Part shown: positions 1 to 64,000 of the stretch, piece after piece | Position numbering within the stretch: the first letter of the stretch is position 1 | How the letters are laid out: each line of letters begins with the position of its first letter | IMG/VR virus record: IMGVR_UViG_3300042988_001121 | Location: 114,210 to 178,209 of that record | Origin: a virus | DNA length: 64,000 nucleotides | Direction: 5' to 3' (one strand) | Notes under the pieces: generated by a model | The model's input: only the letters and a program-made list of their open reading frames with translations | What the model was told of the DNA's origin: nothing | Databases searched by the model: none | Program-made: the position numbers and the translations under genes

Positions 1-343
1 AGCATTCAACTGTTACCAATGGGTTCGATGAATCAACTACCTTGCCTTCAGGAACAGCAAAAATAGTGACAGGAAGATAACCACCATAGACAGTAAGAAC
101 TTTCTCCCACATTGCGCGATTGAATGACAGTCCATGAGAAACAAGAATAGTCTCTGCCTCGTCAATGTCTTGTTTCGTAATAGGCTTCAGTAAGTTTTCT
201 TTAATCCATCCCTGTAACCCAAATGGCACAATCTGTTCGTTCTTTTTACGCGCCTGTACGTAAGAAGACATTGCATTGGTTCCCTCGGGATACATCGCGA
301 AGTGACTATTTTTATAACTGTCGGCATCAAGAATAATGTTCAT
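1..343 (-). CDS. nadV: Nicotinamide phosphoribosyltransferase (NAMPT/NadV), 5' part only; runs off the window
   Basis: Not in the ORF track because it has no stop in the window. Read by hand from ATG at 343: MNIILDADSYKNSHFAMYPEGTNAMSSYVQAR...PFGLQGWI...GGYLPVTIFAVPEG...PLVTVE, matching the NAMPT N-terminus (LxTDSYK.SH..YP). SD GGAG upstream. Confidence 0.9.
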   Translation of the reverse strand, partial: MNIILDADSYKNSHFAMYPEGTNAMSSYVQARKKNEQIVPFGLQGWIKENLLKPITKQDIDEAETILVSHGLSFNRAMWEKVLTVYGGYLPVTIFAVPEGKVVDSSNPLVTVEC

Positions 344-359
344 TTTTAACTCCTAAAAA

Positions 360-1352
360 TTACGCCATTGAAACGTATGCAGGAACTGGCGTGACGTTCA
401 GCATCATACTTAAAATGTGTTTGTGATCATCGAACAATGGATAGTTGTTGATTGCATCTTTTACTGATACCCAACGTGTCTCGGCAGCGTCATCACATCC
501 ATTTGCGCGAGGCAATGACCCATCTTTATCCAATTCAATTTTAAACATAACTACCAATGAATTGCGAGGGATACCAATCGATCGTTTCGGATTATCGAAC
601 ATTTTAGTTGAAACGACTGACCCACGAATAACTTTTTCAGGAACTCGGAGATTAGTTTCCTCGAATAGTTCGCGTACCGCACAATCAAAGAATGTCTCGT
701 TACGGTTCTTGAATCCTCCGGGAAGCGCCCATGTACCTGCACCGGGAGCAAATTTACGTTTAATCAGAAGAACATGACCTGCACACAGAACCAATGCATC
801 GGAGCAATTGAAATTCAATGTCTCGGGAAAAGGATAATCAGCAAAAAGTTCTTTTTCCTTCTGATAGAATTTCCAGTCGTCCATTACCGATGAAGGCATA
901 TTATGGTCATTACTCATGAACATGGCAGTTCGTATATCGGTCGCCGAGCGACCATTCATTTGCTGATGAAGACCCTGAAACTTATAACCGGGGAACCAGT
1001 TCAGGTAGTCATTACCTTCTTTCATGTGCCCAAGAATAACAACTTCATCGCCTTCTTGATTATATTCATCGATTGTACGCTGAACATCTGCGATCCACTG
1101 TGTATCCGAATAGAGATAATCATTCAATGGCGCGATTTCTACTTCAATGTCGATTGAATGTGCGAAGTTTCGTATAGTGTTCTTACGTTCCGAGTAAGTC
1201 CAAGGATTTTTGACAGTTCGGGCGCTATTAGCAGAACCGACCAGAATAAGGATGCGATCAACCAAGGTTGATACTTGTTGAATCATTTTCCGATGACCAT
1301 CGTGCAATGGCTGGAAACGACCGATAATAATACCAAGTTTTGCTTTTGACAT
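360..1352 (-). CDS. nadM: Bifunctional NMN adenylyltransferase / Nudix ADP-ribose pyrophosphatase (NadM-Nudix)
   Basis: GRFQPLHDGH HIGH motif, GS...RTVKNPWT, SATDIR, and Nudix box GGFKNRNETFFDCAVRELFEETNL. Confidence 0.95.
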   Translation of the reverse strand: MSKAKLGIIIGRFQPLHDGHRKMIQQVSTLVDRILILVGSANSARTVKNPWTYSERKNTIRNFAHSIDIEVEIAPLNDYLYSDTQWIADVQRTIDEYNQEGDEVVILGHMKEGNDYLNWFPGYKFQGLHQQMNGRSATDIRTAMFMSNDHNMPSSVMDDWKFYQKEKELFADYPFPETLNFNCSDALVLCAGHVLLIKRKFAPGAGTWALPGGFKNRNETFFDCAVRELFEETNLRVPEKVIRGSVVSTKMFDNPKRSIGIPRNSLVVMFKIELDKDGSLPRANGCDDAAETRWVSVKDAINNYPLFDDHKHILSMMLNVTPVPAYVSMA

Positions 1353-1387
1353 TTTAACTCCTAATTTGTCTTGATTTATTTATTGTA

Positions 1388-1933
1388 TCACAGAAACTGA
1401 TTCGGAATTTCACGAGAACCAAATTTTCCTGCCCATGATGCGATGTGTTGCTTTTCTTTTCGATAATAGTTCCAGTAAGACTCGACCGAACTGTTTTTCA
1501 CAACACAGTGCCCCGGCATTGCAGGAGTAGGTTCAGTAAATTTAGCCAGACTAATTTTAGTTGGTGCATTTTTCAGAACATCGTATAGTTCACGACACTT
1601 GTGAATTCTACCATAACGATAAGTGTATTCTTCATTCAGGGCAACGAAAAGTGAGTAAAGCCAATCGTAATTTTCTTTTGATTGTCTTACCCACACGGTG
1701 CTAGGATGATTAACATGAGTTGACTTGTAGACCCTAGAATTACGATGATCAAATAAAACCCATTGCTTTGTTCTTCGACCAGAATCACTCATGACAATTC
1801 TTTCCTCTCCATCAATGACACGATGGGCAGTGGAAAGTAATTGTGCGTACTCTGTGATCATTTTTATGCAATGCTTAGAAACGTGATACCGAGCCGCTTT
1901 GACTGGATCATTGTCAAGGTAGAAGATGTTCAT
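1388..1933 (-). CDS. Pyrimidine-dimer DNA glycosylase / endonuclease V-like family protein
   Basis: MNIFYLD.DP..AA.YH..KH..KMI.EYAQLLSTAHR and THVNHPS..WVR.S..NY.WL motifs. Likely start is MNIFYLD (track start 1948). Confidence 0.75.
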   Translation of the reverse strand: MNIFYLDNDPVKAARYHVSKHCIKMITEYAQLLSTAHRVIDGEERIVMSDSGRRTKQWVLFDHRNSRVYKSTHVNHPSTVWVRQSKENYDWLYSLFVALNEEYTYRYGRIHKCRELYDVLKNAPTKISLAKFTEPTPAMPGHCVVKNSSVESYWNYYRKEKQHIASWAGKFGSREIPNQFL

Positions 1934-2153
1934 GATGCTGTTTTGCAACGGTTTTGTATTTCCGAATTGTTTCCACTAAATCAAATGCTGATTCTAACAA
2001 AGATTCTTTGATGTAGATTGTTGCTTGACCACCACGAACATCATCTGCCTCGTTAATTATTCGTTTGAGCAGGTGATATAGATTGTCGCGTTGATGCAGG
2101 ATGGTTTCGTAGTCAACCATGCCACTATCACGGGTATCAACATTTGAATTCAT
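1914..2153 (-). CDS. Hypothetical protein
   Basis: Track ORF trimmed to MNSNVD, which abuts the upstream stop. Confidence 0.55.
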   Translation of the reverse strand: MNSNVDTRDSGMVDYETILHQRDNLYHLLKRIINEADDVRGGQATIYIKESLLESAFDLVETIRKYKTVAKQHHEHLLP

Positions 2154-2154
2154 G

Positions 2155-2355
2155 TTAAACCTTTCCTGCGTAGTCGGCACGCATGTACCAATCAGGTGCA
2201 ACATCTTGGTTGTTTCTTGAATTGTATTGCCGACAGAATTGCCGGGCAGATTCTTCGCTATCGAAGTATTTTACTTCGTCAACTTTCTGACCCCAACCAC
2301 GCTCTGACTCAATTATTTCTACTTTGTAGATGTTTCCGATTTTGATTTCTGCCAT
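2155..2355 (-). CDS. Hypothetical early protein
   Basis: Follows the repeated promoter/leader with SD GGAG. Confidence 0.75.
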   Translation of the reverse strand: MAEIKIGNIYKVEIIESERGWGQKVDEVKYFDSEESARQFCRQYNSRNNQDVAPDWYMRADYAGKV

Positions 2356-2361
2356 GATTAA

Positions 2362-2414
2362 CTCCTGTTTTGTTGAATCAATTATAACACAGGAAAAATT
2401 ACGTGTAGATTATT
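2362..2414 (-). promoter_or_regulatory. Early sigma70-type promoter and leader module
   Basis: Minus strand: AATAATCTACAC, -35 TCTACA (2409-2404), 17-nt spacer, TGTGT-TATAAT (2386-2381), then leader TTCAACAAAACAGGAG. Confidence 0.8.
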
Positions 2415-2606
2415 TTATTCAAACTTCTCACTTGGGTTGTATCTTCGCTTCATTCTCCAAAAAGTTCTCATCATGCAGCATGCAGGCGTTCTGTGCTGGC
2501 TTTGTGTGCCAATATGCAACCGTCCGTTATAAAACTTGCAAAATGGCTTTGGTTTTGGCAGCTTTTGCAGTAGATTGCTGGCGTATCGTTCATAAGCTGG
2601 CGTCAT
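2415..2606 (-). CDS. Hypothetical protein
   Basis: ATGA-coupled to the upstream HTH gene; 63 aa. Confidence 0.5.
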   Translation of the reverse strand: MTPAYERYASNLLQKLPKPKPFCKFYNGRLHIGTQSQHRTPACCMMRTFWRMKRRYNPSEKFE

Positions 2607-2860
2607 TTACTTTCCTTCAAAACCTCGTTGATTTCCTCGATACCTTTGTCGCCCATGCACTGAAAAAGGCACATTGCAGGGACTCCGTACTCAAAGCATT
2701 TGCTGGCTTGCGATAAGGTCAACCCTCTTTTGCCGTGTACAAATTCGCTGTAATGGCTCTGTGATATTCCAATGACCTTTGCCCATTGCCGCTGTGTAAG
2801 CATGTATTGGTCACGTCTGAATTCCACTGCGTCGATGATTGATGGTAGCCCCACATTCAT
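2603..2860 (-). CDS. XRE/Cro-family helix-turn-helix protein
   Basis: RRDQYMLTQRQWAKVIGISQSHYSEFVHGKRGLT is a typical HTH_3 pattern. Confidence 0.8.
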   Translation of the reverse strand: MNVGLPSIIDAVEFRRDQYMLTQRQWAKVIGISQSHYSEFVHGKRGLTLSQASKCFEYGVPAMCLFQCMGDKGIEEINEVLKESK

Positions 2861-3171
2861 CCTCCAGTCGCTTTTGCAATTACCACTGCTAGACCTTTAC
2901 CTTGAATGAGCCAAGTAAATTCTTCGATAGGTATCACTGCGTCTGTGCTGTTTGCCCACCTATCAAAGTCAGCACTCGGACAAGACACATCAACATCCCA
3001 TGTAGTCCCAAAATGAAACCGAAAAAGCCTGCTACCTTTTTTGGCGATGCAGCACCCTTTCCCATAAAAGTCTCTTGATACTTTAAATCCATGTCTTTTT
3101 AGGAATGTCTTAAACGCTGCTCGCTTTTTAAATTTAGGGTGAGAGAACGTCCACTTGATTCTTCTCATCAA
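2857..3171 (-). CDS. Hypothetical protein
   Basis: Coupled ORF; ends VIAKATGG, the same tail as neighbouring cassette genes. Confidence 0.65.
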   Translation of the reverse strand: MMRRIKWTFSHPKFKKRAAFKTFLKRHGFKVSRDFYGKGCCIAKKGSRLFRFHFGTTWDVDVSCPSADFDRWANSTDAVIPIEEFTWLIQGKGLAVVIAKATGG

Positions 3172-3461
3172 GACTCTCCAGTCGCTTTTGCGATTGCTGC
3201 ACGAGCCATAAACGCAAAATGGTTTATTGTTGTGGTGCTGTACGTAACTGCACCATCAGTCGAAGACTGTTCGACATGAACGTAGTCAGAAAAAGATTTA
3301 AGCGCCTCCAGTAAATCAGGTGCTGCTGCAATTAGTCGTGCATTGGCTGGTGATGGGTCTGTCACAAAGTCGCAGATAAACTTCTCGTCTGCACCAAAAA
3401 GGTATCCGACCTCATACTCGCAATCAGGCACAAATTTCCAAGGTGCTGGTGTGTGGCTCAT
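3168..3461 (-). CDS. Phage MSHTPGPW...ANARLIAAAP-family protein, copy 1
   Basis: Real start MSHTPAPW at 3461 after a GGAGAAATGAAATG junction; contains ANARLIAAAPDLLEAL. Confidence 0.8.
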   Translation of the reverse strand: MSHTPAPWKFVPDCEYEVGYLFGADEKFICDFVTDPSPANARLIAAAPDLLEALKSFSDYVHVEQSSTDGAVTYSTTTINHFAFMARAAIAKATGES

Positions 3462-3598
3462 TTCATTTCTCCACGTATCTTGTTGTAAATCTCGTCGGCA
3501 GTCGAGCCTCTTTCCTCGCAATGACTTATAAATTCAGTCCAATTTGCACCAAGAAAATCCAGTAGTACATTTATCTCAAATTCATCCAATTCAGTCAT
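3458..3598 (-). CDS. Small hypothetical protein (46 aa), not in the track
   Basis: MTELDEFEINVLLDFLGANWTEFISHCEERGSTADEIYNKIRGEMK*, with SD/ATGA junctions at both ends. Confidence 0.65.
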   Translation of the reverse strand: MTELDEFEINVLLDFLGANWTEFISHCEERGSTADEIYNKIRGEMK

Positions 3599-3624
3599 TT
3601 CATTTCTCCGTCAGAATGTGTGGC

Positions 3625-3831
3625 TCATAATTCCACCCCGCACATAGGGCAGTATGTGGCGAAGACTTGCACTGCATTTGACCTTGCTTTTGGATGCACC
3701 TTGCACGTAGCCAGCAATATGCGCTCTTTGTCATCGCTACCTAGACTAATTGTGTCCATCAATCTAGTGTTATATGGTTTTAAAAGCTCATTGAGCTTTG
3801 CTACACAGTCGTGTTTTGTTTCTGCTGTCAT
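3625..3831 (-). CDS. Small Cys-containing protein (MTAETKHDC...YCPMCG), copy 1
   Basis: Paralogue of 4483..4683; HDC plus CPMC suggests zinc binding. Confidence 0.75.
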   Translation of the reverse strand: MTAETKHDCVAKLNELLKPYNTRLMDTISLGSDDKERILLATCKVHPKARSNAVQVFATYCPMCGVEL

Positions 3832-4082
3832 TTCATGTCTCTTTCAGACTCTTTGATAACGGCTTCCATTTGCACGAAGGCTCTCAAATACCCTTCAGCC
3901 TCAATCATTCCGGCTGAAAGACCTTGCTGCTTATAGTCATCATATAAAGCGCGAGCATTTTCAACGCCACTTAAAATGTCATGTTTAATCCACTCATAGG
4001 ACTCAATCGTTTTCTTTGCTTTTTCCAGCAAAGGAGGCTCTTTGTAATACGTGATGCCGTTAACTGTTATTGAGTTACTCAT
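3828..4082 (-). CDS. Hypothetical protein
   Basis: Coupled cassette gene ending ERDMK. Confidence 0.7.
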   Translation of the reverse strand: MSNSITVNGITYYKEPPLLEKAKKTIESYEWIKHDILSGVENARALYDDYKQQGLSAGMIEAEGYLRAFVQMEAVIKESERDMK

Positions 4083-4486
4083 TTCATTTCTCCAGTCGCT
4101 TTTGTGATTGCTGCGCGTAATGTTTTAATGGCGTCTAAATCTTGTTCGTCTGCTCCGAAAAACTCGCCATATGAGTTCAATCTAGATAGAGCAAGCATTG
4201 CCGCCTCTAGCAACTCAGGTGCTGCTGCAATTAAGCGTGCATTGGCAAGAGCTGTCTCTTTGTGCTTTTCTTCGTCATCATCGAAGTCATAGCAATCCGT
4301 ATCAATGTCGCATATATGTGCTGTATGTCCTTTGAGATGGCTTCGTGTGCATTCGCGCGGATTTCCGGCATAAACGCCATGCTGACTTTCATATAGCAGC
4401 TTATTGGTTATTTCATCTGATGAGAGAAGTTCTCGCTGCATCGCTAATTCCTTCCAGATATACCAAGGCCCAGGTGTGTGGCTCAT
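4079..4486 (-). CDS. Phage MSHTPGPW...ANARLIAAAP-family protein, copy 2
   Basis: MSHTPGPWY...LANARLIAAAPELLEAA...AAITKATGEMK. Confidence 0.8.
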   Translation of the reverse strand: MSHTPGPWYIWKELAMQRELLSSDEITNKLLYESQHGVYAGNPRECTRSHLKGHTAHICDIDTDCYDFDDDEEKHKETALANARLIAAAPELLEAAMLALSRLNSYGEFFGADEQDLDAIKTLRAAITKATGEMK

Positions 4487-4683
4487 AATTTCACCCCGCA
4501 CATAGGGCAGTAAGTGGCGAAGAATATTACGGGCTTTTTCTTAATGGCTGAATCCGCTTTTTCCGTAGTAACCGCAATTCGATCTCTGCCATCCATAGTG
4601 ATGAAAGATGTCAATCGCGTGTTGTGCTTTTTAAGTAATTCATTGATGCGCTCTACGCAGTCGTGTTTTGTTTCTGCTGTCAT
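4483..4683 (-). CDS. Small Cys-containing protein (MTAETKHDC...YCPMCG), copy 2
   Basis: Paralogue of 3625..3831 with near-identical DNA at both ends. Confidence 0.75.
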   Translation of the reverse strand: MTAETKHDCVERINELLKKHNTRLTSFITMDGRDRIAVTTEKADSAIKKKPVIFFATYCPMCGVKL

Positions 4684-4883
4684 TTCATTTCTCCTTTGGG
4701 TACGCAAACCATCTTCAACCCTTTTGCCAATTTTTTGGCTTCAATTGACGCAAATTGGCATGCTTTGAGCGAGTCGAATTCCTGCGTAGTAATGGCGTAT
4801 GACCTGTATGTGCTTGGGTATGCTGCGGCGTCCGTCTGTCCTGCGGATACCGCCCAAGACATAATGAGAATCCATGCTGTCAT
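4680..4883 (-). CDS. Small, possibly secreted or membrane hypothetical protein
   Basis: MTAWILIMSWAVSAG...CQFAS...MVCVPKGEMK; hydrophobic N-terminus and two Cys. Confidence 0.65.
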   Translation of the reverse strand: MTAWILIMSWAVSAGQTDAAAYPSTYRSYAITTQEFDSLKACQFASIEAKKLAKGLKMVCVPKGEMK

Positions 4884-4906
4884 TTCATTTCTCCTTATTA
4901 ATAGTT

Positions 4907-5050
4907 GATGGTGGCAGGCGCTGATCTCCTGCATGACCTTTTAGCCGTTTATGACCGCTTACAAAAAGGACGGTATTACGCAAGACAAGGTAGCTACTCC
5001 CTGCGTAGTCAAACTTTTGTCCCTGTGCATCAGCCTGCACATTCACCATC
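4907..5050 (-). ncRNA. C4 antisense RNA-like structured RNA
   Basis: Minus strand GATGGTGAATGTGCAGGCTGATGCAC ... GCAGGAGATCAGCGCCTGCCACCATC. Closing stem GATGGTG/CACCATC, complementary loops GCTGAT/ATCAGC and internal hairpins match the C4 consensus as I recall it. Confidence 0.65.
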
Positions 5051-5168
5051 AGGTGTGATGACTGCTTACTTTCTCCGCGTTTTTGTGTGATTCGAGTACG
5101 ACCACCGCATCACAGATTTCGACCAGTCATCACGCCTGATAGCCCTCGCCGGAGCGAGGACGTATTAC

Positions 5169-5555
5169 TTATTCCTGCTTAATCGGACACATGGCTTTGC
5201 CCCATGCAATGGCGTCTTCTTTGGTGAGGAAAAAAAGTCCGCGCTTCTGGTGTTGTTTGTCACAGCAGTCATCTATCCAATGGGTCATATCGTAGAAACT
5301 AGGTAAACCCGTTGATGGGTAGTAATATGTTTGAGCCATCTCTAGCTTCCCCATATAAGGCGCTGGCAATTCAAAGCCGTTGAAGGTGATGGTTTCTGGC
5401 TTGACTCGATAGTGTTCTTTTCTGTACATCACGTTAGATACCTGATATAGCACTGTGGGCCAGTCTTCATTTATCCAATCACCTTCGCCGTCTTGCCACT
5501 GAATCTGTTTTCCATCTGCAATAGCTTGCAGGATTTCTGCGTATTGGTGTTTCAT
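5169..5555 (-). CDS. Conserved phage hypothetical protein
   Basis: MKHQYAEILQAIADGKQIQW...YRVKPETITFNGFELPAP; first gene after the promoter module. Confidence 0.8.
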   Translation of the reverse strand: MKHQYAEILQAIADGKQIQWQDGEGDWINEDWPTVLYQVSNVMYRKEHYRVKPETITFNGFELPAPYMGKLEMAQTYYYPSTGLPSFYDMTHWIDDCCDKQHQKRGLFFLTKEDAIAWGKAMCPIKQE

Positions 5556-5560
5556 ACCAT

Positions 5561-5614
5561 CTCCTGTTTTGTTGAATCAATTATAACACAAGTAAAGGTT
5601 ATGTGTAGATTATT
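5561..5614 (-). promoter_or_regulatory. Early promoter and leader module, copy 2
   Basis: 30 bp identical to 2362-2391; TCTACA-N18-TATAAT. Confidence 0.8.
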
Positions 5615-5669
5615 TTACGACAAATCTTCTAAAGTAAATTTCTTGTCGTTCACAAATTTCCTTCACGGT

Positions 5670-6251
5670 TCACTTATCGATGCCGAGTGCAATCAATTCT
5701 TCTTTTGTCAACTTTGCTTTAGCAGAAGCGATGAGAGATGTACGATCCGCTTCTTCGATGGCTGCTTTAAGAATGTGAACAATCTTTTTAAGGTCAACAT
5801 CATGAATAGTCGCCTTCTTTTCCTCAACTTCCTTCATCAATTCTTTACAGTAATCATAATTACATTCGTTTGAAGGAACATCAACTACTTTCTTTCTTTT
5901 CTTCGAGGCTTTCTTTATTTCAGTCACAATTTCCACCAAGGGGTGCATAGAGACTTCAAAATTTTCAAAATCGGAACTTGATGACGTTGAACTGTCATAA
6001 GTGTAGTGGCAAGGTGTTCCTTGGTGATACTGATAATTGCCGCCTTTATATCCAGTAAATGTATCGATCAATGCACACTCAACGTGCTTAATGGATTCAT
6101 CGATAGTCACTTCATCAAAATTAAATGCGACTTCATAATAATACCCTCGGTGGCTGTGAGGGTTAACAGGCAGATCACTCACCCAACTTCCACCATAACC
6201 GGGAGCAGATTTGATGGTTTTGAGAATTCGAAGAACTTCACCTAATTTCAC
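5670..6251 (-). CDS. Hypothetical early protein
   Basis: 193-aa ORF with a non-ATG start directly after the leader SD GGAG. Confidence 0.75.
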   Translation of the reverse strand: MKLGEVLRILKTIKSAPGYGGSWVSDLPVNPHSHRGYYYEVAFNFDEVTIDESIKHVECALIDTFTGYKGGNYQYHQGTPCHYTYDSSTSSSSDFENFEVSMHPLVEIVTEIKKASKKRKKVVDVPSNECNYDYCKELMKEVEEKKATIHDVDLKKIVHILKAAIEEADRTSLIASAKAKLTKEELIALGIDK

Positions 6252-6256
6252 AACAA

Positions 6257-6309
6257 CTCCTGTTTTGTTGAATCTATTGTAACACAGACAAACTTATGTG
6301 TAGATTATT
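6257..6309 (-). promoter_or_regulatory. Early promoter and leader module, copy 3
   Basis: TCTACA (6304-6299)-N17-TACAAT (6281-6276); two mismatches to copies 1 and 2. Confidence 0.8.
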
Positions 6310-6316
6310 CGGGTTC

Positions 6317-6892
6317 TTATTTCGTCAACTCAGTTATGTCCGTGAATCTACGCGAAACATAACCACAGTTCTTTGTGTAATGTTTATCATTAGCAATTCG
6401 CTTAAACACATCAATTGCCTTTTCATCACGACTGCATGGAAACGATTCTCCGCACGTTCCGCCTTTCCATGAACCTTTATCCTCCCCTATCTCGTGATTA
6501 TAAAGCACCTCTAGGTTGATATAGATTTTCTTTTTCAAGAACAAACGAAGGAATTTGAACAGTCCTGTTCCTCGTCTGTATTCGGCATAAGTCTTGTGGC
6601 ACTGCGCCTCGATGATGGTTCCATCAAAGTCACGGAACTGGATGACAGTTTTCTTTACTGCGTTCCTTGCAGCTTCCAGCGACTTAAAATCAATTCTACC
6701 GTTCGGAAGATCACTCACATTCGCAAACTGGCTACCATCTTCATTCAGAATCAGACACTTAGTACGATCTTCTTCGACCCACGGAAACTGTTTACACCAA
6801 GATTTCGATCCTTCCTTGCCGCCCCAACTACCATTTTGAATTCCGTAACGTATGTGGATGTAGTTGTCATAAAGGGTCAACGAGTATCGCAT
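6317..6892 (-). CDS. Conserved phage hypothetical protein, possibly the 3' part of a gene interrupted by tnpB
   Basis: Contains a KGSWKGGT motif; weak SD; ATG directly preceded by an in-frame TAG at the insertion edge. Confidence 0.65.
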   Translation of the reverse strand: MRYSLTLYDNYIHIRYGIQNGSWGGKEGSKSWCKQFPWVEEDRTKCLILNEDGSQFANVSDLPNGRIDFKSLEAARNAVKKTVIQFRDFDGTIIEAQCHKTYAEYRRGTGLFKFLRLFLKKKIYINLEVLYNHEIGEDKGSWKGGTCGESFPCSRDEKAIDVFKRIANDKHYTKNCGYVSRRFTDITELTK

Positions 6893-6907
6893 CTAAATAT
6901 GTCTTTC

Positions 6908-6915
6908 TATAAATA
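6908..6915 (+). promoter_or_regulatory. T4-type late promoter upstream of tnpB
   Basis: TATAAATA about 35 nt before the tnpB ATG, followed by an A-rich unstructured leader. Confidence 0.6.
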
Positions 6916-6949
6916 ACAAAAACAATTTAACAAAAATTATACACAATAA

Positions 6950-8152
6950 ATGCAACACAAGGCATATAAGTTTAGACTGTACCCAACGAAAGTTCAAGAA
7001 GCTCTCTTGAACCAAACTTTTGGGTGCGTTCGTTTCTTATGGAACCAACATGTTGCTGCTTTCAATAGTTTTTCTTCCTTCGGTCCAAACAAAATTGTAA
7101 CATCAAAACTATTGAAGGACACAGAAGAATTTTCTTGGTTGAATTCTGTTTCTGCGGCTGCTCTGCAACAAAAAGATAACGATTTTTCTGAATTTAAGAA
7201 GCAGTTTTTCTCCAAAACACGTAAAAAGAAAATTGAGCGCCCTAAATTCAAAAAGAAAGGACAGAAAGACTCTTATCGTCTTCCTAATCAAAAGTTTACT
7301 TTGGACCAAGAAACAAAAAGAATTCGACTCGAAAAAATTGGTAAAGTGAAAATAGTTTTAGACAAAACAATACCAGAAGGCGCTAAGTTTTTATCGGTAA
7401 CAATAACAAAAAATCAAACCGGTGAGTATTACGCATCTGTTTTGGTTGAACAAGAAATAAGATGTAAGGAAACAACAGGAAATAGTATTGGTATAGACCT
7501 CGGGTTTATTGATTTGATGACTCTATCAAATGGAATGGTTATACGCAACCCAAGGTGGTTTCGTAAAAATCAAGCGAAGCTAAAAAGAAAACAAAAATCA
7601 TTAAGTAGAAAAAAGATAGGCTCTCGTAGGAGAGAAAAACAAAGAATTGTTGTTGCAAAACAGCATCTAAAAGTTGCTCGACAGCGAGAATGGTATCATC
7701 ATCAAATTTCATCGTGGTTGGTTAATAATTTTGACACTATTTGTATGGAAGACTTGAATTTGAATGGAATGAAAAAATTTCTAGGAAAATCTGTCAATGA
7801 TGCCGGTCTTTCTAATCTAATGAATAAAATTGAGTATAAATCTAAGTGGTACGGAAGAACCTTCCATAAAGTGGATAGATTCTTTGCATCCTCAAAAACA
7901 TGTTCTTCTTGTGGCAATAAAACAGCGTTTGGTATGGATGTGCGAGAATGGACATGTCAGGCGTGTGGTACATTCCACGACAGAGATTTGAATGCATCAA
8001 TAAACATTTTGAAAAAAGGTCTTAGTGACCTTTATCAATATACTTCGGCTGAGTTAACCGAAGTCATTGAACGTGGAGAAGTCGTAAGACCTAGATTGGG
8101 TGAAATTCATCCAATGGTGGCTACTTCTATGAAGCGTTTAGCGAAACTGTAA
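6950..8152 (+). CDS. tnpB: TnpB RNA-guided endonuclease (IS605 OrfB family)
   Basis: KAYKFRLYPT HTH, RuvC-I GIDLG, RuvC-II ICMEDL, zinc ribbon SKTCSSCG...WTCQACG, RuvC-III HDRDLNASINI. The D-E-D triad is intact. Confidence 0.96.
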   Translation: MQHKAYKFRLYPTKVQEALLNQTFGCVRFLWNQHVAAFNSFSSFGPNKIVTSKLLKDTEEFSWLNSVSAAALQQKDNDFSEFKKQFFSKTRKKKIERPKFKKKGQKDSYRLPNQKFTLDQETKRIRLEKIGKVKIVLDKTIPEGAKFLSVTITKNQTGEYYASVLVEQEIRCKETTGNSIGIDLGFIDLMTLSNGMVIRNPRWFRKNQAKLKRKQKSLSRKKIGSRRREKQRIVVAKQHLKVARQREWYHHQISSWLVNNFDTICMEDLNLNGMKKFLGKSVNDAGLSNLMNKIEYKSKWYGRTFHKVDRFFASSKTCSSCGNKTAFGMDVREWTCQACGTFHDRDLNASINILKKGLSDLYQYTSAELTEVIERGEVVRPRLGEIHPMVATSMKRLAKL

Positions 8153-8176
8153 AATTTACGGTTTTGCGTAACTACT
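8040..8176 (+). ncRNA. Putative omega-RNA (reRNA) scaffold of TnpB
   Basis: Hairpins overlapping the tnpB 3' end: ACTTCGG/CCGAAGT, AGAAGT/ACTTCT enclosing ATTGGGTGAAATTCATCCAAT, and AAACTGTAAAATTTACGGTTT. Confidence 0.6.
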
Positions 8177-8330
8177 TCGATTTCTTGGGCTGAATGAACG
8201 CAGGCAGCTTGAATGTTCGATAACCGAATTTTCCGAGATAAAAGGTTAGATCGTTGTGGTCATACCGTTTGACTCGATCTTCCATTTCTCGACCAACACG
8301 AAACGTGATACCGTAATAGTGTGCCATCAT
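8172..8330 (-). CDS. 52-aa ORF, possibly the 5' part of the gene interrupted by tnpB
   Basis: MMAHYYGITFRVGREMEDRVKRYDHNDLTFYLGKFGYRTFKLPAFIQPKKSK*; ATGA-coupled to the upstream gene; not in the track. Confidence 0.6.
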   Translation of the reverse strand: MMAHYYGITFRVGREMEDRVKRYDHNDLTFYLGKFGYRTFKLPAFIQPKKSK

Positions 8331-8515
8331 TCGCTCCGTAGTTGATCAATGTGCATCAAAATAAATGCACTGGCAATAACAATGTTCAATACGGGCGCAA
8401 TCGCGAACAGCAACCCAATGAGCAATGTGTTATCACTATAGTCAATGTAATCATGATATATTGCACGAATTACGTAGGCAAAACAGATTGCCATCGGGAT
8501 AAAGTAGTAAATCAT
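8327..8515 (-). CDS. Small membrane protein
   Basis: Two hydrophobic segments; coupled to the RNA ligase stop. Confidence 0.7.
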   Translation of the reverse strand: MIYYFIPMAICFAYVIRAIYHDYIDYSDNTLLIGLLFAIAPVLNIVIASAFILMHIDQLRSE

Positions 8516-9519
8516 TTTTGTTTCAACAGATATTCGTTACTGATTGACTTGAATGAAACCCGGTCATCCGAGTACAAGGTAAAAACCAGCCCTTCACGAA
8601 GAACACCGGATTTATTCAGAACTGTCTTACCATTCGCCATATCCAGAATGTCATCCAGAGACTTACCCGTAAGCGACAACTTATCAAAGATGACAGGAAC
8701 CATGTCAAGACACAGATCACGGCACACCTTCTGTTTTTCTTCTACTGACAAGTAACGCTGTGCATCAATGTCGAATACATCGAATACTCGAAGAACATAA
8801 GAATCCAGTTTATAGATGTTGCCCGAGATACCGGGACCGCACTGTTCGCCTTGGATCGCAAGATTACGACCATATGCACGAAGTTTTTCTTCTAGTGCAT
8901 ACTTACGTGCAGTGTTCCAGAAAGTATTATCATCCGAATATTTCAGATCAAGATTTCGTGAAGCAACTCCAAATTCATTGTTATTGAGATATGCCGTGAA
9001 AGACTGACCCTCAAGTTTCTCGGTAACTTGCCATTCACCTGTCTGAATCAAAACAAGAACATCTTGATAAACCGTCTGGATACGCGCCTGATCTGTTTTC
9101 TGAATGAAGGATGGGAACGACCCTTTGGTATCTGCCGAAGTGAATTCTTGTGGAGGCTCCCATTTCTGGATACCTAACACGTCTGTCAAATCTTGACCGA
9201 TGGTCGATCCTTCTGCTAAGGTAATTGGCAGCAACAGACCCTGACTCAATGCACCACGCAATTTAACGGTACGAAGTCGCTCTCCTGATACTTCATTATA
9301 GACTCGGGGAGTTTTTCCTTTTGTTAGGAATGGAGCAAGTGCTGTTGGAATCCAGCTATCAATCTGACAATAGATAACGGTATCGCCTACTTTATAAACA
9401 CCTTTTTTGTCAACTACCCACCAACCTTGTACACGGTATTGACAAATTGCATCAGCATCGGGAATGTCCCGGATTTCTTCGATACGAACTACTTCTGCTA
9501 GTTTACGTTTCATTTCCAT
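8512..9519 (-). CDS. ATP-dependent RNA ligase, DRB0094/Rnl5-like family
   Basis: N-terminal OB-like RKLA.V..I..I..IPDADAI, motif I TEKLEGQS, GVASRN, IQGEQCGPGI, REGLVF, FKSISNEYLLK. Confidence 0.9.
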   Translation of the reverse strand: MEMKRKLAEVVRIEEIRDIPDADAICQYRVQGWWVVDKKGVYKVGDTVIYCQIDSWIPTALAPFLTKGKTPRVYNEVSGERLRTVKLRGALSQGLLLPITLAEGSTIGQDLTDVLGIQKWEPPQEFTSADTKGSFPSFIQKTDQARIQTVYQDVLVLIQTGEWQVTEKLEGQSFTAYLNNNEFGVASRNLDLKYSDDNTFWNTARKYALEEKLRAYGRNLAIQGEQCGPGISGNIYKLDSYVLRVFDVFDIDAQRYLSVEEKQKVCRDLCLDMVPVIFDKLSLTGKSLDDILDMANGKTVLNKSGVLREGLVFTLYSDDRVSFKSISNEYLLKQK

Positions 9520-9521
9520 GA

Positions 9522-9776
9522 TTACCTCACAAAGACATTATGTTTTTCGATGTTCCACTTTTCTGTGATAGGACTACCATCAGCAGCTTCATCAACACAA
9601 ATGTAGGCAACTGTCTTCTTTACAATCGCATAACGAACGCCATCAAGTACATCGATTTCATGAGTGAATCCATTCTGGATCGCCCAAGAATCCTTAGTCA
9701 CTGTGTAAGTGAACCAGTTGCGAACATCTGATTCACGAAATTCACCTACTGTGTTCTGTGTTGGTTTGTAAGCCAT
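9522..9776 (-). CDS. Hypothetical early protein
   Basis: First gene after the promoter at 9808-9841; SD GGAG. Confidence 0.75.
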   Translation of the reverse strand: MAYKPTQNTVGEFRESDVRNWFTYTVTKDSWAIQNGFTHEIDVLDGVRYAIVKKTVAYICVDEAADGSPITEKWNIEKHNVFVR

Positions 9777-9807
9777 TTTGGACTCCTAAGTTTGCTGCGA
9801 TGGAGTT

Positions 9808-9841
9808 ATTGTATCACAGAGAAAAATATGTGTAGATTATT
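9808..9841 (-). promoter_or_regulatory. Early promoter
   Basis: AATAATCTACA: TCTACA (9836-9831)-N17-TGTGA-TACAAT (9813-9808). Confidence 0.8.
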
Positions 9842-10607
9842 TTGGATACCACTTACCGAATACTTGTACCGCTTTCAGGGCTTCCTTGTCAGCATACTCA
9901 ATTCTATATTGTTGAACCATTCCCATTTCATTTACCCAATTGTTCACATATGCAGCAAGGAAAACATCGCCTGCGCCAATAACATCTACCACATCAACTT
10001 CTGAATCTCGCTTCATCATTGATGTACAGAAGTTTCCGTCAATCCACATAGGAGGATTTTCCCCACGAGTAACAATCAATCTATTCGGTGTATTGCCGTT
10101 CAAACGCTCAAATTCAATCTGATTGATTTTAAACACAATTCTCTTATATTGTGATATGTCAGATTTTTTCGTGTCACAAAATACGATGGTATATGATGTG
10201 TTATCTAGATACTCCAGAAGTTCGTGTGTCACTGAACCTTTATTGTAATCGCATATAACAATAGCCTCTGGATGAAACGATTGAATGGTACGTTCAACTT
10301 CTTCTATCGTAAAAGGCAGAACCGAATTTTCTGAATCTAGCCGCATCAACAGTTTAGTACCGTCCCAAAATCTAGTTTTTGATCCTGTCTGTCGTAGCAA
10401 CGATTTAACTGTATTTCCGTAACTCTCTAGTAATTTTGCTACATAACCGCCCATTCCATCAGACACCCCGGAATCTTCTATTGAATCTCCGTCTATCCAC
10501 AGCTTTGGGATTTCATTGCCATGACTCTCGGTCGTATATGTTGTTGTCTTATCTGATTTGATATCAATATCAAAACAAGAATCGCCGATAACTAAAACTC
10601 TACTCAT
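9837..10607 (-). CDS. PfkB-family sugar kinase, HldA/RfaE-domain-I-like (heptose-7-phosphate kinase)
   Basis: VLVIGD, GMGG.VA..L, K.R....L.RLD, ICDYNKG, VFCDTK, KINQ.E, IVTRGE, DVVDVIGAGDVFLA. Confidence 0.8.
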   Translation of the reverse strand: MSRVLVIGDSCFDIDIKSDKTTTYTTESHGNEIPKLWIDGDSIEDSGVSDGMGGYVAKLLESYGNTVKSLLRQTGSKTRFWDGTKLLMRLDSENSVLPFTIEEVERTIQSFHPEAIVICDYNKGSVTHELLEYLDNTSYTIVFCDTKKSDISQYKRIVFKINQIEFERLNGNTPNRLIVTRGENPPMWIDGNFCTSMMKRDSEVDVVDVIGAGDVFLAAYVNNWVNEMGMVQQYRIEYADKEALKAVQVFGKWYPK

Positions 10608-10616
10608 GTCAATTCC

Positions 10617-11084
10617 TTATGAACAAGACTTGGCAATGCAATATTTTTGAACATAGTTCTCTTTATTGCGATAAACAGTGATTCTATCATGAAAAGTGGA
10701 ACCGGGCGCGATTTTCACTGTTATTCTTTGCTGGCTTCCGTCTTCGATTTTGTAGACCACGTACATATCATGGTGATGAACTGTTCTTTTTCGTCCCTTA
10801 CTCGCATTTTCGGTTGTCTGGTAGTATTTCCCCTCTAGCCCGTCATAAATCGCCGTTGTCACTTCGTTCTCGGGCGTCATCTTGACACCGGTAGTAAATG
10901 ATTTGTATGAAACAAACGATGTTAAAGCGACAATTACTCCCATCAAAAAGGAAACAATTGTTTCACCTTCCCATAAAGAAAAAAGAAACCACAATGCACC
11001 CGCTGCTATTAAACAGCACACAACTAGACCAGAATGCATGTCAACGGTGTTAATTTCTGGCAATGGAGAAATGGAGTAGAACAT
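10617..11084 (-). CDS. Hypothetical membrane protein
   Basis: Two N-terminal TM segments. Confidence 0.7.
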   Translation of the reverse strand: MFYSISPLPEINTVDMHSGLVVCCLIAAGALWFLFSLWEGETIVSFLMGVIVALTSFVSYKSFTTGVKMTPENEVTTAIYDGLEGKYYQTTENASKGRKRTVHHHDMYVVYKIEDGSQQRITVKIAPGSTFHDRITVYRNKENYVQKYCIAKSCS

Positions 11085-11245
11085 TATAACAACTCAAGAA
11101 ATTTAGGTGGAATAGCAAAAGGGTTTGCTCGATTTTTGAATTTGACTAGTACCATGTTATTCTTCGAAAGACCAACAATGGTGCCGATTGTGCAAATGTG
11201 TTTCTTGAACTTCACGCGCCCGTAATAACGCTCGATCCATTTCAT
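11084..11245 (-). CDS. Small basic hypothetical protein (53 aa), not in the track
   Basis: MKWIERYYGRVKFKKHICTIGTIVGLSKNNMVLVKF...; TAATG overlap with the next gene. Confidence 0.55.
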   Translation of the reverse strand: MKWIERYYGRVKFKKHICTIGTIVGLSKNNMVLVKFKNRANPFAIPPKFLELL

Positions 11246-11306
11246 GTTAATAGCACAAAAAGCACCGACCTACCTTTGCAGAAGTCGATCATGTAGAGTT
11301 CTGGTT

Positions 11307-11756
11307 TCATCGTTGCACCTTGAATTTATAAAATGATTCCAGTGTCTTGATTTCTTCCGCTGTCAGTTTATCAAGAACTCTTTTCACGTTTTTATAGTCT
11401 TCCGAGATAGCAATGTCCAGTTTCTCATAAGAAAGAGCAGGAGCAAAATCTTTCAGGAAATTGATGGTCGATAACCTAGACAGATGTGAATTTGCTCCGT
11501 ACTTTGAATACTGAACAAGTTTTACTTGCAGCGCAGCAAGCCGCTTCTTATACAATTGAAAGTAGGTCACTTTCCGGCGATCATTGCGTTGCTGTTCTAC
11601 TCGCTTCCATGCCCTGAACAACGGCACAACATCATACAGAAACTTATTGAGATTTCTTGTATTCACACCATCGCGTAACAGATGATGGTGACCGTTGACC
11701 CAATAACGAGCATTGGTAATCATTTTTTCAAGAGCAAGCAATTGTTCGCTGTACAT
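11307..11756 (-). CDS. Hypothetical early protein
   Basis: Follows the promoter at 11781-11814. Confidence 0.7.
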   Translation of the reverse strand: MYSEQLLALEKMITNARYWVNGHHHLLRDGVNTRNLNKFLYDVVPLFRAWKRVEQQRNDRRKVTYFQLYKKRLAALQVKLVQYSKYGANSHLSRLSTINFLKDFAPALSYEKLDIAISEDYKNVKRVLDKLTAEEIKTLESFYKFKVQR

Positions 11757-11780
11757 AATAATTTCCTTTTCGATGATGCT

Positions 11781-11814
11781 ATTGTAACATCATCGAAAAT
11801 ATGTGTAGATTATT
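11781..11814 (-). promoter_or_regulatory. Early promoter
   Basis: TCTACA (11809-11804)-N17-TACAAT (11786-11781). Confidence 0.75.
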
Positions 11815-12604
11815 CAGTAATTTTTGATGGTGAGTGACCAACGATCTTTGCATGCCACATATATACACCGCCGCCAAGATGAGTCGGCTTAGGATGAATC
11901 TCTATGTCATGCCCACGATGTAGTAGAATCTCGTTTTCTTCTTTGTGATAAGATTTTGATTTTACGCTAGATGCATTAGTTCCTGCTGGAACATGAATCT
12001 TAAGAATGTGTGACTGAAACCCGTTATCATCAGTTTCTGTTAGATTGTGTCCGTGATGTGCATCATATGGGTCATTGAACATATCTGCTGCCGAGAATGT
12101 CTCTGCTACCTTACGATGTGTTGATGTGCTGGTGTAGGCAGGAAGATGAACATTGATTGGATTCAATCTATCATTTGCGTCAGGTTTAAACTTGGTGTGA
12201 GGGGATTCTTTGACGCCAGTGTAAACGTGCATGTCTTCTTTTGTCTTATGTTTATCCATCAAAGAATCGATGCCAGCGATGTTTTTTAGGGTTCTTGTTC
12301 TTCCCTTGACCGACTTTCCGTTATGATAGTCATGTAGAGCATTGTTGATTGCCTTGCTGTCAGTAGTATAGGCATCAATTGCTGATTCTTCGTCATCAGT
12401 CAATTTCTTTGACAATGGAGCGACTTTCGTGTGCAGTCTGGTATTCTCTGCGGTATCAATTTCTTTGTGACCATCTGTTGTTGCTGTGACGAACTTGGTC
12501 GCCTCATTGAGAGCATTATCAATCGCATGGGAGCCAAGAATAGTTACCAAAGATGGTTTACCACGAGAATCTTTTGATTTGATGTATTGACCGAATGTTT
12601 TCAT
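11810..12604 (-). CDS. ADP-ribosyltransferase (VIP2/Alt-Mod-like ART domain), probably capsid-packaged
   Basis: AIDAYT...INNAL...IDSLM...VYTGV...AYTSTS...ILKIHVPAGT...EENEILLHRG; N-terminus MKTFGQYIK. Confidence 0.85.
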   Translation of the reverse strand: MKTFGQYIKSKDSRGKPSLVTILGSHAIDNALNEATKFVTATTDGHKEIDTAENTRLHTKVAPLSKKLTDDEESAIDAYTTDSKAINNALHDYHNGKSVKGRTRTLKNIAGIDSLMDKHKTKEDMHVYTGVKESPHTKFKPDANDRLNPINVHLPAYTSTSTHRKVAETFSAADMFNDPYDAHHGHNLTETDDNGFQSHILKIHVPAGTNASSVKSKSYHKEENEILLHRGHDIEIHPKPTHLGGGVYMWHAKIVGHSPSKITE

Positions 12605-12617
12605 TGTTTCCTCAATT

Positions 12618-12636
12618 AAAAAGCCCCCGAAGGGGC
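12618..12636 (-). terminator. Rho-independent terminator with UUCG loop
   Basis: Minus strand AGCCCC-TTCG-GGGGCT followed by a T tract. Confidence 0.85.
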
Positions 12637-12642
12637 TATATA

Positions 12643-14163
12643 TTATTTAGCGGAAGCTATGTTGATAGTTTTCTTGACTTTATCTGGATGCAGCCAGATT
12701 GTACCATCTTTATCAACCTTGTTAGCAAAATTACCTGCCTTCTCGTTAGTGACGCCTTTCAGCGCAAGACCAGAAACGACACCAATTTTCTTGGCACGAT
12801 AATCTTTTGCCTTCTGAGCATGGAATTCTTTTTCTTCCTTTGAAGTCGCAGAAGCTGCTTTCTGATCGTGAATCTTTGCAGCGGCTTCATGACGCTGATC
12901 CAAATTATCATCAGAATCACCATCAACGATTTCCCACTCGTGTTCCCCTTCTTTGGAGCCAACGACCTTAACACGCTTTGGGTGAGGTGTATTTTTACCA
13001 CGTTGGTAAACCATCGCAGCAATGCCACCATTCGACAGATGTTTAATCACATCATGCGAATTACTCTCTGCATGATTATCTCCTGTATGAGACAACCCGA
13101 CAGTGTAGTTTGATGGCAAATCTTTACTCATCGCTGTGCCAGTGTTCTTTGTGTAGTCATAGAATTTTGTGTTATGATGACGTTCAAAGAATTTAGCTGG
13201 CATCAAACGATGGTATTGCAGATCAGAGGTAACGTTCAGTCGAACGCCTGAATCGATTTTCTTTTCGTGCAATTCGCCCTTAGCCAATTTATCAGCAACA
13301 TCTTTGTGAGAAAGTTTTCCGTTAGGATTTCCCTTTTCAATATCTTCCTTTGTTGGAGGTTTCTCTGATTTTATTTTACCTGTCTTCAGATTTTTATGAC
13401 CAACAATGTTTCCTTCAGAATCATGCAGAGTATGATGGCTGGAAGTCCATTTTTCGTTCTCAGTTACTTCATTGTCAAGAATTCGAGCCGCATGCTCAGG
13501 ATGTTCCATCACATAACGCTGACGCAGAACCTTTGACCGTAATGCAGTTTCTGGATATTGACGGTTGCCACCCGCAGTAAGTCCCAAGCAGTTCTCTTCA
13601 CATTCTTTGGATGCCTTTGGACATACATTGGAGTGACCACTCAGAGGGTGTCCTTCAGCAAGCGTACCGAGAACGTGTGGAGCCAGACTCAGACCAATTG
13701 TGTTGCGACCTTCACCGGCGCTCGATGCAGTCTTTCCGTTTTGACCTGTCATCACCAGTTTGTTTTTATCTACGTGACCGCCTTCTTTTGCCATGAAAGC
13801 GCGGAAATGCTTATACGACTCACGCGCCTTTGCAACACGTTCTTTGTCTGTCTCGTCATTATCCAGCGCGGCATGGAAACCATCGCGAATACGGGCACGA
13901 ATAGAAGCCGGTTTAGTACCTGCCTCTTTATGAGAGTCTTGATATGCCTGCTCTTTATCCAGACCACGGCGAACAATGGTTTCAGGATGAAATTCGTGCT
14001 TTGGTTCAGCGCCTTCAACTGACTCCAGCAATGACAAGAATGCTTCATGCAATTCTTTATCGTCTTCATCTTCTGTCAGAGTAGGCGAAGACAGATGCCA
14101 CAGAAAATTGTCAACAACAGAATTCTTGTCATTGCCTTCCAAATAATCTTTAAAACTACGCAT
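12643..14163 (-). CDS. GP88-like Cys-cluster protein with a T4 internal-protein-like N-terminus
   Basis: GLSLAP...NVCPKASKECEENCLG..GG, RLNVTSDL, FYDYTK, NYTVGLS motifs; starts MRSFKDYLE. Confidence 0.6.
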   Translation of the reverse strand: MRSFKDYLEGNDKNSVVDNFLWHLSSPTLTEDEDDKELHEAFLSLLESVEGAEPKHEFHPETIVRRGLDKEQAYQDSHKEAGTKPASIRARIRDGFHAALDNDETDKERVAKARESYKHFRAFMAKEGGHVDKNKLVMTGQNGKTASSAGEGRNTIGLSLAPHVLGTLAEGHPLSGHSNVCPKASKECEENCLGLTAGGNRQYPETALRSKVLRQRYVMEHPEHAARILDNEVTENEKWTSSHHTLHDSEGNIVGHKNLKTGKIKSEKPPTKEDIEKGNPNGKLSHKDVADKLAKGELHEKKIDSGVRLNVTSDLQYHRLMPAKFFERHHNTKFYDYTKNTGTAMSKDLPSNYTVGLSHTGDNHAESNSHDVIKHLSNGGIAAMVYQRGKNTPHPKRVKVVGSKEGEHEWEIVDGDSDDNLDQRHEAAAKIHDQKAASATSKEEKEFHAQKAKDYRAKKIGVVSGLALKGVTNEKAGNFANKVDKDGTIWLHPDKVKKTINIASAK

Positions 14164-14192
14164 TATTTTCCTTATATTAGGGTTGTATTGCT

Positions 14193-14450
14193 TTATTTAA
14201 TTCCGATGAACTCTCGTAATTCATTGACAGACATTCCGCCGACTTTACGAGCAACTTCATTACCAGAATCATCCAACTTAACCAAAGTTGGTACACCACG
14301 AACCCTAGCCTCTGCTGCCAGTTCTGGATTTTCGTCAATGTCGATATTCTGAATATTCAGATCAGGGAATTCAGGCAAAACTGTATCAATTGTCTTTGAT
14401 AGTGCCTTACATGGGGCACACCAAGTCGCAGCATATTTCACTAAAATCAT
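14193..14450 (-). CDS. Thioredoxin
   Basis: ATWCAPCK active site, cis-Pro VRGVPTLV. Confidence 0.92.
   Translation of the reverse strand: MILVKYAATWCAPCKALSKTIDTVLPEFPDLNIQNIDIDENPELAAEARVRGVPTLVKLDDSGNEVARKVGGMSVNELREFIGIK
14194..14201 (-). promoter_or_regulatory. Late promoter ATTAAATA
   Basis: Same octamer precedes several late genes; about 30 nt upstream of the 506-aa gene. Confidence 0.6.
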
Positions 14451-14596
14451 TTTGTTTCCTTTTTCTCACATTTACATTTATCACAATTCCCACAAGGAGT
14501 CTTTTCTTTCTTACCAAAGATAACATCCCAATTGTGGGCGTATTTCTGGTGATCCGTGGGGCGCTGTTTATCACCTTTTCCTGCTTCACTTGCCAT
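14447..14596 (-). CDS. Small conserved phage protein (49 aa), not in the track
   Basis: MASEAGKGDKQRPTDHQKYAHNWDVIFGKKEKTPCGNCDKCKCEKKETK*; ATGA overlap with thioredoxin; GKG..RP...NWD.IFG pattern. Confidence 0.7.
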   Translation of the reverse strand: MASEAGKGDKQRPTDHQKYAHNWDVIFGKKEKTPCGNCDKCKCEKKETK

Positions 14597-15014
14597 CGTT
14601 TTTCCTTAAAGACATGTATTTACCAACCTCATTCACAACTTCATTGTGTAACCTATATTCCCGATCATATATCACCGAAGTAATACCTGCCTGAAACATA
14701 TGAGTAGCACACCTCATACAAGGGCTATGGGTACAAACCATTGTTGCCCCTTCGACCGAGATACCTCGCCTTGCTGCATGAAGTATTGCATTCATTTCGG
14801 CATGAATCACGGTATCCAGTGTAATCAACGAACCGTCTTCCTGTTCTGCCTCACAGACGTTGCTAGAACCGCGCATAGTGCCGTTTCTGCCAGTGGATAT
14901 GATGTTACCCATACTATCAGCAATAACAGCGCCTACGCGCATTTTAGTGGCTTTTGACTTATTTGCTGCTGCCCATGCCACTTGCATCAGAAAATCTGTC
15001 TCAAACGCCATCAA
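14586..15014 (-). CDS. cd: dCMP deaminase
   Basis: KVGAVI, GRNG, IHAEMNAI, HSPCMRCA zinc motifs. Confidence 0.92.
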   Translation of the reverse strand: MMAFETDFLMQVAWAAANKSKATKMRVGAVIADSMGNIISTGRNGTMRGSSNVCEAEQEDGSLITLDTVIHAEMNAILHAARRGISVEGATMVCTHSPCMRCATHMFQAGITSVIYDREYRLHNEVVNEVGKYMSLRKNDGK

Positions 15015-15543
15015 ACAAATTCCTATCGATAATTGAATGAGAAACTTTATTCATCTGTTTTAAGGAAACGGGGTACTGAATGTTAATTGAACCCTCGGCT
15101 TCAGTTCCATGAGTAAGAACCGCTAGACCAAACTTACGAGCAATATGTCGCATAGCTGCGTTCTTACTCAGACAGACCATATAAATCTGTTTAATGTTTC
15201 TTTCGACCACGATCTGATAACCACGCGCAAAAAGAAACTGACCAAATTTCTGACCTCGGTACTCAGGCAGAGTAGTGAAAGCAAATTCCGCCACATCGCC
15301 ACGAATGCTTACATGAAGTGTAGCAGCAATCTCGGATTCAACTTTGATTGCATACCACAGATCATCATTAGTTCTTTCGCTTGCTGTATCAAATGTCTTA
15401 TTGACATACTTGGTGATGTGTTCATCTTGCGCCGAATAACCAAAACGAAGATATCGGTCATCGGGAGTCAATTTAACGATGTGTTGTATCAGCCACTCTT
15501 TTGACTCAGGAAAGAGTCGAATCAGACTAAAATTTTCTATCAT
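15001..15543 (-). CDS. GNAT-family acetyltransferase
   Basis: DRYLRFG, AEFAFTTLPEYRGQKFGQFLF acetyl-CoA motif A, N.AMRHIARKFG. Confidence 0.85.
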   Translation of the reverse strand: MIENFSLIRLFPESKEWLIQHIVKLTPDDRYLRFGYSAQDEHITKYVNKTFDTASERTNDDLWYAIKVESEIAATLHVSIRGDVAEFAFTTLPEYRGQKFGQFLFARGYQIVVERNIKQIYMVCLSKNAAMRHIARKFGLAVLTHGTEAEGSINIQYPVSLKQMNKVSHSIIDRNLFDGV

Positions 15544-15962
15544 GCTGTAATTGCCAAAACTTTCAGGCGTTTCACTGAAACATAGGATGTTGTGTTATCC
15601 GAGAAGCGCAGACGAGCAACGGTTTCTCGTGTGTCATAAAAAGACTGACCAACGAAATCGATCTTACCGGGTTCTTTGTATTTCCGGCTATTGATAATAA
15701 TGGCAGTCTTACCAACACGAGGGATTGATGCCTCTTTAACACTGGCTTCGGACTCCAGCCATTCTTGATACATTCGCTTTACTGTGTCATCGGCATTGAT
15801 GACTTCATGATACATTCCGCCAGCAAAGGCAGTTGACCCAATCATTTCTTCTTTGAACGATTTAGTGCCGGGAATCCAGTAGGTAGCATAAAAGTAGCTA
15901 TCGTGGTAGCCGTTTGATTCACGTTCAGCGACACAGATGCGGTTCATAATTTTCTCCATCAA
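15540..15962 (-). CDS. Hypothetical early protein
   Basis: Directly after the 34-bp repeated promoter/leader. Confidence 0.7.
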   Translation of the reverse strand: MMEKIMNRICVAERESNGYHDSYFYATYWIPGTKSFKEEMIGSTAFAGGMYHEVINADDTVKRMYQEWLESEASVKEASIPRVGKTAIIINSRKYKEPGKIDFVGQSFYDTRETVARLRFSDNTTSYVSVKRLKVLAITA

Positions 15963-15996
15963 GTTTTGTTGATGATGTTATTGTATCACAGAAAAA

Positions 15997-16392
15997 TCAA
16001 TTCCATTCAATGGAGTCGATGTTTTCTTGAACATTTTTTGTTGGCGAACCATACCAAAGTTCAAGGTAGTGGCGAATTGCCTTGACTTTGGTTGAATAAT
16101 AAGAATCCGAGTAGCAGTGATTGTTTTTCATTCGGATAGCCTCGATCAAAGCCGAGTGCAATTCAGCCTTTGTCATTCTTCGACTCTCGGATCGAGAAAT
16201 GAAACTTGATTGATCCTTGAACCCAACGCGTTGGTAATCATTACCACCATCAATGAAAATCTCGCCGCAAGAACAATGAACCATATCGTGCCTATGTTTA
16301 GACACAATCACATCTTTGCATTTAGCGCACTCGGCAGCGTTCTTTGTGATTACATGAAAGTAACCCGAGAAAACAGAGAATTCTTCTGACAT
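15997..16392 (-). CDS. Zn-ribbon phage protein
   Basis: NAAECAKCKDVIVSKHRHDMVHCSCGEIFIDGG. Confidence 0.75.
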   Translation of the reverse strand: MSEEFSVFSGYFHVITKNAAECAKCKDVIVSKHRHDMVHCSCGEIFIDGGNDYQRVGFKDQSSFISRSESRRMTKAELHSALIEAIRMKNNHCYSDSYYSTKVKAIRHYLELWYGSPTKNVQENIDSIEWN

Positions 16393-16497
16393 TAGAACGT
16401 AGACATTGTTAGGTAGATTGTTAGGCTAAGGTAAGAAATTCCAAGAACTGTTTCAAGTATCATTTTTGACTCCTGTTATTGCAATGATAACACAGAA

Positions 16498-17067
16498 TCA
16501 GGACAAATTTACTTTAGTAAGAATTTCTGCCTCATATTTTCTTTTTTTCTCGATGACACGATATGCATAGGTGCCTGCACTACCGAGTGAGCCATTATAT
16601 CTTAGTAGCGCCTCGGCTTCGCTTCGAGACTTCTGTAGGCAATCTTTGAGAATCCTTACTCCGACTTCGATGTTTCTTTTTGGATCAAACAAAGAAGATG
16701 CCATCGTGACCTTATCTCGATGAAACGATGCAACGATCTGCATCAGACCAAGAGCGCCATTTGATGACGCCTTGAAGTCGAATTTTGATTCCACTGCAAT
16801 GACCGACAGGATCAAAATAGGATCGACCGAGTGTTTTATGGAAGCCTCCAGAATTGTGTTTGTATACATTCTGGCAACCGATTCACTGGTGTTACCCTCT
16901 CTTTTGATGATTGTCTTGATTGCAGTATAAACAGCGCCCTCGTCTTCATATATTATCGTTCCGTTATTTCCGTTAATACGTTGCTCAAGAACAACCACAG
17001 CATAGAAACTAAATGATATGAAGACCGATATAGCAACTGTTATTAGTATCTGTTTTAATTTATTCAT
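16498..17067 (-). CDS. Membrane-anchored lytic transglycosylase (SLT domain)
   Basis: N-terminal TM; DP.LILSVIAVESKF (catalytic Glu), GALGLMQI, LFDPKRNIEVG, ALLRYNG. Confidence 0.9.
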   Translation of the reverse strand: MNKLKQILITVAISVFISFSFYAVVVLEQRINGNNGTIIYEDEGAVYTAIKTIIKREGNTSESVARMYTNTILEASIKHSVDPILILSVIAVESKFDFKASSNGALGLMQIVASFHRDKVTMASSLFDPKRNIEVGVRILKDCLQKSRSEAEALLRYNGSLGSAGTYAYRVIEKKRKYEAEILTKVNLS

Positions 17068-17698
17068 TACGTTTTTTTAAGTCCATAATAGCCAGATAGA
17101 GTTTGTAAAGTTTGTCGTTTTCGTGAACTACATCCATGTGCGGCTCTAAGTCTTTAATGACCTTCTTTGCTCCAGCAATATCTTGATCCATTCGACAAAC
17201 AGCAAAATCTTCTAGCAATTTGCTGACATAAACGATTCTACTTTTTTTATTCTCTTTCACCAGCCGGTTGATATTGATTCTGGTCTTGATGTATTTCAGT
17301 CGGTTCAAGTATTTTTCCAGCGGTTCAATGGCACAAATGAAAATTTCGTTGGTTTGATTTTCGTAAGAGTAAACGATGTATAGTTCGTCACGAATCTCTT
17401 TATTTTTCTTATGAGAATATCCGGTTACATTTTCACGAACATACCGCGCCGCATCTTTAAATTGATTCTCGATATCGGAATAAGAGTCGTTGTCGCCTAA
17501 ATCAAGCGTCCTACAAAAGATTTCTGTTCCTTCTTGTCGGCGAATGAAATTCATCACAGCAATGTCAGAAATTTTAGAAGTTCGTTGATGGAAGGCGTAT
17601 TCACATAACCCTTCACGATCAGCAACGATTTCTTTTCGCAGGGCGCGAATTTCTTGCAACATTTCTTTACGAGTCTGATAGTCCATTTTAGTTCTCAC
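17060..17698 (-). CDS. Hypothetical protein
   Basis: 212-aa coupled ORF; resembles 19149..19814 (see findings). Confidence 0.7.
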   Translation of the reverse strand: MRTKMDYQTRKEMLQEIRALRKEIVADREGLCEYAFHQRTSKISDIAVMNFIRRQEGTEIFCRTLDLGDNDSYSDIENQFKDAARYVRENVTGYSHKKNKEIRDELYIVYSYENQTNEIFICAIEPLEKYLNRLKYIKTRININRLVKENKKSRIVYVSKLLEDFAVCRMDQDIAGAKKVIKDLEPHMDVVHENDKLYKLYLAIMDLKKRNE

Positions 17699-17930
17699 TG
17701 TTCATAATAATTTCACAACTGTAGACGAGTTTAGCATCTACCTTTTCAATAATTTCTGCATCCTCACCACTCACATAACGCGGCTTGGGGATTATTGTAA
17801 CACAATTATAAGGTTCAACGACACAAAAATTGCTGTCATAACGAAGAATCGCCAGATGTTCTGTTCCGTTTTGACTTGCGTACCAGTAAGTAGGTAATTG
17901 AGAGGATTTAATTTTTATTCGGTAAAGCAT
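17688..17930 (-). CDS. Hypothetical protein
   Basis: Coupled ORF. Confidence 0.6.
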   Translation of the reverse strand: MLYRIKIKSSQLPTYWYASQNGTEHLAILRYDSNFCVVEPYNCVTIIPKPRYVSGEDAEIIEKVDAKLVYSCEIIMNSEN

Positions 17931-17975
17931 CGAACTATTTAAATTAAACCCTATCGCACAAAATCAGAGAGTCGG

Positions 17976-18425
17976 TTAATTGATTTCCTCAACGACACAG
18001 TTTACGACACGCTCGGCATCATCTTCATCGGGGAAGGTTTCAAATCGTGTCGCGTACTCATTGCAATCCGGGGCGTCGAATACTTTATTAGTATCCTCGA
18101 ACCGAGATTCTTTGATGGTGTCAATGAAAATAATTGCATCCGCACCAACGATTTCTCTGGTTTCTTTGGTTGGTGCAACCATGTCAATGATAACAATATC
18201 GCGAGCTGAGTATAACGAGAATTCTCGCATTCTGCGTGCTTGTCGTAGGCGACCTGCATATGAGAAGTCCCAATCATTGTAAAACGAACGCATTTCATCT
18301 GCATTCATTTTTCCGATTGTATATGTTGTCATCTGTTTAAACTTGCGAACAAGTTTTTCGGAGAATGTTGTCTTCCCCGAACCCGGAAGACCCATAATGA
18401 GAATGGTATAAGGTTTCATGCGCAT
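17976..18425 (-). CDS. P-loop kinase, adenylylsulfate-kinase-like
   Basis: MGLPGSGKTT, NADEMR...DWDFS..GRLRQARRM, DMVAPT, EDTNKVF. Confidence 0.75.
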   Translation of the reverse strand: MRMKPYTILIMGLPGSGKTTFSEKLVRKFKQMTTYTIGKMNADEMRSFYNDWDFSYAGRLRQARRMREFSLYSARDIVIIDMVAPTKETREIVGADAIIFIDTIKESRFEDTNKVFDAPDCNEYATRFETFPDEDDAERVVNCVVEEIN

Positions 18426-18616
18426 CCTGCGTTGGAGTAAAACTTTTTATAAGGAGCGAACTTTAAACCTTTCACTCCGCCGTTCTGTTTCACCAGACGG
18501 TCTATTTCAACAGAACCGATCTGATACAAATCTTTTTTATCATAACCACAGGCTTCGACCAGAAACCGTGTTTTGATATTAACATCACGAACCAGAAAGT
18601 TACCGTAGTTTGTCAT
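18416..18616 (-). CDS. Hypothetical early protein
   Basis: After a 34-bp repeat copy. Confidence 0.65.
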   Translation of the reverse strand: MTNYGNFLVRDVNIKTRFLVEACGYDKKDLYQIGSVEIDRLVKQNGGVKGLKFAPYKKFYSNAGCA

Positions 18617-18658
18617 AATCGCCTCAAGTTTTGTTGATGATGTTATTGTATCACAGAA

Positions 18659-19099
18659 TTAGATCGTTGCGATCCAATCACGAACATTTTGAATTTCATC
18701 TGCAAATTTTTTATCGCGATCATCGACACGGTTGAAAGTGTCGTAAGCGTTATCATGTGCATCTTGAATTCGTTGCAGGAACTCGACAACAAACCCACGA
18801 TGCGAATCAACAGTCGTTGTCAAAGAGAAACGAGAAATGATTTTAGACAAGTGTTTACGATTAGCTTCACTGGAGATTGTGGTGTATTGGATTCCCTTCA
18901 GTTCATCTGGTTTCAGGAGCAATCCAATTGCACAACGCTTTCCACCATAAGAATAGCAGGCTCCTGATGCGGGATGACTGCACCCACCACCTTGTTTCTC
19001 TATTCGCCCTACAACTACATCAACCACATCAAGCATACGCTCACGAATGTAGTAACTTGCCTTATGAATGCGATTCAGTTTTACAGCGGCTCTGTTCAT
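18659..19099 (-). CDS. Hypothetical early protein
   Basis: After a 34-bp repeat copy; C...CAIG..L and LQRIQDAHD motifs seen in other phage proteins. Confidence 0.7.
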   Translation of the reverse strand: MNRAAVKLNRIHKASYYIRERMLDVVDVVVGRIEKQGGGCSHPASGACYSYGGKRCAIGLLLKPDELKGIQYTTISSEANRKHLSKIISRFSLTTTVDSHRGFVVEFLQRIQDAHDNAYDTFNRVDDRDKKFADEIQNVRDWIATI

Positions 19100-19148
19100 A
19101 TAAACACCTCAAGTTTTGTTGATGATGTTATTGTATCACAGAAATCTT

Positions 19149-19814
19149 TTATGTAGATTTTTCAAGAAACTTTTTTGCTTGTGCAATCATTTCCAGTTCA
19201 TTGTACTCACCATTATGATCATTATGGAAAGCGTTGACGATTGCACTCAACTGGTCAAGACATTCCCCGATGGCATAACCATCGAGACTGTTGTGACGCG
19301 CTACATAAAGTTTATTCAACACATCATTGGTGTACTCGGTTCGTTTGACCTCAAGTTCCTGCCGCATATTTTTGATGAGTCCATCATAAAAATTTCGTAG
19401 TCTATTACAGTAGTGTTGGAGAGTTTCTTTTTCGTAGATACAAATGTTTATCTCGGCGCAAGTAAAACCATCAGAACCATGATCAACACATGGATTCAAA
19501 ATAATTCGACTGATCAAAAATTCGCGTGAATAATCTTTATAAAGAGGCTCCTGAAGTAAATCATTCACTAGACGCTCGATCAAATTGTTCAGGCTCGGCA
19601 GTGATATTTCTGTTGGAACTACATCAAGTGTATGTAAATATTTTTCTCGATAGAGCAATACGGGTAATCCAGTACATTGTGATAGATAGTATTCCGAACA
19701 GTTCGGAGTAATTATTTTGTGCGTTTCTCGTGGGTAACGAAAGAACACACTACGTAATTCACGGGCTTCCTGAAGAAGTTTCTTTCTTGTTTCACGTTCC
19801 ATAATTAAGTCCAC
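19149..19814 (-). CDS. Hypothetical protein
   Basis: 221-aa ORF. Confidence 0.7.
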   Translation of the reverse strand: MDLIMERETRKKLLQEARELRSVFFRYPRETHKIITPNCSEYYLSQCTGLPVLLYREKYLHTLDVVPTEISLPSLNNLIERLVNDLLQEPLYKDYSREFLISRIILNPCVDHGSDGFTCAEINICIYEKETLQHYCNRLRNFYDGLIKNMRQELEVKRTEYTNDVLNKLYVARHNSLDGYAIGECLDQLSAIVNAFHNDHNGEYNELEMIAQAKKFLEKST

Positions 19815-20551
19815 AGGTAAGAACGATACTTGACGATGTTGGTCAAATGTTTGGTTTCCTTCTTTTTGAAGGCTTCTTCAAACTTACGAATTCTAGTATA
19901 GATCGAATGGACTACATCATCACTAGCCCCGGTCACTTCATCATACATCGCATCTAAGTTAGTAGGAAAATCTTTCCACTCTGTTTTCGCAAAATGGTAT
20001 GCAGCAATGATTGCAGCATATGCCTTCTTTCCGTTGGCATCACAATAATCATGCTGGTACTGAAGCCATTCAAGACCAATCTCTCCACGACTCTGTAAGT
20101 TGTCATTTCGTGGAAATAATTTTCGCGTGAAATAGGATTGCTTATTGTAATCCTTGAAACGTACATCATCTTTATGACAAATCGCCATCATGTGATAGCA
20201 CTGGTCTTCCACAAAATTGATCAACTCAAACATCAACCCATCTTCGATCTTTGCATCGACCTCACACCATTCACCGCGCTTTTTTCGAGTGACCATTACG
20301 TGGCGCGAATTCTTCCAGTTAGAAAGATAGTAGATGGCAGAACTAATCTTTTCTGGAATGAAATATACCAGCGACTGGAGACTATCTAGACCATCCAAGG
20401 CAGTAGTAACGATTCTACGCTTAGTGGTAGATTTTTCATCAATGTGCCATTGATTCCACTGTTCAATATTTGCAGCAACAGGGTGTCGAGGGATATCAAA
20501 TGTATCCCTAACAAAATTAGCAAAATTAGATAGGCTCCAATACTCACGCAT
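19805..20551 (-). CDS. Conserved phage hypothetical protein
   Basis: 248 aa; ends ETKHLTNIVKYRSYLWT. Confidence 0.75.
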   Translation of the reverse strand: MREYWSLSNFANFVRDTFDIPRHPVAANIEQWNQWHIDEKSTTKRRIVTTALDGLDSLQSLVYFIPEKISSAIYYLSNWKNSRHVMVTRKKRGEWCEVDAKIEDGLMFELINFVEDQCYHMMAICHKDDVRFKDYNKQSYFTRKLFPRNDNLQSRGEIGLEWLQYQHDYCDANGKKAYAAIIAAYHFAKTEWKDFPTNLDAMYDEVTGASDDVVHSIYTRIRKFEEAFKKKETKHLTNIVKYRSYLWT

Positions 20552-20553
20552 GA

Positions 20554-20799
20554 TTATTTCCTATAGCGACGAACTTCTTGTGTGAAGTTAACAATCCAAT
20601 CAAAAACAGTTAGCACCCAATAAGAGATGACAATGATGGCAGCAAAGAAATTGATCGGAGGAATAAAGATCATGAAGGCAGATTCCTTCACATCATGTAA
20701 AGAAAACGGCTGTCTAAAATTAAAAACTTGAGTCACTGCCACCAGAGCGAATACAACAATGACAGAAAGAAAATAGAACCAGATAAAAAAATCAAACAT
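20554..20799 (-). CDS. Small membrane protein
   Basis: Two TM helices. Confidence 0.7.
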   Translation of the reverse strand: MFDFFIWFYFLSVIVVFALVAVTQVFNFRQPFSLHDVKESAFMIFIPPINFFAAIIVISYWVLTVFDWIVNFTQEVRRYRK

Positions 20800-21628
20800 T
20801 GGTGTTCCTCATAAAAGTGTTTCTTAGTTTATTCGTGTTGGCGCGAGTATATCGCTGATAAGTTATAGGGAATTTCTTTTCCAATGGTTCGACATAACAA
20901 TTATACTCGATTGCAGTTTCTTCTGCAATTTCTCGAAATGTCTTTGTCATTCCTGAGCCAACATTATAGACACCCGATTTGTAACGCATCAACCGATCTA
21001 TATAGTATAACACACGATCAATGGAAATGAAGTCTCGTCTTGCTTCTTCCTTTGAATTTTTTGCAACAAACAATGTAATTTTTCCTTCTTTCATTGCTTG
21101 TTTTCTGAACGAATAATGAGGGCTTGGTTGGTCTTTATGTGACTCGGTTTCGCCTTTTTCACTATAGACATTGAAGAAGCGCATTCCTATGGCAGTGATA
21201 CCAGAATCAATCAACCTCTGTGCATCTACCTCATTCATTGCCTTTGATATGGCGTAGGGAGCGAGTTTGGTGTACGGTATTGGATCGGTTTCCTCGAACG
21301 GTCTGCTTGTCTCTGGATTACCATAAACCGCTGCACTACTCGCATATAGCACTCGCTTCACCCTGTATTTGATGCAAAGCGAAAACAGACACTCGGTCAT
21401 GGCAATATTGTACATCTGCACTTCTTCCATCGATGCATTGGTGTTGCTAATTGCACCAAGATGTATAACTGTTTCTATTTCATGATTTTGAAACGTATCA
21501 ACCAAATCATAGTATGAGTGCGTTTTAACATCATAGAGGTGAATAATATAGGAAGGATTGTTGACCCAATAGTTGACTAAGTTCTGTCCTATAAATCCAC
21601 TTGAACCTGTGATTAGGATGTGATGCAT
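20792..21628 (-). CDS. hldD: ADP-L-glycero-D-manno-heptose 6-epimerase-like SDR (HldD/RfaD)
   Basis: ITGSSGFIG, HLGAIS.T, YASSAAVYG, YAISK, GMRFFNVY..E.HK, RRDFISI, YNVGSG...F, YQRYTRAN. Confidence 0.85.
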   Translation of the reverse strand: MHHILITGSSGFIGQNLVNYWVNNPSYIIHLYDVKTHSYYDLVDTFQNHEIETVIHLGAISNTNASMEEVQMYNIAMTECLFSLCIKYRVKRVLYASSAAVYGNPETSRPFEETDPIPYTKLAPYAISKAMNEVDAQRLIDSGITAIGMRFFNVYSEKGETESHKDQPSPHYSFRKQAMKEGKITLFVAKNSKEEARRDFISIDRVLYYIDRLMRYKSGVYNVGSGMTKTFREIAEETAIEYNCYVEPLEKKFPITYQRYTRANTNKLRNTFMRNTNV

Positions 21629-21675
21629 TTAAACGCCTTATAAACGATTATTTCTTATTCTGATACCTACACATT

Positions 21676-21716
21676 AAAAAGCCGTTAAACCGCCTCAAAA
21701 ACGGTTTTAACGGCTT
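21676..21716 (-). terminator. Long-stem rho-independent terminator
   Basis: AAGCCGTTAAA(A)CCG / CGGTTTAACGGCTT stem followed by a T tract on the minus strand. Confidence 0.75.
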
Positions 21717-21726
21717 CTAGAGGCAT

Positions 21727-22023
21727 TTACGCTTCTTCTGTTTGCTCATTCAGCAATTGTTGCTGACTAGCTTGCCTTGCCATGTCAAATCCACCGCTTT
21801 GCTCGAAATTCAGCAACTCAATCAAGCCACCATTCAGATTGTTGAAGGTTTCTTCATCGATGTAGTTGTTGACAACATCACCATTTTCGTAACGAATGAA
21901 TAGAACCGCAAACTTTTCGGCATCCGGTTCGGCTTCATCAACAAGAGTAAGCTGGAAAGTCGAAACTTTGTCCAGATTGAGAAACATGGCTTTTTTGGTA
22001 TTAAGATTAAGACGTACAAACAT
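21727..22023 (-). CDS. Hypothetical acidic protein
   Basis: Likely start MFVRL after SD GGAAAA (track start 22059). Confidence 0.65.
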   Translation of the reverse strand: MFVRLNLNTKKAMFLNLDKVSTFQLTLVDEAEPDAEKFAVLFIRYENGDVVNNYIDEETFNNLNGGLIELLNFEQSGGFDMARQASQQQLLNEQTEEA

Positions 22024-22033
22024 TATTTTCCTT

Positions 22034-22834
22034 TCAGACTTCAAACACTTTGATAACAAAATTATTGGCTATGGGTTCATGTCCTTTATAGCCCCGAGGA
22101 TTATTTAGCATCCTGATTTTTCGAGTCCCGATTTCAGTTTCCTTGTCTACCGAAGTATGGGTATGCCCCGAAATATAGGCAACAGGATTAGCATTATAAA
22201 CTACATCTTCCATGTCAGTACACCCATAATAGTAAGCGCCATTAAAAGTTCGGTCTTCCTGAAAATTAACAAACGGAGAATGATGGCTGACCATGATCAA
22301 TTTCTTATTTGTCATGGAGTTTTCTATCATGAATTGACGATCAGCGTCATGCATGTCACACCACTGCACGTTGGTTAACTTTTTTCTTGTTTCTTTTCGG
22401 CTTTGAATGTATCGAAAGTCATTCGTGCATCGCGTGGCATCGAACATTACAGAAGGGTCGCCCTTGTTCATGTCAGTCCATAGTGTTGCTCCAACGATTC
22501 TAATATCATTGTAATCGAACGCCACCTGTTTCGAATAATGAATGTTTGTAATAGCATGAGTCGCGAAATACTTTTCAACCAAAATTGGCGCATCTTCTAA
22601 CCAGACACCATAGTATTCGTGGTTCCCCGGAATCCAGATGACTTTTTCGTATTTCTTTGATGCAGCTAAGAAAAAGTCAATAACTCCCGGATAACGATCA
22701 AGATTATTGGGAATGAAGGCATCCACTGTAACAATATCGCCTGCCAGAATAAGAATATCGGCGTCAGGTAGATCAAAGTCCATTCCCCCAAATTCAAGAT
22801 GCAAGTCCGAACAATAAGCAATTTTAGTCAACAC
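22034..22834 (-). CDS. Calcineurin-like metallophosphoesterase
   Basis: SDLH, LAGD, PGNHE, GATLWTD, SHHSP, SGHTH, NNPRGY. Confidence 0.92.
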   Translation of the reverse strand: MLTKIAYCSDLHLEFGGMDFDLPDADILILAGDIVTVDAFIPNNLDRYPGVIDFFLAASKKYEKVIWIPGNHEYYGVWLEDAPILVEKYFATHAITNIHYSKQVAFDYNDIRIVGATLWTDMNKGDPSVMFDATRCTNDFRYIQSRKETRKKLTNVQWCDMHDADRQFMIENSMTNKKLIMVSHHSPFVNFQEDRTFNGAYYYGCTDMEDVVYNANPVAYISGHTHTSVDKETEIGTRKIRMLNNPRGYKGHEPIANNFVIKVFEV

Positions 22835-23022
22835 ATTCCTCGCATGCTAACAATCTTGTCGGCTTCTTTTTGATAGCCACGAACAACAAGAGAATTCCAC
22901 AGAAGGGCAATCTCTTTCCATTCCTCTGCACCATCTGAATAAACTTTCTTATCAGAGGAAAGATGATAACGCCAATTGTGTCGGATACAAAGACGTTTCA
23001 AATGATCTAGCTCAGGTGGCAT
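22828..23022 (-). CDS. Hypothetical protein
   Basis: HNWRYHLSSD..VY..G pattern; coupled. Confidence 0.6.
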   Translation of the reverse strand: MPPELDHLKRLCIRHNWRYHLSSDKKVYSDGAEEWKEIALLWNSLVVRGYQKEADKIVSMRGMC

Positions 23023-23323
23023 GAAGTTCCTCTACCAGTTCTTCTTCCAAGGTTTCATCAAAGTTATCTGGCTTCACGGGTTTCAGCCAATGGTCAGGAA
23101 TGAATCCTTCCCGAGAATCCCCGTACATTGTTTCCAAGTTTCCTTCAACGCACCACAGATATCCATCCACAACAGAAACCCATGCCTCACCATTATATCG
23201 GAAAGTATTGCCTGCATTAACGAAACCTATCAATGCCTTAGGTGTGACAATCTTACCAATATTCTTTTCACGAATAGCCTTAACAATGAATGCTGGCTCC
23301 CCCGCTTTGTTTTTAACGTTCAT
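23012..23323 (-). CDS. Hypothetical protein
   Basis: Coupled ORF. Confidence 0.7.
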   Translation of the reverse strand: MNVKNKAGEPAFIVKAIREKNIGKIVTPKALIGFVNAGNTFRYNGEAWVSVVDGYLWCVEGNLETMYGDSREGFIPDHWLKPVKPDNFDETLEEELVEELHAT

Positions 23324-23628
23324 GAGAACACCTTAGTAAAAAAATCTTCTGAGTTAATTGCTTTGTCGCAGATCAACAGATCATAAGAGGGTTTATGATT
23401 CATAATCAACTGATAATACATACAGCCCCAAGATGCAAGTTGTTTTGCCGTGAAGTCACTGTAATCAACACCAGAAATATTTCCTCGGGCAGAATAATAA
23501 ATGATCTGCTCACCTTCCATATGAAGGCGATTGAAATATTCAATTCTATCAGTCATCGGCACACATTCTTCATATGTTCCGTTGGTGCGACAGATTGTTC
23601 CATCAATGTCAACGTAAATTTTAGCCAT
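23320..23628 (-). CDS. HAD-superfamily phosphatase (capsule/heptose-associated, C0-type)
   Basis: Real start MAKIYVDIDGTIC (DxD motif), YSARG, KPSYDLLICDKA. Track ORF over-extended to 23739. Confidence 0.8.
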   Translation of the reverse strand: MAKIYVDIDGTICRTNGTYEECVPMTDRIEYFNRLHMEGEQIIYYSARGNISGVDYSDFTAKQLASWGCMYYQLIMNHKPSYDLLICDKAINSEDFFTKVFS

Positions 23629-23980
23629 TCTGACTATCTCCGGGAATGATTCTGTAATTGTCTTCAACACTATCTGGTGTACTGACTTCCAGTATTGTAC
23701 CACTTTCAATGCACAAAACTTGATGTGGCTCCAATACATCGTTATGAATTATATCACCACGCGATACATCAAATACACTCAGATCAGCATTGGTTGTGTT
23801 TATTTTTCTGATCTGAAATTTACCTGACATAACAATCCACGTTTCTGTCTTATTGGCATGGAAGTGCATACTGAATTTACCGCCAGCATCGAAAACCAGA
23901 AACTTACTGCAATACTTGTCATTTGTCACCCAAATGTCTTCGTATCCCCAAGCCTTCTCAACAATACCTTCGTGTCTCAT
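23621..23980 (-). CDS. Cupin-fold sugar isomerase/epimerase-like protein
   Basis: VEKAWGYE.IW...YCSK.L....SMHFH..KTETW...G...PHQ. Confidence 0.8.
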   Translation of the reverse strand: MRHEGIVEKAWGYEDIWVTNDKYCSKFLVFDAGGKFSMHFHANKTETWIVMSGKFQIRKINTTNADLSVFDVSRGDIIHNDVLEPHQVLCIESGTILEVSTPDSVEDNYRIIPGDSQNG

Positions 23981-24369
23981 TTACTTCTTTCGATGATCTT
24001 TGAGCTAGAAAATCCGGGAATGCGTTCAAAGAACTTCAGTTCCTTGGCATACTGCGATCCGATAACAAGTTTATCTCTGTAATCAGAACCAACCAGCATT
24101 ATATCAGGATTCAGAATCTGAATGATCTGTTCGAGTTTTCTGTCTGTCTCAAAAATACCACATGGGTGAACACCTTTAATCCGACTCAACTGGTACAGCC
24201 TCTGACCTTCTGTGTGTATTGGTCTATCTGCTCCCTTCAGCATCTTCACTCTTTCATCGGCATCAATGGCAACATAAACATCACCAAGAGTAGACGCATA
24301 GTCAAAGAGTCTGAAATGACCGGGATGAAGAACATCAAACACCCCATTGATAAAAACAAGTTTTTTCAT
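23977..24369 (-). CDS. Nucleotidyltransferase, HldC/RfaE-domain-II-like (ADP-heptose synthase)
   Basis: NGVFDVLHPGH, DADERVKMLKGADRP, PDIMLVGSDY, SSSKIIER. Confidence 0.85.
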   Translation of the reverse strand: MKKLVFINGVFDVLHPGHFRLFDYASTLGDVYVAIDADERVKMLKGADRPIHTEGQRLYQLSRIKGVHPCGIFETDRKLEQIIQILNPDIMLVGSDYRDKLVIGSQYAKELKFFERIPGFSSSKIIERSK

Positions 24370-27300
24370 TTTCTCGGAAGCACAGAAATAAATCTGCTAG
24401 TAGAAGTCTCTGTTGAAAGCGTATCCAGTTTAGCTCTGATATCAGCAATCTCTGAAATCAGGTCAGACACCTTATCAGTCGTACATTCGTATATAGCGAT
24501 ATTACTGAATCTGGTTCCAAATTCATTTTCCGTAATATTGCTGCGAATGTAATCTAATAAGTCATTCTTACTCATTTTTCGGAAGTCGATCTTATTGTCA
24601 ATAACATGTTCAATGAAAAGTTTCTTGGCAGTCAGATATTCTACCTGATTATCATAGGTTTTCTTTTCGTAGTCCAATTTTTGCTGAAACTTTGAGAGTC
24701 GATACTCAACGAAGTGGTGTATCAACGAGGCAACGCTCTTGAAGATTTTTAGTTTACCGTGCTGATCCAATGTCGTTAGATTCTCGCTATGAATCTTCGC
24801 CAGCTTGAAATATGACAGCGGGTCTTTATCAATAGAATCTTTCTGCGCTCCAGTTACCTTAACAGTGAACACGAACCCGGCGTCACTACAATGATCTTCA
24901 TAGTCACGAATCTTATCAGAGTCAATCAATGTATTGAGAAAGGTGACATATGTAGCTCTGTCATATCCAACTGGCAATTCACTGATTTTATACTGATACT
25001 TGCCAATGTACTCGATCTTTCCGAGGCTCTTATACTGATTATCCCCAATAGAGACAACTTCTCCGTTAAATGAAGGAAACGAAGGCAGTATATCTGCATT
25101 GGTATCAAGAAATTTTGTTGGGTTCTTGATACATTCTTTCACAGCGGCTACCAATGAATGTGTACTACGCGGAAGAATATTTGAAGCAAAACCAACAGCG
25201 ATACCAGAAACACCATTGACAAGAACCCAAGGGATAACAGGTAGATAGTGCAGCGGAGCACATTGTTCAGGATCATCTGAATAATCAACGACTTCTTCAT
25301 CAATAAAAAATTTCTTGAAATTATCACTGAGTTTAGCATAGATATAACGTGGCGCAGCAGGTTCCTGAATCAACCTCGAACCAAAGTTACCCTGACCCTC
25401 AAAAATAGGAGCATTGTTAGACCATTCGGCAGTCATACCATTGATAGCAGCAATAGCAGAAACTTCGCCATGATGATATCCATATTTGGCAACACTACCA
25501 CCCAACTCAGATAACTTCTGAAACCCCTTTGGTGAATTCAACATCGCATGAACAAGAATTCGCTGAACAGGCTTCAGACCATCGATGACGCTTGGAATCG
25601 CCCGATTCTCTATTGTATACATTGAGTAATCAAGATACTCGGTGTCAATTGCACTGGTAATCGTTTTCTTGTCAGTCACAACAGGCTGAACAAAATCTGT
25701 GTTCAACATCCATTCTTTTCTGGCATCAGCGGAGTCACCGAAAGCCATTTCAAGGCGCTCAATTCCTTCTGGTGTCACTGTGACATATCTAGGGTTATTG
25801 ATGACCTCAGAATAGATATCCTTTGGCATTGACCCCAATCCCTTGAAGTAAGAAACATTCCAACCAGTGGAATCAAACTTCTGAAATTCATCTATTGTGT
25901 CAAAGGTTTTTACTTGCTTACCTTTTTTGCAATAGTAAAGCGGAGCCAGTAACCTGACAACTCTACCGCCATCGAACAGTTCTTTCCAATGAGAAAACAG
26001 ATTCAGCAACAGACAGAAGATGTTATTACCATCTGTATCCATATCCGTGAATATTGCGATACGACCGTAATTTAAATTCGTTGCTGGCTTGCCGAATTCT
26101 AGACCAATGATACTTAGTAACTCAGAGATTTCTTTGTTCTTCAGAATTTCAATCGGCTTCATTCCACGAACATTCATGACCTTCCCCTTAAGAGGGTATC
26201 CACCATGAATCTTTGGGTCACGAACTGTTAACAGGCTACCAAGAGCAGACTGACCTTCTGTAATACACAGAACTGTCTGTGAACGATCTTTATTCGTTGC
26301 AGCAATATGATTGATGATAGGTGTACGCGAAAGAGTCTTCTTTTTCTTTTCTAGTTCGCGCCGTTCTTCCAATTCTTTTTTGTGTAGGATAGACTGAATC
26401 ATTGGATCAATGATTTCAGGCGTGTTCAGAACACTTTTTGCGATCTTATCGAAGTCAAACCCACTAAGATGACTAGAAAGCTCTGCAACAGTATTCGTTA
26501 AACGTTCTTTGGTCTGACTATCAAACTTCATATTAACGAAGTTACGAAGAACAGTCACAACAGTAAGATGTTGACGGATTGAGTTAGGAAGAACATCAAT
26601 CTTATGTTTCTTCTTGATGTGCTGGCGCAATGGTTCAATTACACGGTCAACAATATAATTGATATGCGTTCCGCCGTTCTTTAACCACAGACCATTACAA
26701 TAGGAATGCAATTGGAATTCTTCTGTTGCGCCGCTTGGCGCAAGAATAATTACACCAGCAGAATTTTCTGCAATGACATTGACTGGATTAAACTTCGCTG
26801 CATACTCTGAAATTTTCTTCACTCGAATGGGTTCATCATTAAACGTGAATTTGATTTCAGGGAAACAGACAGCCAGATTCTCAAATTGATCTTTGAAGAA
26901 GTCAATGTGGTCTTGAGTCAACTCAGATAGCCCGAATGCAGCAACATCGGGAATGAAACTGACTCTGGTAAATTTTTGTGTCGATTCCTTGGTGTGAATA
27001 TTCTTGATATTCGCATTACCATTACACAGCAACCGGAGATATGTCTTTCCATCAGAGGTTTCTCCAATGAATTCTGTTGAGAAAACATTGGTCAGAAAAC
27101 TACCAACTCCATTTGCGCCAATGGTTTCACGGCTGTCATCAAAATTCGAACCTGCACGAGCCTGAGTCCATGCAAGAACAGGTCTATATTGATTTGTTCC
27201 ATCAACAATGGTAACAGGAATACCTCGACCATTATCTTCAACAATCACCTGATATGGTTCACCAAGAAGACCAAGGTCAACTTTCTTGATACTCACGCTG

Positions 27301-27515
27301 ATCTTATTAGCGAACTTGTATTTTGTGCGAACAGCTTCATCAATCGAGTTATCAATAATTTCTCGAATAATTTTACACAGCGCCGGAACAATGGACAATG
27401 TTTGTTTCTGTCCAAAGAACATTCCTGTAATTTCTTCTACTGTCGCTGATCCAGCATACATCTGGACTCGTTTACGGATGTGTTCTGCATCCGTTAGAAT
27501 TTTGAATTCACTCAT
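24366..27515 (-). CDS. Type IIA DNA topoisomerase, single polypeptide (gp39+gp60+gp52 fused)
   Basis: GHKL EIIDNSIDE, DNGRGIP, GANGVG; TOPRIM TEGQSA, PLKGK, DMDTDG, YFKGLG; cleavage core RAIPSVIDGLKPVQR, YHHGE, AAPRY. Confidence 0.95.
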   Translation of the reverse strand: MSEFKILTDAEHIRKRVQMYAGSATVEEITGMFFGQKQTLSIVPALCKIIREIIDNSIDEAVRTKYKFANKISVSIKKVDLGLLGEPYQVIVEDNGRGIPVTIVDGTNQYRPVLAWTQARAGSNFDDSRETIGANGVGSFLTNVFSTEFIGETSDGKTYLRLLCNGNANIKNIHTKESTQKFTRVSFIPDVAAFGLSELTQDHIDFFKDQFENLAVCFPEIKFTFNDEPIRVKKISEYAAKFNPVNVIAENSAGVIILAPSGATEEFQLHSYCNGLWLKNGGTHINYIVDRVIEPLRQHIKKKHKIDVLPNSIRQHLTVVTVLRNFVNMKFDSQTKERLTNTVAELSSHLSGFDFDKIAKSVLNTPEIIDPMIQSILHKKELEERRELEKKKKTLSRTPIINHIAATNKDRSQTVLCITEGQSALGSLLTVRDPKIHGGYPLKGKVMNVRGMKPIEILKNKEISELLSIIGLEFGKPATNLNYGRIAIFTDMDTDGNNIFCLLLNLFSHWKELFDGGRVVRLLAPLYYCKKGKQVKTFDTIDEFQKFDSTGWNVSYFKGLGSMPKDIYSEVINNPRYVTVTPEGIERLEMAFGDSADARKEWMLNTDFVQPVVTDKKTITSAIDTEYLDYSMYTIENRAIPSVIDGLKPVQRILVHAMLNSPKGFQKLSELGGSVAKYGYHHGEVSAIAAINGMTAEWSNNAPIFEGQGNFGSRLIQEPAAPRYIYAKLSDNFKKFFIDEEVVDYSDDPEQCAPLHYLPVIPWVLVNGVSGIAVGFASNILPRSTHSLVAAVKECIKNPTKFLDTNADILPSFPSFNGEVVSIGDNQYKSLGKIEYIGKYQYKISELPVGYDRATYVTFLNTLIDSDKIRDYEDHCSDAGFVFTVKVTGAQKDSIDKDPLSYFKLAKIHSENLTTLDQHGKLKIFKSVASLIHHFVEYRLSKFQQKLDYEKKTYDNQVEYLTAKKLFIEHVIDNKIDFRKMSKNDLLDYIRSNITENEFGTRFSNIAIYECTTDKVSDLISEIADIRAKLDTLSTETSTSRFISVLPRK

Positions 27516-27937
27516 TTGATTTTATATGAAATCAGGTCAAAGATCATTTCACTGATGAATGCGTGTTTAAGATCATAAAAATCCATCTGAGCAATCATTT
27601 GATCAGAAAGAACTTTCTTGAGCGCAGAATTGACAGCAACATGATTGAATTGCATGTAACCTGACATGGATTCAATGTGATAATTGACAGTATTATTGTA
27701 ATCCGCAATCACCATCAATCGAGGCAATTGTGTTGCAAGACGATTATATGAAACCTGACGACCGATTGATTTATTATAAACATCGCCCTCAGAAAGTTTC
27801 GCCCAAGCAAACCAGACATGATTATGTTCACGAATATATGCAACAGTGAAACTGTTGTAGTTATCACCTGTCCAATGATCAATAGCATGGATATAGCGAG
27901 GGTTCAGGTTACGAGAATCAATCATCGAAAGCTCCAT
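27512..27937 (-). CDS. Hypothetical protein
   Basis: D.YNKSIGRQVSY.R motif; coupled to topoisomerase. Confidence 0.7.
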   Translation of the reverse strand: MELSMIDSRNLNPRYIHAIDHWTGDNYNSFTVAYIREHNHVWFAWAKLSEGDVYNKSIGRQVSYNRLATQLPRLMVIADYNNTVNYHIESMSGYMQFNHVAVNSALKKVLSDQMIAQMDFYDLKHAFISEMIFDLISYKIK

Positions 27938-28067
27938 TACGATGTTTAGGGTTACGGGAAACTTTTTCTTTCTGTTTCTTAGAAAGTTGTTTTGTGGCTT
28001 TGTTAAATTGGTTTGCGTGTTTTGCTACCCAATTTCTTGGTTTTACTTTAGGTGATGTCATAATCAT
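27918..28067 (-). CDS. Small basic protein (49 aa), not in the track
   Basis: MIMTSPKVKPRNWVAKHANQFNKA...KHR; RNxVAK motif recurrent in T4-like phages; TAATG coupled. Confidence 0.6.
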   Translation of the reverse strand: MIMTSPKVKPRNWVAKHANQFNKATKQLSKKQKEKVSRNPKHRNGAFDD

Positions 28068-28315
28068 TATTGTAAACGATTTTTGTCATGCAGGCGCAGG
28101 TTTAGCACAAAATTTTCAACAACCAATTTTGTTACTGTTGCTAACATCGTCATTTCTCTGGCATCCTTATCTCCACCAAGGTACATGTCCAGTACATTTG
28201 CTGCAATGTAACGGAAAGTGTCTTCTTCTGAGTGTGGAAGGTAGCCGAAGTCGATTGGGTCTGCTTGGTTGACTTCTAGCGCCAGTTCAGTGAGTTGGTC
28301 AAGTAAAGTTTTCAT
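28067..28315 (-). CDS. Conserved T4-like hypothetical protein
   Basis: DPIDFG.L..SE....IA.NVL...MLATVTKLVVENFVLNLRL. Confidence 0.75.
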   Translation of the reverse strand: MKTLLDQLTELALEVNQADPIDFGYLPHSEEDTFRYIAANVLDMYLGGDKDAREMTMLATVTKLVVENFVLNLRLHDKNRLQ

Positions 28316-28330
28316 GATGATTGATTATTA

Positions 28331-28525
28331 GTCCCGCTTACAAAATACGGGGACGAACTTTCGTGTCGTCTGTTCTACCTATCACGGTAGTAACTTCTCG
28401 CTCTATGATGGCGTCATAGATGGCAGTGCATGCACTGTTTTACATTGTTTCCTACAAGACAATGGACGCTCTAACCGGAACGACACGGACCCAAGGTAGG
28501 TATGGTACTCGATGTACGTATCGAG
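28331..28525 (-). ncRNA. Unidentified structured RNA candidate
   Basis: At least six hairpins and an 8-bp long-range stem in an ORF-free gap; extended -10 TGTGTTATAAT at 28546-28536. Confidence 0.5.
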
Positions 28526-28536
28526 CATTAAACAAA

Positions 28537-28986
28537 TTATAACACAGAATTCTTCATATGTTTTTTATGTATTTTACATGAAATCCAGCTATTGTAATAA
28601 AGATCGCTCAAAAGAACATCCCTGATGAGTTGTTCCTTTATTTCATAATACGAAAGTTCTGACTTACTATAACAATATCGAATAATTTCTCTGCGATATC
28701 GATCAGCGCCATTTTTTGCAATTTCTTCTTTCAGAAAATCGCTGGAGCCATAATAGTCTCGCCAGTCACTCGGTATCTGAATTTTTGTTTTCTTCTTAAC
28801 CTTTGATCCTTTATTTACTCCACTTTTTACGGTAACTGTTCTGACCGAATACTTGTGCGAATAAAGATTCTTCTTACCAATATACATTTTTCCGCTGTCT
28901 ATATGAGTTATCAGATAGATGAACCCAATAGCTGCTTCTGGTATTTCTGAATCAAGGACAGGTTTATCATTATACACCCAATCCAT
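28537..28986 (-). CDS. GIY-YIG endonuclease (Seg-like)
   Basis: GFIYLIT....K.YIGKK, W..YYGSS, REII..C, E...YEIKEQ. Confidence 0.85.
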   Translation of the reverse strand: MDWVYNDKPVLDSEIPEAAIGFIYLITHIDSGKMYIGKKNLYSHKYSVRTVTVKSGVNKGSKVKKKTKIQIPSDWRDYYGSSDFLKEEIAKNGADRYRREIIRYCYSKSELSYYEIKEQLIRDVLLSDLYYNSWISCKIHKKHMKNSVL

Positions 28987-29016
28987 AAGCTGCCTTTCAT
29001 TGACAGCTTATTTAAT
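28986..29016 (-). promoter_or_regulatory. Late promoter overlapping an RBS-sequestering hairpin
   Basis: ATTAAATA (29016-29009); stem TAAGCTGTC / GGCAGCTTA covers the purine-rich RBS and the A of the ATG. Confidence 0.65.
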
Positions 29017-29192
29017 TACTTCAGATAACGAGTATATGCAGCGGCTTCTTCTTCGTCATCGAACCCCATTTCATCGTATGCATCAAATCTTGGTCGCTTT
29101 GTCCTTGATTCAGCCTTTTTCTTCGCAGCAATATGAGATTCATTTTCATATTCACTGTTTGTATTGCGATTACGATTTTGTTGAGTTTCCAT
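29016..29192 (-). CDS. Small highly charged protein
   Basis: Basic then acidic tail (FDDEEEAAAY); likely start METQQ. Confidence 0.6.
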   Translation of the reverse strand: METQQNRNRNTNSEYENESHIAAKKKAESRTKRPRFDAYDEMGFDDEEEAAAYTRYLK

Positions 29193-29724
29193 TTTCAATT
29201 AAGGGTTGATATTTTGATACGTTAAAGAAGTCTTTGTACTTCCGAAGTTTTCTGATTCTATCAGAGGAAAAGGCAAAGTTCGGTGAATTCTGCATCTTAT
29301 CCAGATTATCGCCAAAGCGAAGTATAACATATTCTGGGGTGTACTGACCGCCAAGGTAGCCAAAAAACACATCAGAGTTGGTTGCATTCGCCAAGTTTGC
29401 TTTCTCTATATCACATTTAATATAATAACCAAGTGATGCTCTACGTCCTTTGAAGTTGTAATACAGGCTCTGTATTTCTTCGTTTTCAGTGTACTGGAGA
29501 ATTTTCATTTCCAATTCACATGCAATACAGGCATAAACAAGATCGGTGACAGTAGAATATTTTCTTGCTAACCAATCGAACTTGAATGCCTGATTTCTTG
29601 TTAAAGAATTGTATGCTTTCTCGGATTGTTTTGTGTGAATCCCATATTTCTTAAGAGAATATGCTTCGTCCCTAAAGTGAAGACGAAGCCCCCAATAATA
29701 TTTGAAAGCAGTTTCGATGTTCAC
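29170..29724 (-). CDS. gp59: Helicase loader gp59
   Basis: AFKYY.GL.LHF....YS..KYG N-terminus; synteny with gp33 and rnh. Confidence 0.75.
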   Translation of the reverse strand: MNIETAFKYYWGLRLHFRDEAYSLKKYGIHTKQSEKAYNSLTRNQAFKFDWLARKYSTVTDLVYACIACELEMKILQYTENEEIQSLYYNFKGRRASLGYYIKCDIEKANLANATNSDVFFGYLGGQYTPEYVILRFGDNLDKMQNSPNFAFSSDRIRKLRKYKDFFNVSKYQPLIENGNSTKS

Positions 29725-29960
29725 AGCAATTCGTCAATAGAATAAACTTCTTTACGATAATGACCTTCATCAATAGCTGACTGTTGTACTTTCTCAAGTA
29801 GAACCGTACTCATGTACTGTAACAGTTCCTCTGGCTCTTTATCAGATTCTTCGCTGAAATGAAGGATGGCATCAAAATATGAAACTGCATTGTCGATGAC
29901 ATATTTCTCGATATACTCACTGAATGTAGTTTTGTTCAGGAACATTTCTTCTGGATTCAT
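29721..29960 (-). CDS. gp33: Late transcription coactivator gp33
   Basis: FS..IE..V.....SYFDAILH....EPE......L.EKV...A. Confidence 0.85.
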   Translation of the reverse strand: MNPEEMFLNKTTFSEYIEKYVIDNAVSYFDAILHFSEESDKEPEELLQYMSTVLLEKVQQSAIDEGHYRKEVYSIDELL

Positions 29961-30394
29961 TGTTCTTCTTTCAGTGCTTCGCAGATCAATTCATGTGTCA
30001 GTGTTGGGTACAGAGATTCAACATTCTTAAGAAGAATTGCCTTCAGCAATTTTGCCTCTGATTCACATAACATTTCTGTCATGTTCTTGTACTGCAACGT
30101 CTTTGTTCGTTTCGGAATTTTTGATGACGCTGGCGCAAAAAAGATACCTTCAAAAATCTGTGTTGTGGCACGAGATAACAAAGATGTTCCGGCAAGGCTC
30201 CTATGATAGATCGGATTTGTTGTTTTGATTTCATTGATATCAACATCAACCCACTTATCATCAACAGCAGATAACAACAATCGCTTTGCGAAAGAATTTG
30301 TTTTAATCAACTGGCGCAACTCATTGAGTTTGTTGTCAGATTGATCTATTTTAGATAGGATTTCATCCAATCCATAGACAGCCACATTTTGCAT
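29957..30394 (-). CDS. Conserved T4-like hypothetical protein
   Basis: EMLCESEAKLL..I..K.....YP.LT...EAL; usual position next to rnh. Confidence 0.75.
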   Translation of the reverse strand: MQNVAVYGLDEILSKIDQSDNKLNELRQLIKTNSFAKRLLLSAVDDKWVDVDINEIKTTNPIYHRSLAGTSLLSRATTQIFEGIFFAPASSKIPKRTKTLQYKNMTEMLCESEAKLLKAILLKNVESLYPTLTHELICEALKEEQ

Positions 30395-31314
30395 TAGAAA
30401 AAATCCTCTAAACTTCCTGAAAGATTACTGAAACGACGACTAGCAAAATATTTCAATAGACCCATTTTGCTTCCTTTTTTATCCAATTGTGCATTATAGC
30501 ACTCAAGAATCCTGTTAGCCACCACATCAGGAATTTTTTCATATGAAACGAGCGTTTCGTTCCTGATATAGTTTTTTCTCTGTTCTTCGTCTTCACATGC
30601 ATCGATGGGATTCTTTGCATCAAAGAATGATTGAAGATATTTTGCTGAGATAGATTTCTGCCTTGCGCCAGCTTCTTTTGTTGCAAAGAAATTTGCAGGA
30701 GATTTGATCGAAGGAATTCCGTCGCCACTGTCGCCCTTAACAATTTTTTCGATAAGTGCTTTTCTGGCTCCGAATTCAGGTTTCACCTGTTTCTTGATTG
30801 CTGGAGAAAACTGTCTTACATTATCATACCGATGTAGTTGGTAATTATCTTTGTCACTGGAGATAATTAGAATGTTTTCTGGCTCCAGTTCATCGAACAT
30901 ATTCATGACACCTGTTGTGGTACTGATGTGTTTAGTCAGCACACCAATAATGTCATCTGCCTCTGCGCCCTCTACCTTGATCACAGGATAATGCATGTAC
31001 TCTTGGCAGATAGAAACTACGTCTGAAATACATTCGTTAACAAAATTCCAGTCGATATCTTCTTTTTCTTTTTTATTTTTCCGAGAATATTTGTACTCAG
31101 GGAAAATGTCATAGCGCCACGATTTACTGTCAATAGCAAGAACCATTTTTCCGTAATTGACTCGGTGTTCGCGGTTATTTGCACGAAGACTATTCAGGAT
31201 AATATGATGCAGAACATCTTTACTTTCCTTACTAGGGTTGCATGCACATTGATGTGCAGTTGTATCTGCATAGATCGTTGCAATGGCGATCTGACTAAAA
31301 TCAGTTATTATCAT
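30394..31314 (-). CDS. rnh: T4 RNase H (5'-3' exonuclease/flap endonuclease)
   Basis: IITDFSQI, LAIDSKSWR..IFP.YK..R, GAEADDII, ISSDKD..QL, KGDSGDGIP. Confidence 0.95.
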   Translation of the reverse strand: MIITDFSQIAIATIYADTTAHQCACNPSKESKDVLHHIILNSLRANNREHRVNYGKMVLAIDSKSWRYDIFPEYKYSRKNKKEKEDIDWNFVNECISDVVSICQEYMHYPVIKVEGAEADDIIGVLTKHISTTTGVMNMFDELEPENILIISSDKDNYQLHRYDNVRQFSPAIKKQVKPEFGARKALIEKIVKGDSGDGIPSIKSPANFFATKEAGARQKSISAKYLQSFFDAKNPIDACEDEEQRKNYIRNETLVSYEKIPDVVANRILECYNAQLDKKGSKMGLLKYFASRRFSNLSGSLEDFF

Positions 31315-31492
31315 CTTTAGAAATTATTGACCATGCGGCCATCAGTAAAATTGAAATGCCAACAAACTTAAACAAAGAAGGTTTTGTTATTGTTTCATCG
31401 TCACTGAACATCGGAGCAATCTTCAGATAAAGTTTATGAAGCGCCCAAAGAACAGCAACAAGAAAACATACACCAAAGATAGCCCCGATCAT
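31301..31492 (-). CDS. Small membrane protein
   Basis: Likely start MIGAIF; two TM segments. Confidence 0.6.
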   Translation of the reverse strand: MIGAIFGVCFLVAVLWALHKLYLKIAPMFSDDETITKPSLFKFVGISILLMAAWSIISKDDNN

Positions 31493-31641
31493 GACTTCTC
31501 TACCTGAGTTTGACTGAATGTCAGACAACCGAACACAAGTGTCAATACCGCGCATAAAACACTACTGACAAATCCTTGGCTTTCGATCAAGGAACTTGCG
31601 CTAATGATGGTCAGCACGAAAAAGATAGAGAGTTTCAACAT
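31489..31641 (-). CDS. Small membrane protein
   Basis: Likely start MLKLSIFF after the TGTGATACAAT promoter at about 31667-31677. Confidence 0.55.
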   Translation of the reverse strand: MLKLSIFFVLTIISASSLIESQGFVSSVLCAVLTLVFGCLTFSQTQVEKS

Positions 31642-31672
31642 AACAAACCTTTCTAGATTGGAATCTATTGTA

Positions 31673-33394
31673 TCACAACTTGGTGACAGTTTCAATGTGG
31701 CTGAAATTATTTTCTTTCTTGACATGAATGAGTCGATCAAAACTTTCTGCGAACTTCTCTGCGCTCCGATGACTAACAACAAAAACGTTGATGTTATCTT
31801 CTGTTGCATCAATGATCTTCATCAGATTTTCAATACCAGCTTCATCAAGGCTCGAATCAAGAATCTCATCAAAGAATAACAGGTTGCATTCAAATGCACT
31901 ACGCATCTTAGCAATATTCCTGAATGTCAGCAGCATTGCAAGATCAATTCTCTGTCTTTCACCTGCCGAGAAACTAGAGTAGCTGAACTTGTCCCGGTGG
32001 CGAGACTTGATGACTTCCTTGAATTCACTGTCCAGTTCAAATGAAACAAAAAAATCGAGTTGGCTGAGATAATCATTAACATAAGAGTTAATGACTGGTA
32101 TGAACTGTTCAACAATCTTGCCCTTGATACCATCGTCCTTGAGCAATTCTTGCATCGCGGTATTGTGCTCTTGATCCGTTGTGATGGAAGCAATGTCTTG
32201 CATGATATCCAGAGACTCTTTAGCAGAGTCACGTAGAGTTTCCTTCAGCTTAGTGATATCACCTGTAATTGTCTGACTGTTCTTTTCTGCCTCGCATCTA
32301 GCAACTTCTTTCATTGAAGCATTGATGCTAAACAAGGTAACATTCATATCTCCCTTAACGGTCGATATATCAGTTTTTGTGGTTGAATATAGTTCTTCTA
32401 TGCCTTCATATGATTCTAATTCTGCTCGATATTTGTTGGCAGCAGACTGATATGTTGATACTTCTTTCTCAACATCACTGTAGACCGTTTTAATGTGGCT
32501 AGGATCGATTTTCTGCTTACAGGTAGGGCAACCATCATTCTCGTCAAAAAAACTCAACTCAGACAGTTTTGATGCGATCTTGGTATCGATTTTGTTGATA
32601 TAACTTGTCAGCTTCTTATATTCCTCTAGACGAGCCTCAATATCAGTGATCTTTTCTTGCAGACATTCAATTTGTTTCTTCTGTCCCGCTAACTTGATTT
32701 CATTTTGATCAATTAAGGCTTGCGCAGATTTCTGTCGCGACTCAATCTCGTCTATATTGAATGTTCTGATATTTTCCAGTTGAGTAATATGAGTTTTCTG
32801 TAGCTCAATATTTTGTTTCAGCCCCCGAAGTTTTTCATTAAGAAGTTTCAATTCCTCTTTGTTCTTCGCAACTCTTGTTTTGACGATCTGGTTCATATAA
32901 GTGAAAACCCTGATATCAAGAATGTCTTCAATGAAGTTGCGCCTGTCTCCCTTACTGAGAGACATGAATGGGGTGTAATTCTCAATCGAGAGAATTGTTG
33001 TCTGCATGAAGGTTCTGTAATTGATCTTGAGAATATTCTTCTCAAGGTAATCCTGAAAATCTCCGGTCAGCGTTGCATCCAGAGCAACACCGTCTTCGAT
33101 GATATCGAATACAGATGGTTTAATTCCTCGCCTAACAGTGTATTGCTTTCCGTTTGAGATAAAGTCAATTTCGACCAAGCAATTTTTTGTATTGATCGAG
33201 TTAACGACCTGCGGTTTGTTGATTTCCTTGATCGTCTTATCAAAAAGAGCAAACGTGATCATGTTGCCAGTAGTTGACTTACCGGCTCCGTTTTCACCGA
33301 ACATCACTGTTTTCTTATAACCAGTGAATTCGACTTCATTGAAAGCATTACCAATAGAGAGAAAGTTTTTCCCTCGCACACGTTGAATAATCAT
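31673..33394 (-). CDS. gp46: Recombination endonuclease subunit gp46 (Rad50/SbcC-like)
   Basis: KNFLSIGN, GENGAGKST, zinc hook CPTC, FSAGERQRIDL, FFDEILDSSLD, VVSH. Confidence 0.97.
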   Translation of the reverse strand: MIIQRVRGKNFLSIGNAFNEVEFTGYKKTVMFGENGAGKSTTGNMITFALFDKTIKEINKPQVVNSINTKNCLVEIDFISNGKQYTVRRGIKPSVFDIIEDGVALDATLTGDFQDYLEKNILKINYRTFMQTTILSIENYTPFMSLSKGDRRNFIEDILDIRVFTYMNQIVKTRVAKNKEELKLLNEKLRGLKQNIELQKTHITQLENIRTFNIDEIESRQKSAQALIDQNEIKLAGQKKQIECLQEKITDIEARLEEYKKLTSYINKIDTKIASKLSELSFFDENDGCPTCKQKIDPSHIKTVYSDVEKEVSTYQSAANKYRAELESYEGIEELYSTTKTDISTVKGDMNVTLFSINASMKEVARCEAEKNSQTITGDITKLKETLRDSAKESLDIMQDIASITTDQEHNTAMQELLKDDGIKGKIVEQFIPVINSYVNDYLSQLDFFVSFELDSEFKEVIKSRHRDKFSYSSFSAGERQRIDLAMLLTFRNIAKMRSAFECNLLFFDEILDSSLDEAGIENLMKIIDATEDNINVFVVSHRSAEKFAESFDRLIHVKKENNFSHIETVTKL

Positions 33395-34422
33395 AATTTA
33401 GAGAGTTCCATTGCCTCTGTATAGATTTCTGACATTTTCTTTTTTAACACATCTTTATCATTAACCGCAATATCATCAATAACATGCATTAGCATATGAT
33501 GTGTTCCCTTGAATTCAATTTTTGTATTCAGAGCAGTCTCAACAGATTTCTGCATTTCGGTATCAATAATCTGTAATGATAATGGCTGTGTTTGCTGAAC
33601 ACGCTCAATGAACTTGTCGAATTTCTTCTGATCGGTTTTGTTGACCACTGTCACTTTAATATGATGTGGATATTCTAGCTCAATATCTGGTACTTCGTTT
33701 TCATCATATGAAAATTTGTGATGTAAGGTAAACGGGTTTCGATTGAACTGGTAGCTACCATCATCTTTCAGTATAGTGAATCCTTTTGGGTCATTGTAAT
33801 CAGACCAATCCATTTCATACGGTGTACCAACATAGATAACATTATCTTTCTGGCTCCGCGTGTGATAGTGACCACTGAAGACTGTTTTGTATTTGGATAG
33901 TTTGCTGTGGTCTAATCCATGTTCAGCGATTGTTCCGGGATGTAGAGGAAAATTTGCGAACTCGAAATGACCGATAGCAACATTAGATTCAGACTCATTT
34001 GCGAACTTGAGTGATGCTGGCTCGTTTTCCTCATTGATCCAAGGGTATAAATCGACGTATAAGCCGTTTTTATTGATTGTATGTGGGTAGGTATCAACCA
34101 CTGTCATAAAACGCCTCTGAAGCAGTTTTGGTGCGTTTACGCGGTTAGTTGAACGATAGAAGCTGTCATGGTTTCCGCAGACAACATACAATTCGATATT
34201 TCTGGCGTCTAACTGATCAAAAAACATTTCATTTGCTTTCTGAAGCGACAGAAAGTTGACTGACTTTCTCTTATCAAAAAGATCGCCTGTCTGAATAATT
34301 GTTTTTACGTTATGAAGATCAATGAAGTCGAACAAGTAGTCATAGAATTTCTTCTGGTACTCGTACATGAAAGGAATATTTTCGCGAATTCCGAAATGTG
34401 TATCACCAAGAATAATAATCAT
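33391..34422 (-). CDS. gp47: Recombination endonuclease subunit gp47 (Mre11-like)
   Basis: GDTHFG, GDLFD, GNHD, GHFE, SGHYH, YVGTPYE..WSD. Confidence 0.97.
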   Translation of the reverse strand: MIIILGDTHFGIRENIPFMYEYQKKFYDYLFDFIDLHNVKTIIQTGDLFDKRKSVNFLSLQKANEMFFDQLDARNIELYVVCGNHDSFYRSTNRVNAPKLLQRRFMTVVDTYPHTINKNGLYVDLYPWINEENEPASLKFANESESNVAIGHFEFANFPLHPGTIAEHGLDHSKLSKYKTVFSGHYHTRSQKDNVIYVGTPYEMDWSDYNDPKGFTILKDDGSYQFNRNPFTLHHKFSYDENEVPDIELEYPHHIKVTVVNKTDQKKFDKFIERVQQTQPLSLQIIDTEMQKSVETALNTKIEFKGTHHMLMHVIDDIAVNDKDVLKKKMSEIYTEAMELSKL

Positions 34423-35027
34423 GCTAATAGACTACAAATATCGTTACCGTTGTTCTGTTCTTTTTGTTTCTTGGCAGTATACGGTGTTTTATTCTTGTGG
34501 CGCAGACTTGGATGCAATAAGCCTGTCTGATCTTTTTCTGTGTCTTCGCGAAGGCGATCAACAAAAATATCATTGTCTTCCAGAAACTCTACGAATGCGT
34601 TTCCTACTTCAACGTCGTTGTATATAGATTGCTGAACAAATTCGCTACTGAGTTTCTGTTGAATCAATGCTGCCTTGACGGAATGTTCACGTTGCTCGAT
34701 CTTGATACGAGTGATATATTCGTTCCAACAAATCTGAGAGAAATATGCAAATGGGTTCTCGCCACGATTAGGATCAAATCTATCGATCTTGATCATGCAC
34801 TTGAGAATGGCATCAGAAATCATTTCATCGCGAAAAGAGTAGCCAATGAAATTATAGAGGTTGCTCATGTTAGTGGCAATTCTGATGATTGCGTTCGCAA
34901 TGTCGTCCGGGATTACCGGACGTTCTTCATTATTTTCTATTGACAGTTTCAACTCAGACAGATAGATGCACATTGCTGCATATAAGTCTTTGTTAGAAAC
35001 ATAATGTGTTGGCTTCAATTCACTCAT
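34419..35027 (-). CDS. gp55: Late sigma factor gp55
   Basis: HYVSNKDL, IA..MS...NFIGYSFRDEMISDAI..C......FDP....NPFAYFSQICWN; start MSELK after GGAG. Confidence 0.95.
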   Translation of the reverse strand: MSELKPTHYVSNKDLYAAMCIYLSELKLSIENNEERPVIPDDIANAIIRIATNMSNLYNFIGYSFRDEMISDAILKCMIKIDRFDPNRGENPFAYFSQICWNEYITRIKIEQREHSVKAALIQQKLSSEFVQQSIYNDVEVGNAFVEFLEDNDIFVDRLREDTEKDQTGLLHPSLRHKNKTPYTAKKQKEQNNGNDICSLLA

Positions 35028-35069
35028 AATTTCTCCGCAAAATATCATTATAACACAATTATTTAATGC

Positions 35070-35635
35070 GGTTTCATTTCTCCATAGGGAAAGCAGTAGG
35101 GTGAACTATTGGGGAATAACTTCTAGGGATTCTAAGGCTTAGGGGTATCTTTTAATATTAGATACTACTCTTTACTTAGATTAGTCCGAAGGACTGTTGC
35201 GTAGCAACCCATAGAACATTCTCAGTTCATTCCTACTTCGAGTATTAGATTACTCTAATACGCTCTTGACACTTTCCATACTGAGTGTACTTATGTCTCA
35301 ACTCTAACCCTCTTATCGACCGAGTTTTTATCAGGCTACCTTACGGTCATGCCTGCACAGACTCCATACCAAGAGTTGCAATCTCTCGGAAACTGTGTAT
35401 GGTTATCACCCTTTTCAGGAGGTCGTTTGTAGCAATGATTGAGTGAACCAATGCTCCGGCTGCTTTCCAATTCCCCGGTGGGTCAGTTTATATTCTTACA
35501 TGCTCATGATGCTTCATGAGGTTTTTACGTGAACCTTTAAACTGTAACTTAAACACGATCCCTACTTTGACACGGTGCTAGGATTTGGCATTAAAGTAGA
35601 TAGTAAGTGTCACTAACCATCTACAGTTATTTATC
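35070..35635 (-). ncRNA. Large ORF-free structured region (ncRNA or origin candidate)
   Basis: About 570 bp with no ORF of 60 aa or more; GATAAATA late-like promoter at 35635-35628; many hairpins including UUCG and GUAA tetraloops, plus long-range stems. Confidence 0.5.
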
Positions 35636-35660
35636 ATTCTAACACAAGAAAATCAGAATG

Positions 35661-36323
35661 TCAAAACTTTTTTTGTCTTGCTGCATGCATTGTTGCAGAA
35701 ATTTCTGATACCGCCCATCTGTTGACCTGTGCTTGATGCATTTTCACGAAGTCGCTGTTACTTAGCATGATGGCTGTCTTCCAGTCTTCGATGGGTATCT
35801 GCATGAATCTACTTCTGACATGTGACCATAGATATTGTCTCACGGCTGGTCTAACTTCAGGGAACGTAGCAACATTAGACAGATACTGCCAGTTGAGTTT
35901 CTGTACCTGCTGCCTTGGATTGTTCCTATTTGCCTTTGCGATTTGCCACATCTTATCAAACAGTTTTCCTCGAATGATGTACGGCAGAATGTGAAAGTTA
36001 ATCCCAAAGAACGATTTTGGTGTCACATTGAATATGAAGCTAAGAGGGAACCTGTCATAGAAAGGCAGAGTATCCTTATGCTTTGGGTCATAGAAGAAGA
36101 AATACATACTTCCGGGAAGTACGATATTTTTTTGCAGAGATTTGTGTTGATGAAGAAATTCCTGTCTCTCTGAGCCATCAAACTTCAGCTTGTTTAGTTT
36201 TTCTCGAAACCAATCTACACTTTTTGCTTGATGGAAATTTTTATCCTGCCGAATGATATCAAGAATCGACATTCCCTCTTGATGATCGATTTTCTTTTTC
36301 TGAGGGTTTGATTGTACTTCCAC
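35661..36323 (-). CDS. gp2: DNA end-protector protein gp2
   Basis: YFFFYDPK.K..LP.YDRFPL, GINFH.LP..R..L. Confidence 0.9.
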   Translation of the reverse strand: MEVQSNPQKKKIDHQEGMSILDIIRQDKNFHQAKSVDWFREKLNKLKFDGSERQEFLHQHKSLQKNIVLPGSMYFFFYDPKHKDTLPFYDRFPLSFIFNVTPKSFFGINFHILPYIIRGKLFDKMWQIAKANRNNPRQQVQKLNWQYLSNVATFPEVRPAVRQYLWSHVRSRFMQIPIEDWKTAIMLSNSDFVKMHQAQVNRWAVSEISATMHAARQKKF

Positions 36324-36324
36324 T

Positions 36325-36765
36325 TTAGATTCCTAGATCGTCTTCTGTTAACACAATGAATTCTATTCCCTTTGAGCGACAGAAAGCTGTTGCTGCCTTC
36401 CATTTTGCCTGATTGATCAGAAACGTTTTAAGAGCCTCTGCATAGGTCGCTTTGTTCTTTTTCATCACTGGTGGCAATGTCTCGTGTTTTGGTTTAATCT
36501 CAATTGCATATGTCTTTATTTCATCGTTTCTATTTTTGATCTTTGCAATGAAGTCAACAAAGTACCGATGTGGCTTATTATCAATTGGACTTATATAAGG
36601 GATTACCAATGTTTCTGATGAGTAGAGAACAACATTTTTATTGGCATCAAGCCAGTTCAGAAAACGGGTTTCCCACGAAGATCGTGAAACGATTTCATTG
36701 AGATTTCCTACATATTTTTCTGGCGCTATTTTTGGAACCCATTTTCTTGGTGTTGCTCTAGCCAT
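36325..36765 (-). CDS. gp4: Head completion nuclease gp4
   Basis: KY.G....I..RSSWE..F..W.D.N..V....SE...IPY.SP.D.K.HRYFVDF, EIKP, NQAKWKAA. Confidence 0.95.
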   Translation of the reverse strand: MARATPRKWVPKIAPEKYVGNLNEIVSRSSWETRFLNWLDANKNVVLYSSETLVIPYISPIDNKPHRYFVDFIAKIKNRNDEIKTYAIEIKPKHETLPPVMKKNKATYAEALKTFLINQAKWKAATAFCRSKGIEFIVLTEDDLGI

Positions 36766-36955
36766 AATGTTGTTCTTTGTTTCGCTCTTGAATCTCTTTG
36801 GTAAGATCGCTGATGATCATGCTCACTTCAATGTCCCTTTCCCACGGAAGCATTTTCTCAATTGATTCGATATTGTATTTGAACCTATACGCCAATGTGT
36901 GCATCAGCGTATAGTAGTCCTTCAGATCAAGTGAGGAAAGGGTTATAGAAAAAAA
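36758..36955 (-). CDS. Start-less ORF in the -1 frame of gp26 (gp51-like / chaperone extension), not in the track
   Basis: FFSITLSSLDLKDYYTLMHTLAYRFKYNIESIEKMLPWERDIEVSMII...; the (M)PWERD motif is conserved in the ORF that follows gp26 in T4-like phages. Confidence 0.7.
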   Translation of the reverse strand, partial: FFSITLSSLDLKDYYTLMHTLAYRFKYNIESIEKMLPWERDIEVSMIISDLTKEIQERNKEQHYG

Positions 36956-37650
36956 TTCTCGTATCCAGACAATACAGATTCATGTTGCTTGCCACATTTA
37001 CGACATGTGTAGGATGCATTCAGTTTAACGGCAGGCATCTTGGCAATGAATTCTTCGATACCCTTACGTTGTCTACGTGAGATTGATTGAATGAATTCCA
37101 ATTTCTCGGCTCTGTTTTTATCCAGTATGTCATCTTCCGTTAAAACAGATTCAATGCAGTCAACAACAATTTCATCTGCATCTTTTCCTTCACCAAGAGC
37201 AATGAAGTCATCAAGGCTCGGGTGATGCATCTTCACAAAATATTTTGTGTCGGTAATAGGAATCATCCCCATGTCTTTTGTTGGTGCTGGCTCAATGATT
37301 ACGTCATCGATATTAACATGAAATTCTGTCTTAACAGGTGTTTCTTCGCAGTCACATTTACCGATCAATTCAACAATTTCACCAATTGATTTTGATCTGA
37401 TTTTCAGAAAGATGTATTCTAGATCATAGTAAGGAATCTTGTTTGCATCAAGACCAGTGCAGATATTAACAATCTTTTTGATTGCGTTAATGATGGTGTC
37501 AATGCTGTCGTCCTGTAATGCCAGAAGCAATGCTTTTTCTTCTTTGACCGTAAATGGTCTGTAAGAGATTTTTGCGCCTGTACTTGGTTGTGTCAGGGTA
37601 TATGATGGTAAAAGTTCTTCACTCACTTTAATATTTTCCTTTATTGCCAA
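36943..37650 (-). CDS. gp26: Baseplate hub assembly protein gp26
   Basis: LP.Y.L..PSTG..I.YRPFTVKEEKALL.A, DLEYIFLKIRSKSIGE, CxC and CRKCG, ends ENFFL. Confidence 0.88.
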   Translation of the reverse strand: MAIKENIKVSEELLPSYTLTQPSTGAKISYRPFTVKEEKALLLALQDDSIDTIINAIKKIVNICTGLDANKIPYYDLEYIFLKIRSKSIGEIVELIGKCDCEETPVKTEFHVNIDDVIIEPAPTKDMGMIPITDTKYFVKMHHPSLDDFIALGEGKDADEIVVDCIESVLTEDDILDKNRAEKLEFIQSISRRQRKGIEEFIAKMPAVKLNASYTCRKCGKQHESVLSGYENFFL

Positions 37651-38321
37651 TATTCATCTGGTATGTTTTGGTAGTCACCAGCAAAGTTTCCTAGTTGATC
37701 GTATTGAGGTTCATTAGTGGCACTATAGCCCTCATCAGACTCTGTTGGTAACGTTTCGGAGTCTTTAACAGCGCCGCCATCAAACGTTTCATCAGATTTC
37801 TTGATATCCATGTATGAGTAACAAAATTCTGTTGAGAATGTGCTTATCTGACCCATACCAGACCAATTTAATTCAATTTCGCTCAGAGTCTTCGGAAATG
37901 CATCTTTGAGTACATAGGTCATGATACTCTTGTCTTGCATGTTCTTGATGTTGACCTGTATCTCTGTTGAATAGTCGCTTGGATATCCGAATGTTCTCTT
38001 TTTACTAACAATGAACTTCATCCATTTTTCAAAGAACATTCTGATATTCATCTGTTGATCGGCATAGAAAGACAATCTTACATCTGTCTTATCTGCGTCA
38101 TATACAAAATGTCGTTTCGTGTCAACATCAATATATTGATCATTTGTTGAAAACGAAATTCCCGGCACATTTGCATTAAAGCAAAATAGGTTGATGTATT
38201 TCTGTGTATCAGAAATGTCATTGTCGCCTTGCATACACGGAGGAACAGTAATACCTACCGAGAATAGATAAGGTCTTGATATATTACGTTCCCGTAATTC
38301 GTTTCTGAATTGTTCTAACAT
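37641..38321 (-). CDS. gp54: Tail-tube-fold baseplate protein (gp54-like)
   Basis: SRPYLF.V.I, C..ANVPG, FY.D.....R.FFEKW, Y...AFPK.L..I.L.W. Confidence 0.7.
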   Translation of the reverse strand: MLEQFRNELRERNISRPYLFSVGITVPPCMQGDNDISDTQKYINLFCFNANVPGISFSTNDQYIDVDTKRHFVYDADKTDVRLSFYADQQMNIRMFFEKWMKFIVSKKRTFGYPSDYSTEIQVNIKNMQDKSIMTYVLKDAFPKTLSEIELNWSGMGQISTFSTEFCYSYMDIKKSDETFDGGAVKDSETLPTESDEGYSATNEPQYDQLGNFAGDYQNIPDEYWQ

Positions 38322-38345
38322 TTTGTGTTGAATTGTCTATTTTTC

Positions 38346-38363
38346 TATTTAATGGATTAAATA
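38346..38363. promoter_or_regulatory. Back-to-back divergent late promoters
   Basis: TATTTAAT (38346-38353) GG ATTAAATA (38356-38363) at the strand switch. Confidence 0.75.
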
Positions 38364-38384
38364 GTACAAACAAATATCTATGCT

Positions 38385-39350
38385 ATGTCACAAAAGTTTT
38401 TATACTACCCTTCCAAATTAGCAGCATTAACATCATCGCCGGATACTGCATATACTATGTTCTATATCAATAGTGATGTTCGCGCATCTAAATTGAAGAA
38501 CGATAAGAGTATGGGTGACGTATATGTTGATGCTTCGACCACAAGAACCAGTGCCCAAGATTCTTTTTCTTCTGACGGTTCAAACGGTTATGGTAATTCT
38601 ATTATCAGAAATAAAGAAGATGATCCTGCTCTGAGTATCAAGGATACAGAAAATCGCAATCTTAGATTCAAGAAGCAAGATAACATGACTCGATTGGATA
38701 GAGCTATTGTTCTTCCGATGCCATCCAATCTGATTTTCAACGATTCTGTTCACTACGGGGAAGAACCAGCAAACCTTCTGTCACTGACAATGGACACTGG
38801 CGCTGATCTTATTCAGGGTGGCAATAGACTCGCAAAGGCTGGTAATATTGCAACAGCAATTGCTGCATCTTATGCCGCATCAAACAGTAAAACAGGAACC
38901 GCCGCCAATTCTTATTTGAAGGCAGAAAGAAAAGTTTTCAACCCGCGAAAAGAACAAGTATTCAATAACGTCGATTTTCGGACATTCAATTTTCAGTATA
39001 CGTTTTCACCAACTTCTCGTGCCGAGGCAGATTCAGTTCAAGAAATCATCAAGTCGTTCAGATATTATTCCATGCCATTCATGGACAGTTCAAAATTGTT
39101 CTATTTGACTCCGGCTGAATTTGTTATCAATTTCATGTTGGGGTCAGGCACTAACACAGCCATTCCAAGAATCATGACTTCTGTTCTCACGAATGTAACA
39201 ACAAATTTGACTCCGAACAATCAGTGGGCAAATTTCGAGAATGGGTTTCCGCCATTCATCGATTTCGTGTTGACGTTCAAAGAATTGGAAACTCTTAACA
39301 GGGATCGTATTGAGGCTCCTGACGGTATGAAAGATGCAGGTGGATACTAA
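38385..39350 (+). CDS. gp48: Baseplate tail-tube cap gp48
   Basis: I.LPMP.N, VFNPR.EQ.F..V.FRTF.F.Y.F.P.S..EA..V..II..F, LTF.ELE.L.R. Confidence 0.85.
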   Translation: MSQKFLYYPSKLAALTSSPDTAYTMFYINSDVRASKLKNDKSMGDVYVDASTTRTSAQDSFSSDGSNGYGNSIIRNKEDDPALSIKDTENRNLRFKKQDNMTRLDRAIVLPMPSNLIFNDSVHYGEEPANLLSLTMDTGADLIQGGNRLAKAGNIATAIAASYAASNSKTGTAANSYLKAERKVFNPRKEQVFNNVDFRTFNFQYTFSPTSRAEADSVQEIIKSFRYYSMPFMDSSKLFYLTPAEFVINFMLGSGTNTAIPRIMTSVLTNVTTNLTPNNQWANFENGFPPFIDFVLTFKELETLNRDRIEAPDGMKDAGGY

Positions 39351-39880
39351 TGAATTACTTTAATCAGTTTCCTCTCATTCAATATGACTTCGATGGCGTT
39401 AGTCATGTACTAACGGATATCTTTCGTAGATCGCGTTTAAACCCCATATACGAGGATTTGACCGATATGTATACCACATACTCAGTCAATGACGGAGAAA
39501 CGCCAGAAGACGTTTCTATGCGGTTCTATAAGACTCCTGATCTACATTGGGTGATACTTGTGATCAACAAGATTATCAACCCATATACAGATTGGGTTCA
39601 ACCAGAACATGTGATTGAAGAAATTGCCAAAGAGAAATATGGCGATGACTATCAGAAAACTTGGTACTACGAAGATTCTGATGGCGATGTTGTATCTGTG
39701 ATCAAGGAATATAAGAAGGGCGCTGTCTGGACTTCTCCTACTGATACAGGAAATCACCTTGCAGTTACTTTTTTGGATCATGAGCTTAGACTGAATGAAA
39801 AGCGCCGAGAAATAAAGATTCTTAGGGTTGAGTTGGTCACTGATTTCATTTCTGAATATATACGGACAATCAGAAGATGA
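39350..39880 (+). CDS. gp53: Baseplate wedge protein gp53 (LysM)
   Basis: YF..FP.I.Y, Y.V.DGETPEDVS..FY....LHWVILV.N.I.NP, E..LNEK.R.I..L. Confidence 0.9.
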   Translation: MNYFNQFPLIQYDFDGVSHVLTDIFRRSRLNPIYEDLTDMYTTYSVNDGETPEDVSMRFYKTPDLHWVILVINKIINPYTDWVQPEHVIEEIAKEKYGDDYQKTWYYEDSDGDVVSVIKEYKKGAVWTSPTDTGNHLAVTFLDHELRLNEKRREIKILRVELVTDFISEYIRTIRR

Positions 39881-41142
39881 GCGAAGTCATTTCAAGTAAT
39901 GCTGTTGCGTTTCCGGGTGAAGTTAATATATCAAAAGCCGACTTGATTACTCATGCCGGGGTAAGAATTGATATAACAGGGATCATTCAGCAATTCAATA
40001 TATTTGAAGACCTCTATTCAAATTATTTGACCTGTACAATTATTATTTCTGATGCTGTTGGTCTGTTTTCAATGTCTCCTTTAATTGGACAGGAACTGAT
40101 TGATATTGAACTACAGACTCCTTCTTTAAAAGAAACTCTCAACAAGACCTTCTATATTCATAAGTTGGATGACCGTCAGTTTGAGGGAGCCAGAGTACAG
40201 ACATATAGTTTACATTGCTGTAGTCGCGAAGCCGTTGTATCGAGTAATCTGAAAATATCAAGATCATTCAAAGATAAGCCTATTTCAGAACATGTCGCTG
40301 ATATCTTTCAAAAAGATTTACAGTCAGAGACTTTGTGTTATGTCGAAGATACTAGCAATAATTTTAAATTTATTGCACCGTATTGGTCGCCATTCGAAAC
40401 AATCAACTGGTTATCTAATAGAGCATTGAATGCGAATGAGAATGCTGGATTTCTGTTCTTTGAAACGAATCAAAGTTACGAATTCACATCACTTGAAATG
40501 TTGATGGGAGCCAATCCAGCACATACGTACATCTATGCAGATCAGAGTGGAAGAACATCTAGTAACAACTTGAATGAAGATATCAAGTATTCGTTTGTTG
40601 AATCTATGTATACGGACGTTGGGTTTGATTACTTCCGTAGATTGCATCAGGGCGCATATGCAAGTAAGGTAACGACATTTGATATGACCCTGAAAACTTT
40701 TGCTTCAACTGATTACGATTATGTACGTGATTTCAATAAAACAATGCATTTGGATGATTATCCATTGACTTCATCGACATTGGTGCGCTCAAGAATAGCA
40801 CATCAATATTTTGTTACAAAGAATAACTATCTATTTGGTGATAAATTTGATCAGGGGCATAGAAATTGGTTGCTATCAAGAAATGCGCTCTACCAACAAA
40901 CATTCATGCACAAGATCAATCTTCGGGTTATCGGAAGATTTGATATTAAGGTAGGTAATGTCATTAAGTTGAAGATCAATGATTTTCGGGCGTTTGGTGA
41001 ACAGGAATCTACTGAGATAGAGGATGATATGTATACCGGTCGTTATCTTGTTACGGCTATCAGACATATCATTGCTGCCAATAAGCATACCATGTACCTT
41101 GAAGTCATCAAGGATTCCTTTACAGTTAATTTGGATGAGTGA
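39877..41142 (+). CDS. Baseplate hub protein (gp27-like)
   Basis: Between gp53 and gp5; IFED.Y, FIAPYWSPF..I.WL, FLFFE, G.YLVTAIRH.I. Confidence 0.7.
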   Translation: MSEVISSNAVAFPGEVNISKADLITHAGVRIDITGIIQQFNIFEDLYSNYLTCTIIISDAVGLFSMSPLIGQELIDIELQTPSLKETLNKTFYIHKLDDRQFEGARVQTYSLHCCSREAVVSSNLKISRSFKDKPISEHVADIFQKDLQSETLCYVEDTSNNFKFIAPYWSPFETINWLSNRALNANENAGFLFFETNQSYEFTSLEMLMGANPAHTYIYADQSGRTSSNNLNEDIKYSFVESMYTDVGFDYFRRLHQGAYASKVTTFDMTLKTFASTDYDYVRDFNKTMHLDDYPLTSSTLVRSRIAHQYFVTKNNYLFGDKFDQGHRNWLLSRNALYQQTFMHKINLRVIGRFDIKVGNVIKLKINDFRAFGEQESTEIEDDMYTGRYLVTAIRHIIAANKHTMYLEVIKDSFTVNLDE

Positions 41143-43634
41143 TGTTTCAAAATTTTTATCAAGCAATTGTTGAATCAAGAAAAGACCCACTGAAATTGGG
41201 TCGCTGTCAGGTGCGCGTTTTTGGAGTTCATACCGAATCGCTGACCCTTATTCCAACAGAAGATTTGCCTTGGGCAACCATTTTGATGCCTCCTACCAGT
41301 GCCTCTATTTCTGGTATAGGAAACTCACCAACAGGTTTGGTTGAAGGTTCATTGGTCATGGTTGTTTTCCTTGATGGCGAATCGAAACAACAGCCAATGA
41401 TTGTTGGTAGCGTTCATGGAATCCCTCAGAAGAAAAATGCTTTCTCTGCGGCAGAGAATGATGGTACAACCACAGAATCGGAATCTCCTACACAACCAGA
41501 TCAAACCGATTCTAATGTAGATACACAGAAAGCAGAAGAAACGCCAACAGAAACAGGTGATTGTTGCAGTAGCGTTGATAGTTCTGCGATGGTCGCTAAA
41601 TTTGGCTCCAATGTTACTACTGTCTGTGAGACTTTATGTGCATATGGTATTAAGAATCCGTATGCAGTTGTTGCTATATTGGCTAACGTGGCAAAGGAAT
41701 GTGGATTCAAACCTCAAAGAGAATCCATGAAATATAGTAGTGCTGATAGACTACGCGCTATTTTTCCGAGCAAGTTCAATTCAATGTCTGATACCGATAT
41801 TCAGAAATATGTCAACAATGAACAGACTCTTGCTAATTACGTTTATTCGAATCGTGAAGGGAATGGTGACGCAGCATCCGGTGACGGATACAAATATCGT
41901 GGCGGTGGTCTAATTCAACTTACATTCAAAAACAATTATATTTCTATTGGTAGTAAAATTGGCGTCGATTTAGCTGCCAATCCAGATAAAGTCAATGATC
42001 CTTCTATTGCAGCAAAGGTTGTTGCTCAGTATATGATCAATCGCTATGGCGGGGCAGGTAGATTGAATTTCAGTGATCTGAACACGGCTCTATCTGATGT
42101 AACACGTAAAATAAATCCGGGCGGCGTTGATAACGATCTTCCGAAGGTCACTTCATATGCGTCTTTGTGTTCTGTTATTGGTGATCCATCAACAAAGAAA
42201 GCTGCTGACAAGGAATTGGCTAAGACTGTTCCGGCAGGTCAAGTTAAGCCGGACGGTACTATTTCTGATGGCATACCTGATAGTCATAAGACCAATGATG
42301 ATATGGGTTTCAAAGACCCAAATAATGTTTACCCGCTAGAAGATTTTCTGAAGGAACCTGATGTAAATCGACTTGCACGAAGAATTACTAAGATGACTCC
42401 GGTCGAGGTAAAACGAAATAATCGTAGAAAGTCTATCAAGTCAGTTGACTCCGAATTCTTTGAGCCACCTATTCCTTATAATGCCAAATATCCTTACAAT
42501 CACGTAAGGTTTTCGGAGAGTGGTCATTTAGAAGAAGTTGATGATACGCCTAGTGCAGAAAGATTGCATTGGTATCATACCGCAGGAACATATCAAGAAA
42601 TTGATGCTCATGGTACTCGGGTCAATAAAATTGTTGGTGATGACTTTACGATTATTGAACGGAATGGTTACGTCTATGTTGATGGCGTCATAAGACTCAC
42701 TACCGGCTCTCATGCCAAATTGCTGATTCAAGGTAATATGGACGTTCGAGTAAACGGTGATTTGACATATGATGTTGGCGGTGATATTAAAATGTCTGCT
42801 GCTGGCTCTGTTAATTTTACTGCTGGATCAGAAACACACATTTATTCGGGCGGTTCTGTTAACGTACAGGGGTCTGGTGTTTATTGGCAATCTGGTACAG
42901 CTAAGGGGTATGGTGCTTCTGCTGGTACAGCAAATGATAATGATTATCCTTTCCAACAAAATGAGACTGCTGAAGATCAGGAAGTCATTGATTTGGATGA
43001 TGCCGATGAAGAAGAAGTTACTGCGGCAAGAGAAAAGGCTATCAAGGAAGGTAAGATAACTCAGGCAGAAGTTGATGAAGCCAAAAATGTTGAGTCAACC
43101 CAAGAGGATACAAAGGAGCCTGATGTAAATATCGATGCATATCCTGCGTCTTGTTCTGCCTTCATCAATAAATCTGATATACCTTCTAGTATAAAACTGA
43201 GTCAATATTTTACATTAGGCTCATTAACAGAATCTGTTGTGTTTAGTCATACAGTTGTACCAAACCTCGGTAAGACCAAGGGTGAAATTGTATGTAACTT
43301 AAAGCAATTGGCAGAGAATTGTTTGGACAAGATAAAATCGAAATATCCAAATATGATGGTCACTTGTACATTCAGACCTAACTCAAATACAAGCCAGCAT
43401 AATATAGGTCAGGCAGCGGATATTCAATTTACTGGCGCAAGTAAGGCAGAATATTTTGAAATTGCTAAATGGATTAAATCCAATGTGTTGTTTGATCAGC
43501 TTTTGTTGGAATATAAAACAACTGGAACGAAATTACCTTGGATACATATTAGCTACACAGAGTCACCGAGAAGACAGGTAATGACTTTCTTGAACAACAC
43601 AAAATACGCAGACGGTTTGCATAGGATTGAATAA
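41139..43634 (+). CDS. gp5: Baseplate hub/spike gp5 with GH19 lysozyme and C-terminal M15-type peptidase domains
   Basis: OB fold DPLKLGRCQVRVFG.H...LPWA...SG.G..P.G.VEGS.V...FLDG; GH19 ILAN...ECGF...DGYKYRGGG.IQLT.K.NY; spike YPYNHV..SESGH..E.DDTP..ERL; M15 LSQYFTL...SQH..GQAADI...WIHISY. Confidence 0.92.
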   Translation: MMFQNFYQAIVESRKDPLKLGRCQVRVFGVHTESLTLIPTEDLPWATILMPPTSASISGIGNSPTGLVEGSLVMVVFLDGESKQQPMIVGSVHGIPQKKNAFSAAENDGTTTESESPTQPDQTDSNVDTQKAEETPTETGDCCSSVDSSAMVAKFGSNVTTVCETLCAYGIKNPYAVVAILANVAKECGFKPQRESMKYSSADRLRAIFPSKFNSMSDTDIQKYVNNEQTLANYVYSNREGNGDAASGDGYKYRGGGLIQLTFKNNYISIGSKIGVDLAANPDKVNDPSIAAKVVAQYMINRYGGAGRLNFSDLNTALSDVTRKINPGGVDNDLPKVTSYASLCSVIGDPSTKKAADKELAKTVPAGQVKPDGTISDGIPDSHKTNDDMGFKDPNNVYPLEDFLKEPDVNRLARRITKMTPVEVKRNNRRKSIKSVDSEFFEPPIPYNAKYPYNHVRFSESGHLEEVDDTPSAERLHWYHTAGTYQEIDAHGTRVNKIVGDDFTIIERNGYVYVDGVIRLTTGSHAKLLIQGNMDVRVNGDLTYDVGGDIKMSAAGSVNFTAGSETHIYSGGSVNVQGSGVYWQSGTAKGYGASAGTANDNDYPFQQNETAEDQEVIDLDDADEEEVTAAREKAIKEGKITQAEVDEAKNVESTQEDTKEPDVNIDAYPASCSAFINKSDIPSSIKLSQYFTLGSLTESVVFSHTVVPNLGKTKGEIVCNLKQLAENCLDKIKSKYPNMMVTCTFRPNSNTSQHNIGQAADIQFTGASKAEYFEIAKWIKSNVLFDQLLLEYKTTGTKLPWIHISYTESPRRQVMTFLNNTKYADGLHRIE

Positions 43635-44032
43635 TGCCAACAATAACAAAAGAAGTACGGGAATATAAAGACATTGCCTTTATGATGGAAAGCCATCCCC
43701 TTTCAGGGGAGATTGTCACCAAGAAAAATGCAGAGGCTATTAAACAGAGCATTCGCAATCTATTACTTACCAGAAAGGGAAGTCGTAAATTTGATCCAGA
43801 GTTTGGTTCACCGATATACGAATTTCTTTTTGAGAATTTCACTGGCGCAGCCATCTATGCATGTAGAACACAAATAGCAAGCATGCTAGGTAAATATGAA
43901 CCTCGATTTTCTGTGAGAAAGGTTGATATCACGTCTCCTTCTCCGAATACAATAAATATAGAGATTGAGGGTCTTATTGTCAATACAACCAGACCAATCA
44001 CAATAACACTTCTTGTTGATAGATTGCGGTAA
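43634..44032 (+). CDS. gp25: Baseplate wedge gp25
   Basis: AIKQSIRNLLLT.KG.R.F.PEFGS.I..LFE, YEPR. Confidence 0.95.
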   Translation: MPTITKEVREYKDIAFMMESHPLSGEIVTKKNAEAIKQSIRNLLLTRKGSRKFDPEFGSPIYEFLFENFTGAAIYACRTQIASMLGKYEPRFSVRKVDITSPSPNTINIEIEGLIVNTTRPITITLLVDRLR

Positions 44033-44033
44033 A

Positions 44034-45827
44034 ATGACTCCAGCAAAACAATACACTTCCCTTGATTTCGATGTAATTAAACAAAGCATCATTGATAATT
44101 TTAAGAGCGATCCTACATTTACGGATTACGATTTTAGTGGCAGTGCAATAAACACACTTATTGAGATTCTTGCATATAACCAGCATTACCACGCGGTATA
44201 TGCAAATGCTGTTCAGAATGAAATGTTTCTTGACACGGCGCAGACAAGAAACTCGGTCGTCAGTAAGGCAAAGGAATTGGGATATATTCCTCGTTCTGTT
44301 GTGGCCTCAACTGCATTTGTCAACCTTACATGCAACAATGTAAATCAAAACGTTACTTCTCTTTTACTCCCTCGTGGTACTCAATTTAAATCATCCAATG
44401 ATTCTGGTGATCAAAAATTTGTTGTTGCTAAAGATGTGTATTCATCTATGGTCGGCGGAGTATTCAGATTCAATGATGTTGAATTGAAAGAGGGTAAACT
44501 CGTTGAGAATGTATTTTTGATCGAGAATGGACAGAAAACAATAACTATACCTAACCAGAATATTGACACCACAACAATAGTCATGAAGATTAAACCTTCA
44601 TCTGATACTAATGTTGCTTGGGTTGAGTATTTTGATGCACGTAGTTTTTCTACTATTGATGGCGCTTCGCATGCATTCTTTCTTCAAGAAGGATATGACG
44701 GAAAATACCAGATTTATTTTGGTGACGATATTTTTGGTAAATCCATTCAGGATGGAAATGTAATCAACGTAAGCTATGTGGCTAGTACAGGAGTTGCTGG
44801 TAATCAGTGTAAAGTATTTGCTCTTGCTGGTAGTATTACGAATGTTGGTTCTGTTACGGTTAGTACAATCATGGCGGCATCCGGTGGTAGTGCAAGAGAG
44901 ACAATTGACTCGATCAAATTCTATGCTCCTTTGCAATATCAGTCTCAAAATCGATCTGTAACAAAAAACGATTTCCTTGTTGCTATTAAGAATGAGGTTC
45001 CTTATATTCGATCTGTGAGTGTTTGGGGCGGAGAAGAAAATGATCCTCCGATGTACGGTAAGGTTTTCTGCTCTTTGAATGCAGAAACAGGGTATGCGAT
45101 TACTGATAGTGTTAAAGAAAACATCATAAAGCCTTTGATTCGTAAGAAATCTAGTATCACCGTCATACCTGAAATTATTGACCCTGATTATTTGTTTATC
45201 TCAATTCAGACAAGAGTGAAGATCAACCGCAGTAAGATGGTTGGTAGTTACTCTGACATGATTACTTCTGTGTCAAATTCCATCATTCAGTATTTTGCCA
45301 ATGACGTTGAAGAATTCGGTAAAGAATTTTATCTGAGTTCTGTTATGGATAAAATTGGAGCTATCAATTCTTCTGTCATTTCCAATAAAACAGATTTTGT
45401 TGTACACAAAAGGTTTATTCCGACACTAAGAACAGCTAATAGAATTCAGACTTCATTTGGATCAGCAATAAAAGAAATTTGGTCAAATACATTTTTTGTT
45501 ATGGTAAATGGAACATTGACTAAATGTAGATTTGTTGATGACGGTATTGGTGGTATTGATTTGGTCAATTCTGCTGGTGAAGTTATATACGCTTCAATTG
45601 GTACAGTGTCATATTCTACCGGTAAAATAGATTTGGTATCCGAGGTTTATTCATTAAATAATCAACAAGTCTATATCAACGTGTATGCGCGTTTTCTGGA
45701 TACAGACATTAAACCAATTCGTAATCAAATGATATTTCTTTCTGGTCAGCCAGTTAATGTTATTACTGGTGATATCGCTGGTCTTGAAATTCAATTAGTG
45801 GATCAGAACAATATTCAATTGAATTAA
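44034..45827 (+). CDS. gp6: Baseplate wedge gp6
   Basis: LDFD.IK......F.DYDF.GS....L.E.LAYN, FLDTAQ.R.SVVS.AK.LGY.P.S, AP..YQ.QNR.VT..D, WGGE...PP.YGKVF. Start trimmed to MTPAK. Confidence 0.95.
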   Translation: MTPAKQYTSLDFDVIKQSIIDNFKSDPTFTDYDFSGSAINTLIEILAYNQHYHAVYANAVQNEMFLDTAQTRNSVVSKAKELGYIPRSVVASTAFVNLTCNNVNQNVTSLLLPRGTQFKSSNDSGDQKFVVAKDVYSSMVGGVFRFNDVELKEGKLVENVFLIENGQKTITIPNQNIDTTTIVMKIKPSSDTNVAWVEYFDARSFSTIDGASHAFFLQEGYDGKYQIYFGDDIFGKSIQDGNVINVSYVASTGVAGNQCKVFALAGSITNVGSVTVSTIMAASGGSARETIDSIKFYAPLQYQSQNRSVTKNDFLVAIKNEVPYIRSVSVWGGEENDPPMYGKVFCSLNAETGYAITDSVKENIIKPLIRKKSSITVIPEIIDPDYLFISIQTRVKINRSKMVGSYSDMITSVSNSIIQYFANDVEEFGKEFYLSSVMDKIGAINSSVISNKTDFVVHKRFIPTLRTANRIQTSFGSAIKEIWSNTFFVMVNGTLTKCRFVDDGIGGIDLVNSAGEVIYASIGTVSYSTGKIDLVSEVYSLNNQQVYINVYARFLDTDIKPIRNQMIFLSGQPVNVITGDIAGLEIQLVDQNNIQLN

Positions 45828-45828
45828 A

Positions 45829-47811
45829 ATGGTAAGCAAACAAGTCATTACCCAACTCGCGGAACATATTCAGCAAGACTATCCGAAGTTCGGTAAGTTC
45901 ATTGAGTCTTACTATAAGCATCTTGAGAAGACAGATCAGCCACTGAATGTTCTTCAGGCTGTTCGTGATAACGCAGATATCGATAGAACCGATTATAGGC
46001 TCTTAGACGAGTTTTTTAAGACCTATGGTATAGAGATACCTAGTGGTGTCAAATATGACCGTAGAAAGCTGATTAAAGCCCTTAAAGACCTATATCTACA
46101 TAAGGGAACTGCTAAGGCATTCGAAATCCTGTTCAGAGCATTCTATGACACAGGTGTTCATGTAAGAAATCTCGGTGATGCGATGTTTCGTAGCAGTGAC
46201 TCTGTATGGTCACAGAACGTGTCTATTAGAGTCTCCCTTGATTCCGACATTCAGCCTGATGTTGGTCTTACCTTGGGGTGGGAGAACAATGGATACGAAT
46301 ATAAATTTGAGATATATGAATTAAGATTTATTTCTGGTAACACATACGAAATATTTCTTTCAAGTAAATTGAAATTAGATTTTGTTTTTGGCGACAAAAT
46401 AACAATTTACAATCATTATGGCGTAAAAATATCTTCTGGTGCTATTAGACCTTCTTTCACGAAATTCGAGATAATAGAAACAGGAAAAAGATTTAAACGC
46501 GGCGAAGTTTATTCTGTCACAGATACAAGTAGCGAAACCAAAACAGTTTTTAAAGTAACTGAGGTCGGTTCTCTTGGTGAATTGAAGAAAATCAAATTAC
46601 TTGAATTTGGTTTTGGCATAGGTGTACCTACACAGATAAATGTTGTCCCGAGAATTAGTTTACCTAGTCAGGGTGTTTATTATAGTAACGGACACCAGTG
46701 GATAAATGACACCACATTCGGGATGAATGAGTCCGGTACTATTATCCAATCTTCTGCTCCCGGAAATCCAAATAATTATTATTTAGAAGATTATGTGCTC
46801 GACGTGACCTATGTCGGGTATGAAGCAGCTTCTTTTAATAACAACTTGGCAATGGCTCCTGTCGATAACTTTATCACAGAGACAGTTACAACAGAAGAAT
46901 ATTTTCTTTCGATAGCAACAATAAGGCTCATACCACAGACAGTATGTAGACACCCCGGAACATATACAAAACTTTCTGGTATTGCAAGTGAACCAACAAC
47001 CAGAATTCAGGATTCATATTACACACAGGCGTTTGCATATGAATTAGAGAGCAACATAGAGCGTAGCGATTATTCCAGCGCAGTTGATTCACTGTTACAC
47101 CCTGCTGGATTGAAACGTTTCAGTAATCGTGTTATCGATTCGTCTGTTGATTTTGGTAACGTCATTCAAATTGTTGTTGCGCGTCATCTGAAATTGTTGC
47201 TGGTTGATTCGATTGATCTGTTTGCTGAGAACGTTTCAATTGATCTAGAAAAATATCTCAATGATTCTACGGGAGTCGCTGATACAGTTGCGTTGCTTGT
47301 TAATAAAGCGTTGCAGGAATCTGTTTCGACTTCTGATGCCATTGATAATTTTTCTATTCAGAAATATCTTTCTGATATTGCTTCTTCTGGTGATACATAT
47401 ACGATTGATTATTCTGCTGTTTATGCGGATTCTATTGGTACGAGCGATGTTTCATCCAGTGTCATTGAGAAGGTTCTCAGTGATCTAGTAAATGCAACAG
47501 ATGTAATTTCTTCGGCATATACAACAGGCGTCAGTGAAACTCTGGCTTCAACTGATTCTTCTTTGATAACGGTTGGACTGAATCCGACAGATGCTACTTC
47601 TGTTTCTGATACCAATGCAACCCAGATCAATAAAGGATCAACAGATTCTGTTGCTGCAACGGATTCCATTCTATCCAATAGTTCATCAGGAATAACGGAC
47701 ACAAATACGGCAACTGATACTCTGAACGTATTCTTAATGGATTATGTTACTAATCCATATGACTATTTTGCAACAGGTGACTATGTTGGTCAGATTGTTG
47801 CAACGGCTTAA
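45829..47811 (+). CDS. gp7: Baseplate wedge gp7-like protein with a C-terminal 18-aa Ser/Thr/Asp repeat tail
   Basis: Y.KF..F...YY..LE, LY..KGT..AF..LFR..Y, IQDSYY.Q.F.Y, LHPAG.K.F. Confidence 0.75.
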   Translation: MVSKQVITQLAEHIQQDYPKFGKFIESYYKHLEKTDQPLNVLQAVRDNADIDRTDYRLLDEFFKTYGIEIPSGVKYDRRKLIKALKDLYLHKGTAKAFEILFRAFYDTGVHVRNLGDAMFRSSDSVWSQNVSIRVSLDSDIQPDVGLTLGWENNGYEYKFEIYELRFISGNTYEIFLSSKLKLDFVFGDKITIYNHYGVKISSGAIRPSFTKFEIIETGKRFKRGEVYSVTDTSSETKTVFKVTEVGSLGELKKIKLLEFGFGIGVPTQINVVPRISLPSQGVYYSNGHQWINDTTFGMNESGTIIQSSAPGNPNNYYLEDYVLDVTYVGYEAASFNNNLAMAPVDNFITETVTTEEYFLSIATIRLIPQTVCRHPGTYTKLSGIASEPTTRIQDSYYTQAFAYELESNIERSDYSSAVDSLLHPAGLKRFSNRVIDSSVDFGNVIQIVVARHLKLLLVDSIDLFAENVSIDLEKYLNDSTGVADTVALLVNKALQESVSTSDAIDNFSIQKYLSDIASSGDTYTIDYSAVYADSIGTSDVSSSVIEKVLSDLVNATDVISSAYTTGVSETLASTDSSLITVGLNPTDATSVSDTNATQINKGSTDSVAATDSILSNSSSGITDTNTATDTLNVFLMDYVTNPYDYFATGDYVGQIVATA

Positions 47812-47814
47812 ATA
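47807..47814 (+). promoter_or_regulatory. Late promoter-like CTTAAATA
   Basis: About 30 nt upstream of the 145-aa structural gene. Confidence 0.45.
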
Positions 47815-47844
47815 CTTAAATCAAAATTTCTTCAAGGACACATA

Positions 47845-48282
47845 ATGTTTAATGAAACTATCAAGGCAACTGGTAAACTGAGTATTGTTCAGACAGATGC
47901 AAATGGGAATGTTGTTGATACCCGTAATATCGATAACTTGGTTGTTACTGTTGGGAAAGGCTTTATTGCAAGTCGCATGAAAGACGCAACTGCGGCTGCG
48001 ATGAGTCATATGGCAGTAGGAACAGACTCAACAGCGGCAGCCGCAGGTCAGACTGCTCTTGGCGCTCAACTGACTCGTGTTGCGCTGACTTCAACTACTG
48101 TTTCTGCTAATACAGTTACTTATGTAGCCACTTTCGGTTCCGGCACTTCTGGTGCGCTGACTGAGGCGGGTCTGTTCAATGATCCTACTGCTGGAACTAT
48201 GCTCGCTCGAACAACTTACAGCGTTATCAACAAAGGCACCGCTGATACAATCACAATCACTTGGGCAGTGACTATCTCCTAA
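47845..48282 (+). CDS. Virion structural protein (baseplate/fibre-associated)
   Basis: NLVVT.G..IA.R, MAVGT..T.......L, ATF......GALTEAGLFN...GTMLAR.....INK...D...ITW. Confidence 0.75.
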   Translation: MFNETIKATGKLSIVQTDANGNVVDTRNIDNLVVTVGKGFIASRMKDATAAAMSHMAVGTDSTAAAAGQTALGAQLTRVALTSTTVSANTVTYVATFGSGTSGALTEAGLFNDPTAGTMLARTTYSVINKGTADTITITWAVTIS

Positions 48283-48297
48283 GAATTGGGGAACCTA

Positions 48298-49857
48298 ATG
48301 GCTGTAATTGTTTCATCTGAAATGCATCGCTCCATTGCGGAGCAATTTTACACAGATTTGGCAACTCAACGCGGGAACTATTATTACTTCGTTGGTGCAA
48401 CAACAGAGTCATTTGGTTCCGCTGACATTGCTTATAACAGAGAGGCAGAGCTAAACGTTAGAAATAGCATTGTTCTCTACAAAAAATTAACGATTAACAA
48501 TATCGCATACACCATTCCAAGAATTGATTGGGTTTCTGGAATGGTGTATGACATGTTTGATTCGTCTTATGATACGGAGTATCCATCATCCACTGGTGCT
48601 ACTTCTATTCGTGACGCAAATTTTTATGTTGTCACGGATCAATATAATGTTTATAAGTGTATCGACAATTATGGTGGCGGATTTTCTACTGTTAAGCCTG
48701 TTTTGACTGGTACAGAGGTTTTCACTACATCAGATGGTTATGTGTGGAAATTTATGTACCACATAGAACCGGTGTTTCGTAAGTTCATGACAACTGACAC
48801 GAAACTTATTCCTGTGTTTCGTTCTGTTTACGAGAAATTCTATAATCGCGGAACAATCAGTGCAGTTAATATTGATAACCCCGGATCAGGATATGACGAC
48901 ACAACAATTATAATTGTTGATGGTGACGGTTCTGGTGCTGTGTTGACTCCTGTTGTTTCTGGGGGTCAAATATCCGATGTTGTCATCGCTGACCCCGGTT
49001 CTGGTTATTCTTATGTTTCGCTGACAGTTGTTGGTCCAAATGGCTCCGGTGGTGCTATTCTTTCTGTTGATACATTTGAAGGAACATTGAACACAAAGCA
49101 AGCTGATGTTGAATTTGCTGCGGTTGATGGTGCTATCAATGCAATTCGGGTCTTGAACGGTGGAGCAAATTATGTTTCCCCTCAACTTGTTGTGAGTGGG
49201 GATGGCGTTGGTTTAGAAGGAATTGTTAAAGTCATTAACGGTTCAGTACATCATATTGAAATAACCAATCCGGGATATGGTTATTCTTATGCCGATGTAA
49301 CTGTGTTTGATGCTGGCGGAGGAACCGGCGCTGTTTTGCGTGGTGTTATTGCTCCGAAGGGAGGGCACGGATTCAATGCACCAAAGGAATTCTTCACAAA
49401 TTCTGTTTCTATTCACACTGTTTTGAACAATGACAGGATTGGCGGCATTTCGATCAATAACGATTACCGACAATTTGGTATCATCAAAAATTTAAAAAAA
49501 TATAATGGCGTCGAAAAATATGTCAACTTAACTGGCGTATCTGGTTTTGTTATAACAGTTGACAATATGACGAAATACTCAATAACCAAAGACTCTCTGA
49601 TAGAGGATTCGTTGGGTTATAAATATACTGTCATTCAAATTTCTGGTAATAAGATGTTTGTTCTTGCTGACCATAATAGACCAATAACAGCGAACACCCA
49701 TCTACTTGATGTTAACAGAAACGGTATTGCGATGACTGAGATTATTGATCCAACAGTTGATAAATTGTCTGGCGATATTCTTTTTGTTGATATACAGACA
49801 GCGGTTGAACTTTCGGCTGATCAAGTGGTAACAGGAAAAACACTTTTCAAATTTTAA
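48298..49857 (+). CDS. gp8: Baseplate wedge gp8
   Basis: IPR.DW.SG..YDM, FYV.TD.YNVYKCI.N.GG..STVKP, DGYVWKFMY, P.GGHG, NDYRQFGIIKN, SGDIL.VD. Confidence 0.9.
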   Translation: MAVIVSSEMHRSIAEQFYTDLATQRGNYYYFVGATTESFGSADIAYNREAELNVRNSIVLYKKLTINNIAYTIPRIDWVSGMVYDMFDSSYDTEYPSSTGATSIRDANFYVVTDQYNVYKCIDNYGGGFSTVKPVLTGTEVFTTSDGYVWKFMYHIEPVFRKFMTTDTKLIPVFRSVYEKFYNRGTISAVNIDNPGSGYDDTTIIIVDGDGSGAVLTPVVSGGQISDVVIADPGSGYSYVSLTVVGPNGSGGAILSVDTFEGTLNTKQADVEFAAVDGAINAIRVLNGGANYVSPQLVVSGDGVGLEGIVKVINGSVHHIEITNPGYGYSYADVTVFDAGGGTGAVLRGVIAPKGGHGFNAPKEFFTNSVSIHTVLNNDRIGGISINNDYRQFGIIKNLKKYNGVEKYVNLTGVSGFVITVDNMTKYSITKDSLIEDSLGYKYTVIQISGNKMFVLADHNRPITANTHLLDVNRNGIAMTEIIDPTVDKLSGDILFVDIQTAVELSADQVVTGKTLFKF

Positions 49858-49868
49858 GATAGAAAACA

Positions 49869-52800
49869 ATGGAACTGAACGTACAACCATACTTTGACGA
49901 TTTTTCGCAAGCCAAGAAATACCAACGTATTCTCTTTAAACCCGGTTTTGCGGTTCAGGCGCGTGAACTAACACAGTTGCAAACAATTCTGCAAAACCAG
50001 ATTGAACAGTTTGGTTCGCATATCTTTAAAGATGGTTCTATTGTTCATGGTCTGAAACAGACATACCAACAGAATGTCCTTTCGATCAATATCAGTTTCA
50101 ATTATGACCCTTCTTTGCTAGAAGGTAAGACAGTTACTTTCTCGGGTGGCGCAACCGCTATCGTTAAGAAGGGAACGATTGTTGATTCGAAAAAATATAT
50201 ATTCGTTTCGATTCTGAACGGTATTAAAGTTTCTCCTGCCGAGACATTGACAGTTGAAACTTATACTGCCACTGTTGCGTCTGATATCACTTCAATCAAT
50301 GCTGCCAACCTTTTCTCGGTCAGCGAAGGTATCATGTTCGCGAATGGTTTCTTCGCTTATGTGAATCCACAGACCAAGAATTTGGGTGTATCCTCTATTG
50401 CCGATTCTTTCTATATTGGATTTGATGTAGTTGAATCAACTGTTGATGTTGATACAGACGACTCTTTGTTGGATAACAGTATTGGTAGCAATAACTATTC
50501 TGCACCCGGCGCGGATCGTCTTAAACTTGACTTGCAGTTGAATGCTTATCAGTATGACCCAACCGGGGCAGTTGATTATCCGAAGGCTCCTAAGAACTTT
50601 ATTCAGATTGCTACCGTTGAATACGGAACTCTGATTCAGGCAACAACTAAACCAGAATACTCGGAACTTGAAACTGCTCTGGCTAATCGTACCTTCGATG
50701 AATCAGGTAACTACACTGTTCGTCCTTTCATTGCATCCATTGATAAGAGTATCAAGGGGCGCGACGATTACATGACCCTGAAAGTTGGTGCAGGTAAGGC
50801 TTATGTTGCGGGTTATGAATACGAGACAACTGGAACAACCAACATAGAAATCTATCGAGGTCGCGATGTTGCTCCGACTGTCTATGATGACGCGATTTTA
50901 GCCCATTACGGCGATTATGTTCATCTGGTGGCATCTCCCTATGGACTGATCAATTTTAACGCTCTACCGACCGTTAATCTATATTCCGTGACATATGCAA
51001 GCGCAGGCGTTGGTACAAAGATCGGCACAGCACGACTGAAGCACTATAAATTTGATGGCAACAATCATCGTCTTTATCTGAGTGAGATTTCTGTTGATAC
51101 AGGAAAATCTTTTGCTGACGTTAAGTCCTGTATGTATGGCAGCACGTTTAAAGCCGATTTCGATACTACCGTTGGCTTGGTTCGCGAGAAGGCATCTGTT
51201 TCATCTTTGGTTTTCAGTGTACCTCAACATGCAGTGAAAACTATGTTGCCCGATGCTGTTGCTAACATGGATTACCGGTATCGCAAATTCGTTACACTGA
51301 ATTTTGTCAATAACGTTGCGACAATGAGTCTGGCTTCCGGCGAGTCTTTTATTGCTGGTAGTAATAACGATTTGGTGAAATCTCAATACTTCAATATCGT
51401 TCCTACTAGCGGCACTACTCCTGCGCCGGGGACCGATATCATTGGTGATATTACTGTTACGATTGCTGGCGGTACAGCGACATTCACTCGTTCTGGCACA
51501 TCGGCTTCATTCTCGGCATCGGCTCAGGTTGAAGTGAAAATGTCAAACATCATGTCTAAACAAAAGACATTGACATTGGGCACTCAGTATTTCACTGCTG
51601 CTGAACTTGCAACCGATCTTTCGTTGAAGATTGCTGATGGCGTTCGTCTGATTAGTGTTCGCGATGATGCTGGTAATGATTACACTTCTCGTTATGACTT
51701 CTATACAGGTCAGACCGACAATTTGTATGACCATTGTGGAATCCGTTTGATCGGTACATCACCTTTGGTTTCTAACACTGAACTGGTTCGTCTGGAAGTC
51801 ACTTTCTCGTATTTCAAACACTCGGATGGCGCTGGTTTCTTCACTGTTGATTCGTACACAGGTTCTGGTGCTCTGTATGACCAGATTCCGTATGTTCGTA
51901 TGAGTGATGGCTCGATGCTTGACTTGGCTTCTAGTATCGACTTCCGCCCTCGTAAACTTGCTGATGGTTCAATTGAAGGTGGTTATATTGTATCACCTTT
52001 CAGTGAGATTAATGCATCATACCAATACTATGTTGGTCGAATCGATAAGCTGGTTCTGACAAAGGACAAAAAGTTTGATCTGATTACAGGAGTTCCTGCT
52101 GTCAATCCAAAGGTTCCTGCTGATCTACCTGATGCAATGACTCTGTATGTCATCGAGATTCCTGCATACACATACCGTCCTGCTGACGTTAAGATGACGT
52201 ATGTCGAGAATAGACGATATACCATGCGCGACATTGGTAAGATCGACACTCGTGTATCAAAGTTGGAATACTACGCTTCTCTGTCGCTTTTAGAGAAACA
52301 AGCCGCTGACGAAAAGGTTCCGGGTATTGCTGGTATTGATAAATTCAAGAATGGCATTCTGGTTGACTCGTTTGCTGGTCACTCGGTTGGCGATGTAACT
52401 TCTCCTGAATATAATTGCTCAATTGATCAAGAGAATCGTGTTCTGCGTCCTAGATTTGACCAAAAATCTTTGGACATGGAATTCACTCTGCAATCAGGTA
52501 TGAAGCGTCATGCTAATCTGATTACACTGGATTATGACACTGTTCCTTATATCGAACAGCCATATGCAACCAAGACTGTCAATCTGAACCCCTATGGTGT
52601 GTTTAGTTGGGTTGGTCATATGACCCTTTCTCCTTCTAGCGACAATTGGGTTGACGAAAAAACAAATCCAGCGGTCATTGTTAATACCAATGGTGTTAAT
52701 GATGCGTTCTCGATTATATCTGATACTGTTCCTGCTGGTGCAACACTTTCGACTCGTTGGAATTCTTGGCAGTCTGTTGTCAAGGGTATTAGTTCTGTTG

Positions 52801-55800
52801 GAACCGAGTTTTCTTCTGACTCAACCACAACCACTAGCGGATATAAAGTCACTGACACTACGGCAGTAACTGGTAAACAGACTCTGACATACAACGAAAC
52901 CACGGCTCGTATTGGTCTTGAGATTGCTTCTGCCCCAAGTACAATTAACACCGATCTTGGGTCAAAGGTAGTTGACGTTTCTTTGGCTCCTTATATTCGC
53001 AGCCGTGAAGTCAAATTCACTGCTATTGCTCTGCAACCGAACACTTCACTGAATGCTTATTTCGATAATGTTCTGGTAACAGATTATGTCAATCCTGCAA
53101 TCTGTTTTGTCATCAATGCAGTCTCGGTTGACCCAACTGTTAAGACTTTTGTGCAACAAGGTACAAACAATGAAGTAGAGGTCATTGGTGTATTTGGTAA
53201 TCGTATCTATGGTCGCATTAAGGGCGCTGATATTACGGTCGGTAATATTGTTGCAGCAACCGACACAGGTACTGTCACCTATTCTATTTCAAAGATCATT
53301 CGTAATACATCGACTGGCACAAAACTGGCTACCAATGAATTCGGTGAAATCTGCGGTATATTCGTTGTTCCTAATAATGATACATTGAGATTTACTGTCG
53401 GTGATCGTGCATTTAGATTGTCCGATGAAATTGATTCAAAGGATTCTCGTTGTATTGCTGAGACTCGGTATACTGCTCAGGGACTGAATAAGACTACCGA
53501 AAAAACAATTATTTCAACTCGTGTGAATGTCATTAACATTCAACCAAAAATGCAGGTCGAAACTGCTGTGGTTGGTGTTGAAGTTAAAGACTATGCTGTA
53601 TCAACAATTTCTTATACAACCGACATTACTCCTGTTAAGCAATATGTTCTGAATGCCAATAAGACATTGATTACTGAAGGCGAGTCGGTTAACTTTACTG
53701 TTTCTACTCAGAATGTCAATGATGGCGAGTCCATTCCATATACAATTACTGGTGTATCGTCAAACGACATTACTGCGCCATTAACAGGTACATTAGTCAT
53801 TAAAGACAATGCCGCCTCTTTGAATGTTCTTGCGACCGAAGATTTGACTACCGAAGGTTTAGAAAATATTGCATTCACAATTTCTCCTGCTAACGTAACA
53901 CCACAGACAGTATCGGTTGCTATTACTGACACATCCACTGCGCCGACCATCAAGTTTGTTTTGACAGCAAACAAGACAGTTGTAAATGAAGGCGATACAA
54001 TTACATTCAGTCTCGCAACAACTGGCGTTGCCAATGGTATCAATGTGCCATATTCTATCAGCGGAGTAAATAGCGCAGATATCAGTGGCGGTGTGATGAC
54101 AGGTAATTTGATCATTAGTAGCAATGCTGCATCATTGACAGTTACCATGTCTTCTGACTCATTGACCGAGGGTGTTGAGTATATTCAATTTACAATCACA
54201 CCTCCAGGATATGACACACAATCGGTTGCAGCAATTGTTAATGATACTTCTTTGTCAACACCAGCGGCTTCTTATGTTCTGAATGCAAACCGTACATCGG
54301 TCAATGAAGGTCAATCAGTTACTATTACACTGAATACGCAAAACGTGTCTAATGGAACCACAGTTGCTTATACCATTACACCGAAGGCAGGTAGTACATT
54401 GACTGCTGCTGAATTGGGAATTGGTTCTCTGACCGGAAACTTCACGGTCAACAGTAATACCGCATCTATCACCATCACACCAACGGTTGATGTGTTGACC
54501 GAAGGAACCGAGACATTCATTGTTTCTCTGGATTCTGTTGTGTGTAATAATCTGGAAATTGATATTGTTGACACATCGACTTCTCCTACCTATGTCGTTA
54601 ATGCGAATAAGGACACCGTAAGCGAAGGCGGTACTGTCACGTTTGCGGTATCTGCAATTGGCATGACTGGTGGCGCAATCAGCGTTCCTTATACTTTGAC
54701 AGGAACGGGTATTACTTCAAGTGATCTGAATGGTGCTTCTTTGAGTGGTACATTGAGTGGGCTGAACAATAACACGGTTTCCCTACCACTGACAATTAGT
54801 ACCGATGCAGCAACCGAGGGCGATGAGTCTCTGACATTCACAGCAACCATCGGCGGCGTTAATTACACCAAAACAGTTTCTATCATTGATAGTAGTCAAG
54901 CTGCCGTGACTTATGCTGTTGTGTCGGATATGACTTCGATTGCCGAAGGTTCTACTGTCACGTTTACTGTTCAGACAACAAACCTCCCTGCATCTACTCA
55001 GTTGCAATATCGTATCAGCGGTGTTTCTTCTGGTGATATTAGTGTTGCTCCTATTGGATATTTGACTATCAATGGTTCTGGTTCTGCAACACTGGCGGTT
55101 CAATTGGTTGCAGATAGTTCAACCGAAGGTCAAGAGACACTGGTGTTTGATGTATATGGCGTTGCTAATACTATTGTGGCAACAGCAACTGTTTTGGTGC
55201 AAGACACATCAACTTCCCCTTCCACATATAGCCTGACTTCTAATGCTAGTTCTATCTATGAGGGCGGAAGTGTCACGTTTACGCTGACAACCACTAACGT
55301 TGCATCAGGAACTCTGGTGCCATATTCTATCACAGGTATATCAACTTCCGATTTGGTTTCTGGCTCTCAACTGAGTGGTTTCCTGACATTGACAGGCGGA
55401 AGTGCTTCTCATACAGTCACATTATCAGAAGATGCATTGACTGAAGGAACCGAAGTTCTGACATTCACCATCAATCACAATGGAAATACTCGTAGTCAGA
55501 ACGTCAGTGTCATTGATACCAGTTCATCGGTTCCTACATTCGTTTTGAATTCTGATAAGAGCAACGTTGTTGAAGGCGGCACTGTTCGTTTCACTATCAA
55601 CACAACAAACTACGAAACAGGTGTTATTCCTTGGTCTTTGAGTGGTACAGGAATTACTTCTGGTGACGTTAATATCATGTCGGGTAACTTGAGTGTTGTC
55701 AATGGAACTGCTTATGTTGATGTACAGATTACATCTGACGGAACAACAGAGGGCGATGAAACATTTACATTCACTGCTACTCCTATCGGTGGGTATTCTT

Positions 55801-56195
55801 GTGCTCCTGTCAGTGTAACAATTTCTGATACCTCGGGTACTCCTGTTACTTATAACCTGACTACAACGACTCCTACTGTCAATGAAGGGGCTTCGGTTAC
55901 TGTTACATTGACCACAACAGGTCTGTCGGCAGGAACAACCATACCATATGCAATCGGTGGCACGGGCGTAACGGCAGCGGATATTGTTGGTGGGTTGACA
56001 GGTAACTTTACATTGAATAGTTCTGGTACAGCGACAACTACATTTACTGTTGCTAACGATTTTGCAACTGAGGGCGGCGAGACGTTGGTATTCACGACAA
56101 CTCATAATGGTATTAGTCGCTCATTAAATATCTTTGTAAGTGACACCAGCCAAAACGTACCTACATTTGTGCTAAACGTGTCGTCAATTTCTTAA
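49869..56195 (+). CDS. VrlC/DUF4815-like giant virion protein, N-terminal part with 8 Ig-like repeats
   Basis: LNV.PY.DDF...K.Y.RILFKPGFAVQARELTQLQ.ILQNQ, RTFDESGNYTV.PF, KNGILVD.F.GH, LNPY.VF.W.G; then Y.L.A.K..V.EG...V.V.DTS repeats. Confidence 0.9.
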   Translation: MELNVQPYFDDFSQAKKYQRILFKPGFAVQARELTQLQTILQNQIEQFGSHIFKDGSIVHGLKQTYQQNVLSINISFNYDPSLLEGKTVTFSGGATAIVKKGTIVDSKKYIFVSILNGIKVSPAETLTVETYTATVASDITSINAANLFSVSEGIMFANGFFAYVNPQTKNLGVSSIADSFYIGFDVVESTVDVDTDDSLLDNSIGSNNYSAPGADRLKLDLQLNAYQYDPTGAVDYPKAPKNFIQIATVEYGTLIQATTKPEYSELETALANRTFDESGNYTVRPFIASIDKSIKGRDDYMTLKVGAGKAYVAGYEYETTGTTNIEIYRGRDVAPTVYDDAILAHYGDYVHLVASPYGLINFNALPTVNLYSVTYASAGVGTKIGTARLKHYKFDGNNHRLYLSEISVDTGKSFADVKSCMYGSTFKADFDTTVGLVREKASVSSLVFSVPQHAVKTMLPDAVANMDYRYRKFVTLNFVNNVATMSLASGESFIAGSNNDLVKSQYFNIVPTSGTTPAPGTDIIGDITVTIAGGTATFTRSGTSASFSASAQVEVKMSNIMSKQKTLTLGTQYFTAAELATDLSLKIADGVRLISVRDDAGNDYTSRYDFYTGQTDNLYDHCGIRLIGTSPLVSNTELVRLEVTFSYFKHSDGAGFFTVDSYTGSGALYDQIPYVRMSDGSMLDLASSIDFRPRKLADGSIEGGYIVSPFSEINASYQYYVGRIDKLVLTKDKKFDLITGVPAVNPKVPADLPDAMTLYVIEIPAYTYRPADVKMTYVENRRYTMRDIGKIDTRVSKLEYYASLSLLEKQAADEKVPGIAGIDKFKNGILVDSFAGHSVGDVTSPEYNCSIDQENRVLRPRFDQKSLDMEFTLQSGMKRHANLITLDYDTVPYIEQPYATKTVNLNPYGVFSWVGHMTLSPSSDNWVDEKTNPAVIVNTNGVNDAFSIISDTVPAGATLSTRWNSWQSVVKGISSVGTEFSSDSTTTTSGYKVTDTTAVTGKQTLTYNETTARIGLEIASAPSTINTDLGSKVVDVSLAPYIRSREVKFTAIALQPNTSLNAYFDNVLVTDYVNPAICFVINAVSVDPTVKTFVQQGTNNEVEVIGVFGNRIYGRIKGADITVGNIVAATDTGTVTYSISKIIRNTSTGTKLATNEFGEICGIFVVPNNDTLRFTVGDRAFRLSDEIDSKDSRCIAETRYTAQGLNKTTEKTIISTRVNVINIQPKMQVETAVVGVEVKDYAVSTISYTTDITPVKQYVLNANKTLITEGESVNFTVSTQNVNDGESIPYTITGVSSNDITAPLTGTLVIKDNAASLNVLATEDLTTEGLENIAFTISPANVTPQTVSVAITDTSTAPTIKFVLTANKTVVNEGDTITFSLATTGVANGINVPYSISGVNSADISGGVMTGNLIISSNAASLTVTMSSDSLTEGVEYIQFTITPPGYDTQSVAAIVNDTSLSTPAASYVLNANRTSVNEGQSVTITLNTQNVSNGTTVAYTITPKAGSTLTAAELGIGSLTGNFTVNSNTASITITPTVDVLTEGTETFIVSLDSVVCNNLEIDIVDTSTSPTYVVNANKDTVSEGGTVTFAVSAIGMTGGAISVPYTLTGTGITSSDLNGASLSGTLSGLNNNTVSLPLTISTDAATEGDESLTFTATIGGVNYTKTVSIIDSSQAAVTYAVVSDMTSIAEGSTVTFTVQTTNLPASTQLQYRISGVSSGDISVAPIGYLTINGSGSATLAVQLVADSSTEGQETLVFDVYGVANTIVATATVLVQDTSTSPSTYSLTSNASSIYEGGSVTFTLTTTNVASGTLVPYSITGISTSDLVSGSQLSGFLTLTGGSASHTVTLSEDALTEGTEVLTFTINHNGNTRSQNVSVIDTSSSVPTFVLNSDKSNVVEGGTVRFTINTTNYETGVIPWSLSGTGITSGDVNIMSGNLSVVNGTAYVDVQITSDGTTEGDETFTFTATPIGGYSCAPVSVTISDTSGTPVTYNLTTTTPTVNEGASVTVTLTTTGLSAGTTIPYAIGGTGVTAADIVGGLTGNFTLNSSGTATTTFTVANDFATEGGETLVFTTTHNGISRSLNIFVSDTSQNVPTFVLNVSSIS

Positions 56196-56205
56196 ATGGA
56201 AAACA

Positions 56206-59200
56206 ATGAGCGCATATACAATCAATGAGGGACAAACAGTAAATTTGTCCCTGAATACTACTAATTTCGGGGTAACAAATTCTGGTACAGTCCCTTATTC
56301 GATTGCAGGAACAGGAATTACTTCCGGCGACATTTCAATTCCGCTGACAGGTAATATCAATGTCACCAATGGTGTTGGCACACTGTCGTTCACTGTTTTG
56401 GCGGATACTACTACAGAGGGCGGCGAGACACTTACTGTCACATGTAATCCTGTTGGTTATCAGTGTAACAGCGTCAATTTCTCGATTCTTGATACTTCAA
56501 CGACTCCTGTCTCATATACCTTAAACACCAACAAGAGTGTGGTAAATGAGGGAGATTCGTTCTCAGTGACCATGCAGGCAACTGCTAACGTTACTGCAAC
56601 GATTCCTTATACTGTTACGGGTATCAATGCTGCTGACATTTCTAATGGCACTCCACTGACAGGTAACTTTGTTTTCAGTAACTCAAACACGGCGACTATT
56701 CAGTTTCAGTTGGCAAATGATGTTACTGTTAATGAGGGAACCGAAACATTGGTTATTACTGCGGGTGGCATGACTCGCAATGTTACTGTAAATGACACCT
56801 CATATGCTCCTGTTTCGTATTCATTGACTTCTAGTGCAGATGCAGTCAATGAAGGCGGCTCTGTTTCATTCACATTCACGGCAGTCAATTTACCATCTGA
56901 TATTACTTGCGGTTACACTATTGCTGGTAACGGAATTACTTCTGCTGACCTTAGCGGCGCTCCATTGACAGGAAGTTTTACTACTGTTGGCGGAACAAAA
57001 ACAATTGGTCCCTTCACGATTGCTGCTGATGCTGCAACAGAAGGGGATGAAACATTCCAGTTCATTGTTAACGGAATCTCGGGCGTTGATCTTCGACGTT
57101 CTGTTGTGATTCGTGATACAAGTCAGACACCGACTGTTTATTCGATTGCGTCCGATAAATCGATCATGAATGAAGGTGAATCCGTTACATTCACTTTCTA
57201 TTCTAGTACACCAAAGATTGTTAGTTTTGTTGTCAATGGGGTTAGTCCTAGCGATGTTACTAGCGGCGCTCTGTCTGGGACACTGAATATTACCTCTGGT
57301 AGTGCTTCTCATTCAATTGCACTTGCGAACAATAATTTTACGGACGGTGATCGTCAAATCAATTTTGTTGTAACGACTCCTGATAATCAAGGGTTTAGTT
57401 CAATCGTAACTGTTCGTGATACCAGCAAGACAAAAGAGACTACTGCTATTTGGGTTCGGCGTGCGGTCAACAATAGTATGTTGGCGAACGAGACTACCGA
57501 TCGTTGGGTTGTATATGATTTTATTCCAAATAACTTACCATCCGATATAGAACATTGGTGGAGGTCGTATATTGCGTTAAGCGTCCAGAACGTAAACGGA
57601 ACGAAATTACAATCAGATTTTGAATTAGATGAATGTAAAGTATTCAATGGTTCTTTTGGAGGGGCTATTGGCGTTGGCGGAGAATTGTTGGGTGTAATGT
57701 CACACACAAGTGGAAGTGGTTTAGGACAATTTAGTTTCACAGTTGATAGTGCTACATTGAACTCTGTTCAGACTTGTCATATTGTGTTAAAAATTAAACA
57801 AGATGGACTAACAGAAGATGTTGAAACTTTCTTCATGCGTGCATCTTTGGGGTCACGCACATTCGATTCATCCGAATTCACAGTCATCGACTCCAGTACA
57901 ACCGTAATTCCTGAAATATCAGTTACATCGGACAAAGAAATTATTGCCGAAGGGCAGACTGTTAAAATCACTGCCTCGACATTCAATTCAGGATCAACTG
58001 TACCATATCTTTGGTCAGCACCAATTACATATACTATCGCAAACATTGCGGCAACTGATGTTAATATTCCTCTTACCGGAACACTGACACAGGGCGCGAA
58101 TGGTATTGCTGAATTGTTTATCACTGCACTTGATGACAAAAATTACGGTGAAGGCACTGAGCGATTCCAAGTTTATATTACATTCCCGAATGGCGAATCC
58201 CGTAATCTGACAATTGGTATCACTGACTCTACTCCTGATATTGTTCCAACAGATGCTGTTGTGAACGTTGCTCGTGGAGGTGTTGGTTTGTCAGAAGCAT
58301 TGGCAAAAACAATGCACCACTCAACCTATACGTATATCGTTGATATTCCTGCTGCACAGACAGGTTTGTTTGAATATGTGTTTGATTTCTCGGGCGAACC
58401 CTCTGATGTTACGGGGCGTGAATATATTACCAATGAACAAAAAACATTGAGTCAAAACCAGTTGGTTGTTAATGTCGGCGGCGCAGCGGTTTCAAAGGTA
58501 GAAGTCGATGGTTCTCCTTTATTGTCATCCGATAGCCGAGTTGAACAAGCCTTCAATACGATTGGCATGAATACAACGAGCAAATATCGCTGCTCGATTT
58601 TCATTCCTAAGTGGGACAGTAATCCACTTACACTGTTCTTTGCCCTGCAATGGAAACATACCATGTGGGAAGAATATTTTGGTAATGTTGGTACTGTTAG
58701 TGCAACATCAACTGAAGCTCCTGCACAGGTTGTCACACTCCGTCCCGGTGATGGCAATCTTTCTCGATACAATTCTTCTGCAAACGCTGCATGGGGTTGG
58801 TTGTCAAGACGCAACAAAGTCAATTTTAGTAGTGTCAGTACAGCCGATGTTACGGGTCTGAATGGATCAGGTCAATTGCCGAATGGTATTGTCCCCGGAG
58901 TTACTTTACAGGCATTGACAGGCGAACAGTTGGGAGCAACTGTCAACGGCGCTTCGTTTGTTCCTTCATATGGGTTTAGTTATAATCCTGCCGATTTTTT
59001 ACTTGCCCCTAAATTGGCAGGTGGTTTAGCATATACATTCATTGTGCCATTGTTTCCTGCTAATCCAGAAGTTTCTTCGATGGTTAAAGTACATCCTGAT
59101 CTTCTGAATAATTTCAGATCATCTACTTCTGAATTGGTTGTTACATATTCTCTGTTCAAACTGAGTTATTCCAATATTGGTACACAATTAACAGGCGGTG

Positions 59201-60717
59201 GTGATGTTAATTTCTTGGCGGGAAGCGCAATTTCTTCGACCGAGATTGTTGATTTCTCAAAATATGCCGTTTATTATCTGGTCAATGTTGCTTTGGATAT
59301 CAATGCTGCTAAGAATACTTTCGGAACAACCGATATGTCGGTTCTTCAGGGTAAAATAAACAGTTACATGAACTCTAACCCGAATTGTTTGTCGGTTACA
59401 TACAATATATCTTCGGGTCAAGTGTCGGATAGTTATGGTGGAACCTTACCATTCACGATCAACACCAGTTCATGGCAATTTATTATCAATAACGATCCCG
59501 TTGCTCAGACATTCTTTGTGGATCGCGTTTCGAGCAATGAAGGTTGCTTTGTTAAGAGTGTCGATGTATTCTTTAAGAAGAAGTCTTCATCCGTTCCAGT
59601 TACTCTGCAATTGCGCCCTGTGGTGAATGGTTATCCTTCATCTAATACTGTTCTACCTTTCGGGGCAGTGACATTGGCGGCAGATAATATTATTGCATCC
59701 TCTACTCCTGATGTTACTAAGTACACTCGGTTTGAGTTTAGTGATCCTGTTTATTTGCCTCCCGGCGAATACTCGGTTGTCATGATAACCAATACGACTG
59801 AGTACGAAACTTATGTTGCTGAGTTGGGCGGTTTCCGACTCGATGATACATCGAAACGTATTAGTACACAAGCGTATACGGGGTCTTTCTTTGAATCGCA
59901 GAATGGTAGTACATGGAGTGCTAACCAGAATGTTGATTTGATGTTCCGTATCAATCGCTGTTCATTCAAATCATCTGGTTCGGTTCTAATGATTCCTGAT
60001 AATGATGTGCAATCAATGCCCGTTGACTTGTTCTATGTCGGCGGAGAAATGTTGGATTTCGCGGCAACCAATGTTGATATGTCTTATAACGTGGCTAACA
60101 CTGGCTTCAAACCTTACATGTATGAAACTAATCAGCCAGTCGATACAAGGGTCACTATTCCGGGTCGCAACAACGGAACTGCCTACAATAGTCCAATTGT
60201 ATTCAAAGCAGATGTTAAGACAACCAATGATTATATCAGTCCTGTTCTGGATACCGAGCGTATCAGCGGTGTTTATGTCAACAACATTGTCAATTCAACT
60301 GCAACTAACGAGACATTACCACAGGGCGGCACCGCATATGCCAAGTATCTGACTCGCCGAGTGACGCTGGATAAGAATTTCTATGCTCAGGACTTGCGGG
60401 TTCTAATGGCGGCATCGGTTCCATCCGAATGTAATGTTCGTGTGTTCTATAAGGTTCTGCCAGTTGAAGACAATGCAACTCCGTTTGATCTTCAGCCATA
60501 TTACGAAATGGTCCCTGAGTATAGTCAGACCGTTGTCCCCGGTACATTCGGTGAAGTTAAATTCAAACCATCATTCGTTGATAGCAATGGAACACCTTCT
60601 TGCCTTGAAAATGACGGTTATTTCTCATCATTTGTTATCAAGGTAGTCATGGAATCTAGTGACACAACAAAGGTTCCTCTGATTCGTGACCTACGAGTAA
60701 TGGCACTTGATTTATGA
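56206..60717 (+). CDS. VrlC/DUF4815-like giant virion protein, C-terminal part with Ig-like repeats
   Basis: Continues the repeats; ends with DP.AQTF.V...VDVFF......PV.LQ.R...NGYP, F.F.DPVYL, LF.SQNG.TW...Q..DL.F, P.I.DLR.MAL. Confidence 0.9.
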   Translation: MSAYTINEGQTVNLSLNTTNFGVTNSGTVPYSIAGTGITSGDISIPLTGNINVTNGVGTLSFTVLADTTTEGGETLTVTCNPVGYQCNSVNFSILDTSTTPVSYTLNTNKSVVNEGDSFSVTMQATANVTATIPYTVTGINAADISNGTPLTGNFVFSNSNTATIQFQLANDVTVNEGTETLVITAGGMTRNVTVNDTSYAPVSYSLTSSADAVNEGGSVSFTFTAVNLPSDITCGYTIAGNGITSADLSGAPLTGSFTTVGGTKTIGPFTIAADAATEGDETFQFIVNGISGVDLRRSVVIRDTSQTPTVYSIASDKSIMNEGESVTFTFYSSTPKIVSFVVNGVSPSDVTSGALSGTLNITSGSASHSIALANNNFTDGDRQINFVVTTPDNQGFSSIVTVRDTSKTKETTAIWVRRAVNNSMLANETTDRWVVYDFIPNNLPSDIEHWWRSYIALSVQNVNGTKLQSDFELDECKVFNGSFGGAIGVGGELLGVMSHTSGSGLGQFSFTVDSATLNSVQTCHIVLKIKQDGLTEDVETFFMRASLGSRTFDSSEFTVIDSSTTVIPEISVTSDKEIIAEGQTVKITASTFNSGSTVPYLWSAPITYTIANIAATDVNIPLTGTLTQGANGIAELFITALDDKNYGEGTERFQVYITFPNGESRNLTIGITDSTPDIVPTDAVVNVARGGVGLSEALAKTMHHSTYTYIVDIPAAQTGLFEYVFDFSGEPSDVTGREYITNEQKTLSQNQLVVNVGGAAVSKVEVDGSPLLSSDSRVEQAFNTIGMNTTSKYRCSIFIPKWDSNPLTLFFALQWKHTMWEEYFGNVGTVSATSTEAPAQVVTLRPGDGNLSRYNSSANAAWGWLSRRNKVNFSSVSTADVTGLNGSGQLPNGIVPGVTLQALTGEQLGATVNGASFVPSYGFSYNPADFLLAPKLAGGLAYTFIVPLFPANPEVSSMVKVHPDLLNNFRSSTSELVVTYSLFKLSYSNIGTQLTGGGDVNFLAGSAISSTEIVDFSKYAVYYLVNVALDINAAKNTFGTTDMSVLQGKINSYMNSNPNCLSVTYNISSGQVSDSYGGTLPFTINTSSWQFIINNDPVAQTFFVDRVSSNEGCFVKSVDVFFKKKSSSVPVTLQLRPVVNGYPSSNTVLPFGAVTLAADNIIASSTPDVTKYTRFEFSDPVYLPPGEYSVVMITNTTEYETYVAELGGFRLDDTSKRISTQAYTGSFFESQNGSTWSANQNVDLMFRINRCSFKSSGSVLMIPDNDVQSMPVDLFYVGGEMLDFAATNVDMSYNVANTGFKPYMYETNQPVDTRVTIPGRNNGTAYNSPIVFKADVKTTNDYISPVLDTERISGVYVNNIVNSTATNETLPQGGTAYAKYLTRRVTLDKNFYAQDLRVLMAASVPSECNVRVFYKVLPVEDNATPFDLQPYYEMVPEYSQTVVPGTFGEVKFKPSFVDSNGTPSCLENDGYFSSFVIKVVMESSDTTKVPLIRDLRVMALDL

Positions 60718-60941
60718 GTGAAATGATTAAGATAGAGGGTTCGCCTACATTATTGCGTGACCCTCATTCAAAGGCAGTGTTAAATACTAACATTGGTGAA
60801 CGCGAAGCAAGGAAACAGCAACGCGACTTCTTTTTGTCTATGCAGGCGCAGAAAAATGAAGTGGAAAAACTGAAAGAAGAATTCGGTGAAATGAAAGATG
60901 CGCTATTCCAGATTTTAAATTTGCTGAAAGATAAGAAATAA
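60714..60941 (+). CDS. Small coiled-coil protein usual after VrlC-like genes
   Basis: IEG...L.RDP.S.A..N.....E...LK.E..E.K..L..L. Confidence 0.75.
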   Translation: MSEMIKIEGSPTLLRDPHSKAVLNTNIGEREARKQQRDFFLSMQAQKNEVEKLKEEFGEMKDALFQILNLLKDKK

Positions 60942-62674
60942 TGGCAACATTAGTCCTTCGTGCTACTAAAGGCGCACCCCTAACGAATACTGAAGTAGAT
61001 AATAACTTTAGTAACCTGAATACCGATATTGCGGGTAAGGTAGCAACAACTACAACAATCTCTGCTGGCACTGGTTTGTCGGGCGGCGGTGATCTTTCGG
61101 CAAATCGTTCATTGAGTCTTGCTAATACCACGGTCACTCCGGGTTCGTATGGTAGTAGTTCTGCTATTCCTACTTTCACGGTCGATGCACAGGGTCGATT
61201 GACAGCCGCAGGAACCACATCAATTACTTTGCCAAGCGGATTGACTTCAGGTAGTGCAGGCGTTGGTTATGTCACATATAACGGAACTACTGCAACTGTT
61301 GGTCAATTTGATGGCGGGACAACTGCTCCAAGTGGCACCACTAGACTGAATTATGGTGGTAATTTCTATGCCACTAATTTCTATGGCATTGGAACCAATT
61401 TAACGGCTCTTAGCGCCTCGAACGTCAATACAGGTACTCTAGGGTCAACTTATGGTGGAACGGGCGTTAACAACGGTTCTAGCACCCTTACAATGGCTGG
61501 ATCGGTTACGCATGCAGGGGCGTTTGCGAGAACATTTACTGCAACAGGTATAACCAACCTAACATTGCCGACTTCTGGTACATTGGCAACACTGGCAGGA
61601 ACCGAGACATTCACTAACAAGACATGGAACGGGGCTGTAATTGGTGCTGCATATGGTGGTACTGGTCAGACTTCATATACTATCGGTGACTTGTTGTATG
61701 CATCAGGGACAACTACACTGTCTAAGTTATCCGCAGGTACTTCTGGATACGTGTTGGTTTCTGGTGGTGCAGGAGTTGCCCCTTATTGGGCAGCATCTGG
61801 TGCAAATGCAGGTTGGTTGAATCCAACGCCAATCAAGACCGCTGCTTATACTGCTGTTAAGGGTGATCTAGTTCGTTGTAATACCTCGGGTGGTGCATTT
61901 ACAGTTACTTTGCCTGCCGCACCTGCTGATGGAGATTTAATCGGCATCATTGATATTTCTAATACTGCTGCTACATCAAATATTACGATTGCTCCTAATG
62001 GCAAGACTGTTGAGGGCGATGCAACTTCTTTGATCATTAACCTAAATGGTGCATGTGTTGTTCTTACATATAACAGTGCAGCAACAAACTGGAAATTGGT
62101 TGATACTCCTGTTCCGGGAGGTTGGTTGCCATCACAGGGCGGTAATTCAAACAAAGTTCTTTCGACCGATGGTTCAACTGCTTCTTGGGTAACTACCACT
62201 GTTGCGATGGGTGGTACTGGTGCAACTACCTTGACAGGTCTTATTAAAGGTAATGGTACTGCTGCAATGACTGCCGCTGTTGGTGGAACAGATTATACCA
62301 CACCAACAGGAACCGAGTCACTGAGCAATAAGACTTTGGTCAATCCTGTTATTACCAACTATACTGAAACTACTGTTGTCGCTAATAGTGGAACTGCATA
62401 TACATTCAACTTAGCAAACGGCACTAAGTTTTTCATTACACTGACAGGGAACGTCACTTATACATTCCCTACTGCTGCTGTTGGCAAATCTTTTGTTCTT
62501 TATCAACTACAAGATGCAACGGGTGGTCGTTCTGTTACATGGGCAGGTAATGTGAAATTTCCGGGTGGTACAACACCGACAATCACGACTACTGCGAATA
62601 AGGCGGATAAATTTGTGTTTGATTGTTTTGATGGAACGAATTGGGTCGCTAGCTTGGCAGGAGCGAATTACTAA
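60941..62674 (+). CDS. Tail fibre protein
   Basis: Baseplate-binding N-terminus LR..KG.PLT..EVD.NF.NL; Gly/Thr-rich shaft modules (YGGTG, TAYTA...RCNT); C-terminal QD.TGGR...W...FPGG..P..T domain. Confidence 0.85.
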   Translation: MATLVLRATKGAPLTNTEVDNNFSNLNTDIAGKVATTTTISAGTGLSGGGDLSANRSLSLANTTVTPGSYGSSSAIPTFTVDAQGRLTAAGTTSITLPSGLTSGSAGVGYVTYNGTTATVGQFDGGTTAPSGTTRLNYGGNFYATNFYGIGTNLTALSASNVNTGTLGSTYGGTGVNNGSSTLTMAGSVTHAGAFARTFTATGITNLTLPTSGTLATLAGTETFTNKTWNGAVIGAAYGGTGQTSYTIGDLLYASGTTTLSKLSAGTSGYVLVSGGAGVAPYWAASGANAGWLNPTPIKTAAYTAVKGDLVRCNTSGGAFTVTLPAAPADGDLIGIIDISNTAATSNITIAPNGKTVEGDATSLIINLNGACVVLTYNSAATNWKLVDTPVPGGWLPSQGGNSNKVLSTDGSTASWVTTTVAMGGTGATTLTGLIKGNGTAAMTAAVGGTDYTTPTGTESLSNKTLVNPVITNYTETTVVANSGTAYTFNLANGTKFFITLTGNVTYTFPTAAVGKSFVLYQLQDATGGRSVTWAGNVKFPGGTTPTITTTANKADKFVFDCFDGTNWVASLAGANY

Positions 62675-64000
62675 TGTTTAGTGCAAATTCTTCGGCAGCT
62701 AGTTCCGACAAATTATACGTCGATGACGTATTCAGCACTTACCTTTACACAGGCAATGGGTCATCTCTGACGATCAACAACGGAATTGATCTTGCGGGTA
62801 AGGGTGGGATGGTCTGGATTAAGAGACGAAATGGCGCTGAAAGCAACGTACTGCTGGATACCGTTAGAGGGACTAATTCCGTACTTGTCACTGAAGGCTC
62901 CAACCCTGCACTATCAGGATACCCGTGGAATGATGTTGTCACTGCGTTCAACACGAACGGGTTTACTGCTGGTGCCAGCGTCAGCACTATCAATACTTAC
63001 GCCTCTTGGACATTCCGCAAAGCACCTAAGTTTTTTGATGTGGTGACTTATACGGGTACGGGTTCATATATAGATGTTAGCCATTCGTTAGGAGTGAAAC
63101 CGGGGTTGATCGTCGTGAAGCCATTATCACAATCTGGGTCATGGTGCGTATGGGCACGTGCCTCCGATACCGATTGTGCAACTTCGGGATTTAATCTTAA
63201 TACCGTTGACGCCGCTACGTACATAAATTCAGCGTTTAACGGATATGCAAATGCGTCCAGCTTTAATACCCTTGCATTAGGCGCAAACATAGCAAATTGC
63301 AGTCTATCCGGCGTCACCTACGTAGCTTACCTATTCGCCCACGACACCAGCGCAGACGGGTTGATTCAATGCGGAAGTTTTACTACCGATGCATCAGGCA
63401 ACGCTTCAGTGACTTCGTTGGGGTGGGAACCTCAGTTCTTGCTGGCTAAATGTGCGTCATCCACAGGTGATTGGTTGGTGTTGGATAGCCAGCGTGGATG
63501 GAATATGACCGCCAACGATGCTGTATTAAAAGCCAACTTGACAGATGCCGAGTCAACATCCACCGAGTACGGTAATCCAACTGCAACTGGTTTTGATTTC
63601 AAAGGTGGTTCGGCAAGTCAGACCTACATCTACATGGCAATTCGCAGACCTAACAAGCCGCCGACAACGGGAACACAGGTTTTTACGCCCTACGCAGATG
63701 CTTACAGCGGGTATGTGACAGGCGATTCATCTTCGTCACACCCTAGTAAGATTGATTCTGTTTGGTACGCAGCGAGGAATTTCCCTACGATGCCGACAGA
63801 CAATGGATCAATGAAGGTGTTTTCTGTCACAGACCGTGTTCGTGGGTTTGATGGCACATCTGCAATTGGCAGCGGGCCTATATTTACGACCCCTACTTTG
63901 AATACGTCAGCCACCGCCGCAGAAACCACTACTTCGGGAAATATATTGCAGAGGAAGGATCAGCCCCCTGCAATGTATTTCGGTATGAACTACGGAAATA
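62674..64000 (+). CDS. Tail fibre-associated / receptor-binding protein, partial; runs off the window
   Basis: Not in the track (no stop). Read by hand: MFSANSSAASSDKLYVDDVFSTYLYTGNG...GGMVWIKRR...DTVRG...YASWTFRKAPKFFDVVTYTG...H.LG..PG..IVK...GWEPQ. Confidence 0.8.
   Translation, partial: MFSANSSAASSDKLYVDDVFSTYLYTGNGSSLTINNGIDLAGKGGMVWIKRRNGAESNVLLDTVRGTNSVLVTEGSNPALSGYPWNDVVTAFNTNGFTAGASVSTINTYASWTFRKAPKFFDVVTYTGTGSYIDVSHSLGVKPGLIVVKPLSQSGSWCVWARASDTDCATSGFNLNTVDAATYINSAFNGYANASSFNTLALGANIANCSLSGVTYVAYLFAHDTSADGLIQCGSFTTDASGNASVTSLGWEPQFLLAKCASSTGDWLVLDSQRGWNMTANDAVLKANLTDAESTSTEYGNPTATGFDFKGGSASQTYIYMAIRRPNKPPTTGTQVFTPYADAYSGYVTGDSSSSHPSKIDSVWYAARNFPTMPTDNGSMKVFSVTDRVRGFDGTSAIGSGPIFTTPTLNTSATAAETTTSGNILQRKDQPPAMYFGMNYGN

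Follow-up and report, generated by a model that had tools for sequence, protein, structure and literature searches.

What a tnpB gene with no transposase beside it does in the genome of a lytic phage is the question raised by this locus. Cas12 descends from TnpB, whose gene is among the commonest known; to our knowledge, its natural role has been demonstrated only in bacterial chromosomes and plasmids. The gene analysed here lies in a stretch of 64,000 nt (the window) from an uncultivated T4-like freshwater phage, and an earlier note on this DNA had proposed that it encodes a homing nuclease.

The tnpB gene occupies positions 6950–8152 on the plus strand and encodes 400 aa (ORF list), which Pfam, a homologue alignment and an alignment with ISDra2 TnpB identify as a probable RNA-guided nuclease. 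The three TnpB domains follow one another in the expected order, HTH_OrfB_IS605 (3e-15), OrfB_IS605 with the RuvC fold (3e-20) and the Cas12f1-like_TNB zinc finger (9e-24), each above the curated Pfam cut-off. Across 30 homologues the RuvC triad D183/E267/D346 is invariant and the zinc-finger cysteines C318, C321, C336 and C339 show no variation, which bears out the earlier reading of an intact D-E-D triad and zinc ribbon. The best match among solved structures is ISDra2 TnpB (8exa/8bf8, E-value 5e-59), and D183/E267/D346 align to its catalytic motifs, whose residues we take to be D191/E278/D361. The element has thus kept a TnpB nuclease that is, to judge from its sequence, apparently active. 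The same residues bear on the idea that the protein is a domesticated regulator of the TldR type, which is guided by RNA to bind but does not cut. Some TnpB derivatives encoded by phages are known to work as transcription factors (bioRxiv 10.1101/2023.11.30.569447), but with the triad and zinc finger intact and invariant, a canonical right end and a guide that is simply the adjacent flank, we find such a role here scarcely credible. Every ORF around tnpB between 5169 and 10607 is on the minus strand, so that the gene does run against all of its neighbours, as the note had stated, and the composition of the element (GC 35.5%) is foreign to its flanks (40–43%).

The last third of tnpB overlaps a predicted omega-RNA scaffold (8042–8167, plus strand), identified by covariation and folding energy. 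The segment 8030–8174 folds with -46.8 kcal/mol (z = -4.5), a value that none of 200 shuffles equalled. Over 32 related right ends, pairing stands at 98% for 14 consensus pairs and is 52% or less once the partner is shifted along the sequence; seven consensus pairs show changes on both sides, a level reached by none of 500 shuffles. Covarying helices were located at 8045–8048/8058–8061, 8069–8074/8134–8139 and 8078–8081/8124–8127. The C-terminus of TnpB is ∼ 8–11 residues shorter than in the closest relatives because the stop codon comes earlier, yet the terminal hairpin of the scaffold (8141–8167) has been preserved through compensatory changes that are visible in related right ends. The right end is conserved, covarying and thermodynamically unusual, and the omega-RNA-like stems that had been noticed over the 3′ end of tnpB withstood both the covariation and the energy tests; the RNA itself is a prediction. 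An Rfam scan of positions 6000–9500 with E-values up to 1 matched no family, RAGATH-18 included.

The scaffold is followed by the right-end terminus GTAACTA(C) (8168–8175, plus strand), placed at the edge of similarity among related right ends. In 31 of these the similarity ends sharply after ...GYRTAAYTA and the next base is T in 27, giving a core of TAT, where the present copy reads TAC. Comparison thus sets the boundary at 8174/8175, and the predicted guide should therefore start at 8175–8177, within 2 nt of where it had been put before. This guide and target-matching flank, TTCGATTTCTTGGGCTGAAT (8176–8195, plus strand, start ± 1 nt, from its position relative to the right end), occurs once in the genome. 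We infer its guide function from the published mechanism of IS607 and IS605 TnpB proteins (PMC10690162, PMC8612924).

The left end is less sharply defined. The left end or leader (6893–6949, plus strand) fills the 57-nt gap between the start codon of the minus-strand neighbour (6890–6892) and the tnpB ATG, and the junction is uncertain within 6884–6901: it could lie at 6893 (CTA repeat), at 6900/6901 (after AAATAT) or at 6884, where a contig from sequencing run X4, identical to the window over 6884–6963, becomes dissimilar further left. The 6900/6901 placing is by analogy with related full copies, in which a flank RATAT adjoins the left end. Since this boundary is uncertain, the TAM is uncertain too. 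No inverted repeat linking the two ends of the element was found, and the junctions share only CTA or TA. The predicted candidates for the empty-site junction are ...CATCTAAATA(T/C)TTCGATTTC (TA/TAT core), ...GCATCTACTTCGATT (CTA repeat) and ...GCATCTTCGATT (CT core, giving an in-frame fusion).

An Acb3-like gene of the CBASS inhibitor family (6317–6892, minus strand, 191 aa; PF25187, 9e-26, profile positions 84–245 of 245) abuts the left end; its product lacks the N-terminal 50–100 residues of its few homologues (237–291 aa). The right end is abutted by a 52-aa ORF (8172–8330, minus strand, ORF list), without a match in a Pfam search, the 3′ end of which is the predicted target; its stop codon, the minus-strand TAG at 8172–8174, falls inside the right-end terminus. 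The idea of a split gene, with the 52-aa ORF as the missing N-terminus of the Acb3-like gene, was unsupported: MAFFT shows only a short LPxxIxP resemblance, hhalign gave a probability of 0.4% and pointed to the wrong region, and an in-frame fusion would require the CT core, a poorer fit to the family than TA or TAT.

A search for empty-site alleles had been proposed, and it succeeded for a relative. Contig L185 joins ...CTATAT to CATAGTC... at the exact site where six related contigs hold a solo element, so that a natural and precise empty-site allele, which keeps one TAT, is known for a 50%-identical relative. No such allele of the present copy turned up in the contigs searched. Neither the 20-nt guide nor a left-end 25-mer had a match in viral contigs, neither a codon-degenerate flank pattern nor a left-end 24-mer had one in metagenome contigs, and a flank search for the relative L012 returned its own contig only. 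Contigs from four runs showed no joint that skips the element, and those of the source sample show the occupied form only; because contigs drop rare variants, this null result tells nothing of absence.

The claim that the locus has no transposase was true of the 64,000-nt window, which holds no tnpA, but not of the genome. A Y1 transposase (PF01797) is absent from the complete genome, in a search whose controls were positive. However, ∼ 11 kb upstream the genome carries a complete IS607-type element, here called element B, with a serine-recombinase TnpA (197 aa, PF00239 at 6e-19, ∼ 3.2 kb before the window start) adjoining a TnpB that is 55% identical to the present one, and a third TnpB, solo, lies beside this complete element. 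The locus is best read as an IS607-type insertion sequence that has lost its tnpA, since tnpA is missing beside the present copy and is found beside the 55% paralogue and some relatives.

A tnpA elsewhere that mobilises the element was the case named in the earlier note as speaking against homing, and with an IS607-type TnpA in the same genome it still has to be weighed. The locus would then be a conventional non-autonomous IS607 element, moved in trans by the TnpA of element B, and TnpB would only restore the donor site (restorative homing), as in bacterial IS607 elements. The left end may indeed be kept, as the flank AAATAT resembles GAATAT, AGATAT and CAATAT of full copies, with TATAAATA a few nt inside. 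The right ends of the present copy and element B differ, however (GCGTAACTAC and GCATGATTAT respectively), their scaffolds are only moderately alike, and the two ends have different third bases in the putative TAT core (TAT and TAC). The resemblance between the left ends of the present copy and element B was rejected as evidence, being non-significant (814 of 2000 shuffles aligned locally with a score as high as the observed 34). Most relatives, moreover, lie on contigs without a visible tnpA and yet have an intact TnpB and RNA. We consider mobilization in trans possible but unlikely.

In 50,697 phage records, megablast and blastn found nothing similar to the locus, whereas the TnpB protein matches 411 of these records, each at < 60% identity. 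Relatives with at least 45% identity are viral and metagenome contigs, mostly carrying a solo element; those on viral contigs are 45–63% identical over the full length of TnpB. In 185,579 cellular species genomes identity reached at most 42%, and the matches end near residue 360. The lineage was accordingly found only in phage and metagenome DNA in the searches made. Nine loci with 63–71% identity that were fetched have no tnpA and sit in phage contexts (T4 gp15, gp6 baseplate, UvdE, Tad3). The closest relative (73% identity) has a tnpA remnant. Among the relatives, L016, L020/21 and L033 have a complete tnpA, and only remnants of it are left in L032, L036, L049 and L091. In this clade, having lost tnpA is the rule.

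Such a loss could also mark a stranded relic, a recently immobilized insertion sequence fragment with a reading frame that is still open but of no use to itself or to the phage. Besides the lost tnpA, the short C-terminus, the TAC core and the lack of an obvious Shine-Dalgarno sequence before the tnpB ATG fit this description. Decay does not readily account for a full-length ORF with all catalytic and zinc residues intact, for the compensated terminal hairpin, for dozens of solo relatives that retain both protein and RNA, or for the identical sequence found in two further studies, and we regard a relic as quite unlikely.

A T4-type late-promoter-like motif, TATAAATA, was found by motif search at 6908–6915 (plus strand), 34 nt before the tnpB ATG, which agrees with the ∼ 35 nt reported previously. 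The late-type motif of the phage is [AT]TAAATA, mostly in the form AATAAATA or ATTAAATA. Of 61 such sites, 38 lie within 80 nt upstream of a gene on the same strand (∼ 11–13-fold enrichment), and the genes they precede include those for the tail cap, gp6 and a tail-tube-like protein. TATAAATA contains ATAAATA and so belongs to a motif class that precedes structural genes, but it is not the usual late motif of the phage and occurs only three times in the 178-kb genome, two of these before IS607 genes. A gp55-like ORF has a weak Sigma70_r2 match (1e-4, below the cut-off), and a scan for sigma-70 promoters upstream of tnpB found none. Of 35 related phage loci, 24 have NTAAATA no more than 80 nt ahead of tnpB, against a background of ∼ 3%, although these loci are related and do not represent independent events. 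TATAAATA also precedes tnpA in full copies, and in the L041 group ATAAATA sits in the flank immediately before the junction. The motif upstream of tnpB could therefore reflect a target-site preference rather than a promoter borne by the element.

Taken together, we lean, with slightly better than even confidence, towards late-expressed homing by this tnpA-less IS607-type derivative with its TnpB, predicted omega-RNA and late-type motif. Late transcription of the gp55 type would read tnpB and the right end as a single RNA, which TnpB would trim to a scaffold ending ...GUAACUA(C) followed by ∼ 16–20 nt of flank (TTCGATTTCTTGGGCT...). In insertion-free genomes of this phage or its relatives the two flanks are joined, so that a TAM with TA(T) at its end would stand before the guide match, and there the complex would cut. 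Where the element is present, its right end takes the place of the TAM, which would protect the occupied site. Late in T4-like infection recombination-dependent repair is active, and it would then copy the element, along with markers close by, into the cleaved genome. A transposase is unneeded for such spread, which would explain the loss of tnpA in most relatives, and since the lineage was found here only in phage DNA and usually lacks a transposase, its most likely means of spread is the cleavage of genomes without the insertion.

The nuclease might instead serve mainly as a weapon in competition, cutting co-infecting relatives at the insertion-free locus and excluding them or their local markers with little copying. 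Exclusion of co-infecting phages or of local markers has been described for some T4 homing endonucleases. The anatomy expected is the same as under homing, and the flanks, an Acb3-like anti-defence gene and small accessory genes, are typical of the variable regions where marker exclusion pays. Both outcomes have been described for phage homing endonucleases (review PMC13565253). The sequence holds nothing to tell exclusion from homing, but near-identical elements in different contexts argue that the element itself has been copied, and we think a role chiefly in exclusion improbable.

Homing by TnpB has precedents in IS605 and IS607 elements (PMC10055086, PMC10690162), and TnpB-dependent gene drive has been reported in plasmids (PMC11870625). 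In the literature searched we found no demonstrated case of phage-to-phage TnpB homing; it has been proposed, only in a review (PMC13565253). The plasmid spread of IS605 (PMC11870625) and 'transposon non-restorative homing' (PMC13565253) resemble the present proposal in depending on TnpB and not on TnpA, and in targeting the empty orthologous site of a co-resident replicon; the former was shown in plasmids, whereas the present case concerns a phage.

The nearest known counterparts are IS607 elements with TnpB and its reRNA (CboIStron TnpB, PMC10690162; ISXfa1-type elements with RAGATH-18, PMC11061315). As in these, relatives have a small serine-recombinase TnpA directly upstream of TnpB, terminal inverted repeats are absent, a short core is common to both junctions without further target-site duplication, the scaffold lies across the 3′ end of tnpB and stops at the right end, and a relative has a precise empty site. 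Characterized IS607 members are reported to have a GG core and a G-rich TAM, with TGGG, AGGAG or GAGGG (PMC10690162, PMC11061315, PMC13565253), in contrast to the AT-rich core and target here (TA or TAT, with RATAT in the flank). The present copy also differs from ISXfa1-type elements in having no RAGATH-18 or other Rfam match, and from IS607 elements in that it has no tnpA, bears a late-promoter-type motif and lives in a lytic T4-like phage. Among solved structures, its TnpB matches ISDra2 TnpB (5e-59) better than the 384-aa 'Transposase' chain 8iaz (1.8e-25). With ISDra2 TnpB (IS200/IS605; 8exa/8h1j, PMC8612924) it shares the domain order, RuvC triad, zinc finger and an mRNA-embedded omega-RNA; in contrast to IS605 elements, however, the genome has no Y1 TnpA, relatives use a serine recombinase, and the ends, as far as tested, do not follow the IS605-type subterminal hairpin logic.

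Among phage genes, the closest parallel is with the free-standing seg and mob homing endonucleases of T-even phages. Like them, the present gene is a small selfish nuclease gene between phage genes with a late-type motif upstream (a SegE-like gene in the window has the same motif class upstream), and it too would be expected to attack co-infecting relatives, the cut being repaired through recombination. Here, by contrast, target recognition would rely on a guide RNA and a TAM rather than on protein, and what distinguishes self from non-self would be whether a genome carries the insertion, as it is in intron homing. Lytic phages recombine intensely in mixed infection, a setting that suits a homing nuclease guided by RNA.

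More tentatively, and at somewhat less than even confidence, we suggest that the element belongs to an IS607-type lineage, found by the searches made only in phage and metagenome DNA, that has adapted to T4-like phages through a core and TAM that are AT-rich, TA(T), and through T4-type late promoters before tnpA and tnpB. With tnpA lost, it may persist purely as a gene drive, guided by RNA and passing from one co-infecting phage to another, in the niche of the seg and mob endonucleases, and the three divergent copies in this genome would each have their own guide. If the proposed function fails to hold, this is merely another 'transposase' of the kind annotated in phage genomes. A phage lineage that is mostly tnpA-less, a conserved late-type motif and a natural empty allele nevertheless make phage-to-phage RNA-guided homing directly testable, and the lineage would also supply compact nucleases with an AT-rich TAM.

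The tnpB gene of the element under study, A, is a 400 aa ORF (6950–8152, plus strand) whose product contains the HTH_OrfB_IS605, OrfB_IS605 and Cas12f1-like_TNB domains, each exceeding the Pfam cut-off. Its best relative of solved structure is ISDra2 TnpB (E 5e-59), to whose catalytic motifs GIDLG (D183), MEDL (E267) and HDRD (D344/D346) align, and there are two CxxC pairs. The catalytic residues and CxxC cysteines do not vary across 30 homologues (58–73% identity), consistent with the intact nuclease proposed in the earlier note. The reported orientation also holds: tnpB reads from the plus strand and every ORF around it from the minus strand. The virus record, from freshwater metagenomes, is 178,209 bp long (the window spans its bases 114210–178209) with 127 bp direct terminal repeats and is rated complete; its T4-like gene content includes a gp6-like baseplate protein, a tail cap, a tail-tube-like protein, a SegE-like endonuclease and a weak gp55-like sigma match. 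Two small ORFs downstream of element A, at 8512–9519 (minus strand), lies a gene for an RNA ligase with a PHA02142-type OB-fold domain.

The claim that no transposase is present stands in part. A whole-genome search gave no Y1 transposase and no tnpA lies beside A; however, an IS607-type TnpA is encoded ∼ 11 kb away, just outside the window. The genome holds three TnpB genes. That of B (genome 109102–110337, minus strand; 411 aa, 55% identical to A) directly follows the gene for a 197-aa serine recombinase TnpA (PF00239, 6e-19), which makes B a complete IS607-type element (genome 109102–110956, minus strand). That of C (genome 107060–108331, plus strand; 423 aa, 42% identical to A) is solo, with TTAAATA 24 nt upstream. 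B and C lie 3.2–7.2 kb before window base 1, and B, with a shared TAT, seems to interrupt a small ORF. Among viral loci with a TnpB of at least 45% identity, a full tnpA precedes tnpB in contigs L016, L020/21 and L033, remnants are found in L032, L036 and L049, and the others are solo. The closest relative of A, L091 (73%), retains the last 27 codons of a tnpA. The serine-recombinase fragments upstream of intact tnpB in L032, L036, L049 and L091 look like snapshots of stepwise tnpA decay, and tnpA loss is the usual outcome in this clade. Since B carries tnpA in the same genome and relatives show tnpA, remnants or the solo state, A is a tnpA-less IS607-type derivative. Mobilisation of A in trans by the resident TnpA is conceivable but unlikely; the left ends of A and B are no more alike than expected by chance. 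That A, with an intact TnpB and no tnpA of its own, is a stranded relic seems more doubtful still.

Alignment of 31–32 related loci from the HDRD motif to past the stop codon revealed likeness up to a common terminus, ...GYRTAAYTA, where it vanishes; the next base is T in 27 of 31 loci. In A the terminus is GCGTAACTA, with its last base at 8174 and C at 8175. RNAalifold gave 14 consensus pairs for the related right-end RNAs, seven of them changed on both sides; 98% of cells are paired on the consensus structure, versus 34–52% with the 3′ partner slid, and none of 500 shuffles reached the observed covariation. Alone, 8030–8174 folds at −46.8 kcal/mol (z = −4.5) into a predicted 5′ hairpin, a long bipartite stem with an inner hairpin, a terminal hairpin (8141–8167), whose pairing is preserved by compensatory changes across clades, and a single-stranded GUAACUA. 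The 3′ stems noted previously thus have the anatomy expected of an omega-RNA scaffold, as judged from covariation and folding; the region has no Rfam match, RAGATH-18 included. The guide would start at 8175–8177 (TTCGATTTCTTGGGCT...), a position that right-end comparison places within 2 nt of the earlier proposal, and the predicted 16-mer occurs once in the genome. The right-end/guide junction CTACTTCGAT (8172–8181) is a near-repeat, possibly by chance, of CTACTTCTAT inside the scaffold (8121–8130).

Three readings of the left boundary fit the sequence. With a CTA repeat (6893–6895, 8172–8174), the minus strand of the empty site would read ...AAG TAG ATG..., where a stop codon meets a start codon. 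A CT core (6893–6894, 8175–8176) would join the 52-aa ORF abutting the right end in frame to the Acb3-like (CBASS inhibitor family) ORF abutting the left, for a product of 243 aa; this is not supported because the 52-aa ORF does not detectably resemble the N-terminal part of Acb3 homologues. We favour, by analogy with the family, a TA(T) core (6898–6900, 8173–8175) with AAATAT as a flank of the kind found in relatives, which implies a 62-aa upstream ORF overlapping the Acb3-like start; the chance-level likeness between the left ends of A and B tempers this choice. The Acb3-like ORF (6317–6892, minus strand; Pfam profile match at positions 84–245 only) starts exactly at the edge of A, and its N-terminus is 46–100 aa shorter than in its four database homologues (≤ 32% identical). 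In an unrelated freshwater run, a contig of 333 nt is identical over 6884–6963 and differs completely left of 6884, indicating that the same left part of the element lies beside other DNA elsewhere. This breakpoint is 9 nt (GTATCGCAT) outside the left boundary first proposed, three codons into the Acb3-like ORF. The source-sample contigs (X1, X2) and a sediment run (X3) carry the occupied form; no joint skipping A occurred in contigs of the runs examined, and exact and degenerate searches of viral and metagenome contigs gave no other allele of its flank. The sequencing runs listed as containing the stretch include no RNA dataset.

An empty site was found for a relative. Six IMG/VR contigs share one solo element, B-like and 50% identical to A. 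In a seventh, L185 (12060–12143, minus strand; compared with L043), the left and right flanks meet directly and a single TAT remains (...GATAAATACTATAT|CATAGTCAAGG...); this fixes the boundaries exactly and shows a TA(T) core and a flank whose last bases are TATAT. This allele lies at the very end of the contig, as would be expected if assembly had broken off at a presence/absence polymorphism. The flanks beside the left ends of full copies are GAATAT (B), AGATAT (L016) and CAATAT (L020); in our reading, joining the B flanks with one TAT would give a continuous ORF whose stop overlaps the start of the next gene in ATGA. The AT-rich core differs from the GG and TGGG of characterised IS607 members, in which the last bases of the scaffold mimic the TAM (PMC10690162; PMC13565253). 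By the same logic, ...ACTA(C/T) of the A lineage would face a TAM such as AATAT.

Upstream of tnpB, TATAAATA (6908–6915) lies 34 nt before the ATG, with no sigma-70-like promoter. This word is rarer in the genome than expected (3 sites versus ∼ 8.5), an observation that covers the whole genome and window position 49618. At two of the three sites an IS607 gene follows, 34 and 41 nt downstream, and the word is found before tnpA in B, L016 and L020 as well. [AT]TAAATA is enriched upstream of phage genes (TTAAATA and ATAAATA each ∼ 11–13-fold), 38 of 61 sites lying ≤ 80 nt upstream of a same-strand gene, including those for the tail cap, gp6, the tail-tube-like protein and the SegE-like endonuclease. 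The base before the phage's own ATAAATA is A or C, the canonical T occurring only in IS copies; with AATAAATA or ATTAAATA as its own upstream motif, the phage thus seems to depart from the T4 late-promoter consensus at the first position. The proposed late promoter is accordingly of a class that precedes structural genes, but not this phage's usual motif. NTAAATA lies ≤ 80 nt upstream of tnpB in 24 of 35 non-redundant related loci, mostly at −28 to −45 (background 3%), which is conservation and not independent gain because the loci share ancestry. A late-type promoter before element genes is thus well supported as a conserved sequence feature, from which late timing would follow. In the L041 group, however, the phage flank itself has an ATAAATA immediately ahead of the junction, so that insertion next to late promoters is an alternative to a promoter carried by the element. 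A 209-aa ORF (34419–35048, minus strand; weak Sigma70_r2 match, 1e-4) is a candidate gp55-type late sigma factor. A second upstream word set, AATCTACACATAA and TGTGATACAAT, is enriched 10–15-fold and is probably an early or middle promoter cassette.

Metagenome contigs hold homologues at 58–73% identity; the ten loci examined are all surrounded by phage genes, and no two share a site (T4 gp15, gp6 baseplate, UvdE, Tad3 and NinX among them). IMG/VR contigs encode full-length relatives (45–63%), up to three in one 243-kb phage. The cellular maximum is 42% identity (185,579 bacterial and archaeal species, one genome each), and cellular matches end near residue 360, short of the tail that overlaps the RNA. 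GC content is 34.5–37% in tnpA and the three tnpB genes (genome 40%). On these comparisons A reads as a member of a lineage that passes between phages. A protein-guided counterpart of the TnpB elements in this genome is the SegE-like GIY-YIG homing endonuclease gene (28537–28986, minus strand), with TTAAATA 22 nt upstream.

TnpB is an RNA-guided nuclease (PMC8612924) with roles in homing and retention in IS605 and IS607 (PMC10055086, PMC10690162) and in TnpB-dependent spread in plasmids (PMC11870625). The literature searched contained neither demonstrated TnpB homing in lytic phages nor an account of IS607 elements with late promoters; a 2026 review (PMC13565253) names 'transposon non-restorative homing' into co-infecting phages as a theoretical class. 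TnpB genes are common among phage records (411 with matches). A is real, correctly named and ordinary as a gene family. What is unusual is its phage-associated lineage, AT-rich core, conserved late-type motif and frequent transposase loss. The best reading, which we hold to be on balance probable, is that A would act as a late-expressed homing element.
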